This document shows, in pieces, positions 1-45,090 of a DNA stretch of 45,090 bases (positions are counted from its first letter, which is position 1; every line of letters begins with the position of its first letter). Under the pieces are notes generated by a model. It ran no database searches. It was not told the DNA's origin and saw only the letters and a list, made by a program, of their open reading frames with translations. The DNA lies in the sequence record SRR20825006_1275; one strand, given 5' to 3'. Made by a program: the position numbers and the translations under genes.

Positions 1-1
1 G

Positions 2-145
2 GACACCTGCCTCGCGATCATGAACGTGCTCCACGACAACCTCGGCGACTCCAAGTATCGCGCCTGCCCCCTGCTCCGTAAGTACGTCGACGCGGGCTGG
101 CTCGGGCGCAAATCTGGCCGCGGTTTCTACGACTACAACAAGTGA
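2..145 (+). CDS. hbd: 3-hydroxybutyryl-CoA dehydrogenase, C-terminal fragment (gene starts before the window)
   Basis: Frame from position 2 reads [47 protein letters not shown], the typical C-terminus (G.LGRKSG.GFY.Y) of 3-hydroxyacyl-CoA dehydrogenases; it precedes a crotonase gene. Confidence 0.9.
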
Positions 146-153
146 GTATTGCC

Positions 154-921
154 ATGAGTTTGATCCAGGAAACAGAGCTCGGAAACGGGATCGTCCAGTT
201 GACCGTCGACCGCCCGAAAGCGCTCAACGCGCTCAACGAGGAGGTCTTGAACGAGCTCACGCAGGTCACCGAGAAGCTCGCCAAGCGCGAGGATCTTCGC
301 GTGGTGATTCTCACTGGCGCAGGTCGCGCATTCGTCGCGGGCGCTGATATCAAGGCGATGCTCGAGATGAGCCCCGAGGGCGCGCTCGACTTCTCGGCCA
401 AGGGACACGCGGCCATGTCGAGCGTGGCGAAACTCCCGGTGCCCGTGATCGCGGCGCTCAACGGCTTCGCGCTCGGCGGTGGCCTCGAGCTCGCGCTGTC
501 AGCAGATCTGATCTACGCCTCGGAGAAGGCAAAGCTCGGGCTTCCAGAGGTTGGCCTCGGGCTCGTCCCAGGCTTTGGCGGGACGCAGCGACTCTCGAGG
601 CTCGTCGGCCCTCACGTCGCGCGCGAGCTGGTGTTCACCGGCAAGATGATCGACGCGCAAAAGGCCAAGGAGTACGGGATCGTGCTCGAGGTCTTTTCGC
701 CAGATGACCTCCTCGAGGAGGTCATCAAGATCGCCAAAACCATCGCCACCAAGGGTCCCAGCGCCGTGCGCTCGGCCAAGAAGGTGATGTATGCTGGTAT
801 CGAGCAACCGCTGAAAGACGCCCTGCTCTCCGAGCAACGCGTCTTTCAACAGCTCTTCCAGAGCGAAGAGCCTCGCCAGGGGATGCAGGCTCACCTCGAG
901 CGTCGCGACCCTGAATTCTGA
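154..921 (+). CDS. Enoyl-CoA hydratase (crotonase family)
   Basis: Motifs RPKALNALN, AFVAGADI, NGFALGGGLELAL and PEVGLGLVPGFGGTQRL. The ATG at 154 is preferred over the GTG at 142. Confidence 0.93.
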   Translation: MSLIQETELGNGIVQLTVDRPKALNALNEEVLNELTQVTEKLAKREDLRVVILTGAGRAFVAGADIKAMLEMSPEGALDFSAKGHAAMSSVAKLPVPVIAALNGFALGGGLELALSADLIYASEKAKLGLPEVGLGLVPGFGGTQRLSRLVGPHVARELVFTGKMIDAQKAKEYGIVLEVFSPDDLLEEVIKIAKTIATKGPSAVRSAKKVMYAGIEQPLKDALLSEQRVFQQLFQSEEPRQGMQAHLERRDPEF

Positions 922-956
922 ACGCACCGTTCTTTCCTCCTCAACGAGAGGTCATC

Positions 957-1385
957 ATGTCGACTTCAACCGAACGCACCTTCCGCGTTCTCATCGGAAA
1001 GCCAGGTCTCGACGGTCATGATCGCGGCGCCAAGGTCATCGCCAGAGCGCTGCGCGATGCAGGCTTCGAGGTCATCTACTCCGGGCTTCACCAGACGCCC
1101 GAGATGTTGGTGAGCATCGCTCTCCAGGAGGATGTCGATTGCATCGGCCTGTCGATCCTCTCGGGCGCGCACAACACGCTCATGCCCGATGTCGTCGCGC
1201 TGCTCGAAGACGAGGACGCCTCCGACATCTTTGTCTTTGGCGGCGGGATCATCCCTGATGAGGATATCCCGAGGCTCAAGGACGCTGGCGTGGTCGAGAT
1301 CTTCACCCCCGGCACGCCGACCACTGAAGTGGTCGCGTTCCTGCGCGAGGAGTGCACGCGCAGGCTCGCCGCGCGTCAGGACTGA
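957..1385 (+). CDS. Cobalamin-binding small subunit of an acyl-CoA mutase (methylmalonyl- or isobutyryl-CoA mutase type)
   Basis: KPGLDGHDRGAKVIARALRDAGFEVIY contains the DxHxxG B12 motif; also GLSILSGAH and GGGIIP. Confidence 0.93.
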   Translation: MSTSTERTFRVLIGKPGLDGHDRGAKVIARALRDAGFEVIYSGLHQTPEMLVSIALQEDVDCIGLSILSGAHNTLMPDVVALLEDEDASDIFVFGGGIIPDEDIPRLKDAGVVEIFTPGTPTTEVVAFLREECTRRLAARQD

Positions 1386-1425
1386 ACCCCCTGGCACAAC
1401 ACCTCATTCACACCACGGAGTTCGT

Positions 1426-2400
1426 ATGGCGCGCCATATGAGCGATGAAGAGATCGTCACGCGCATCCTCGATGGCGATGTCCGCGCAGCGGGCCGCCTG
1501 ATGCGTCGCGTCGACGACAACCTCCCCTCCGCACGCCCGATCCTCGCCGAGCTCTTCTCACACACGGGAAAAGCTCGCATCATCGGCGTCACGGGAAATC
1601 CAGGTTCGGGCAAGTCCACGCTGGTCAATCAGTTGATCGGCACGTTGCGAAAGCGAGGGCATCGCGTCGGCTGCGTCGCGGTCGATCCGACGAGCCCCTT
1701 CTCTGGTGGAGCGATCCTCGGCGATCGCGTTCGAATGCAACAACACGCCCTGGATAAGGACGTGTTCATCCGCTCGGTCGCCACGCGAGGAAACCTCGGC
1801 GGCATCTCGCGCTCGACGCCAGCGATCGTGCAGGTGTTGGACGCGATGAGCTTCGATGTCATCATCATCGAGACCGTCGGAGTGGGACAGGATGAGGTCG
1901 ACATCGTGCGCCTGGCGGACACGTCCATCGTCGTCAACGTGCCCGGGCTCGGGGATGACGTGCAGGCGAGCAAGGCAGGCATCATGGAGATCGCCGACCT
2001 GTTCGTCATAAACAAGGCGGACCGTGATGGCGTCAAGCGATTGCGACGCGAGCTTCGCACGATGATCGAGCTCGGCGAGGGCTTTGGCGAAGAGGACTGG
2101 AAACCCAAGGTGCTCGAAACCATCGCCACACGAGGCGAAGGGGTCGAAGCGCTGGCCGACAGCATCTTCGAACACCTCGACTGGCTCGATACGCACGGCG
2201 AGTCCGAGCGCATCGAGCAAGACCGCCTCGATCACTACATTGCCTTGATCGCTACAGGACAACTCGAGCGCATGATGGCAAACATCCAGCAGGAGTCCTC
2301 GTGGAAGGCGCTGCTCGGCGAGGTCTCGTCGCGCGAGACCAGCCCCTATGAGGCCGCGAATATGATGCTCTCGAAGTTGCGCGAAGCGATCGAGGAGTGA
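1426..2400 (+). CDS. meaB: MeaB/ArgK family mutase-associated GTPase
   Basis: P-loop GNPGSGKST, AVDPTSPFSGGAILGDRVRM, ETVGVGQDE, KAGIMEIAD and NKAD; GGAG lies upstream of ATG 1426. Confidence 0.93.
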   Translation: MARHMSDEEIVTRILDGDVRAAGRLMRRVDDNLPSARPILAELFSHTGKARIIGVTGNPGSGKSTLVNQLIGTLRKRGHRVGCVAVDPTSPFSGGAILGDRVRMQQHALDKDVFIRSVATRGNLGGISRSTPAIVQVLDAMSFDVIIIETVGVGQDEVDIVRLADTSIVVNVPGLGDDVQASKAGIMEIADLFVINKADRDGVKRLRRELRTMIELGEGFGEEDWKPKVLETIATRGEGVEALADSIFEHLDWLDTHGESERIEQDRLDHYIALIATGQLERMMANIQQESSWKALLGEVSSRETSPYEAANMMLSKLREAIEE

Positions 2401-2420
2401 TTTTTGCGCCAGAGCGGCGC

Positions 2421-2497
2421 GGGAAATAGTGGCGCGCTGTTTTCAAAACCCCGAGCAATCTTCAAACGGATTTGAAAACAGCGCGCCACTATTTCCC
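2421..2497. repeat. Inverted repeat with 27-bp perfect arms and a 23-nt spacer (REPIN-like doublet)
   Basis: GGGAAATAGTGGCGCGCTGTTTTCAAA (2421-2447) has its exact reverse complement at 2471-2497. Each arm is itself an imperfect hairpin (AAATAGTG/CGCTGTTT). Confidence 0.85.
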
Positions 2498-2500
2498 TCG

Positions 2501-2575
2501 GCACAACGACAAGAAAAAGCGAGCGGGCTGATTCGATTCTCGAATCAGCCCGCTCGCTTTTTCTTGCCGTTGTGC
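2501..2575. terminator. Long hairpin, probable bidirectional terminator between convergent genes
   Basis: 36-bp arms (2501-2536 and 2540-2575) with one mismatch; A and T tracts flank a GC-rich core. It lies between meaB (+) and the 2583-3440 gene (-). Confidence 0.75.
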
Positions 2576-2582
2576 TCGAACC

Positions 2583-3440
2583 TCAGAAGCCGCCGCTGCC
2601 GCCGGTGCGACGCATCGCCGAGACGCGACCGGAGGTCACGAAGGACTCTGCGCCCTGCCCCGAGCTGTCGAGGTGGCGAGAGATATCGATCCCTTCGCTG
2701 TCGGCGCCGATCACGCCGTCATTGGAGACGGCGCGCGAGATGGGGTCGACGATATCGAAGGCCCAGTTGTGAATGTCGAAGGTGAACTCGAGTTGGTGTT
2801 CGCCAGCTTCGAACTCGACATCGTTGAGCGTGAAGAAGACCGCGCGCTCGCTGTGGTAGTAGAACGGCGTCCAGGTGTCAGGTGTTTCTGGGTTGTCGCT
2901 CAGGCCGTCCGCGTCGCCCTTGATCTCGTCATCATCGGGATCGAACGGATGAGGTGTAGGACGCTCGCCATCTTCACCGATAGCATAACGAGAATCACCG
3001 CCGCTCTGTGCGACAAAGCCCGAGACCTCGAAGCTCGAGATGAGGTCGCCATTCTGACCTGAATCGATCGGTTCGAGGCGTACGCTGACGAGATAGCGAC
3101 CAGGACGAGGAAGCTCGATGGAGTCCCCGAAGCGCTGCGTCTCGCCGTGAGCCACGTTGAACTTGATGATCTCTGGCTTGACCGCCGAGAAGGCGACAGA
3201 GCCCGCGTTACCCGCGAGCGGCTCGAGGCGGATCTCGGAGATCACGAAGCCGAGCTCGCTCAGGTGAAGGTCCGCAGGCAGCGAAGAGATGCCAGCGATC
3301 GAGAACGTGGGCACGACCGTCACGGTCTGTGTGCGCGTCTCGACCTCCTGAACAACCGGAGCTTCTGCTTCGGTGTCAGCGCACGATGCGGCCGTGATGG
3401 CGAGCATGGCGAGCAGGATATATTGAAATGTTCGGGGCAT
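2583..3440 (-). CDS. Hypothetical lipoprotein
   Basis: Signal peptide with lipobox AASC; acidic, beta-rich mature region; no family recognised. Confidence 0.75.
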   Translation of the reverse strand: MPRTFQYILLAMLAITAASCADTEAEAPVVQEVETRTQTVTVVPTFSIAGISSLPADLHLSELGFVISEIRLEPLAGNAGSVAFSAVKPEIIKFNVAHGETQRFGDSIELPRPGRYLVSVRLEPIDSGQNGDLISSFEVSGFVAQSGGDSRYAIGEDGERPTPHPFDPDDDEIKGDADGLSDNPETPDTWTPFYYHSERAVFFTLNDVEFEAGEHQLEFTFDIHNWAFDIVDPISRAVSNDGVIGADSEGIDISRHLDSSGQGAESFVTSGRVSAMRRTGGSGGF

Positions 3441-3545
3441 GGCTCACTCGTTTTCAGCGGTGACTCTTCTCGAAATTTACCACAACCTCCTGGAGCTGGC
3501 GAGCAAACACCCTATCCATCAGTTGCAATCGACGAGAATGTGGGT

Positions 3546-6500
3546 TCAGGAACCGGTCAGTCGATTCTTGAGTTCGACGAGCTCCTCGTCCGCGTTGATG
3601 ATTTGTGAGAGACGCGGGCGCTTCATCTGCAAGATGCTCGCGGCCTGCGTCACATTACCTTCCGTTTCTATAAGCGCACGCTTGATGCACTCGACCTCGA
3701 GCCTCTTCTTGAGGCGCGTCAGCGAGAGCCCTTGCGCGACGATCTGCTCGACCAACGCGTCCTCGGGATCTCCCTGAATGATGGTGACATCGGCGGCGGT
3801 CTCATCGGACACGCCCCCTTCACCATCAGCGAGCGCCTCTGTGAGGCTCGCGCTATCGCGCTCCTGCCAGGCGTCGAGCAGTTGCTCGACGTCGCCCTGA
3901 TAGCGCCCACCAGAGAAGAAGTCCTCGAACTCCTGTACATGTTCCAGGGTGACCGTGGAGCCTTCGACAAAGAGCAACATCGACTTGATGAAGTTCTGCA
4001 GCTCTCGGATGTTACCGGGCCAGGAGTAGCGCACCAGCTCGCGCATCGCCGCGCGCTCGAAAGCGTATCGCTGCTTGCCAAACTTCTCGGCGAAGCGCTC
4101 GACCAGGAGCGGGATATCACCGCGACGATCGCGCAGCGCGGGGAGTTCGATGACCATCCCCTTGAGGCGGTAGTACAGGTCGAGTCGGAAGCTGCCCTCC
4201 TCGACCATCTCCTCGAGGTTCTTGTTCGTCGCGCAGATCACGCGCACATCGAGGTCGATGGTCTCTGTCCCACCGACGCGCTCGAACTGACGCTCCTGTA
4301 ACACGCGAAGCAAGGCGACCTGGGTTTGCGGTGTGATATCGGCGATCTCATCGAGGAAGATCGTCCCACCCTCGGCCATCTCGAAGCGGCCGATCTTTTG
4401 CGCGGCGGCGCCGGTGAACGAGCCCTTCTCGTGGCCAAACAGCTCGCTCATCAGCAAGCTCTCGACAAACGCCGCGCAGTTGACCTTGATGAGTGGCTTC
4501 TTGGCGCGGCTGCTCTGGGCGTGGATCGCCTCGGCGATGAGCTCCTTGCCTGTTCCCGATTCTCCGAGCAAGAGCATCGTGGTGTCCGAATCCGCCACGC
4601 GGTCGATCACCTTGAAGACCTGGAGCAAGCGAGGGTTCTCGCCAACGATCGCGCCGTAGCGCTCGCGCCATGCGTACCAGCTCGCGTCGCGGCCGCCATC
4701 GGCGCTGTTGGTCACGCCACGTGTTTTGGTGCGGAGCGCCGCGGGGATTTCGACGTCGCGCTCGGCGGCAAAGGCGGTGATGCGCGCGTGAATCGGGATC
4801 GCGAAGAACCCGTGTCGCAAACTCGCCGGGATGCGCTCGGCGTGCTCGACGATATCGTTCATCGCGCGCGTGAGCTCCTCGGCGGCCACCTTCTCCTGAC
4901 CGCTCGCCGCGAGCGCCTGCGCGCGCCAGAAGCGCGCTCTTGTCGCCTCGCGGAAGTTGCCGACCTGGTTCGAGAGCTCGCGCGCCGTGGCAAAGTCCTC
5001 GCACGCGCCGACGGCGTCGCCATCGTGCAGCTTGAGGTGGGCGCCGAGTTGAATGTAGAGCGCCTCGAGGTTGAGCTCCTCGCGCTCGGGGTCCTCGTCG
5101 TAGGCCGCAAACAGCGCGCGCGCTTCCTCCCACTTGCCGAGCTCGACGTAGGCGAGCGCGAGTCGCAGTGATTCTGTACGCCCAGCGCCGATGACGTCCT
5201 CGCGCGCTTCCTCTTCGAGCGCCGCGAGCAGCTCGACGACCTGGGCAAAATCACCGCGCTGGAAGTGGATATTGGCCCGCGCCACGCGCATGCGCATCGC
5301 CACGAACGTGTTGCGTTGTGGCGCGCCCCGATCCTCGAGGTGCTGCAACATCTGCTCGGCGCGATCGAGCGCGCCCATGTCGCGGTACAACATCGCGAGG
5401 TTTTGTGCGGCGTTGCTATAAACCGAATCGACCCCGTCCTGACGCGCCACACGCATCGACTCGAGGTTCGAGGAGAGCGCGCGCATGTACTCGAAGCGGT
5501 AGTGGTAGATCAGCGCCAGGTTGAGCAGGCAGATCGAGCGCGGCACGAGCTGCGAATGCTTGGAGAACTCGAGCGTTCCCTCGAGCAAGGAGATCGCCTC
5601 GTCGTAGTCGAAGCGTTGCATCGCCACCACGCCGAGGTTGCCTTGCGCCCTGGCCTCTTCACCGCCCCAACCTCGTGAACGCGACAGCTCGAGGTTCTCT
5701 TCGAATCGAGAGACGGCGGCCTCGTGACGGCCGAGCATGATGTCGACCTTTCCAGCCAGGTTGCGCGCGGAGAGCACGGCGCGATCGTGGATATGCGCCT
5801 GGATCATCTCGCGCTCGCGCGCATCCGCTAACAGCTCGAGCGCGCGCATCGCCTCGTCCATCGCCTCGCTGTAACAGCCGAGCTTGAAGCTCATCTCGCC
5901 GCGTTCACTGATCACGCGCGCGGCGAGCGCGGGCTGCTCGGAGACATCGCCGAGCTTCTCGAGCGCGCCATCGAGCACGTCCTGTGCCGTCTCGTAGCGA
6001 TTCATCAACCCGAGCAGCGACGCCGTGCGGAGCGAGATCTCGACGCTCCCCTTCAACCCCACGACGTAACGCTTGAGGTGCCCGCAGTGACGCAACGCGC
6101 TGCGCCAACGCCCGAGCCTCGCCCAGACATCGACGGCCATCGCGTGGAGCTCCGCGCAGATCACCTCCTGTTCGGTGTGCTCGAGCACACAATCGATCAA
6201 TTGCGCGGCCTCTTCGAGCGCGCCGCTCCCGAACAACTTGCGCGCTGCCGGGACGCCTGCCTCGAGCGCGATCTCGATATCACCCGCGGCGAACGCGTGC
6301 TGGGCGATAAAGACCGAGAGTTCCTGAGACTGTGACGTGTCCTCGCGAGCGGCCTCGTGCAGCGCGCGATGCAATGCCTTCTCGCGATCCTCTCCGAGCG
6401 CGCCGCATACCGACTCGGCAAAATCTGGCTCGGCCAGACCGAGGCGAACAGCCCCCATCTGGACCACGCGCTGGATCAACTTCGCGTCGATCAGCCGTCG

Positions 6501-7418
6501 CGCCGTGTTGGAGAAATGCTCGACGTTGACGAGCTGCATCAGCGCGCGATGCGCGAGCCCGATCTCGAGCGGCTCGTCACACACCGCCAACAACTCCACG
6601 AGCGAACGCGCCACATCACCGAGGCGCTCGACGCGGCTCATCCAGAGGTGGTGCACGTCCCCATCGAGGTGATTGACCAGATCCTCGAGGCGGCTCAAAT
6701 CGCCGCGCGTCGTCTCGACCAGACCGCGGATGACGTCAGGGCGCGAGAGGTAATTGCGGACGCTCTCTTCCATGTGCTCGGTCACATCGAGCGGCGTGAC
6801 GTCGACCTCTTTGGAGAGGAACGACGGTAGCTCACCACCTGTGCGAATCGCCACCAGCGCGCCGCGGGAGCGCTCGCCGGTCATGACCTCGGGCGCGAGC
6901 TCGGCGATCGGGTCGGTGAAGTGATAGCGCGCCAGATATCCGAGCTGGTGTTGGACCTGAGATGTGCAACGGTGTGGATAGAAGACGAACAGGATCGCGG
7001 GGAGCACCTCGCACAGCGAACGCCATAACCTGGCGAGCGTGTCCGTCAGAATAACCTCTCGTTCGTGCGAGAGGGTATGAACGGGATCTTGCGAGGTGTG
7101 CATCCACTCGAGCAGATCTTCTACCTCGGCGCTGATCTTGCCGCGACGCTCGACCTCCATCACGAAGGTGTCGATCACCTCGCGGAAGGTGCGCGTGGAG
7201 ATCAACGTGCCGGTCGGGTCCATCCCCAACACGAGCATGTCGCGCGTCTCGAGCTCGGCGCGAAGCTCGGGGAGCAAGGCATACACCTGCTCGTCACCGA
7301 TGCCACGCAGCGACCATACAGCACCACGCTCACGGCTCTGCGCGAGCAAACGGGCCATACCCTCTGCGCTGAACTGCTCGAGCGCCTGGACGCGCTCTTT
7401 GTTGGCTGCTGACATCAT
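3546..7418 (-). CDS. Large sigma-54-dependent activator: helical/TPR-like N-terminal region, AAA+ domain and Fis-type HTH
   Basis: GESGTGKE Walker A, ELFGHEKGSFTGA, FLDEI, RVLQE, FRLDLYYRL, WPGNIREL and a C-terminal HTH (EGNVTQAA). The start is placed at ATG 7418 after GAGGTGG. Confidence 0.9.
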   Translation of the reverse strand: MMSAANKERVQALEQFSAEGMARLLAQSRERGAVWSLRGIGDEQVYALLPELRAELETRDMLVLGMDPTGTLISTRTFREVIDTFVMEVERRGKISAEVEDLLEWMHTSQDPVHTLSHEREVILTDTLARLWRSLCEVLPAILFVFYPHRCTSQVQHQLGYLARYHFTDPIAELAPEVMTGERSRGALVAIRTGGELPSFLSKEVDVTPLDVTEHMEESVRNYLSRPDVIRGLVETTRGDLSRLEDLVNHLDGDVHHLWMSRVERLGDVARSLVELLAVCDEPLEIGLAHRALMQLVNVEHFSNTARRLIDAKLIQRVVQMGAVRLGLAEPDFAESVCGALGEDREKALHRALHEAAREDTSQSQELSVFIAQHAFAAGDIEIALEAGVPAARKLFGSGALEEAAQLIDCVLEHTEQEVICAELHAMAVDVWARLGRWRSALRHCGHLKRYVVGLKGSVEISLRTASLLGLMNRYETAQDVLDGALEKLGDVSEQPALAARVISERGEMSFKLGCYSEAMDEAMRALELLADAREREMIQAHIHDRAVLSARNLAGKVDIMLGRHEAAVSRFEENLELSRSRGWGGEEARAQGNLGVVAMQRFDYDEAISLLEGTLEFSKHSQLVPRSICLLNLALIYHYRFEYMRALSSNLESMRVARQDGVDSVYSNAAQNLAMLYRDMGALDRAEQMLQHLEDRGAPQRNTFVAMRMRVARANIHFQRGDFAQVVELLAALEEEAREDVIGAGRTESLRLALAYVELGKWEEARALFAAYDEDPEREELNLEALYIQLGAHLKLHDGDAVGACEDFATARELSNQVGNFREATRARFWRAQALAASGQEKVAAEELTRAMNDIVEHAERIPASLRHGFFAIPIHARITAFAAERDVEIPAALRTKTRGVTNSADGGRDASWYAWRERYGAIVGENPRLLQVFKVIDRVADSDTTMLLLGESGTGKELIAEAIHAQSSRAKKPLIKVNCAAFVESLLMSELFGHEKGSFTGAAAQKIGRFEMAEGGTIFLDEIADITPQTQVALLRVLQERQFERVGGTETIDLDVRVICATNKNLEEMVEEGSFRLDLYYRLKGMVIELPALRDRRGDIPLLVERFAEKFGKQRYAFERAAMRELVRYSWPGNIRELQNFIKSMLLFVEGSTVTLEHVQEFEDFFSGGRYQGDVEQLLDAWQERDSASLTEALADGEGGVSDETAADVTIIQGDPEDALVEQIVAQGLSLTRLKKRLEVECIKRALIETEGNVTQAASILQMKRPRLSQIINADEELVELKNRLTGS

Positions 7419-7768
7419 CCACCTCACTCGCGCCCGCGTCTCGTACACCCGTTGGAAGGAGGGGTCTCCACGAATCCTCCGCCATGGCATACGTCGCTGG
7501 GCCTACATTGTGCGACATCTCAGTTTAGCAGAATCGTCACATGACTTCTACGCCGATTTCTTTCATTCTCGGCCACTTCTCTGCCCTCTCGCAAACACAT
7601 CCATTCGGTTGAGACGCGACCGCCCTTCTGGTATCACCTTAGGCGGTAGGAGGGGCCACTGCACTGGATCTTGATGCGGCTCCTCCATTGACGGTTTCAA
7701 TTTCTGGCCAGCATATGGCCACCTTCTGACACATCAGACGTCAGACCCATCTGTTGGAGCAAATCACG

Positions 7769-8452
7769 ATGAAGACTCTCCTCGCTGTCCCCACGCTCTC
7801 TCGCGTCACGTTCCTGATGACGTTGATCGCGATCGGTTTCACCTTCCAGGGGTGTGGGTACTTCACCCGCGAAGACGCGAACTTTAGCAAAGACGTCAAG
7901 GTCCCGCTGGACTTCCCCGCCTTTGACGCCGACGCGCTCTGCCCCTCGACCACCGAGGCATGCAATCAAGAGCCCGTCGCTGCCCCAGAAGCGCGCCAGC
8001 TCGAGCCCATCGACGTCAACATCGACGTCAACGTCGTGGCCGCCACTGGCGTCGACGAGCTCTCTCAATACGCGGGCAAGTTCCAGTCGATCACCGTCTC
8101 GAAGATCGAATACGACGTCTCGCCAAACACGCTGACCTTCGATCTCCCCGAGGTCACGCTCTACCTCGCCCCCACAGGCACCGAGTCCATCAACGACGCC
8201 GCCGCGGTCCCCTTCGCGACCATCCCCATGACCGCCGCAGGCATGGAGGTCAAGGGTGGCAACGCCACGATCATCTCCGAGAATGACGCCAAGTTCTCCG
8301 ACCTCCTGAAGACGCTCGAGGTCGCCGCGCTCGCTGGCGCGCAGCCCGTCGTCAAGCAGGGCCAGGAGTTCCCTCCGAGCGGCAAGGCCGAGATCAAGGC
8401 GACCATCTACGTCAACTTCACGGCGAACCCACTGGATGCTGCCGGCCTTTGA
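7769..8452 (+). CDS. Hypothetical lipoprotein
   Basis: Hydrophobic signal with lipobox FQGC; GGAG upstream of ATG 7769; strong GC3 codon bias. Confidence 0.75.
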   Translation: MKTLLAVPTLSRVTFLMTLIAIGFTFQGCGYFTREDANFSKDVKVPLDFPAFDADALCPSTTEACNQEPVAAPEARQLEPIDVNIDVNVVAATGVDELSQYAGKFQSITVSKIEYDVSPNTLTFDLPEVTLYLAPTGTESINDAAAVPFATIPMTAAGMEVKGGNATIISENDAKFSDLLKTLEVAALAGAQPVVKQGQEFPPSGKAEIKATIYVNFTANPLDAAGL

Positions 8453-8489
8453 TGGTTAGAATCATGCGCGCATCACCAGCGCCAAAGAG

Positions 8490-8528
8490 AAAGGCGCGCT
8501 CGATGTCTCGAGCGCGCCTTTTCCTTTT
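8490..8528 (+). terminator. Rho-independent terminator
   Basis: AAAGGCGCGCTCGA-tgtc-TCGAGCGCGCCTTT followed by a T-rich tail. Confidence 0.65.
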
Positions 8529-8565
8529 CGACGCCACTTGCCCACAAACAAGAGGACTCACGCCC

Positions 8566-9291
8566 ATGTCACATACCCGCCTCGCGCTCTCACTCTCGAT
8601 CGTGGCCACGCTCACCGCCTGCAACACGCCGAATAACAACAGCGAGAACACCACGCAGCCACAAGCCGAGCAAACCTCGAACGCCACGAGCAATCAAAAC
8701 ACCGAGACCACGCCCGCGACCCCCCAGGCCCCGAAGCTCACGGACCTCGAGCGCTACACGCAGGATGTCGAAGGCGACGGAGATCTCCACGTCGAGATCG
8801 AGACCTCGCAGGGAACCATCCCTTGCCGTCTCTACTCAGAGCGCGCGCCGTTGACGGTCGCGAACTTTGTGGGCCTGGCGCGCGGCATGAGCCCATACGT
8901 CGACCCTCGCTCGGACGAGCAGGTCGAGGGAGAACCTTACTACGATGGCGTGATCTTTCACCGCGTGATCCCTGACTTCATGATCCAGACAGGAGATCCC
9001 ACGGGGACAGGCCGCGGAGGTCCCGGTTACACGATCAAGGACGAGTTTCACCCGGACCTCAAACACGATGGTCCGGGCGTGCTCTCGATGGCCAACGCGG
9101 GTCCAGACACGGGCGGCTCACAGTTCTTCATCACCGTGCGCGCGACCCCACACCTGGACAACAGGCACTCAGTCTTCGGAAAATGTGAAGCGATGGATGT
9201 GATCGAGAAGATCTCGACGCTCCCGACAGATGCTCAGGATCGTCCGAACGACCCTCCCGAGATCAAGTCGATGCGGTTCGTGCGGAAGTGA
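8566..9291 (+). CDS. Cyclophilin-type peptidyl-prolyl cis-trans isomerase, lipoprotein
   Basis: FHRVIPDFMIQTGDPTGTGRGGPGY, LSMANAGPDTGGSQFFIT and HSVFG; lipobox LTAC followed by an N/T/Q-rich linker. Confidence 0.93.
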   Translation: MSHTRLALSLSIVATLTACNTPNNNSENTTQPQAEQTSNATSNQNTETTPATPQAPKLTDLERYTQDVEGDGDLHVEIETSQGTIPCRLYSERAPLTVANFVGLARGMSPYVDPRSDEQVEGEPYYDGVIFHRVIPDFMIQTGDPTGTGRGGPGYTIKDEFHPDLKHDGPGVLSMANAGPDTGGSQFFITVRATPHLDNRHSVFGKCEAMDVIEKISTLPTDAQDRPNDPPEIKSMRFVRK

Positions 9292-9293
9292 CC

Positions 9294-9965
9294 TCAGTCA
9301 GCGGACTCGTCGCCGTTTTTCTTGCGTCGGCGACCCCAACGCAACTTGCGAGGACCGCCATTGACATCAGAGTCCTCGTCGCCATCGGCTGCGTCATCGC
9401 GCGATGACGCAGGAGCGCTCTGGCGCTCCTCGTCATCATCGCCATCAGCCGACTCGGAGAGTTCGTCATCGAGGTTGATCTTCGAGCCGTCCTTGACCCG
9501 CTTGGCATCCACCTTGTTCTTGATCTGTGGCTTGACGGCCTGATCGTTGGGGATGAACCGGATCTCGGTCTTGATCTCGAACGAGACCGAGGTCAGGATC
9601 TTGGCGATCTCGCCGCCAAAGTCGACGTTCTCCAGGAAAATACGGATCTCGCGCGACACGATGCGCAGGATCTCGCGGCGCATCGTGTCGGCTTGTGAGA
9701 AGAGCAGGCCCGCGGCCTCCTTGGGGAGCTTCTTTTGCTCGGCGAGTACGCTGCGCAAGCCATCTTCACTGAGTAAAGCGTCGCCCACGCCCTTGATCGA
9801 GGCGCGCTTGAGAATACCAGGGACGATCCCCTCGACCGCCTTGAGCACACGGCGCATCATCTCGGGGTCGGTCGCGATATCCTCCCACTCTTCATCGACA
9901 TCATCGAGGTCATCGTAGAGCGGATCTTCGCGCTCCTCGCGATCCTGGTTCTTCTTCTCGCTCAC
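9294..9965 (-). CDS. Hypothetical protein downstream of purA
   Basis: 223-aa ORF with host-like codon usage, starting 34 bp after purA on the same strand; function not recognised. Confidence 0.7.
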   Translation of the reverse strand: MSEKKNQDREEREDPLYDDLDDVDEEWEDIATDPEMMRRVLKAVEGIVPGILKRASIKGVGDALLSEDGLRSVLAEQKKLPKEAAGLLFSQADTMRREILRIVSREIRIFLENVDFGGEIAKILTSVSFEIKTEIRFIPNDQAVKPQIKNKVDAKRVKDGSKINLDDELSESADGDDDEERQSAPASSRDDAADGDEDSDVNGGPRKLRWGRRRKKNGDESAD

Positions 9966-9999
9966 TTCGCTCTTCTCTCTTCTGGTCCAGTTTACAAAA

Positions 10000-11304
10000 T
10001 CAGCGATGCAGCTGACGCATCACGATCGTCTCGGCGCGCGCTGGCCCGACGGAAACGAGCACGACGGGCACCTCGAGGATCGTGGCCAACCTCTCGAGGA
10101 AACGCTTGGCTGCCGTGGGCAAGTCCTCCCACTGGCGCACATCCGTGATGTCCTGGCTCCAGCCCGGCATCTCCTCGTAGACAGGCTCGACGCCTGCGAG
10201 CACGTCGACGTTCATCGGCGGCTCATCCCACTCGTTGCCCTGCCCGTCAGTGTAGCCGACCGCGATCTTGACCGTCTCGAGGCCGCTGAGCACATCGAGC
10301 TTGGTCACCGCCAACCCGGTCATCCCATTGATACGCACGGCGTAACGCAAGGCCGCCGCGTCGATCCAGCCGCAACGGCGCGGGCGCCCCGTCGTCGAGC
10401 CGAACTCGTTGCCAACTTGGCGCAGTCGCTCCCCGACCTCATCGTCGAGCTCGGTCGGGAAAGGCCCGCCACCGACGCGCGTGCAATACGCCTTGGAGAT
10501 CCCGACGATCTGATCGAGACCATTCGGCGCGACCCCCGTGTTCACACAAACGCCCGCGGCGGTCGTGTGACTCGAGGTCACGAAGGGATAGGTCCCCAGG
10601 CCAACATCGAGCAGCGTGCCTTGCGCGCCCTCGAAGAGGAGCTGGCGATCACGTTGGAGCTCTTCACGGATAAAGGCTCGCGCGTCCTTGACGAAGGGGC
10701 GCAAGCGCTCCCCATAACCGCACATTTGCTCGGTCAACTCGTCGAGGTCATAGGTCTCCTCGCCGTAGTGCGCGAGCAACATGTTCTTCTCGGCGAGGAT
10801 CGGCGCGACCTTCGCGCGAAGCACATCGCGATCAAAGAGGTCGCGGACAAAGATCGCGCGGCGCGCCACACGATCCTCGTAACAGGGGCCGATGCCGCGA
10901 CCCGTGGTGCCGATTTTTTGGTCGCCGCGAGCTGCCTCGCGCGCCAGATCGAGCGCGCAGTGATACGGCATGATCACGCTGGCGTCCTCGGCGATGATGA
11001 GTTGCTCGGGATCCTGGAGGTAGCCGCGCTCCTGGAGCGCGTCGATCTCTCCAAGGCAGATGGCCGGATCGACGACCACGCCGCTGGCGATCACGCAACG
11101 CTTGCCATCGTGCAAGATCCCGCTGGGGATCAGGTGCAAGACGGTCTTGTCGGGCTTTCCATCACGCTCCACCACGAGCGTATGCCCGGCGTTGTTCCCA
11201 CCCTGGTAACGTACGACGACATCGGCGAACTCCGTGTAGAGATCGACGACCTTACCTTTGCCTTCATCGCCCCACTGGGCGCCTACGACAACATGCGCTG
11301 GCAT
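10000..11304 (-). CDS. purA: Adenylosuccinate synthetase
   Basis: QWGDEGKGK, GGNNAGHT, IGTTGRGIGPCY, FEGAQG, TYPFVTSS and TTGRPRRCGW; AGGAGG RBS before ATG 11304. Confidence 0.97.
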   Translation of the reverse strand: MPAHVVVGAQWGDEGKGKVVDLYTEFADVVVRYQGGNNAGHTLVVERDGKPDKTVLHLIPSGILHDGKRCVIASGVVVDPAICLGEIDALQERGYLQDPEQLIIAEDASVIMPYHCALDLAREAARGDQKIGTTGRGIGPCYEDRVARRAIFVRDLFDRDVLRAKVAPILAEKNMLLAHYGEETYDLDELTEQMCGYGERLRPFVKDARAFIREELQRDRQLLFEGAQGTLLDVGLGTYPFVTSSHTTAAGVCVNTGVAPNGLDQIVGISKAYCTRVGGGPFPTELDDEVGERLRQVGNEFGSTTGRPRRCGWIDAAALRYAVRINGMTGLAVTKLDVLSGLETVKIAVGYTDGQGNEWDEPPMNVDVLAGVEPVYEEMPGWSQDITDVRQWEDLPTAAKRFLERLATILEVPVVLVSVGPARAETIVMRQLHR

Positions 11305-11468
11305 GACAATGCCTCCTGTCAGACGGACACGAGCGCCCAACCGATCTTCCCATCAGATCGGGGCGCTTCACACCCTTGCTCTTGTCCATGCGGCAACTTA
11401 GAGCACTGTGCCCAATAAATCGAGCCATGTTCTGGCTATTTTCTGCCAGTTTGCGAAGAAGTCGCACA

Positions 11469-12614
11469 TCAGGACTGACGCGCGAAGCTCTCCTGCGCCG
11501 CCGCGAGGGCGGTGCCCGGCTCGAACTCGTGGCCACAATCTGCGAGCGCGAGCTCGAGCGCGCTCAACCCCATCATCACATCGTGCCTGGTGACAAACCC
11601 CATATGCCCGATGCGAATCAACCTCGGCTTGAGCTTCTCCTGTCCTCCAGCGATCGTCACGCCGTAGACATCGCGGATCTTCTTGCAGACATCTGGCGCG
11701 CTGATCCCATCGGGAACGAGCGCGGCGGTCAAGCCATTCGAGGGGCGATCGGGCAACAGCGTCATCCCCAACGCGATCACCGCAGAGCGCGTCGCGCGGG
11801 CGAGCGAGGCGTGGCGCGCGAAGATGTTCTCGAGCCCCTCCTCTTGCATCATCAGCAAGACCTCGCGCAGCGCGACAAACAGCGAAATGGCGGGGGTGAA
11901 GGCGGTCTGCCCTTCCTGCATCTGCTTCTTGCGCTCGCGCTGGAGGTCAAAATAGTAACGCGGATGGTCGCTCTCGGCGGCGCGCTCCCAGGCTCTGTCA
12001 CCGGCGGCGATAAACGCCAACCCTGGAGGAATCCCGAACGCCTTCTGGGAGCCCGAAACCATGACATCGATATCGAACTCGTCCATGGGCACGTCGTGCA
12101 CGCCGACGGCGGTGATTCCATCCACCATCACGAGCGCCTCGCTGTTAGCGCGGACGACTTCGACGATCTGCTCGATCGGATGCAACACCCCTGTGGAGGT
12201 CTCGCTCAGAGACACCGTCACGAGGCGCGCGTCCGGGTTGGCGACAAGCAAATCTCTGAGGTGGTCCAGATCTACCGGGTTGCCCCAGAGCACGGGAACA
12301 TCGACCACGTTCATTCCATAAGCGCGACCGACCGCGCCCCAACGCTCACCGAACTTCCCTCCGCCGATGGCGAGCATCGTGTCGCCACGCTTCGAGAAGT
12401 TGATCATGGCAGCCTCGAAGGCCCCCGTGCCGCTGCATGTCAGGGTCAACAGCGGGCTCTCGGTCTGAAAAACCCACTGCAAGCCCTGCTGCACCTCGAG
12501 GAAGAGCTCCTTGAAGGCTGGCGTGCGGTGGTGAATCAATGCGCGCGCCATCGCCTGGCGCGCACGCTCGGGAACCTGAACCGGACCTGGGGAGAGCAGT
12601 AAACTGTCGGTCAT
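11469..12614 (-). CDS. Class V PLP-dependent aminotransferase (alanine-glyoxylate/serine-pyruvate type)
   Basis: LLSPGP, HHRT, SGTGAFEA, ETSTGV, PLP-lysine motif SGSQKAFGIPPGL and RIGHMG. Confidence 0.9.
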   Translation of the reverse strand: MTDSLLLSPGPVQVPERARQAMARALIHHRTPAFKELFLEVQQGLQWVFQTESPLLTLTCSGTGAFEAAMINFSKRGDTMLAIGGGKFGERWGAVGRAYGMNVVDVPVLWGNPVDLDHLRDLLVANPDARLVTVSLSETSTGVLHPIEQIVEVVRANSEALVMVDGITAVGVHDVPMDEFDIDVMVSGSQKAFGIPPGLAFIAAGDRAWERAAESDHPRYYFDLQRERKKQMQEGQTAFTPAISLFVALREVLLMMQEEGLENIFARHASLARATRSAVIALGMTLLPDRPSNGLTAALVPDGISAPDVCKKIRDVYGVTIAGGQEKLKPRLIRIGHMGFVTRHDVMMGLSALELALADCGHEFEPGTALAAAQESFARQS

Positions 12615-12715
12615 GAGCGGCCTCTTCTTGCTCGCAAGTCGTGATGTGCGGACATTGTCTCCTGTTAACCCTCATGACGCACCGTGTCAAACGCACTCGT
12701 GATCACGGCCTCGCA

Positions 12716-13909
12716 TCACCGCGCCAGCCTGTAGGCTGGCGCACCAGGAACGCGCCAGATCTTGCCCTCGAGCTCGAGATCCATCAGGTGCTCGAGCACC
12801 TCGCTGGCGCGCACGCCGAGCTTGCTGCAAAGCTCGTCGACCTCGAGGACGCCGCGCGGCGCCTCGGAGAGCAACGTGATGATCGGCTGTTCACCACTCT
12901 CGGTCGCTTCGAGCGGTGATGGCGCAAGCGTCGGAGTGACCTCACCGAAGGCGCCCTCGAGGACATCGGCGGCATCGACAACCAACCTCGCTCGCCCGCT
13001 TCGGATCAACTCGAGCGTTCCTCGCGCGCCGCTGTCCGAGGCTTCGTAGGGGAGCGCGCAAATGGGCCGCGAGAGCGCTCGACACGCATCGACGGTTAAC
13101 ATGGTCCCGCCGCCGTTCTGCGCCCTGAGCACCACGCAAGCCTGGCACAACGCGGCGATAAGGCGATTGCGCCTCGGGAAGTGATAGCGCTTCGGGGCAA
13201 CCTGGTAGGGATACTCGGTGACCAGGACACCGCCCCGCTCGACGACCTGCTCGAACAGGCGTCGATGACGACCAGGGCTCGGGTGCCCGAATCCACCAGG
13301 GAGAACCACCGCAGTGATTCCACCAGCCGACAACGAACCGCGGTGCGCTGCCGCGTCCATCCCCAACGCGCCACCGCTCACGATCATACAACCGGCCGAG
13401 GCGAGGTCGCTGGCGAGGCGGGTGGCAAAGAGCTCGTGTGTTGCTGGCACATCGCGGCTCCCGACCATGGCCAGGCGCCTGGGTAACCAGAGCGCGCTGC
13501 TGGCTCCCCGCACCGAGATAAAATAGGGAGGGTCTTCCAGATCAAGAAAGCCAGGCGGATAACCAGAATCACCGATCATGATCAACTCACCATCCTCACC
13601 GAGCAGCTCGACCTCCTCCTCGAGGATGCACATCGGGTCCTGTTCGAGGACGCGCGCGAGCGAATCGAGGACATGTCGAGGCAGGGATGCTCGAGCAGAC
13701 ACCGTGGCGGCATAGAGAGGATCATCGAACAACCCGGCGAGCGCGCCGTCAGTGATATCGAGCAGGCTCGTGAGCCTGCGATAGCCGATCCCTTCGACCG
13801 TCCATACGGCCCAGCGCGCTGCGCGCTCGCGCTGGCTTACAGGCTCGCTGTTCTGACCGCGAGGGGCTACAAAGAGCGAAGCTTGTTCGGTGTGTTCTTG
13901 CATGGTCAT
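12716..13909 (-). CDS. dprA: DNA-processing protein DprA
   Basis: AMVGSR, IVSGGALGMDAAAHRG, FPRRNRLIAAL, GGTMLT and a C-terminal winged helix (LMDLELEG). The start is estimated at ATG 13909 after GAGG. Confidence 0.9.
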   Translation of the reverse strand: MTMQEHTEQASLFVAPRGQNSEPVSQRERAARWAVWTVEGIGYRRLTSLLDITDGALAGLFDDPLYAATVSARASLPRHVLDSLARVLEQDPMCILEEEVELLGEDGELIMIGDSGYPPGFLDLEDPPYFISVRGASSALWLPRRLAMVGSRDVPATHELFATRLASDLASAGCMIVSGGALGMDAAAHRGSLSAGGITAVVLPGGFGHPSPGRHRRLFEQVVERGGVLVTEYPYQVAPKRYHFPRRNRLIAALCQACVVLRAQNGGGTMLTVDACRALSRPICALPYEASDSGARGTLELIRSGRARLVVDAADVLEGAFGEVTPTLAPSPLEATESGEQPIITLLSEAPRGVLEVDELCSKLGVRASEVLEHLMDLELEGKIWRVPGAPAYRLAR

Positions 13910-14025
13910 CAACCTCATCAAGGCGGCAAAAGAAAAACCGGTTGTCGGGTTCTCGTATAGAAGAGGACCCTCGAACCGGTTTTCGGCCACAACACTCCAG
14001 AGGTTGCGTCGAGATGTAATTTTCC

Positions 14026-14817
14026 TCACTCGATCTTGGCGAGCACCACGGTGATGTTGTCTGCGCCACCGTTGGCGTTGGCGCGAGCCACGAGCTCGCG
14101 GCACATATCTTCGAGGTTGTCATGATCGTTCATGATCACGTTGATCTCGGCGTCCGAGACCATGTCCGAGAGGCCATCCGAGCAGAAGAGATAGACATCT
14201 CCGGCTTGCAGGTCCTCGAAGTGAACGTCGACCTCGACCTCGTCGGCAAGGCCGCAGGCGCGCGTGATGACGTTCTTGTAGGGGAAGTACTCGACATCTT
14301 CTGCCGAGAGGATCCCCATGCGCACGTACTCGTTGGCGAGCGAGTGATCCTCGGTGCGCTGCTCGAGCGAACCTTCGCGCAACCTGTAGCAACGCGAATC
14401 ACCGATGTGCGCGAGATAGACGCCCTGGTCGGTGAAGAATCCTCCGACGATGGTGGTGCCCATGTTGCGGTAGGCCTCGTTGGAAGAGGCCGCCGCGAAG
14501 ACCGCGCTGTTCGCGGTCTTGATCGCCTGGGTGAGTCGGTGCTGCTCGGGCGAGACGCTGCTGTCGTGGTGAAGCTCGGCGTAGGGCGCGAGCGTCTCGC
14601 GGTAGAACTCCACGATCGCCTTGATCGCCAACGCGCTCGCGACCTCGCCGGAGCGGTGACCGCCCATCCCATCGGCGACGATGCAAAGCGCCTCTTCTCC
14701 CTCCGAGAGGTAGAAGTCATCCTCGTTATGCTCGCGGACCTGGCCTACGTCGGTCATACCCGCACACACCAGCTTCATCTGGGTGTCACTGCTGCTGCTC
14801 ACTACCTGCTGTTCCAT
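14026..14817 (-). CDS. PP2C-type Ser/Thr protein phosphatase (Stp1 family)
   Basis: TDVGQVREHNED, VADGMGGH, MGTT, HIGDSRCY, CSDGL and GGADNITV. Confidence 0.93.
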   Translation of the reverse strand: MEQQVVSSSSDTQMKLVCAGMTDVGQVREHNEDDFYLSEGEEALCIVADGMGGHRSGEVASALAIKAIVEFYRETLAPYAELHHDSSVSPEQHRLTQAIKTANSAVFAAASSNEAYRNMGTTIVGGFFTDQGVYLAHIGDSRCYRLREGSLEQRTEDHSLANEYVRMGILSAEDVEYFPYKNVITRACGLADEVEVDVHFEDLQAGDVYLFCSDGLSDMVSDAEINVIMNDHDNLEDMCRELVARANANGGADNITVVLAKIE

Positions 14818-15055
14818 TTTTCCTTCTGGTGGCGCTCACAATGGCCACTTCCATCAATTTTGGTGTTGAGCAGGCCTTTGGAAAGTCACAAGCTCCTGGC
14901 CCTTTCTCTTGATTAAAGCAAAGTAACACGATTGACACACTTTGTGAATCTCGGTTCTGCTGCTTCCTTCAAGGTCAACGCCTTGCTTTGCTTTCGAGCG
15001 CATCGAGACAAGGTTGGCGTTTTCGAGCGGCGAAGTCGACGCCTGCAAAAGTGCA

Positions 15056-15093
15056 AGAAACGAGAAAGCCCTGGCGATTTGCCAGGGCTTTCT
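15056..15093 (-). terminator. Rho-independent terminator
   Basis: 13-bp stem AGAAAGCCCTGGC/GCCAGGGCTTTCT with a T-rich tail on the minus strand, just after the 15114 stop. Confidence 0.7.
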
Positions 15094-15113
15094 TCAACCG
15101 AGCGGTGTGAATA

Positions 15114-16928
15114 TCACTGGTTGTTGGTCTGGTAGTCGATCTTGGTGGCGCTCCAGGTCGCTGTGATCGGAGCAGCGGTGGTTCCGCCGGTGCCGTTGGA
15201 ATCAGACGAGGTCATGAATCCTTCGAAGGTGCCATCGACCATCTCGTCGACAAAACCATCGGAGGTGTTCTCGAGGAGCGTCGCGCCGCCACCGACGCGG
15301 AGGCCGATGTCGAACTCGAGCGCGCCGACGAGCGAGTCTGCGAAGCCAAAGACGGTTCCCACAGCGGAGCTACAGAAGCCCTCGATCTCATCGTCGTAGA
15401 TGCACGCGCCGAGGGCGCAAATCTCACCATCGCTTCCGGTGATGCTCGAAGCCAGGTTGCCACAACCGATCCAGTAGGCGAACGCCTCGGAGAGCGAGTT
15501 CGCGTTCCCATCGGTGAGCTCGGGGAGGATGACCTCGTTGAGCACGTAGATAATGAGGCGACCGTAGCGAAGCGTGAGCGGGTGCTGGTCGATCTGGAGC
15601 TCGTCGTAGGCAGCCACGCGGCCATTCCAGGTCGAGCTCAGGATGCCGAGCTCTGCGACATCCGAGGTCCCTTCGAGCAGAAGCGGGATAGCGCCACACT
15701 CGGGTGGTGCGTTCTCCGGGCAGTTCCAGCGCCAGTAGACCGTCACCCCGAGCCAGTTGTCCACGCCGGTGAACTCGTAGGACGAGGAGAGCTTGCCGAT
15801 GATCAGCTCGCTGGTCACGTGGAGGTTGGCGATCACATCGCGAATGTCGCGACCCGCGTCGCGCACCCTGCGCAAGACCTCGTTGTTCTCGATGAACTCA
15901 TTGATCATGTTCTTGAAGTCGTCATCCAACCCGGTCAAATCGAGGAAGAGGTCGATACCTCCCGAGATGACACCGCCCACGGCGTAGTTGACGAGGTTGA
16001 GCACCTCGTCATAGATGGCCTGGCCTGGGTTCTGGAAGACGTTCAGGATACGCGTGATGATGGAGCCGACCGGGCCAGACTCTTCGACCGCCTTCGTGAA
16101 GTCCCAGTAGGCTTGCACCTCGTAGCGACCGACGGGGTTGATCGGGATGAGTTGGAGCGGCAACTCGACGCGCGTGGTCTCGTTGGCGGCGATGCGAATG
16201 TCCTCGACGCAACCGCCCGCGGCGATCTGGCCGCGATCTCCGCGTCCGACGCCAGTGACGAGGTAGGTCTTCTCGACATCGAGCTCGGCGAAGTTCACCG
16301 GCGAGCCGATCGCTGGCGCGTTGGTGAGCGCGAGACCATCAGGCTGTTGGCGCAGCGGTAGGAACTCGTTGCAGCTGTAGCCGCGCGACTCGTAGAGGCG
16401 CACGTCGATGTTCTGCAAGCCCATGATCGTTGGCGCGGTGTTCGTCAGGCGAACATCGAGACTGCCTGCGGGCGCGGGCATGATGTTGACCGTGAACTCG
16501 AGCGCGTTCGCCGAGGGGTGCGACACCTTGATCTTGACCGCGCCGGCCACCTCGCCAGTCTGCAAGTTGACGGAGGCCATGCCGTCGCCGTCAGTGTACC
16601 CGTTGAGGGCACTGAGCGCGCCAAACTCGGCGCCCTCGAGCACCTCGTATTGCACGGTCTCTTCGGCGACGGGGTTGCCCGTCTGCTTGTTGTAGAGGAA
16701 GACGCTGATCGGAGCGGTGTTACCAGCGGAGACCTCGAGAGAGGCCGACCCATTGGCCACCATGAAGTACTGGTTCGTGACACCAGGCGTCCCCACGGGG
16801 CCTTCCGGGCGCTCCTCGGTCAGTTGTGTATTGGAGCTGACGGAGGTATCCCCGCACGCCATCATGCTCGCTGTCGCGACCAGTGTCGTGTAGAGAAGTA
16901 CGTCCCTTAGCTTAAATCTCAGACCCAT
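15114..16928 (-). CDS. Lipoprotein with an N-terminal Ig-like (Big-1-like) region and a Cys-containing C-terminal domain
   Basis: Lipobox MMAC; an Ig-like pattern (TDGDGMASVNLQTG...VKIKVS); several paired Cys residues. The family call is tentative. Confidence 0.75.
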   Translation of the reverse strand: MGLRFKLRDVLLYTTLVATASMMACGDTSVSSNTQLTEERPEGPVGTPGVTNQYFMVANGSASLEVSAGNTAPISVFLYNKQTGNPVAEETVQYEVLEGAEFGALSALNGYTDGDGMASVNLQTGEVAGAVKIKVSHPSANALEFTVNIMPAPAGSLDVRLTNTAPTIMGLQNIDVRLYESRGYSCNEFLPLRQQPDGLALTNAPAIGSPVNFAELDVEKTYLVTGVGRGDRGQIAAGGCVEDIRIAANETTRVELPLQLIPINPVGRYEVQAYWDFTKAVEESGPVGSIITRILNVFQNPGQAIYDEVLNLVNYAVGGVISGGIDLFLDLTGLDDDFKNMINEFIENNEVLRRVRDAGRDIRDVIANLHVTSELIIGKLSSSYEFTGVDNWLGVTVYWRWNCPENAPPECGAIPLLLEGTSDVAELGILSSTWNGRVAAYDELQIDQHPLTLRYGRLIIYVLNEVILPELTDGNANSLSEAFAYWIGCGNLASSITGSDGEICALGACIYDDEIEGFCSSAVGTVFGFADSLVGALEFDIGLRVGGGATLLENTSDGFVDEMVDGTFEGFMTSSDSNGTGGTTAAPITATWSATKIDYQTNNQ

Positions 16929-17146
16929 CGCAGCCTCGGTGTGTGGTCATCGCGCACGTCTATCATCGTAGGTCGCGCGATTTCGCGTCTGGTTCCCCTG
17001 TATAATTCAATCTCGCCGACGGCCAATGTAGCAAGCGCGCGCCTGAAGATCAACAAGGGCGCGCTGGTCCTGCCAGCGCGCCCTCATCGCCAAACCTTGC
17101 TTGTCGTGCCGTCGAGCTTCTGATGCCCGCGGTGACAGAAACGACC

Positions 17147-17758
17147 TCAGTTGGTGAAGCCGCCGCCGTCCTCTGCGAGCAATCCGATCGCGACGAAGGT
17201 CCCGACCGATGCGATCGTCACGCCAGCGATGGTCGCTACGGTCTTCCACGTCGAGAACTGCTTGACCTCGGCGCCTTCGACATCGTTGAGGTTCTCGAGC
17301 AGGTCATACTCTGGCGAGACGAGCTGCGAGTCCGACATGATGAAGTTAAAGGGCGTGACGCGATCCTTGGTGCCGTCTGTCTTGACGATCTTGAGCGAGT
17401 TGCCCGTCGACACAGGGACCTTCATGCAGCCTTCTTTACCTGGCTCGACAGCATCTTCGCCAGCAGCGCCTGCATCGGTCGCCGTCGCGCCGCCTTCGGC
17501 TGGCGCGGGGGGCGTGTCCGCCTGAGCGTAAGCGTTGCTGTCCTCGAGGATCCTGTAGCGCGCCTCGGGAGCAGGTGCAGGAGCGGCCTTGGCGGGGCAA
17601 TCCCCATAAACTTCCACGACCTCGCGCTGCTCGACCGAGCTCTCGAGCTTGGCCAGCTCGTCCTTCTCGATGAAGTACGTGTTATAGCACGCCGTCTGGG
17701 TTCCCAGCGCGGCGACGATCAAAAACAACGCGGTTCGGGTCGTGCTCTTGGCCATCAT
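17147..17758 (-). CDS. Hypothetical lipoprotein with a C-terminal hydrophobic helix
   Basis: Lipobox QTAC, P/A-rich insert and C-terminal TM-like segment; AAGGA RBS. Confidence 0.75.
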   Translation of the reverse strand: MMAKSTTRTALFLIVAALGTQTACYNTYFIEKDELAKLESSVEQREVVEVYGDCPAKAAPAPAPEARYRILEDSNAYAQADTPPAPAEGGATATDAGAAGEDAVEPGKEGCMKVPVSTGNSLKIVKTDGTKDRVTPFNFIMSDSQLVSPEYDLLENLNDVEGAEVKQFSTWKTVATIAGVTIASVGTFVAIGLLAEDGGGFTN

Positions 17759-18026
17759 TATGGTTCCTTACAAGATCGTTCATGCGGTTGATCAACATTG
17801 TCCCTTCAACCCTTCCTCGTGGATTCCCGGCACCTTTCATCAAAACCAGGCGCCGAGGCGGGCTCGGGAGCAGATGTTATACGGCAGACATTTCGACATT
17901 TCAATAAAGGATGCGAGGAGCGCCGGAGGTTGCCTGCCGGGCTCGGTCTGGGCTAGTGTAAACCGGCTCGGATATCCGCACCCAAGGGATGCTCACATCA
18001 ACCTGGCCGGGGAAACCTCACGATCC

Positions 18027-18725
18027 ATGCACTCTCGCTCGCATGCTCCATACCTGACGCTCGCTGCGCTCTGCGCCGTGATGTCGTGCGCCCTCTATAC
18101 ATCACCCGCGCACGCCAAGGGCTTCGATGATGATTGGGAACCGCCGCCAGACCACCGCGCCTACAGCAAGGAGTTCAACGGCACCTTCACCGACATCAGC
18201 GCGCGTTACGGATTCTCGCGCGCGCGTCGCGCCGAATACTCCGGCAGGAGCATCGACGCGGGCTTGCGCATCTCCTTTCCTGCCTACGTCGGGGACTTGC
18301 GCCTCTCTTACCGCAACGACCTCTTTACCCCCGACAACGTCGATCTCAATAACCCCGTGACCATGCACTCGATGGGCGTCGGGCTGGGGCTTCACCCCGC
18401 TTACCTGCTGGTGCTCGGGTCGGACTGGCTCTCCTATATCGCCTCCGGGTTCTACCTCGACCTCGGGTTTGGCGGTCAGTTTGGCTCCATCACCATCGGG
18501 GACACCCGCGATCGTGACTTTGGCATCTATGGTCACGCGGGCGCCGGGCTCGATATCCCGCTCTGGGACCCCGATGTCGGCTTCGCCCTCTGGCTCAACC
18601 TCCTCTACCGCTATCATCACGGCGACTATGACCTGAACCTCGCCGGCGAGCGATCCTCGATCGCGCTGCAAAACCATACGGGCTTTATCGGCATCAGCGC
18701 GCGCATCAACCGCCTCTTCTTCTAA
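18027..18725 (+). CDS. Putative small outer-membrane beta-barrel protein
   Basis: Signal peptide ending AHA, alternating G/aromatic strands and C-terminal Phe (RINRLFF). The start at ATG 18027 is estimated. Confidence 0.65.
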   Translation: MHSRSHAPYLTLAALCAVMSCALYTSPAHAKGFDDDWEPPPDHRAYSKEFNGTFTDISARYGFSRARRAEYSGRSIDAGLRISFPAYVGDLRLSYRNDLFTPDNVDLNNPVTMHSMGVGLGLHPAYLLVLGSDWLSYIASGFYLDLGFGGQFGSITIGDTRDRDFGIYGHAGAGLDIPLWDPDVGFALWLNLLYRYHHGDYDLNLAGERSSIALQNHTGFIGISARINRLFF

Positions 18726-18737
18726 CGCCAAGACTGC

Positions 18738-20957
18738 ATGCGCCTTATACCCACTCGAAAACACGCGCTCGCGCTCATCTCACTCCTCTGCCTCTGGCCA
18801 AACCTCGCCATAGCGCAGGAGCAAGACCCCGTACCCGGCGAGCCACACGAGCAAAGCGAGGTGCATCGACGCGTCGCACAAACCATGCTCTATGTCGGCC
18901 GGTTCTTCGAGTCGGCGGGCTATCCGACCTCGGCGGCGACCTTCTACATCTCGAGCGCGAACTACGCGCCAAACATCGGAGACTTCCTGCGCCTCAAGGG
19001 CGCAGAGATGCTGCTCTCGAAGAAGAAGCCATGGCGTCAGGGCCTCGAGCGCATCGAGCGCGAGGGCGCGCTCGCGCGTGAAGTCCCTGGCCGAGCGCTC
19101 CTTCAAACAAAGACCTGGCATGCGTTGCATGGAGATATCCTGACGGATGATCTCCCCATCACGCTCCTCTCGCGAGCGCTCGACGAGCCGACCTCGCGCG
19201 AAGAGGCATGCGCCTGGGTCAAGCCGATGCTCGACAGCTCATCCTCGCCGACGCCATGGTCGACGCTGTCGAAACGACTGACCAACAAAGACCCCAGGCG
19301 CAACGGGAGGCTCGGGCAGCTCGCGCAACGCATCCACGCCAGGTGCGATGGGGATGACAAGATCTCGTGGTCCGAGGCTCGCCGCGCACCGCTGACATCA
19401 AAGGCCCGCATTCAACGCGCCGAGATGCTCTACGCTGGCGTTCATTATTACTGGACGCTCGCGGAGTTGGAGCGCGTCGATTTCGAGAAGCTCGATAACG
19501 CCTCCTGGTGCCGCGCCGAATTTCGGCGCGCACGCGCGACCTATCGCATTCGCAAGCTGCGAAAAGATAGCGATGACATCTACCTCGGCGTGGCGAAGAA
19601 ATGCACCGACGCGAAGCTCGCAGACTATCGCATCAGGAGCCTCTACGCGGTCGCAAAGCGTAACTTCGATCGCGGCATCACCGCGCCATCGAAGGATCTG
19701 TTCGAACAGATCCTCAAGGACTACCCCGAACGCTCACACGCCGATGACGCCCTGCTCTATCTGGCGCGGATCGCCCGCTCACGCAGACGTGGCGAGGAAG
19801 AGGTCGCGCTCATGAAGCGCGCGCTCGAGCAATACCCGGGCGGTGATATGGTCCACGAGCTTGTCTGGGAGGTCCTCGAAGGTGACTTCCGCAAAGGCGA
19901 CTTCAAGACCTTCCTCTCGAAGCTCTCCAAGCTCGACCTGCCAGGCCACGATGACAACTACCTGAGCCAGGGTCGCCTCGAATACTTCCAGGGCTACGCC
20001 CACGCCAAACTCGGCCAAAAGAAGCAGGCAAAGCAAGCCTACCTCGAAACATGGCGCGCCTATCCATTTAGCTTCTATGGCTATATGGCCTGGCTCGCGC
20101 TCGATCGCATGGGGGTCGACCAAAAGAACCTCTCGTTCTCGCGCGGCGCGACCTCGAAGGAAGACCTCGCCTGGCTCTTTGACGAAGAGTGGCAGCAGAG
20201 CGACGCGGCCATGCTTGCCGAGGTCGGTATGTATGGATGGGCCGCTCAGGTCGAAGAACTGCGCACGCGCGGCACCTCGCCATCGAGCAAGGCGCTCTGG
20301 CGGCTCGCCTGGCTCTACCACCAACAGGGTAACTTCCCGTTAAGCCATAACATCGCGCGAAGAAAGATCTCGAAGCGTCCGTGGGCTGCGCCCGAGCAAG
20401 GGCGCGCGCTGCGCTGGGAGATCGCCTGGCCAAATCCCTTCAAGCAAGTTGTCCTCGATGCGGTCGCCGCCGAGGCCAAGCAACACAAGCCCGCCGACGC
20501 GGTGCTTCGCCCCGAATTGCCGATGGCGATCATGCGCGAGGAGTCGAGCTTTATCCCGGATATCGAGAGCTACGCAGGCGCGCTCGGGCTGATGCAGTTG
20601 ATGCCAGCCACCGCGCTCGACCATGACAGTGATATCGACGGAGCGGCGACCCCGGACAAGCTCATCATCCCGGAGATTAATATCCGCGTGGCGACGGACC
20701 ACCTCTTCACGCTCGCTGACCGATTGCACTCCCACCCGGCGGTGATGGCAGCAGGTTACAACGCGGGCGCAGGTGCCGCGCGGCGCTGGCTTCGAGGAGC
20801 AAAGGATCGCCACATCGCCATCTGGGTCGAGGACATCCCCTACTTCCAAGCGCGCAATTACACCAAGCGCGTGATCGGGAGTTATCTGGCGTATCAATGG
20901 TTGCTCGGGCACGACACGTTCGACAAACGCGTGGGCGAGGATGCTCCCGAACCTTGA
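18738..20957 (+). CDS. Soluble lytic transglycosylase (Slt-type) with TPR-like repeats
   Basis: Signal peptide; catalytic motif IMREESSF; GALGLMQLMP, AGYNAG and IPYFQARNYTKRV. Confidence 0.9.
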   Translation: MRLIPTRKHALALISLLCLWPNLAIAQEQDPVPGEPHEQSEVHRRVAQTMLYVGRFFESAGYPTSAATFYISSANYAPNIGDFLRLKGAEMLLSKKKPWRQGLERIEREGALAREVPGRALLQTKTWHALHGDILTDDLPITLLSRALDEPTSREEACAWVKPMLDSSSSPTPWSTLSKRLTNKDPRRNGRLGQLAQRIHARCDGDDKISWSEARRAPLTSKARIQRAEMLYAGVHYYWTLAELERVDFEKLDNASWCRAEFRRARATYRIRKLRKDSDDIYLGVAKKCTDAKLADYRIRSLYAVAKRNFDRGITAPSKDLFEQILKDYPERSHADDALLYLARIARSRRRGEEEVALMKRALEQYPGGDMVHELVWEVLEGDFRKGDFKTFLSKLSKLDLPGHDDNYLSQGRLEYFQGYAHAKLGQKKQAKQAYLETWRAYPFSFYGYMAWLALDRMGVDQKNLSFSRGATSKEDLAWLFDEEWQQSDAAMLAEVGMYGWAAQVEELRTRGTSPSSKALWRLAWLYHQQGNFPLSHNIARRKISKRPWAAPEQGRALRWEIAWPNPFKQVVLDAVAAEAKQHKPADAVLRPELPMAIMREESSFIPDIESYAGALGLMQLMPATALDHDSDIDGAATPDKLIIPEINIRVATDHLFTLADRLHSHPAVMAAGYNAGAGAARRWLRGAKDRHIAIWVEDIPYFQARNYTKRVIGSYLAYQWLLGHDTFDKRVGEDAPEP

Positions 20958-20978
20958 GCGAGATGTTCGCGCCGATGC

Positions 20979-23408
<2,430 letters not shown>

Positions 23409-23467
23409 CCTCTGCGCTCCTGCAACCAGCTCCCGATGATCTTCACGACGAATACCAGAGAGTATAC

Positions 23468-24949
23468 TCAGAAGAACTGCTGCGCGCCAAAGCTCAAGGC
23501 GCCGCCTGCGCCATTGATGATCGGATAAGCATAGTCGAAGCGCGCGACGAAGCCGTAGATCTTGGGCGAGATGATGCGCACGCCGCCGCCGACAGATGCC
23601 GCGTCGAGCTCGATGAACGGGTTGAGCGAATCAGCGGTCGCGCCGCTGTCGACAAAGCCAACCATCTGCAACGCGAACCAGCGTGATGCAATAGGCGCCA
23701 CGCGGTACTCGGCGTTGACCGCCCAGTAGCTGTTGCCGCGAAACTGTGAATCGCGATAGCCGCGCACGCGGTTTAGCCCACCCATATAATAAAGGTACTG
23801 GATCTGCTCGGTGTTGGTGAACCCGAGGCGAACGCGCGCGGCGAGGTTTCCTCGGAAGGGAATCTTCTTGTAGGCGACCAGGATCGATTCGAGCTGTGAG
23901 AAGCGGAAGTCGGAGCCCCAGAGTTTGTCCGTGTGCCCGAACCATTGGGTGAGCGACCAGCCGTCGTAGTAGAAGTCATCGCGGTTCACGCGACCAAAGC
24001 GCATGTTGCCGCGCGCGGTGATGGCGCGGCCTCCTGAAGGGAGCCCGCCAAAGTTATCCTGTTGAATTTCACGCGTGGCTTCGGGGATGAAATCATAGGA
24101 GAAGCCATCATCGATCCACTCGAAGTTCAGGCCGCCATAGAGCCAGCGCTTGAACTCGCGCTGGAAGCGAAGGATGGCGATCCTTCGCTCGAGGCTAAAG
24201 CCGCCCTCGAGGGTCCCATCCGGCTCGTAGATGCTGCGCAGGCGCGTGATGCGCCACAGATCAATGCCGGCGGAGGTTCGCGAGTTGAGGAACCGGGGAT
24301 CTTGGAACCAGACCACGAACGAGTTGGCCGCGCCGCCTGGCTGCAAGAACGTCTCGTTGAGCCCGAGGCGATCGTATTGCACGCCCGCGGTGAGGTACCT
24401 GCCAAAGAGGTTGATATCACTGCCGCCGGTCGCAAATTGCGTCAGGCCACCGCCCTGAACGAGCGTGAAAAATGGTAACAGCGTCCAGCGCTCGTCGACG
24501 CGGATCTTGAGCACGCGGGCGGGTCGTTTCGGGTTTTGCTCGGGAGGTTGACCGTCGACGAGCTCGGCCTTCTTGGAGATAAGCTGCCAGTCGACCTCGC
24601 GGAACAACCCGAGGTTGAGCAGGCGAGTGATGCTCTCCTGGATTTGAGACATCGAGGCGTAGTCGCCCTCTTCGAATAAAAGCTCGCGCATCACCACGTA
24701 GCGTTGCGTGCGGCCGAGCCCCTCGATGATCACGGCGTCGATGCGCACCACGCGACAACCGTCACCGAGCGGCTGCTCGATGCAAGAATCCGGCTCGTCG
24801 ATGGTGATGTCATCGCCCTTGTCCTCGGTCGGGCGCTCGAGCAAGGACTTCAGCGCGCCCTGCCCTCTTTCTTGCGCGGTCGCAGCATGCGGCCAACACA
24901 ACGCGAGGAGAAGGAGCCAGAATGCTCCTTTGAGCAAGCTATTCTTCAA
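23468..24949 (-). CDS. Omp85 (BamA/TamA) family outer-membrane protein with apparently one POTRA domain
   Basis: Signal peptide; POTRA pattern (IIEGLGRTQRYVVMRELLF...LLNLGLFREV); barrel motif GGLNRVRGY; C-terminal QQFF; TTG start. Confidence 0.85.
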   Translation of the reverse strand: MKNSLLKGAFWLLLLALCWPHAATAQERGQGALKSLLERPTEDKGDDITIDEPDSCIEQPLGDGCRVVRIDAVIIEGLGRTQRYVVMRELLFEEGDYASMSQIQESITRLLNLGLFREVDWQLISKKAELVDGQPPEQNPKRPARVLKIRVDERWTLLPFFTLVQGGGLTQFATGGSDINLFGRYLTAGVQYDRLGLNETFLQPGGAANSFVVWFQDPRFLNSRTSAGIDLWRITRLRSIYEPDGTLEGGFSLERRIAILRFQREFKRWLYGGLNFEWIDDGFSYDFIPEATREIQQDNFGGLPSGGRAITARGNMRFGRVNRDDFYYDGWSLTQWFGHTDKLWGSDFRFSQLESILVAYKKIPFRGNLAARVRLGFTNTEQIQYLYYMGGLNRVRGYRDSQFRGNSYWAVNAEYRVAPIASRWFALQMVGFVDSGATADSLNPFIELDAASVGGGVRIISPKIYGFVARFDYAYPIINGAGGALSFGAQQFF

Positions 24950-25052
24950 GGATGCGCCTCTTGTCTAGACATCACCAAGGTCAGCGAGGTCACGTCTTTA
25001 TCACCGACCCGAGGTGAAGACAACCTGGCGCTCTCGGTTGTCGGCGTGGCGC

Positions 25053-25349
25053 TCATGACTTGCGGTTCACCGCGCTGATGACCTCGACCCCCATCCAACC
25101 ACCACCGATCAGACAAAAGATGGAGCCCAGGATATAGAGAGGCATCCCGGGAGTGCCGCCATGTTGGATGACGTTTCCTCCCCAGGCATCGATAAGATCT
25201 TGGGCGCAGAAGCCCGCGATGAAGAGCGCTCCGCCGAGCAACAGAAAGATCAACGCGATCACGGCGCAGCCCCAACCTCCGGCGTCACTGGCGCTCGTCT
25301 TCAATACTTGCTGCCCAGATGTGGATTCAGGCGCCCCTCGACCTTGCAT
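25053..25349 (-). CDS. Small hypothetical membrane protein (two TM segments)
   Basis: AGGAG RBS before ATG 25349; two hydrophobic Gly-rich segments. Confidence 0.65.
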   Translation of the reverse strand: MQGRGAPESTSGQQVLKTSASDAGGWGCAVIALIFLLLGGALFIAGFCAQDLIDAWGGNVIQHGGTPGMPLYILGSIFCLIGGGWMGVEVISAVNRKS

Positions 25350-25390
25350 CGCGATCTCCTGTCTGTGTGAGGCGCCCAGGGTATCAGCTA

Positions 25391-25966
25391 TCAAAGGTTC
25401 GAACAAAGAGGATGCTCGGCGCAAAAGGACTCGAGCGCGTCATCATCGAGATCGCCAAGCTCGAGTAATATCAGGTAAGGATCTCCATCCAATCCGAGCG
25501 CCTTCGCGAACGCGGGTTCGGTCTTCAAGCCAGCGCGCTTGAGCGCGCGAACGATGCTCCGAAGCCCCTCACCGTAGCGCTCGAGCAAGCGGTGCTCCGC
25601 GAGCATATGTCTGTAGGCATTTTGAGAACGCGTGGGCAATGGTTGCGCGAAGACTTCGAAGAGAAACCCATCGAACGTGAAGCTCACCACACAGGACTCG
25701 TGCCCCTGCGCGATAGCTCGCTGACATCGGTAGTCCTCGAAGTCGCTGACATGATCCTCCAAGATGTGAAGGAACACGTCGATGTCGTGAACCTCGCAGA
25801 TCACGTCGATGTCACTGCCCTCGATGTCGATATCGATCGGTATCGTCCCTGCCCATATGGGATCAAAGCCTGACAACAGCGTCATCAACCCCGAACGCTT
25901 CAGACAAAGTGACGCTTCGCGTTGGCGCTCGGTGCCATGTTCGAAGTCATGTTCGAAGTCTTGCAA
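25391..25966 (-). CDS. DUF4269-like protein (nucleotidyltransferase-like G..DxD motif)
   Basis: DPIWAGTIPIDIDIEGSDIDVIC, QNAYRHMLAEHRLL and GLKTEPAFA...GDPY match the DUF4269 pattern as recalled; TTG start after GGAGGAG. Confidence 0.8.
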   Translation of the reverse strand: MQDFEHDFEHGTERQREASLCLKRSGLMTLLSGFDPIWAGTIPIDIDIEGSDIDVICEVHDIDVFLHILEDHVSDFEDYRCQRAIAQGHESCVVSFTFDGFLFEVFAQPLPTRSQNAYRHMLAEHRLLERYGEGLRSIVRALKRAGLKTEPAFAKALGLDGDPYLILLELGDLDDDALESFCAEHPLCSNL

Positions 25967-26010
25967 ATCACTCCTCCAGTCTCGGCCCGCGAACCGACAA
26001 CCTTCCGCCC

Positions 26011-26091
26011 GCAACCGAAGGGGGGGACCCGTTCCCCAACCTGGGTGGTGATGTGCACCAGGTCGGGGAACGGGTCCCCCCCTTCGGTTGC
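26011..26091. repeat. 81-bp palindromic element E1, related to E2 at 33435-33515
   Basis: 27-bp perfect arms GCAACCGAAGGGGGGGACCCGTTCCCC (26011-26037 and 26065-26091), extendable to 34 bp with one mismatch. Confidence 0.9.
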
Positions 26092-26171
26092 TCGGCCACC
26101 AGCGCTATCACTCGGGACGGCATCTCGCGCTCTGCGTCGTGCGGCCTCTGACGTGTGCCTGGGAGTCAGAA

Positions 26172-29100
26172 TTATAGGACGGCGAGCCCGTGTCGTCCGT
26201 TGGCGCTCTCGACGAAGAGCGTGGAGCGACCGTTGCCGAGCTTTTCGACGACGATGCGTGTGTCGACGCGCTCCTTGAGGCTCTCGACGTGGCTGATGAT
26301 ACCGATCTGTTGGACGCTCTCCTGTTGTAGCTGACGCAAGGTCGCCATCGCCACATCGAGCGTTTCCTGATCGAGGGTGCCGAACCCCTCGTCGAGGAGG
26401 AGTGTTTCGACAGGCATCTCCACGCGGCGGAAATCAGACAGTCCGAGCGCGAGCGCGAGTGAGACGAGGAACGTCTCGCCGCCAGAGAGCGTCGTGAGCG
26501 GGCGGTGAGCATCGGCCTGATGGTGGTCGATGACGGCGAAGTCGAGCTTTGGCTCGCCCTGATCTCCGACCGCGACCGCCAGCGAATACCTCGGGGCGAG
26601 GCGATCGAGGCGCATGTTGGCGCGATCGACGAGCTCTTGCAGGTTCAAGCTCTGCGCGAACTGTTTGAAGCCCTCGCCGTCCTTGGTGCCGATGAGGCGG
26701 TGGATCGTCTCCCAGACGCGGTATTCGCTCTGGAGCGCGTCGAGCTCCTCGCGCATGTGTTCGCTGCGCTTCTTTGCCTTCTCCTGCGCTTCGACCTGTT
26801 GCTTCAAGCCGCCGCGCTCGCTGAGCAGTTCGTCGACCTCCTTGCGAACGCGCGCGTGCTCCTTCTCCCACTTCTTGGGCGTGAACTCATCGAGGCGCTC
26901 GTCCTCGGGGCGCTGCTCGCCATGCGATTCCATCTGCGCGGCGAGGCGTTCTTGCTCGCGCTTGGCGTCGGCGATCTCTTGTTCGAAGGTGGCGAACTCA
27001 TCCTCGAGCTTTTTGCGATCCTCTTTCGAGAGCAGCGACTCGCGAAGCGCTGCCTCTTTCTTGCCGAGTTCTTTCTCGAGGTCTGCGAGGTTTTGCTCGA
27101 GCTCCTCGAGCGCGCTCTTCTGCTCTTCGAGTTGTTTGGTCTTCTCTTGCAGCGAACCTTGCAGGCGCTCGAGCCTGGACTTGCTTTCGCTCGCGGCCTC
27201 GCGCGCCTCGACCTGCTGTTTCTCGGCGCTCGAAATCGCCTCCTCGAGTTCTTTTTGCACGTCCTCGGGAGCGCGCCCATCGAGCAACCCCTCGCGCTCT
27301 TTCTCGAGCGCCTCGACGGCCTCCTTGCGGCTGGCGAGTTCCTTGTCGATGCGCGCTTGCTCGGACCTGGCGGCCTCGAGCCTCTCCATCGAGCGCGCGC
27401 GCTCGTTCTCGAGGCGCTCCTTTTCTTTCCTGGCCTGGTCGAGCTTCTCCATCGCCTGCTCGTAGCGCCCGCGCAGAGCGCGGGCGCGCTCGAGCGCGCC
27501 TTTGAAGTCTGGATTGTCGGGGTCCTCTCCCAACGAGATCTTTGCTCTGGAGAAGCGGGACGCGAGCTCATCGCGAGCGCTATCGCGTTGCTCCTCGACC
27601 TCAGCGAGGTGGTCCTTGGATTCGTGAAGCGACGCCTCGAGGAGCTCGAGCTTGCTCGAGAGCTGTCCTTGCTCGACCTCGATTTTTTGGTGATTCTCAC
27701 TGGCAAGTCGCAACGCCTCGCGAGCACTCTCGAAGGACTCGACCAACTCGTCGAGCTTCACGAGCGCGCTCCGGGCATCATCCTGTTCGCGTTTGAGGTC
27801 GGCGCGTTGCACGACGAGGCCATCGCGCAGTTTGCTCTGCTCCTCGCTCGAACCGGGGAAGATCTCGATGGCGACAAACCCGATCCTATGGCGAGCGCCA
27901 TTGTAGCGCTCGAGCAACTTGTCGAGCTCCTTGCGCAGGCCCGTGCGGCGCGCCTCGGTGTTGGCCTTGGCGCTCTCGAGCGCGGCAAGATCGAGCTCCG
28001 CCTCGCGGATCTCATCGTTGGTCTCGGTGACCTGTTTGGTGAGCGCTTCCTTTCGCCCGACCAACTTCTCGCGATCCGACTCGAGCTGCGCCTCGACCTC
28101 GTCGAGCGATTGCTCCGCGATGAGCGGGTGGTCCTCGCTGCCGCACAGCGGGCACGCCTCGTGTTCGTCGAGGTTCTTGCGGTGATCCGAGAGCACGAGC
28201 TTGTCTTCGACCGAGCGCAACCCGATCGAGATCCCCTCGAGGTTCTCTCGCTGCTCCCCGATCTGCTTCTCCAGCACCTCGAGTGATTTCTGGCGCGCCT
28301 TGATGTCGCGCTCCTGAGAGGAGAGCGTGCGCTTGTTGTTGGCCTGTTCGAGGCGCTTTTCGCACAACTGCTCGTGCAGCCTGAGCGCCTCGTCCAACGT
28401 CATCAGTGATTCTCTGGCGTCATCGAGCTTGTGCTCGAGGACCTCGCGACGACGCGCCGAGGAGGCTGTGCCCTCGAGCATCTCGTCGAGCATCGCCTTG
28501 GCCGCAGCGAGCGCGTCCCGTTGCGGCGCGACGCGCTCGCGGGCTTCCTCGAGTTGTTTGTCGACGACCTCGAGCTTTGCTTTGGCGGAGCTCGCGCTCT
28601 CCTTTGCCTCCTGACATTTCGAGCGCGCACGTTCGACGCGAGCGCGCACATCGGCGTAGTGGGTTACCTTGGCTGCGAGCACCTCGAGGCGAAGCTCCCC
28701 ATCGAGCAGCGATGCGCCATCGACATCCTCGATCGCTGCGCGAGCGCTCTCCTCGGCGCTCGCGGCCGCGGCCAGCGCCTCTTGCTGCTCTTTTTCGCTG
28801 GCGGCGAGCGCCTCGAGAGCTTCGGTGTTCTCCTCGGCGCGTATCTTCACGCGCGCGAGCTCCTTGCTGGCGGACTCCTGACGTTGGACGATGTTTCGCG
28901 CGCTCTCGAGGTCAGGCCGCGCCTTCTCGAGCGCCTCGCGAGCTTTGACGAGCGCCTCCTGGCGCTCGCCGAGGGTTTTGGCCGCCTTTTCATTGGCCTC
29001 GCGCGCTGACTTCGCGTCCTCCTCGAGCTTGCCGTGCGACTCTTGCAGTGATTTTACCTGCTCGCGCACCTCGTCGAGCTTCTCGAGCGTGGGCTCTGCG

Positions 29101-30014
29101 GGTCTGCACGCGCGATCGAGCTCGAGGCGCGCGAGGTCTTCCTGGCGATCCTTTTGCGCCTTCTCACGCTCCTTGATCGCCTGCGCGATCTGCTTGCTCT
29201 CCTCCTCGATCTCACTCAGGCGCTCGAGCCACTTGATGCAAGCCTCGGTGGTCTCGAGATCCGCGCGTGCCAGCTCCAGCGCCCCCTCGAGATCAGCGAG
29301 GTGCTCGCGAAGCTCGCGCTCGTCCTCCTCATCGAGGATCTGTAGGCCGTCGAGTTTGGCGAGCAGATCCTTGAGATCGCGCTCCACGTCACGCCGCTTC
29401 GCCGACGCGCGTTGCCCGATCAATTTATACTCGTCGGTGCTCGTGAGCTTCTCCAGGATGCTCGCCTTCACCTCCTCGTCCGCCTTGAGGAACGCGGCAA
29501 ACTCGCCCTGCGCGAGCAGAATACTGCGCTGGAAATCCTCCACGCTCATCCCCTCGAGGATCTCCTCGAAGTGAGGCTCGAAGTACTTGAGGCGGTTATC
29601 ACTGACGATGAGCTTCTCCTCGCCCTCCTCGTCATACGTATAGAGGCTGCGGATCGGGTCCTGGAGCGTGCCGCTCGCTTTCTCATACGCGCGACGACAC
29701 TCCCAGACGGCGCGGTAGTGGTGGCGCTCGCCATCCGCATTCTTGAGGCTAAAGTGAACCTCGGCGCGGCATCGCCCGGTGCCATAGCTCATGACATGGC
29801 GCGCGTCGGTCTCGGGGCGCCCCGTGGCGCGCGTGAGCCTCGGCGTAACGCCGAACAACCCGAGACAGATCGCGTCGAGGATGGTGGACTTGCCCGCCCC
29901 GGTTTGACCCAGGATCAAAAACAGCGACGCCTGATCGAGATCCTTCTCGAAGTCGATCACGTGCTCGCCATAGAGCGAGTTGAGGTTGAGTGTCTTGACC
30001 TTGTGGAGCTTCAT
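26172..30014 (-). CDS. sbcC: SbcC/Rad50 SMC-like ATPase
   Basis: Walker A GQTGAGKS, Q-loop LAQGEF, long coiled coils, zinc hook CPLCGS, signature LSGGETF and Walker B LLDEGFGTLD. Confidence 0.96.
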   Translation of the reverse strand: MKLHKVKTLNLNSLYGEHVIDFEKDLDQASLFLILGQTGAGKSTILDAICLGLFGVTPRLTRATGRPETDARHVMSYGTGRCRAEVHFSLKNADGERHHYRAVWECRRAYEKASGTLQDPIRSLYTYDEEGEEKLIVSDNRLKYFEPHFEEILEGMSVEDFQRSILLAQGEFAAFLKADEEVKASILEKLTSTDEYKLIGQRASAKRRDVERDLKDLLAKLDGLQILDEEDERELREHLADLEGALELARADLETTEACIKWLERLSEIEEESKQIAQAIKEREKAQKDRQEDLARLELDRACRPAEPTLEKLDEVREQVKSLQESHGKLEEDAKSAREANEKAAKTLGERQEALVKAREALEKARPDLESARNIVQRQESASKELARVKIRAEENTEALEALAASEKEQQEALAAAASAEESARAAIEDVDGASLLDGELRLEVLAAKVTHYADVRARVERARSKCQEAKESASSAKAKLEVVDKQLEEARERVAPQRDALAAAKAMLDEMLEGTASSARRREVLEHKLDDARESLMTLDEALRLHEQLCEKRLEQANNKRTLSSQERDIKARQKSLEVLEKQIGEQRENLEGISIGLRSVEDKLVLSDHRKNLDEHEACPLCGSEDHPLIAEQSLDEVEAQLESDREKLVGRKEALTKQVTETNDEIREAELDLAALESAKANTEARRTGLRKELDKLLERYNGARHRIGFVAIEIFPGSSEEQSKLRDGLVVQRADLKREQDDARSALVKLDELVESFESAREALRLASENHQKIEVEQGQLSSKLELLEASLHESKDHLAEVEEQRDSARDELASRFSRAKISLGEDPDNPDFKGALERARALRGRYEQAMEKLDQARKEKERLENERARSMERLEAARSEQARIDKELASRKEAVEALEKEREGLLDGRAPEDVQKELEEAISSAEKQQVEAREAASESKSRLERLQGSLQEKTKQLEEQKSALEELEQNLADLEKELGKKEAALRESLLSKEDRKKLEDEFATFEQEIADAKREQERLAAQMESHGEQRPEDERLDEFTPKKWEKEHARVRKEVDELLSERGGLKQQVEAQEKAKKRSEHMREELDALQSEYRVWETIHRLIGTKDGEGFKQFAQSLNLQELVDRANMRLDRLAPRYSLAVAVGDQGEPKLDFAVIDHHQADAHRPLTTLSGGETFLVSLALALGLSDFRRVEMPVETLLLDEGFGTLDQETLDVAMATLRQLQQESVQQIGIISHVESLKERVDTRIVVEKLGNGRSTLFVESANGRHGLAVL

Positions 30015-30060
30015 CGTCCCATTCCGTGGCTCTGGAGCGCGCGACGCGATTCATCAAAAA

Positions 30061-31350
30061 TCACTTGGTGCCGCCGCGACGCTCCTTCATCTCCTCGAGC
30101 TGCTCGTCGGTGAGCAGCGACATAAACGCGGTCAGGATCTCGTCCGTGGGAGGCTGGCCGTGCTTGATCAAATACATCTTCTCGAACACATCCGTCGGCG
30201 TCAGCTCGTTGAGCGGCACCGAACGCAGCGCCGAAGGGTCCACGCCGCCAAAGTTGTTCGGGTTGACGAGCGTCTCTTTAAAACGCACCAACCTCGGGCG
30301 CTGCCCGGTGTCGAACGACGAGAGCACCTCGTCGAGCTTCATCATCCCATCGGGCATCGGCGCCTCGACGTGGAGATCCAGATACAGGTAGGGCCGAAGC
30401 TCCTGCTCCCACTCCAGGTCCTTGATGCGATCGAAGAGATCCTCTGGCGCGCCGAACATCTCGAAGACAGGTCGCCAAGCCGGGACCTCGACCTCCTCGA
30501 CGGTCGCGTGCGCTCTCGGCTTGTTCGGGTCCACATCCACGATCAGGATATGGCGAGGCGTGCGGGACTCGGTCACATCAGTAGGGATAGGAGACCCTGG
30601 ATACCAGGCGTTCGGGCCAGCGATCTCGATCTTCTGGTGCACGTGCCCCAACGCCACATACGAGTAGCGCAGATCAAAGATGTCCGGCGGCAAGCTACCC
30701 AGCGCTTCGATCAAGTGAATCGGCGTGTGATAGGCGCCCTCGACGTCCGTTTTTCCATCTGGATAACAGGTCAAATGGCCCGTGGTGAGGAGCGGGACAT
30801 CCGGGTACTTCTCCTCTGCGATGTCTGCCATCTTCGAGTAGAGCCCGCGAAACTTGTCGATCATCGAGTCGCGGATCTCCATCGGCTTTAGACCCGCGGT
30901 GACCACGCCCAATCTGCTCTCGTGCATGTAAGGGACGGCCATGACGACCGCCTCGACCGCGTCGCCCGCCTCGGTGTAAATCGGGCAGAGGCAACGCTCC
31001 CAGGTGTCCTCGTCGCCGGTCAAACCGCCGACGACGTGCACGTTGAGCGCCTCGAGCACCGGCGCAGGGGCGTCGAGCCGCGACGCCGAGTCGTGGTTTC
31101 CGCCCGTGACGATGATCTGCCGAAGCTTTGTCTCGCGACCGCACCGCGCCAGGAAATCATAATAGATCTTCAGGCAGCGCGCCGAAGGTTGGACATAGTG
31201 GAAGGTGTCACCACCGTGCACGAGGATGTCCACCTCGCGCTCGTTGATTTGCTCGATAAGCCAATCAAGGAAGCGCAGATGCTCTTCCTCACGCGGCGCT
31301 TGCTCCATGCTCACGCCGAGGTGCCAGTCGGATGTGTGCAAGATCCTCAT
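30061..31350 (-). CDS. sbcD: SbcD/Mre11 nuclease subunit
   Basis: MRILHTSDWHLG, GGDTF, GNHDS, YVALGHVH and YPGSP; directly upstream of sbcC. Confidence 0.96.
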   Translation of the reverse strand: MRILHTSDWHLGVSMEQAPREEEHLRFLDWLIEQINEREVDILVHGGDTFHYVQPSARCLKIYYDFLARCGRETKLRQIIVTGGNHDSASRLDAPAPVLEALNVHVVGGLTGDEDTWERCLCPIYTEAGDAVEAVVMAVPYMHESRLGVVTAGLKPMEIRDSMIDKFRGLYSKMADIAEEKYPDVPLLTTGHLTCYPDGKTDVEGAYHTPIHLIEALGSLPPDIFDLRYSYVALGHVHQKIEIAGPNAWYPGSPIPTDVTESRTPRHILIVDVDPNKPRAHATVEEVEVPAWRPVFEMFGAPEDLFDRIKDLEWEQELRPYLYLDLHVEAPMPDGMMKLDEVLSSFDTGQRPRLVRFKETLVNPNNFGGVDPSALRSVPLNELTPTDVFEKMYLIKHGQPPTDEILTAFMSLLTDEQLEEMKERRGGTK

Positions 31351-31562
31351 GATCGTCCTCACTCGCTACAATAACCCTGCCCGTCTACTCGCGAGCAAGC
31401 GCCGCGAAAGCACAACACTCCGCGACCAGACAACGCCTTCGCGTTGCCCAGACAGAGCCTAGTAACGCCATGTCAGGGTGCCAAGTGGATTTGCCGAGGA
31501 CGGTGATCGTATCACGATGACACCGTCCTGTTGACAGGTCCGCATCCCGGCGCGTGGTGCGC

Positions 31563-32201
31563 TCAAGGACCGCCAGACCCGATGGGGGTGAACAGGACGT
31601 CGAACTTGACGACGGCGAGCGTCGACTGGATCGCGCCCTTCTCGAACTTCCAGGTCTTGATCTCGGCCAGGACGCACTCCTTGAGCTCCTTGCTCTTGAC
31701 CGTATCCTGGCGCGACACCGCCGCCACGATCTCGCCGCTCTCGGACGCCGTGAACTGCAACGAGATCTCGCCCTTGACCGAGGGGTCCTTCTCGAGGATG
31801 CGCTGGTAGCACTGCTGCATCTTGAAGCGGCGCTTGATCACATACTCTTTGAGGAACTCGGGCTTGAGCTTGCCCTCGATGAGCAAGGTCTGCTCGATGG
31901 GATAGACCAGCGCATACGTCGGCGCGCTGCCCTGGTTGCCATCTCCGCCTGCCTCGGGGCAGTCAGGACACGCCGGGCACTCCTTGCCATCAGCCGTCTT
32001 GACCTCGGGGCAGTCTGCCGGCGTCCCCTCGGAGATGCCGAGGTTGCCTGCGGCGCCCTCCGAGTTTTTGACGTAACCGAAGAAACCACCCGCGCCCATG
32101 AGTAAACCGACGACAAAGGCAAGCGTGGCGACCATGCCAGCGACCACGCTGCTGCATCCTTTCCCCTGGTTGCCGACCGCTTCGGTAGGGACTGTGCTCA
32201 T
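31563..32201 (-). CDS. Membrane-anchored protein with an AgmX/PglI (TonB-C-like) C-terminal domain
   Basis: N-terminal TM segment, Cys/Pro-rich linker, and C-terminal pattern QCYQRILEKDPSVKGEISLQF...CVLAEIKTWKF. Confidence 0.75.
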   Translation of the reverse strand: MSTVPTEAVGNQGKGCSSVVAGMVATLAFVVGLLMGAGGFFGYVKNSEGAAGNLGISEGTPADCPEVKTADGKECPACPDCPEAGGDGNQGSAPTYALVYPIEQTLLIEGKLKPEFLKEYVIKRRFKMQQCYQRILEKDPSVKGEISLQFTASESGEIVAAVSRQDTVKSKELKECVLAEIKTWKFEKGAIQSTLAVVKFDVLFTPIGSGGP

Positions 32202-32281
32202 CTCGACCTCTCTTCAATACCTCGTTGGGAGTTCGTTCTAACATGCCCCCGGTTCATCGTGAACTCTGAACTCCGTCTCCC

Positions 32282-32311
32282 GGCGGCCCTCGTAGACAAG
32301 CGAGGGCCGCC
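32282..32311 (-). terminator. GC-rich hairpin just downstream of the integrase stop; possible terminator
   Basis: 11-bp stem GGCGGCCCTCG/CGAGGGCCGCC with an 8-nt loop, extendable by CGTCT/AGACG; no U-tract. Confidence 0.4.
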
Positions 32312-32326
32312 AGACGCGCAGGGTGC

Positions 32327-33277
32327 TCAAAACAACCCATCGAGCGGGCTTTTGACCCCGAACGGTCGCTCGATCACGTGCGTGTACAACATGGTGGTTT
32401 GCAAGCGCTTGTGACCGAGTAACGTCTGGATGGTGCGAATATCCACGCCCCCCTCGAGCATGTGCGTGGCGAACGAGTGGCGCAGCGTGTGCGGCCCGAC
32501 CTTCTTGTCGATGCCGCTCGCGGCCGCTGCCCTGGCGAAGCTTCGCTGCAAGGTGCTCGGGTGCAACGATCCTCTCCCCGCCCTCCCCTTGGCATCGATC
32601 GAATCCCTGGAAGCAGGAAACACAAACTGCCACTGATGGCTCAACGAAGCCTTCGGGTATTTCTTCGAGATCGCGGTCGGAAGCGCGACGTAACCTCGAT
32701 TTCTCTTCATGTCTCGCGTGTGACGCGACTTCACCGCCAAGACCTGTTCGCGCAAAGACCCGCGAAGTGCATCAGGTAAAATTGCCACGCGATCCCGGTT
32801 TCCCTTCGTGTCCCAGAGGAGGATCGCGCGCTGCTTGAAGTCGATGTCTTTGATGCGGATGCTCAACAACTCCGATACACGCAAGCCCGCGCCATACAAC
32901 AACTTCGCGTGTAAGGTGTACTTCTCCTCGATGTGCTCGAAGAGCGTGGCGACCTCCTCCTTCGAGAGCACCACGGGCAAGCGCCTGTCACGCTTCGCGC
33001 GATCCAACCCCTCGAACTCGCCAGGCTCCTTGCCGAGCACGTGCTTGTAGAAAAACACTAGCGCACATAGCGCCTGATTTTGCGTCGACGCCGCCACCGA
33101 GCGCCGGGATGCCAGGTCGTTGAGGAACGCGGTGATATGTTCGGGGCCAAGCTCGTCGGGGTGCTTCCTGTCATGGAACAGGATGTATTGCTTCACCCAG
33201 TAGGAGTAGAGCTTCGCGGTGCTCGGCGAGTAGTTCTTTCGGCGCAGCGTCGTGCGCAACTTCGGTATCAGCTTCAT
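32327..33277 (-). CDS. intI: Integron integrase (tyrosine recombinase); apparently cassette-less (In0)
   Basis: N-terminal VAASTQNQALCALVFFY and RLPVVLS; catalytic R (GLRVSE), K (TKG), HTLRH, LGH and Y (TMLYTHV); the integron-specific insertion VALPTAISKKYPKA...WQFVFPA; C-terminal SPLD. Confidence 0.93.
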   Translation of the reverse strand: MKLIPKLRTTLRRKNYSPSTAKLYSYWVKQYILFHDRKHPDELGPEHITAFLNDLASRRSVAASTQNQALCALVFFYKHVLGKEPGEFEGLDRAKRDRRLPVVLSKEEVATLFEHIEEKYTLHAKLLYGAGLRVSELLSIRIKDIDFKQRAILLWDTKGNRDRVAILPDALRGSLREQVLAVKSRHTRDMKRNRGYVALPTAISKKYPKASLSHQWQFVFPASRDSIDAKGRAGRGSLHPSTLQRSFARAAAASGIDKKVGPHTLRHSFATHMLEGGVDIRTIQTLLGHKRLQTTMLYTHVIERPFGVKSPLDGLF

Positions 33278-33434
33278 ATCTAGAACCTCTGCGGTTGCCG
33301 GTGAGTGATTGACGTCCGAGGCATTGACCGAAAGGTCAACACCTCCATGTCAGTTTTCGTCAACCCGAGGACAGATGTTGCGCGCAGCGACGAGAACTTC
33401 TCCGATAAACACTGGAAAACCCGCGGTTCGCCGA

Positions 33435-33515
33435 GCAACCCGAGGGGAGGAAAAATCGCCCGACCTGGGTGTCATATTCACCAACCCCGGGCGATTTTTC
33501 CTCCCCTCGGGTTGC
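33435..33515. repeat. 81-bp palindromic element E2, related to E1
   Basis: 28-bp perfect arms GCAACCCGAGGGGAGGAAAAATCGCCCG (33435-33462 and 33488-33515) with a 25-nt spacer, about 160 bp upstream of the intI start. Confidence 0.9.
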
Positions 33516-33977
33516 GAGCGAGAGGTCCCCAATCCCACCACCCCGAAACGAGCGCTCGTGGAAAGAGAACGCGCGCCCGAAAAGGCAAAAAAAACACTCC
33601 ACCAGGAGGCATGACATCGATGTCACGCCTCGCCACGAAGAAGCCACCCGACTCAATTTACAACAGTAAAGATAACCCCAGAATCTCCATACCAAACGGA
33701 GCAGACAGAGGGTCTCTGACAAAAACTTCATATCGCCCGAGATCATGCGTCAAAAAATTGACGCATGGGCGATGCTTCGCTGTTCGAGGGCCATGGAGCG
33801 TTAATTTTCTTCGCAACAATCTCGAAATCACTGCATCCCATACACCGAAGCTCTCGTGAGAAATGGGAGCAGAAGATTATAAATGTCTGAAACGGTCGAG
33901 AATATACACTGCTTCGAGAAGCATGGCTTTCAGGCATTTCCTTCGAGATCTAAAATTCGACAAACGGAGCCACGAGA

Positions 33978-35711
33978 ATGGTTGCACAGCACATCACGCA
34001 CAGGTTGACGTCCAAGGCATGCCTCACACTCCTCCCCGGGCTGATCGCGATGGGGTTGTTGGCCGGTTGTGGCAATAACAACGACGAAAACAACACGACC
34101 GCGAACAACAACACCGCCAATAACACTGCGGCGAACAACACGACCGCGAACAACACGACCGCAAACAACACGACCGCAAACAACACCGCGGCCAACAATA
34201 CCGCCGCGAATAACACTGCGGTCAATAACACGGCCGCGAATAACACCGCCGTCAACAACACCGCTGCGAACAACACCTCCCAGAACATGAACCCGATGGG
34301 CACCGCCAGCGTCCAGGTCTTGCACCTCGCTGACGGCGCGGGAACGGTGGATATCTACGCCAACGACACCCTCCTGATCGACGACCTCGACGAGAAGGCT
34401 GGCACCAACTTCTTCCCCGTGCCAGCTGGCGTATCACTCAAGCTCGACGTCGTCGCCGGGGACGCCACAGACAACTCCTCGCCGGTCGAAACCGTCACGC
34501 TCGACACCGGCCTCCCGGAAGACTCGACCTACATCGTCGCGGCGACCGGTGATGCCACCGCCGCAGAAGGTGATGACGCGGCGTTCCGCCTCGTCGCCAT
34601 CCCTGGGGCGAAGTCGAGCCACGATGACGCGGGGACCGTCTCGGTGATGGTGATCCATGGCGTCGACGATGCTCCGACGGTGGATGTCGCCCTCGACAAC
34701 GCGACGACGCTCGGCGCAGATCCCACCATCCCCGCGCTCGAGTTCGCTGGCTATACAAACACTGGCGGAGAGGCGGCCTACCTCGACATCGATCCGACCG
34801 CGACGCTTATCCCCGGCGTGGCGCTGATCGATATCAACGTCGCTGGCGGACCGTTCGTCGCGGGATTCCAGGCTGGCCTGACAGGTCTCGAAGGTCAGGC
34901 TGCCGTGATCGCCGCGACAGGTTCGCTCGAGGATGGCACCTTTGGCCTGACCGCGTTCCTCGCCATCGAGGGGGAAACCCCATCGACTTCCGCGGGCCTC
35001 GACCTGCCCGCGGCGGCGCGCCTCCAGGTCGTGCACAACTCGGCTGACCCGGCAGCCGCCAGCGTGGATGTCTACGCGGCAGGTGCCCTGTTGCTCGATG
35101 ACTTCGCCTTCCGTACAGCATCCCCCTACCTGACAGTCCCATCGGGCACCGAGATCCCAGTGGTGGTCGCCGCGCCTGATTCGACCGATGACAGCGCGCC
35201 AGTCGCTGGCCCCGTAAACGTCGAGCTCGATCCTGGCACGACGACCATCGCGGTCGCCTCGGGTGTTGTTGGCGCAGAAGGGGACGCAGCCTTCGCGCTC
35301 CTGACCACGGAAGGGCTCGAAGCAAACGCGGGTGAAGATATCGAGGTCAAGATCCACCATGGTTCGCCAGACACGCCCGCTGTCGGCGTGCGCGCTGATG
35401 GCGCAGAGGCCAACATCATCGACTCGTTTGTCTACGGTGATTTCGTCGGATACGTGCCGCTCCCCACGAGCACCAACACGATCCTCGAGGTCATCAACCC
35501 CGCCGCAGATGACGTGACCGTCGTAGAGACCGCCGCCGCGATCGACTTCAGCATGTTCTCCACGCCCGTCTTTGTCGCCGCGAGCGGTTCCTCCAACCTC
35601 GACGCTGACGGCGCCGATGTCCTCCCCGACGAGGCCGCTGCCATCGCCTTGATCGCAGTGCTCCCGGATGGAACAGTGGTGACCGTCCCGCTCCAAGCAG
35701 AGCCGCTCTGA
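33978..35711 (+). CDS. Lipoprotein with an (NNTxA)n linker and tandem DUF4397-like beta domains
   Basis: Lipobox LAGC; repeated motifs VQVLHLADGAGTVDIY, VIHGVDDAPTVDV, LQVVHNSADPAAASVDVY and IHHGSPDTPAV; GGAG RBS. Confidence 0.85.
   Translation: MVAQHITHRLTSKACLTLLPGLIAMGLLAGCGNNNDENNTTANNNTANNTAANNTTANNTTANNTTANNTAANNTAANNTAVNNTAANNTAVNNTAANNTSQNMNPMGTASVQVLHLADGAGTVDIYANDTLLIDDLDEKAGTNFFPVPAGVSLKLDVVAGDATDNSSPVETVTLDTGLPEDSTYIVAATGDATAAEGDDAAFRLVAIPGAKSSHDDAGTVSVMVIHGVDDAPTVDVALDNATTLGADPTIPALEFAGYTNTGGEAAYLDIDPTATLIPGVALIDINVAGGPFVAGFQAGLTGLEGQAAVIAATGSLEDGTFGLTAFLAIEGETPSTSAGLDLPAAARLQVVHNSADPAAASVDVYAAGALLLDDFAFRTASPYLTVPSGTEIPVVVAAPDSTDDSAPVAGPVNVELDPGTTTIAVASGVVGAEGDAAFALLTTEGLEANAGEDIEVKIHHGSPDTPAVGVRADGAEANIIDSFVYGDFVGYVPLPTSTNTILEVINPAADDVTVVETAAAIDFSMFSTPVFVAASGSSNLDADGADVLPDEAAAIALIAVLPDGTVVTVPLQAEPL
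34089..34283 (+). repeat. In-frame 15-bp tandem repeat, 13 units encoding NNT(T/A)(A/V)
   Basis: AACAACAC(G/C)..-type units with synonymous variation, read directly from the DNA and its translation. Confidence 0.9.
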
Positions 35712-35734
35712 GGCACACCGCTGACGACATAAAC

Positions 35735-35796
35735 CGGTGAGATAGAAACGAGATGGGCGCGCCAACTGGCGCGCCCATCTCGTTTCTATCTCACCG
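35735..35796. terminator. Perfect 30-bp-arm palindrome between convergent genes; probable bidirectional terminator
   Basis: CGGTGAGATAGAAACGAGATGGGCGCGCCA-ac-TGGCGCGCCCATCTCGTTTCTATCTCACCG. Confidence 0.7.
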
Positions 35797-35815
35797 CGTC
35801 AACTGGCCGATACGC

Positions 35816-36439
35816 TCACCCCTCGTGCACCAGACCGCCGAAGCGCCAGCTCCCATCTTCGCCGCGAGTCGCCTTGTAGAGCGCCGTGTTGGGGATATGG
35901 CGCAGAGCATCCGCATGCTCGGGGAAGGTGATCGTCAAAAAGATCCTCAACGCGCCACCGTGCGCGCCGAGCCCCACGACATCAGGAGCGTCGGGATCAT
36001 CGAGGATCTCATCGAGCCGTTGACGGAACCTGTCATACATCGCGCGGCGAGATTCTCCGCCGGGGAAGGTGCGCTGGAGCGAAGGCTCGTCAGTAGGATC
36101 GATGTAGAACCACATCCGCATGATCTCTTCACCGAATGCCTCGAGGTTTTCCTCGTAGGTGCTCCCCTCGGCCTCCCCCATATGCACCTCTCGAAACGCG
36201 GGGGAGATCTGGCACGCGACCCCCGCTCTGTCGGCGACAATTTGCGATGTCACCGACGCGCGCTGCAAATCACTCGAGACGACGAGCCCCAACCCGAGCG
36301 ACTCGCAGACCTCTGCCAGTGCGTTGGCTTGCGCGATCCCGTTGGCATTGAGTGGCCTGTCTATATGCCCCTGGAACTTCCCTGCGACGTTCCAATCCGT
36401 TTCGCCGTGGCGAAAGAAATAAACGGTCTTCTCACCCAT
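35816..36439 (-). CDS. Histidine phosphatase (phosphoglycerate mutase-like) family protein
   Basis: RHGETDWN, SSDLQRA, E..MGEAEG, AHGG and IPNT; GAGGAG RBS. Confidence 0.9.
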   Translation of the reverse strand: MGEKTVYFFRHGETDWNVAGKFQGHIDRPLNANGIAQANALAEVCESLGLGLVVSSDLQRASVTSQIVADRAGVACQISPAFREVHMGEAEGSTYEENLEAFGEEIMRMWFYIDPTDEPSLQRTFPGGESRRAMYDRFRQRLDEILDDPDAPDVVGLGAHGGALRIFLTITFPEHADALRHIPNTALYKATRGEDGSWRFGGLVHEG

Positions 36440-36540
36440 CACTGGCTCCTCGAAAGTGCAGCGCGTCTTCACGCGCGGTGAGATCTGACATACGATACCG
36501 AGACATCTTGTCACAACCTGAAATCTCGAGGCATCTCGCG

Positions 36541-38091
36541 ATGAACATCGATTGGAACTCGATCGCAGTACAACCGGGCGTACACCAACTGGGCGTCGTG
36601 CTCAGGCGACAGCTTGGCATCTGGGCAGGGCTCCTCACGCCGACGGGGCGAACCATCCCGCTCGGCGCTCCAGACGAGGAGCTGATTCATCCCCTCTGCT
36701 CCTGTTTTAAGGCAAACCCGATCCCTCAGGGTGACAAGGGGGAGCAAGCGACCTGCTCGAGCTCGCTAAGGCAGTGGGCATCTCAGCCGAACGCCGCGCT
36801 CAACCTCACCTGTCACGCTGGCCTGAACGCGCGCATCAAGGAGCTCGTCGATCTTCGCGGGGATTACTGCGGCGCGATCTATGTCTCGGGGTTTATCACC
36901 GAGCGCAACGAGACGCGCGCGCTCATCGACATCAAGCGCAACCTCAAGAGCGCGGGCTATGACGAGGAGCAAATCGAGCAGGAGTGGTTCGATGTGCTCC
37001 TGCGCGCGAGCCCGATCGACGAGGGCGTGATCGGCACCTTGCTCACCGCCCTGCAAGACGAAGCACAACGCGCGCTCACCAAACAAATGCGCGAGAACAA
37101 GATCGTCCGCGAGGACTCGAGCGGCCAGTTCGAGGGGATGATCGGAGACAGCCCGGTCATGCGACAGCTCTTCTACATGATCGATCGCGTGGCGCGGACC
37201 AACTCCACGGTCTTGATCCTCGGCGAGAATGGCACCGGCAAAGAGCTCGTGGCGAACGCCATTCACAGGCGCTCGCGGCGGGTGGAGCGACCCTTTCTGG
37301 TGCAAAACGTGGCGGCGATTCCAGGCGAACTCATCGAGAGCGAGCTCTTTGGCCACAAACGCGGCGCCTTCTCTGGCGCGCACCGCGACCGTCGAGGTCT
37401 CTTCGAGGCAGCAAACCACGGGACGTTTTTCCTGGATGAAATCGGCGAGATGGATTTGACGCTGCAATCGAAGCTCCTGCGCGTCTTGCAAGAGGGCACC
37501 TTCTTGCCGGTCGGCGAGGAAACCTACCGCAAGGTCGACGTGCGCATGATCTTTGCGACCAACCGCGATCTGCGACAGATGGTGCAGCAGAAGACCTTCC
37601 GGGATGACCTCTACTACCGCATCAACGTCTTCGCGCTCAGGGTTCCCCCGCTGCGCGAGCGCCCGAGTGATATCCCCAGGCTTGCCAAACACTTCCTCTC
37701 GCGCGCGACACGACTGCACGGCGTCACGGAGCGCGAGTTTAGCCAGGATTGTCTCCAGCAGATGATGTCCTACGAGTGGCCGGGCAACGTGCGCGAGCTC
37801 GAGAACGAGATCGAGCGCATGGTGATCATGAGCGGCAGTGATACCGAGATCGGCGTCGACGCGCTCTCGAACAAGGTCGGCAACGCCAAGCCCGCGCCGA
37901 TCGCGCTCTCGTCGATGGGGATGACCTTGCCCGAGGCTGTCGAGCAGCTCGAGGAGCAAATGATCGTCGCCGCGCTCGAGGACACGGGCTGGAACAAGAC
38001 CCAGGCCGCGAAGCAACTCGGCGTCTCCCGGCGAAACCTCATCCGCAAGGTCTCGAAGATGGGGCTCGAGGATAATGAAGATGACGATTAG
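36541..38091 (+). CDS. Sigma-54-dependent activator with an N-terminal PocR-like sensor domain
   Basis: N-terminal C...C...CHAGL...G pattern typical of PocR; GENGTGKE, ELFGHKRGAFSGA, FLDEIGE, WPGNVREL and a Fis-type HTH. Confidence 0.9.
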   Translation: MNIDWNSIAVQPGVHQLGVVLRRQLGIWAGLLTPTGRTIPLGAPDEELIHPLCSCFKANPIPQGDKGEQATCSSSLRQWASQPNAALNLTCHAGLNARIKELVDLRGDYCGAIYVSGFITERNETRALIDIKRNLKSAGYDEEQIEQEWFDVLLRASPIDEGVIGTLLTALQDEAQRALTKQMRENKIVREDSSGQFEGMIGDSPVMRQLFYMIDRVARTNSTVLILGENGTGKELVANAIHRRSRRVERPFLVQNVAAIPGELIESELFGHKRGAFSGAHRDRRGLFEAANHGTFFLDEIGEMDLTLQSKLLRVLQEGTFLPVGEETYRKVDVRMIFATNRDLRQMVQQKTFRDDLYYRINVFALRVPPLRERPSDIPRLAKHFLSRATRLHGVTEREFSQDCLQQMMSYEWPGNVRELENEIERMVIMSGSDTEIGVDALSNKVGNAKPAPIALSSMGMTLPEAVEQLEEQMIVAALEDTGWNKTQAAKQLGVSRRNLIRKVSKMGLEDNEDDD

Positions 38092-38190
38092 AGCGGAACA
38101 CTCGAGTCAGGCATCAAGTCGCATAGATCCACCATCCGACAAAATAACCTTCAGTAAAGTGATCCTGAAGGCCCCTGAAAAATTGGGGTC

Positions 38191-39228
38191 TCAGGGGTCC
38201 TTCTTGGCGGCGACCTTTCCAGCGATGGCGACGCAATCGACCCACTCTCCCTCGACGCGTCCCATCCCATAGAGAATCGCGTTAGAGACGACGGTGCCGG
38301 GCTCGAGCTCGACGCCGTCGAGGACCACATTGGGGCCGATGCGACATCCTTCTGCGATGGTCGCGTTCATGCCGACGAATACAGGCCCCTTCATCTTGAC
38401 CGAATCACTCACTGCCCCTGGCCTGTATACAAACAATCCTTCTGCCATGGGTTCAGGCAACGGAGCCTGAGGGAAGACATCAGGCTCTTCAAGAATGCGT
38501 CGTGTATTCTCGAGCATCAGGTTCGGATTATCGAGCGCGGCCCAGTATCCATCGAGCACCGAGCCTCCGATCTTGCCATCCTCTTCGATCAGGGGTCCGT
38601 GTAATTCGGTGATAATATCACCATTTTCGAGGTCGAGCCGTTTGATGGCGTTCGCTTCCAGGATCTGGACGCCAGTGTATTCGTACTCGGTGATCTTGTC
38701 GGCCTTGTAGCCAGGTCGGCGATGATCGCGCAGCCCCATGAGCGCGTTGTTCTGATCTCGATCGACCCAGACGGCGCCGGGTTGTCCGGGAGATTTCTCC
38801 CTGAGCACGAGCGTGACCTCGTTCCCGCTCGACCTGTGGTTGGCGAGGTGCTCCTCGAGATCGATGTCCATGATGGCGTCGCCATTGATGCAAATCAGCG
38901 TGCCCTCTTCTGGCGAGCCGAGCGCCTGCCAGATCCCGGCGACGCCGCCAGCGGTGCCGAGGATCTCCCACTCTCTGGCGTAGACCATCTCGACGCCCAT
39001 CGCGGCGCCCAGCCTGTCGACGACGGGCGGGATGGAGTCGGCGAGGTGGTGGAGGTTGCAGCAGACGCGCGTGACGCCAGCGCGCGCGAGGTGGTTTATC
39101 GAGTAGGTGATCGTGGGCGTGTTGAGGAAGGGGATCAGGGGCTTTGGCAGGATGTCCGTGATCGGCGCCATCCGGGTGCCATAACCAGCGCACAACACGG
39201 CGCCATAGACGGGAGAGGAGTCGGACAT
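38191..39228 (-). CDS. NDP-sugar pyrophosphorylase/nucleotidyltransferase with C-terminal hexapeptide repeats
   Basis: LCAGYGTRMAPIT...PKPLIP, ILGTAGG and NGD; left-handed beta-helix-type tail. Confidence 0.88.
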   Translation of the reverse strand: MSDSSPVYGAVLCAGYGTRMAPITDILPKPLIPFLNTPTITYSINHLARAGVTRVCCNLHHLADSIPPVVDRLGAAMGVEMVYAREWEILGTAGGVAGIWQALGSPEEGTLICINGDAIMDIDLEEHLANHRSSGNEVTLVLREKSPGQPGAVWVDRDQNNALMGLRDHRRPGYKADKITEYEYTGVQILEANAIKRLDLENGDIITELHGPLIEEDGKIGGSVLDGYWAALDNPNLMLENTRRILEEPDVFPQAPLPEPMAEGLFVYRPGAVSDSVKMKGPVFVGMNATIAEGCRIGPNVVLDGVELEPGTVVSNAILYGMGRVEGEWVDCVAIAGKVAAKKDP

Positions 39229-39260
39229 GTGATTCAGGCTCCAGAGAAATCGAGGAGATC

Positions 39261-39315
39261 AAAAAAGAAGACGCCCCGGCAGGCATTTTTACAAAATGCG
39301 TCGCGAGGCGTCTTC
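39261..39315 (-). terminator. Rho-independent terminator after pspA
   Basis: Minus strand GAAGACGCC...GGCGTCTTC imperfect stem followed by TTTTTT. Confidence 0.7.
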
Positions 39316-39447
39316 ATAGATAGAGCGGACCGGTCGACGCGACGCACGAGGGTTGTGCGTCGGCCACCGAGACACTCGGGGAGTCGAGCTCGTGAATACG
39401 AGCTGATGTTGCCAAGAGGAACATGGCAGCAGCGAGACTTGAAAAAA

Positions 39448-40224
39448 TCAGAAGTCGTCGCTGTCCCAGGTTCCGCGACCGCCAGCCGAGACGGTCTGTT
39501 GCTTGGTCTGCTTTTGCTCTTCGAAGGAGAACTGCTGCGACGACTTGTTGTCGAGCATCCCCATCTTCGCCTTGAGCGCGTCGAGCTCGGAGTCCGCGCC
39601 GGACTCGGCCTCGAGATCGGCGAACTGGTTATCGAGCGAGTTGCCGGCGAAGTCGTCGGCGAGCTCTGCGGAGGCCTCGGCCTCGGCCTCCATCTGCTCG
39701 ATCTTCTCCGACATGCGGTCGAAGGCATCGAAGGCGGATGTGTCGGAGAGGCCCGACATGGTGGCCTGGATTTTTTGCTGCGCCTCGGCGCGCTTTTTGC
39801 GGGCGATGAGGAGGTTCTTCTTGCGCTTGGCCTCCTCGATCTTGTTGTTGAGCTGGCGAAGTGACTCGCGCAGCTTGTCGGCGGCGGCTTTCTGCGCCTC
39901 CCACTGGCCCTGGAATTCGCTGGCGAGCTGATCGTGCTCGCCCTTACGGCGCAGGGCTTCCTTGGCGAGGTCGTCGCGCCCAGCGCGAACGGCCATCATC
40001 GCCTTCTTCTCCCACTCCCTGGCCATATGCAGCTCGTTATCGAGCTGCTTCTTGAGGCGCTTCTCGTCTGCGATCGCCACGGCCACCTGCTTCTTGGCCT
40101 CGATGAGCTGATCCTTCATATCGAGGATCAGCTGGTTGAGGATCTTTTCCGGATCCTCGGCCTTGCTGATGACGTCGTTGATATTGGCTTTGAGAAGCGT
40201 ACCCAAACGCCCGAAAATACCCAT
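39448..40224 (-). CDS. pspA: PspA/IM30 family protein
   Basis: MGIFGRL...KANIN...AEDPEKIL.Q, coiled coil, FDRMSEKI...EAEA and ELDALKAK; AAAGGAG RBS. Confidence 0.93.
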   Translation of the reverse strand: MGIFGRLGTLLKANINDVISKAEDPEKILNQLILDMKDQLIEAKKQVAVAIADEKRLKKQLDNELHMAREWEKKAMMAVRAGRDDLAKEALRRKGEHDQLASEFQGQWEAQKAAADKLRESLRQLNNKIEEAKRKKNLLIARKKRAEAQQKIQATMSGLSDTSAFDAFDRMSEKIEQMEAEAEASAELADDFAGNSLDNQFADLEAESGADSELDALKAKMGMLDNKSSQQFSFEEQKQTKQQTVSAGGRGTWDSDDF

Positions 40225-40354
40225 CTATCGACTCCTTTCTACCCCAACCCCGCGCGCTCTCTTTGGAGAGGACGTGGTGTGGGTGGCACTGGCTGCCTTG
40301 AGTGTGTGCACGGCTAGTAGCTCTGACTCCCAAACAACATTACAAGCGGCGGTG

Positions 40355-40813
40355 TTAGTTCCCGCCCATGATCGACTCTTCGAGCTCCTCGGTGGACATC
40401 TTCTCGATATTCACCTCGCTCGAGGGGAGCAGCGCACGGACCTGGCCGTGGTGCTCGCGGATCGAGAGCGTGATCGAATCGATGGAGGCCTGGAACTCGT
40501 TGTAATCGAGGTTCTCGCTCTGGAGCGAGTCCGTGATCACGACCGCGTCATCTTCCAATCCATACGCACCCGCGACCAGCTCGTTGGCGTTCAGACGCAG
40601 GAGGTACTCGTAGACCTCCGACTTCTTCTCCTCGGGGATATCCGAGATATCCATGATCTTGACGCGGAAGGTGATCACAGGAGGGGTGTGGATGACGACG
40701 ACGTTGTCGACATAGTCGTGGTCGTCATGAATCAACCACATCCCTTCTTGTACCTGCTCGTAGGGAAGCTCGGTGTCGATGAGGTATTCCTCGATCGTGT
40801 CGTTGGTAATCAT
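40355..40813 (-). CDS. YbjN/CesT-like (T3SS chaperone fold) domain protein
   Basis: Acidic 152-aa protein with the pattern VITFRVKIM...YEYLLRLNANELVAGAYGLEDDAVV; upstream of pspA on the same strand. Confidence 0.75.
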   Translation of the reverse strand: MITNDTIEEYLIDTELPYEQVQEGMWLIHDDHDYVDNVVVIHTPPVITFRVKIMDISDIPEEKKSEVYEYLLRLNANELVAGAYGLEDDAVVITDSLQSENLDYNEFQASIDSITLSIREHHGQVRALLPSSEVNIEKMSTEELEESIMGGN

Positions 40814-40962
40814 AGGCTCGTCTTCCTGGGAAGAGGGTTCATCCTGTTTGTCTCGACCTCATCGAACGTCGCGCATCCATACATGATACGGCATGGATGC
40901 AGGAGCGCTCGTTCGAGGTCGCGCCTTCACAAGATGAGCACCTCGTGTTGCAAAGCACCCTT

Positions 40963-40971
40963 ATTCTAGCA
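40963..40971 (-). promoter_or_regulatory. Extended -10 promoter candidate for the YbjN-like/pspA genes
   Basis: Minus strand TGCTAGAAT matches the TGn-TAnnnT pattern, about 150 bp upstream of the 40813 start. Confidence 0.4.
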
Positions 40972-41245
40972 CGGATGCCAGGGGTCGCTTTATCCTCCTG
41001 TTCGCCGCCTCCCTACTCTTTAAGGTTAAGGCTTGTGGCTCCCGTGAGGCAACGGCTCACGCAGGGAGGATATTTCGACCACGGCAATGGCTGGATGCAA
41101 TCTGATGGCTCACTCCACAAAAAGGCACGCTGCCTTTACGGGAGTCCAACAAGCGAGGGAGCACTCCCACCTCATGGATGGGTTGGTATCAACCGATCGT
41201 ATGCGATCAAAGAGGCTCCCTGCGCACGAGAACGCTGCGAATCGT
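40965..41245 (-). ncRNA. Candidate structured non-coding RNA or long leader, family unassigned
   Basis: Lies downstream of a near-consensus promoter, has many helices with G-U pairs favouring the minus strand, and contains no convincing ORF. Confidence 0.45.
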
Positions 41246-41250
41246 GTGGA

Positions 41251-41280
41251 AGTGTAAAAGGGCCACTCTTTAAGTGTCAA
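41251..41280 (-). promoter_or_regulatory. Sigma-70-type promoter
   Basis: Minus strand TTGACA (41280-41275), 18-nt spacer, TACACT (41256-41251). Confidence 0.65.
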
Positions 41281-41531
41281 GGTGATTGCGAGCGCAATGC
41301 GGGCAGTCAACTTGCCGCACCCGGGCTCCTGATCTAAGCTCGACTCTGGAACCCAGGCGACGCGCTGCAAAAACATCGCGCGGTGGCGCGATCCAAACCG
41401 AGGCGGCCTCGCCGCGCGTGATGGATCTCGTGACGCGTATAGGACAACGCATCGCCTCGAGACAATCACAAGCTCACGGCTCATCCCTCTCTTATACGCC
41501 GCCACGGCGTAGGTCCAAGGCAAGGATTTCC

Positions 41532-42833
41532 ATGGATTCGAAGGCGCGCACCGGTGAAATGACCCGGTTATTTATTCATATTGACGAAGCGATCGAGTCG
41601 GGGTCGATCACCCGCGCGCTCCGTCTGGTCCTCTCGAACTTCGACAACTTTCCGGACAACTCCCCGCTGCGCGAGCGCGTCGCTCAGGCGCTCGCCACCC
41701 GCGGCAGAAAACGCGAGGCGGTCCAGATCCTCGAGCTCGTCGCCAGACACTACGCCAACAGCGGGCACCCCGCGCGGAGCCTGAGCGCCATCAAGCAGAT
41801 GAACACGCTCCAGCCCGACGCGACGATGCTGCTCGATCACTTCGCCGCGCTCTACTCGATCCGCTCGCCATACCGACAGGAAGAGCTCGCTCGCGTCAAC
41901 TTCCCCGAGCCGGACAAGGCGCTCGATATGGGCGCCAAGGAACCTCAGGTCGGCGAACAGGAGCTGTTCGATCTGGCCATCGAGCGCTCGATGGAGAAGC
42001 GTGGCATCGTCACGCAACCCCGAGAGCTGCCCTCGTTCCCTCTCTTGAGCCTGCTCCCCACCGAGACGCTGCGCCGCGTGCTCGACTTCGTGCAGTACGA
42101 GGTCCACGATCAGTCGCAGCCGCTCTTGACGCGCGGCGAGCAACCAAAGGATCTGATCTGGTCCGTCTCGCAGAACCTGCTCCTCAAGCATGATGATGAC
42201 TACATGCGCCTGCCGAGCAACGTGCTGCTCGGCCTCAATGGCTTTGGCCGCCCCAAGGCGGACAGCGAGCACACCGTGCACGCGATCAAGACGAGCGAGA
42301 TCCTGCGCCTCTCAGAAGACGCGATCCAGAAACTCTCCGAAGAGTTCACCGACTTCCCGAACAGGCTCGCGACCTTGCGCCGTCACGGGCTGACCGAGCG
42401 CCTGATCGCATCACACCCCCTCTTCGCGCAGCTCGACGAGGCGCAACGCGATGATCTCATCGAGCGATTTATTGGCCTGCACATCAAACAGGGCGAATAC
42501 TTGATCGTGCAGGATATGCCGAGCCCTGGCCTGTTCATCATTTTGGACGGCCAGGTCGATATCGTGCGCAAGGACGAGGACTGGGAGATCACGATCAACA
42601 CCCTCAACCCGGGGGATATGTTTGGAGAGATCGGGCTCGTCTCGGAGAAACCCGCCGTGGCCGGGGTCGTCTCGGTCACGCAGGGGATTATGTTATTCCT
42701 TAGCCGGGATGAGTTTAACCAGGCCGCAGCGCAGCACCCCGCGCTGGCAAAGTACGCCGTCCGCCTCGCCAACCAACGGCTCGAGGACGTCAACTCGACG
42801 CTCTCGGCCGGAGATCTGGCCGAGGTCGACTGA
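41532..42833 (+). CDS. TPR-like plus tandem cyclic-nucleotide-binding domain protein, without an HTH
   Basis: Helical N-terminus; second CNB domain with LFIILDGQVDI...LNPGDMFGEIGL; first CNB domain degenerate; AAGGA RBS before ATG 41532. Confidence 0.8.
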   Translation: MDSKARTGEMTRLFIHIDEAIESGSITRALRLVLSNFDNFPDNSPLRERVAQALATRGRKREAVQILELVARHYANSGHPARSLSAIKQMNTLQPDATMLLDHFAALYSIRSPYRQEELARVNFPEPDKALDMGAKEPQVGEQELFDLAIERSMEKRGIVTQPRELPSFPLLSLLPTETLRRVLDFVQYEVHDQSQPLLTRGEQPKDLIWSVSQNLLLKHDDDYMRLPSNVLLGLNGFGRPKADSEHTVHAIKTSEILRLSEDAIQKLSEEFTDFPNRLATLRRHGLTERLIASHPLFAQLDEAQRDDLIERFIGLHIKQGEYLIVQDMPSPGLFIILDGQVDIVRKDEDWEITINTLNPGDMFGEIGLVSEKPAVAGVVSVTQGIMLFLSRDEFNQAAAQHPALAKYAVRLANQRLEDVNSTLSAGDLAEVD

Positions 42834-43048
42834 AAAACACGCTGAGAATGACGACGCGCGCTGCAAGATGTGGAATACGCCCCGCGCGCCAGTTGCTCTC
42901 TACATTGGGAGCTTACGTGAGTGGGCCACCCCGATGAAAATGTAAAACCGCGGTGGACGCGATCCTCGAAGACTCGAGAACAACTCCACCTCTTCCCTCG
43001 ATGGCGAGGGCGTTTTGGCAACCACTCGCCGATTTCACAAGGTGACGC

Positions 43049-44977
43049 ATGCATACAGGCAATCGACGCACCCAGAAGAGAATCCTCACCTCGGCGCTCG
43101 CGCTCGCGACCGCAGGTATCCTCTTGCCCGCCTCGGCATTCGCCGAAGATAGCGGCCCCATCTCCCCGATGGCGCCCTGGCAAGAGTGCCTCCAGGGAGC
43201 AGCGCCAGCGGGGCAGAACATCGCCCCTGGCGAGATGGACACCGAGCCGAACTTCGACGAGGTGATCCTGGACTTCGACGATGACCTCAGCCACAACGCC
43301 GTGCTCGGATGGGCAGGCGCGCAAGGGCTCCACGTCGAACTCAACAGCCCCGCCGCCGATGCGCCGAACGTGTACATCGCGCGCGTCGCAGAAGGCGCTG
43401 TCCCCTACGTCAAGGCGTGCCTCGCAAAGCGCGGCGCCGATGGCGACATCGAGGCGATCGAGGAGAACTTCGAGTACAAACTCTTCGCCGAAGGGTTCGA
43501 GGTCGCAAGGGACGCTGACGGCGCCTCGACCAAACCGAACGACCCCCTCTATCAGTTCCAGTGGCACTTCGATCAGGTCAACGCCGAGGAGGCGTGGAAG
43601 ACCTCCACAGGTCGCGACGTCGTCGTCGCGGTGATCGACACTGGCGTCGCCGTCAAGGATGACGCCAACCGCGGTATCAAGGCGGCAAAGGATCTCGCAG
43701 GGACCTCGATCGTCGACGGCTACGACTTCGTCGACAAGTCCGACTTCGTCTTCGACGGACACGGACACGGCACCCACGTCGCGGGCACCATCGCCCAGAC
43801 CACCAACAACAAGTACGGCGTCGCAGGGCTCGCCTACAACGCCAAGATCATGGGCCTGCGCGTGCTGAACTCGCGCGGCTTCGGTCAGGTCGCCGATATC
43901 GCCGATGCCGTGCGCTTCGCCGCAGATAACGGCGCTCAGGTCATCAACATGAGCCTCGGCGGCCCGCTGCCAAGCCTCGTGCTCAAGAAGGCGATCGACC
44001 ACGCGCACAAGAAAGGCGTCACCGTCGTCGCCGCCGCCGGTAACGGCGGGCGCCGCGCGCCGAGCTACCCCGCCGCCTACGATCACACGATCGCCGTCGC
44101 GGCGACCCAGTACGACAAGAACACGACCTTCTATTCGCAGTGGGGCTCCTTCGTCGACATCGCCGCGCCCGGTGGTAACACCCGCGTCGATCAGAACGGC
44201 GACGACCGCCCTGATGGCGTCATGCAGCAGACCTTGAAGCCCGGCAAGCTCGACCAGCACGACTTCCTCCTCTACATGGGGACCTCGATGGCGAGCCCTC
44301 ACGTCGCAGCAGGCGCTGCCATGGTGATCTCGCAAGGCGTCACGCACCCCGACAAGGTCGAGGCCGTCCTCAAGAAGACCTCCGATAGCTCGCTTCGTGA
44401 CCGCTACAACAGCGACAAGGAATTCCGCGAGCGTTACGGCTCTGGCCTGATGCAGGTCGACCAGGCCGTCAAGGCCGCAGAGTTTGGCCAGGGAAGCACG
44501 CGTGGCCTCGCAGGTCTTCTCCTCGCGCTGTTCGCCGCTGGTATGGTCCGCCGCCGCGATCCTCTCGGACTCGCTGTCGAACGTCGCGGCACACTCGTCG
44601 CCACGAGCGCAGTGATCGCAGGTGGTCTCTTCTTCCTGCCGACCTTGCTCGGCGAGTCGACGTTGACCTACATCCTGGCCCGTCCGCTGGCCGAGATGGA
44701 TATCCTCGTGTTCGGCCTCGGCACGCACCAGAGCCCGCTGTTCGCCTCCGCCCTCTTCCCGCTGGCTGCCTACGGCTTGCTCGGCGGCAAGGACAAGCTC
44801 CGCACGCTCGCATGTGGCATCGCCCTCGGTATGGCAGGCTTCCTGCTCACCGAGTCCGTGTTGCTCACCTCGGACGTGCGCCTGATCCCCGGCATGGATA
44901 TGCTCGACAGGATCTGGCTCGCAGGCAACGGCCTCATCAGCCTCGCGATCGGTTACTTCGGTCTCAAGCGCTACTGA
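43049..44977 (+). CDS. Subtilisin-like S8 serine peptidase with a C-terminal multi-pass membrane domain
   Basis: Signal peptide and prodomain; triad motifs VIDTG, HGTHVAG and GTSMASP; NMSLGG and AAAGN; about five hydrophobic segments at the C-terminus. Confidence 0.93.
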   Translation: MHTGNRRTQKRILTSALALATAGILLPASAFAEDSGPISPMAPWQECLQGAAPAGQNIAPGEMDTEPNFDEVILDFDDDLSHNAVLGWAGAQGLHVELNSPAADAPNVYIARVAEGAVPYVKACLAKRGADGDIEAIEENFEYKLFAEGFEVARDADGASTKPNDPLYQFQWHFDQVNAEEAWKTSTGRDVVVAVIDTGVAVKDDANRGIKAAKDLAGTSIVDGYDFVDKSDFVFDGHGHGTHVAGTIAQTTNNKYGVAGLAYNAKIMGLRVLNSRGFGQVADIADAVRFAADNGAQVINMSLGGPLPSLVLKKAIDHAHKKGVTVVAAAGNGGRRAPSYPAAYDHTIAVAATQYDKNTTFYSQWGSFVDIAAPGGNTRVDQNGDDRPDGVMQQTLKPGKLDQHDFLLYMGTSMASPHVAAGAAMVISQGVTHPDKVEAVLKKTSDSSLRDRYNSDKEFRERYGSGLMQVDQAVKAAEFGQGSTRGLAGLLLALFAAGMVRRRDPLGLAVERRGTLVATSAVIAGGLFFLPTLLGESTLTYILARPLAEMDILVFGLGTHQSPLFASALFPLAAYGLLGGKDKLRTLACGIALGMAGFLLTESVLLTSDVRLIPGMDMLDRIWLAGNGLISLAIGYFGLKRY

Positions 44978-45018
44978 TACTCACATCGCGGCGACTCGCG
45001 CTGCGATGACTCGAGGAT

Positions 45019-45058
45019 AAACCGGGCATCCTTTGAAAAAAGGATGCCCGGTTTTTTT
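45019..45058 (+). terminator. Rho-independent terminator
   Basis: 16-bp stem AAACCGGGCATCCTTT-gaaa-AAAGGATGCCCGGTTT with a T7 tail. Confidence 0.85.
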
Positions 45059-45090
45059 GTGTCCGGAGTGATGCAGCCCCCTCCTGTGCC

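Follow-up and report, generated by a model that had tools for sequence, protein, structure and literature searches.

We analysed a stretch of 45,090 nt of a marine myxobacterial chromosome, called the window below, that carries the integron integrase gene intI on its minus strand. The entire 45-kb window is collinear with G001:C140, from a Myxococcota MAG (G001), and only three gene-size indels separate the two. The features at the locus are:

26011-26091: H3, second copy in the window of the palindrome family R1, downstream of sbcC
26172-32201, minus strand: conserved core on one flank of intI, with sbcC (26172-30014), sbcD (30061-31362) and a 212-aa ORF (31563-32201)
32327-33277, minus strand: intI, intact, 316 aa, integron-type tyrosine recombinase (TIGR02249, Pfam, 2a3v alignment, AlphaFold model)
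32561-32602, minus strand: altered loop, residues 226-239, a beta4-turn-beta5 hairpin (HMMER and MAFFT alignments, model)
32630-32815, minus strand: stretch with the kept extrahelical-G contacts, W155 (32813-32815), K206-Y207 and W216 (32630-32632)
33278-33434: spacer of 157 nt from the intI start to H2, the expected place of attI and promoters
33435-33515: H2, R1 family, 81 nt, 28-bp perfect stem, GCAAC...GTTGC ends
33528-35808, plus strand: 2.28-kb segment absent from G001, as judged by collinearity
35735-35796: H5, a 62-nt palindrome without mismatches, flanked by the convergent DUF4397 and histidine-phosphatase genes
35816-36514, minus strand: histidine-phosphatase gene, core, collinear in G001

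The names sbcC and sbcD come from a reading of the translations together with a Metallophos match, and not from a family test. At least half of the sampled words of the window occur in 19 of 23 listed runs, which come from 16 studies of marine and hydrothermal-vent metagenomes. In four of the runs the contigs are arranged as in the window; one of 31 kb covers 24000-35764. A joint of the G001 kind, which comes from another strain, spans 25031-26006. Among the joints listed from the contigs of the four runs none spans 33528-35808, although contigs cannot show rare excision.

The DNA-reading residues of IntI

The ORF at 32327-33277 is a full-length integron integrase. It matches the NCBIfam profile TIGR02249 ('integron integrase') at 382.8 bits, against a curated cut-off of 265, over profile positions 2-315 of 315, and it has Pfam matches to Phage_integrase and Phage_int_SAM_4. 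The closest solved structure is VchIntIA (2a3v; E 7.4e-74, 40% identity), on which an AlphaFold model of the query (pLDDT 89.6) superimposes with a TM of 0.83-0.84. R133, K158, H263, R266, H289 and Y298, the tyrosine-recombinase catalytic set R-K-H-R-H-Y of the family, are the same as in 2a3v and invariant in a 62-sequence alignment. The IntI-specific insertion, which precedes beta4-beta5 and contains the alphaI2 helix, is retained with single-residue gaps only relative to 2a3v. The model places a helix at 201-206 and strands at 221-227 and 233-237, with high confidence.

As described in the available part of PMC3053210, P232, H240 and H241 of VchIntIA hold the extrahelical T12'' in cis on the non-attacking subunit; the roles of the G- and T-contacting residues used here are those given there, and this paper was the sole literature match for H250, H251 and P242 of IntI1. 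Residues 226-239 of the query read S-I-D-A-K-G-R-A-G-R-G-S-L-H. HMMER sets D-A-K-G-R-A-G-(gap)-R-G-S-L-H opposite D-P-E-S-D-V-M-R-R-H-H-M-N of VchIntIA, which equates P232 with A229, H240 with G236 and H241 with S237 and makes the query loop one residue shorter. MAFFT sets the gap at the Pro position instead. With either alignment there is no Pro and no His pair, and the residues of the T12'' clamp are absent (A229 or a gap, G236, S237). The contacts to extrahelical G20'' (Q145, W157, K209, Y210 and W219 in VchIntIA) are kept as K143, W155, K206, Y207 and W216, with K143 the same as in IntI1. The alignments show that the pocket for the extrahelical G is kept and that for the T is lost.

Across 270 sampled homologues, the position of H241 is H in 257, that of H240 is H, Y, W or F in 252, and that of P232 is P in 197. 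W216 is invariant; the position of W155 is R in 233 and W in 8. The first-pass annotation had read a complete catalytic set, the IntI-specific insertion, two kept Trp positions (W155 and W216) and, at about 32560-32605, a segment with Pro and both His replaced and a loop one residue shorter. Its residue equivalences are borne out by the IntI profile and the HMMER alignment to 2a3v, the insertion by the full-length TIGR02249 match and the 2a3v alignment, and the loop by HMMER and MAFFT, with residues 226-239 mapping to 32561-32602.

The altered loop is a lineage trait and not a private lesion, because the 99% homologue reads RGS and the 85-86% homologues read RGA; the nearest homologues do not retain RHH, and clade members at 54-62% are mixed at the His pair (HH, WH, RH, SH, EP, EA, RP, AP). 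A short loop occurs in 24 of 271 rows of the homologue alignment. In a tree of 94 rows (these 24 and 70 random draws from the remaining 247), the query, P0001-P0014 and the IntI of genome G019 form a 16-sequence clade (SH-aLRT 99) with a common short, Pro-less loop. The His pair is absent on four separate branches of the clade (query+P0001+P0002; P0005+P0009; P0012; P0013) and, as read from this tree, was lost at least four times within it. P0203 is also counted among the His-less members; P0008 and P0014 are sisters that bear the His. A genome search for the clade IntI at E ≤ 1e-95 found matches in 2 of 113 genomes of the class and 3 of 401 in the phylum sample; the third genome in the phylum sample, G344, has an ordinary DP...YH loop and canonical 91-nt attCs.

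Selection and chromosomal setting

Compared with its syntenic G001 orthologue (86% identical), intI has a dN/dS of 0.133 at a dS of 0.742, a value inside the range of its neighbour genes (0.034-0.185). Residues 216-245 differ between the window and G001 by one amino-acid change (S237A) and nine synonymous-only codons (dN 0.015, dS 0.717, dN/dS ~0.02). The IntI-specific insertion, residues 176-215, changes fast: the two proteins differ there at 17 of 40 positions, at a dN/dS of ~0.45, and the differences include Y207F and K205A, adjoining G-pocket residues. All three copies seen, that of the window, one at 99% from a metagenome and the 86% G001 orthologue, have an intact frame. Purifying selection acts on the whole of intI and on its altered loop, and means that the IntI protein is used; it does not indicate the purpose. 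Judged by these rates, the replacement loop, once gained in the window lineage, has been held almost unchanged by selection. That intI is a decaying In0 integrase, one of two first-pass suggestions, is contradicted because the gene is intact in all three copies seen and its dN/dS lies within its neighbours' range, with ~0.02 in the loop.

No canonical attC was found in the 45-kb window with an R''/R' plus fold heuristic, and an attC covariance model built from G019 sites (see below) gave nothing above 18.3 bits there. The heuristic, which recovered the canonical site in a control locus, is noisy and was used only together with the covariance model and synteny. Both searches and the collinear core flanks agree with the earlier report of no canonical attC nearby, and no Rfam family matched in the window. 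The flank of intI is chromosome backbone and not cassettes, because the histidine-phosphatase gene in G001 ends ~13-30 nt from H2. Synteny comparison finds no array at the orthologous G001 intI locus either.

The 2.28-kb segment at 33528-35808 occupies the exact first-cassette position. Its contents are a DUF4397 lipoprotein gene (33978-35711, plus strand), the palindrome H5 and 450 nt that do not code for protein, with no attC of either type. There is no recognisable attI in 33278-33434, attI sites being without a general model. The motif GTTGCGC lies 100 nt upstream of the intI start and is not counted as attI evidence. A complete integron has at least two attC sites, or one within ~4 kb, on the 5' side of intI, and this locus has neither; a family-threshold intI with no attC nearby places it among In0 elements.

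Possible substrates and competing readings

The IntI of G019 is 59% identical to the query and has the loop GRHHMH. Upstream of its gene are three 123-135-nt repeats at ~920-nt spacing. They combine an R box and a bulged L box with an unpaired spacer, and the model built from them has 41 matches in the G019 genome, several in arrays. The clade is a true integron lineage, in which the G019 intI adjoins a classical bulged attC array. G019-type attC occurs in 3 of 41 relatives, including both with a clade IntI. G001 has six solitary attC-like elements (E 4e-11 to 1.6e-4) with both L-box blocks common with the G019 attCs. Five of the six are without AAC/GTT triplets at the R-box position, and the elements follow long ORFs immediately, as terminators do. 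Instead of live sites, they may be relics or belong to a different class of repeat. Rfam returned nothing for the attC-like loci except a spurious microRNA match to a palindrome.

What, then, does this integrase do? We put a probability of about 0.55 on a working, vertically inherited, array-less (In0-type) recombinase, from a clade with a dispensable T clamp, that acts on folded hairpins. The gene would have been inherited vertically by the chromosome and would have no cassette array beside it, the state that IntegronFinder calls 'In0'. In its clade, the clamp of two stacked histidines on the distal extrahelical T of folded attC would be dispensable; in the window lineage, the His pair would have changed to G-S/A and the loop would then have been fixed by selection. 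The enzyme may still recombine folded single-stranded hairpins, which it would probably recognise by their unpaired central spacer, through its G pocket and through non-specific contacts to the backbone. Likely targets would be solitary G019-type attC-like sites elsewhere in the genome, as in G001, or incoming cassettes. The window itself yielded no substrate, and the sites elsewhere are therefore those of the sister genome G001 only. The main effect of losing the T clamp would be poorer strand choice or a less stable synapse, with catalysis left in place.

Recombination is not reduced when single extrahelical bases are deleted, and the chief role of such bases is in strand selectivity (PMC5027507, available part). 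The extrahelical-base pocket can matter, because complementing all VCR extrahelical bases cuts IntI1 activity from ~1e-1 to 3.8e-5 (PMC2095811, available part). The fast change of the alphaI2 region (17 of 40 residues) counts against our explanation, as it would fit loosened attC binding.

A less likely alternative is that the recombinase has been kept for some other job, for example a reaction at a double-stranded site, of Xer-like type or an inversion, or the resolution of hairpins or palindromes, with its attC-reading parts drifting and its core and new loop conserved. Such an exaptation would suit the strong constraint on core and loop where neither the window nor the G001 locus has an array, the dN/dS of ~0.45 in the alphaI2 region, and a locus fixed between core genes across a dS of 0.74; IntI also retains ancestral double-strand activity, according to the abstract of PMC4792948. 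However, the G pocket still has W155, W216 and K206, among them a Trp at position 155 that is rare (8/270) and common to VchIntIA. The IntI-specific insertion is retained in full, elements of the clade attC type exist in G001, and no candidate double-stranded site was found.

Returning to the In0-type recombinase of the preferred reading, the AAC...GTT hairpins near its gene would be an unrelated, genome-wide palindromic repeat family at gene 3' ends. The hairpins without extrahelical bases noted at first pass are real: three long, bulge-free, AAC...GTT-ended ones lie at 33435-33515, 26011-26091 and 2501-2575, in addition to the 62-nt palindrome at 35735-35796. None of H1, H2, H3 and H5 has an unpaired central spacer or extrahelical L-box bases, and the stems are perfect from AAC inward. 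In H5 the AAC/GTT triplets lie 11 bp into the stem and not at its ends. This palindrome has an R1-model score of 33 bits, and its centre is a break point of metagenome contigs. As a candidate attC, H5 was rejected (a perfect palindrome, in a convergent-gene position, with 7.7 bits on the attC model) and is read as terminator-like.

R1 has two copies in the window and at least 29 places in G001 (E < 0.001; 150 of 1450 candidates scored), and was found in 0 of 40 other relatives; G019 has one R1-model place at 45.8 bits and is counted as without the family. Copies are 81-91 nt long, with near-perfect 28-35-bp stems that differ in sequence from copy to copy. This variation is fully compensated, with 11 of 30 pairs changed on both sides. 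The conserved part is CCGA-GCAA...TTGC-GGGC, the ends and apex being kept, and AAC...GTT ends are present in 16 of 20 copies and absent in 4. The copies are intergenic, at gene 3' ends, where assemblies break, and they are not clustered. H2 has an orthologue in G001 with compensated stem changes, 158 nt upstream of intI in both genomes. H3 borders on an insertion of 971 nt specific to the window (25035-26005), in which there is a DUF4269 gene. Both window copies adjoin strain-specific insertions, and these make up two of the three gene-size indels in the 45 kb. The indel junctions with G001 lie 4-14 nt beyond the hairpins and not at the hairpin G|TT crossover. An integron crossover at these junctions was considered and rejected; the 8-nt (AGGTTGTC) and ~20-nt imperfect direct repeats found there are off the hairpin GTT and may be chance.

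The other first-pass suggestion was an IntI lineage re-targeted to such hairpins. The lineage part stands, as the short, Pro-less loop is a clade-wide trait, and the hairpin part is not supported, since R1 is dispersed and bulge-free and has junctions off the GTT. It is improbable that the His-less IntI recombines bulge-free R1 palindromes (GCAAC...GTTGC) as dispersed insertion sites for single accessory genes. Several observations would fit: R1 is confined to the window and G001 among the relatives searched, one copy keeps its place upstream of intI, both window copies abut gene-size indels, the stems are maintained by compensation, and no Y1/RAYT transposase was found in G001 (21 of 41 relatives have one). 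Yet 4 of 20 copies are without AAC...GTT, the family has no unpaired spacer, bulge or clustering, the junctions miss the GTT, and no listed joint in the contigs of the four runs, where rare excision is not visible, crosses 33528-35808. The clade member G019 is without R1 and its genome has classical bulged attC sites. Co-occurrence of R1 with the RGS-type loop holds for the window and G001, and is confounded by descent because these two are a single lineage. Adjacency to insertions is weak evidence because there is very little intergenic space at the 3' ends of genes, the places where the copies lie. More doubtful again is a T-clamp-less lineage using scattered R1 palindromes, one of them at the attI position, as single-gene insertion sites; if true, this would be a dispersed, array-less integron, with the two hairpin-adjacent strain-specific genes of the window as its products. 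We regard re-targeting to R1 hairpins as unsupported.

Early decay, with the array gone and IntI a functionless remnant before its first stops, would fit the missing array, the loss of residues conserved in 95% of homologues and the fast-evolving alphaI2 region, but is very improbable given a dN/dS of 0.133 over a dS of 0.74 (0.02 in the changed loop), a His loss older than the split of the window and G001 genomes, and an open frame in every copy seen.

Significance and known systems

In the only integrase-attC complex with a solved structure, two stacked His and a Pro are treated as the hallmark residues for reading one extrahelical base. An array-less integrase that works with these residues replaced would be a natural test of the share of the T clamp in site recognition, strand choice and synapse stability, and would bear on why array-less 'In0' integrases persist. 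Members of the clade can be paired for comparison, a His-bearing enzyme that has an array with a His-less one that has none. For annotation, an In0 integrase with 'missing' hallmark residues is not necessarily a pseudogene. We found nothing in print on a natural IntI without these histidines in the texts searched; supplementary alignments of many IntIs might already contain such variants. The query is an In0-type integrase, a known class, and its derived short, His-less loop is a new variation.

VchIntIA (2a3v) and the query are alike in family, fold, catalytic residues and IntI-specific insertion, and in the uncommon Trp at the W157 position along with W219, K209 and Y210. VchIntIA differs in having P232, H240 and H241 and a longer turn, where the query has A or a gap, G and S, and the query is without a VCR-like array beside its gene. 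The sedentary chromosomal integron of G019 belongs to the same clade and has the same short, Pro-less beta4-beta5 loop, although it keeps the His pair, adjoins a bulged attC array and has no synteny with the window. The R1 hairpins presumably compare best with REP-, ERIC- or MITE-like palindromes: they number in the tens, occupy intergenic DNA at the 3' ends of genes, and keep their termini and apex conserved. Unlike these, R1 is 81-91 nt long and has copy-variable, near-perfect 28-35-bp stems, and no RAYT was found in the carrier genome.

SALINs (a single attC without an integrase) and attG sites, the genomic GWT sites of cassette insertion (bioRxiv 10.1101/2022.09.11.507474, available part), recall the solitary attC-like elements of G001 away from intI and the single accessory gene proximal to intI in the window. 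The G001 elements differ in being mostly without AAC/GTT and after long ordinary genes, and the window segment in being without attC. In0 elements in the IntegronFinder sense, which make up 356 of 3116 IntI genes in complete genomes (PMC9024848, available part), have an intI above the family threshold and no attC nearby, as here. Set apart from them, the query is chromosomal, syntenic across two diverged genomes and under purifying selection, and it carries a derived DNA-reading loop.

Identity and remodelled loop of the integrase

The integrase gene and its altered segment lie at:
32327-33277, minus strand: intI, 316 residues
32561-32602, minus strand: codons of residues 226-239, the altered loop

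The product is an integron integrase by profile (NCBIfam TIGR02249 'integron integrase', 382.8 bits versus a curated cut-off of 265, profile positions 2-315 of 315), and it has Pfam Phage_integrase and SAM-like N-terminal domains. The nearest solved structure is 2a3v, the integron integrase of Vibrio cholerae, VchIntIA (E 7.4e-74), and the second is archaeal XerA (E 3.5e-31). An AlphaFold model built on a 62-sequence alignment (mean pLDDT 89.6) matches the 2a3v chains with TM scores of 0.81-0.84 at 40% identity, versus 0.36-0.58 for the other listed recombinases. R133, K158, H263, R266, H289 and Y298 are invariant across that alignment.

According to the part of PMC3053210 on extrahelical contacts, the attC base T12'' sits between stacked H240/H241 and P232, a proline with high conservation, in the non-attacking subunit (the T clamp). 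HMMER pairs D-A-K-G-R-A-G-gap-R-G-S-L-H of the query with D-P-E-S-D-V-M-R-R-H-H-M-N of VchIntIA, and MAFFT moves the gap to the Pro; in either alignment the query loop has no Pro, and G236-S237 replace the His pair. The model has, with high confidence, one strand at 221-227, a turn of five residues and a second strand at 233-237, so the beta4-beta5 hairpin exists, with G236 and S237 in its second strand. The same source lists Q145, W157, K209, Y210 and W219 as contacts of G20'' (K156, R168, K219, Y220 and W229 in IntI1), and these positions are K143, W155, K206, Y207 and W216 in the query. The first-pass description of this loop (Pro and both His replaced, one residue shorter, both Trp kept, at about 32560-32605) was right in every particular.

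Residues at the contact positions among 270 homologues (VchIntIA numbering)
P232: P in 197
H240: H in 199, Y in 28, W in 15, F in 10
H241: H in 257
W219: W in 270
W157: R in 233, W in 8

The comparison set (the query, 269 database homologues and one genome-derived sequence) consists of top matches to the query and is biased towards its relatives; the loop is one residue shorter in 24 of its 271 alignment rows. A quick IQ-TREE analysis of 94 rows, comprising these 24 and 70 random rows from the remaining 247, recovered a clade of the query, 14 database homologues (P0001-P0014) and the integrase of a second genome, G019 (SH-aLRT 99). Its sister group (96) includes sequences labelled Myxococcales and Deltaproteobacteria. 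Within the clade the His-pair positions read GS, GA, HH, WH, EP, WH, HH, RH, EA, SH, SH, RP, AP and RH, with His-less states on four distinct branches. A 50%-identity representative library holds one representative of the clade (P0014, 55%), and its remaining listed matches have ≤52% identity to the query.

Published assays bear on what such an enzyme could do. As reported in the relevant sections of PMC5027507, deletion of any single extrahelical base of VCR2 did not reduce recombination, bottom-strand delivery of two short attCs without any extrahelical bases was not noteworthily affected, and extrahelical bases serve chiefly strand selectivity. The corresponding portion of PMC2095811 reports that complementing all three VCR extrahelical bases lowered IntI1 activity from ~1e-1 to 3.8e-5, and that the single IntI1 substitution D161G recovers much of the lost activity. 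These results make it plausible, with moderate confidence, that an IntI without the T clamp would remain able to recombine folded sites, its selectivity being altered.

The intI flank and the R1 palindromes

The complete 45-kb window is collinear with a contig (L002, G001:C140) of a sister Myxococcota MAG, G001, at 79-88% nucleotide identity. Features around intI are:
157 nt directly upstream of intI: spacer
33435-33515: hairpin H2, beyond the spacer
33528-35808: 2.28-kb segment absent from G001, beyond H2
35735-35796: H5, a perfect palindrome of 62 nt that lies between convergent genes and closes that segment
beyond 33528-35808: histidine-phosphatase gene, whose end in G001 lies within a few nucleotides of H2
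26011-26091: hairpin H3, an R1 copy

The G001-absent segment carries a DUF4397 lipoprotein gene that has no orthologue in G001. That no canonical attC lies nearby held within the window: a heuristic search found no bulged R''/R' hairpin, an attC covariance model from a clade relative's sites peaked at 18.3 bits on an ordinary terminator hairpin, and Rfam gave zero matches.

Several other features of the region were recorded. The centre of H5 (35764/35767) is an endpoint of metagenome contigs, one 62-nt contig being H5 alone. The lipoprotein N-terminus (34080-34300) is a long Asn-Asn-Thr-Ala repeat where metagenome contigs skip or back-step 70-128 nt, so repeat number differs among populations; at least 13 further G001 ORFs open with similar N-terminal repeats. 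The genome is rich in long palindromes, and an sbcC/sbcD-like pair (26172-31362), which we read as a hairpin-cleaving nuclease, lies two genes from intI, a proximity that may be coincidence. Short direct repeats with GTT (AGGTTGTC) border the insertion at 25035-26005.

H2 and H3 belong to one family, R1, of 81 nt with conserved CCGA-GCAAC...GTTGC-GGGC ends and apex. The stems vary between copies yet remain paired, with both sides changed in 11 of 30 pairs among four sequences. The R1 model finds at least 29 places in G001 at E<0.001 (150 of 1450 candidates scored), several at contig ends, a single weak place in G019, and no matches across 40 other relatives. AAC...GTT is missing in 4 of 20 inspected copies, and all 20 lack a spacer or conserved bulge. 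No Y1/RAYT transposase was matched in G001, versus 21 of 41 relatives with one. Further long perfect palindromes stand at the ends of other genes in the window and G019. The best reading of R1 is a family of dispersed palindromes, specific to this lineage, that sits at the 3' ends of genes.

Across the window and G001 loci L011-L029, R1 palindromes are 81-91 nt and near-perfect, with copy-specific, fully compensated stems. At 2417-2575, back-to-back hairpins of 83 and 75 nt lie between convergent genes, the second with GCACAAC...GTTGTGC ends and a 35-bp stem. The apical loops of H2 (33460-33490 versus L002 9790-9820) and H3 (26040-26065 versus L002 17240-17270) are apparently reverse-complemented between flanks of the same orientation, the expected product of recombination between hairpin arms.

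The bolder reading, that the integrase has been re-targeted to R1 hairpins, is kept alive by one fact: only three gene-size indels separate the window from G001, and two of them, each a single accessory gene (DUF4269, 25035-26005; DUF4397 lipoprotein, 33528-35808), begin 4-14 nt from the sole two R1 copies. Their junctions do not fall at the hairpin GTT, the room between genes is minimal at these places, and the comparison has just two cases.

Selection on intI

The G001 orthologue of the integrase has 86% identity and an R-G-A loop.

Substitution rates in intI, window versus G001
Whole gene: dN 0.099, dS 0.742; 46/316 amino-acid differences
Residues 176-215 (IntI-specific insertion): dN 0.32, dS 0.718; 17/40 differences, including K205A and Y207F
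Residues 216-245 (altered loop): dN 0.015, dS 0.717; one difference, S237A; 9 synonymous-only codons
Residues 246-316 (C-terminal core): dN 0.025, dS 0.552; 3/71 differences

A decaying In0 integrase, one of two options in the first-pass annotation, is contradicted by the dN/dS comparison that it had proposed for a homologue with an RGS-type loop: run against this orthologue, the ratio is 0.133 for the entire gene (0.034-0.185 in seven neighbour genes). The His loss is older than the window/G001 split, and the derived loop has stayed nearly unchanged since. The adjacent IntI-specific insertion (32633-32752) has a nonsynonymous rate ~20x that of the loop at equal dS. A 99% copy of the protein occurs on a JGI metagenome contig. 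At least half of the words sampled from the window occur in 19 of 23 listed sequencing runs, which come from 16 studies of marine and hydrothermal-vent metagenomes, and one of them has a 31-kb contig with the same arrangement.

attC sites among relatives

The G019 integrase (59% identity, loop G-R-H-H-M-H) lies in a flank not syntenic with the window. The 3 kb upstream of its gene are AT-richer and hold three 123-135-nt repeats ~920 nt apart. In their consensus fold the R box is 8 bp long and carries TAAC/GTTA, the spacer stays unpaired, and one base bulges out of the L box. This cassette region (L038, G019:C232, 1-3254) is more AT-rich than the integrase gene itself. A model from the three repeats finds 41 matches in G019, in ~1-kb-spaced runs on several contigs. 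G019 is a Myxococcota MAG with a large sedentary chromosomal integron of a 123-135-nt attC type, and classical integrons operate in the query's IntI clade. A more distant Myxococcota integrase (G344, 54%) has an ordinary DP...YH loop and canonical 91-nt GCCCAAC...GTTGGGC sites nearby.

Among 41 relatives, only G001 and G019 encode a clade IntI, and the attC type gives 33 matches in G019, four in G001 and two in G040. In G001 the attC model from G019 finds seven places, one per contig and none grouped, six with E of 4e-11 to 1.6e-4 (L059, L061, L063, L065, L067 and L069). Both L-box blocks and the bulge of the G019 attCs recur in these elements, with a compensated C-G to A-T change, and each element immediately follows a long ORF. 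AAC/GTT is missing from the R-box position in 5 of 6, and GC-rich closing stems stand where it is expected. We read the G001 elements as predicted sites of the attC type found in this clade, either solitary or relics, which agrees with the idea published in the SALIN preprint (bioRxiv 10.1101/2022.09.11.507474).
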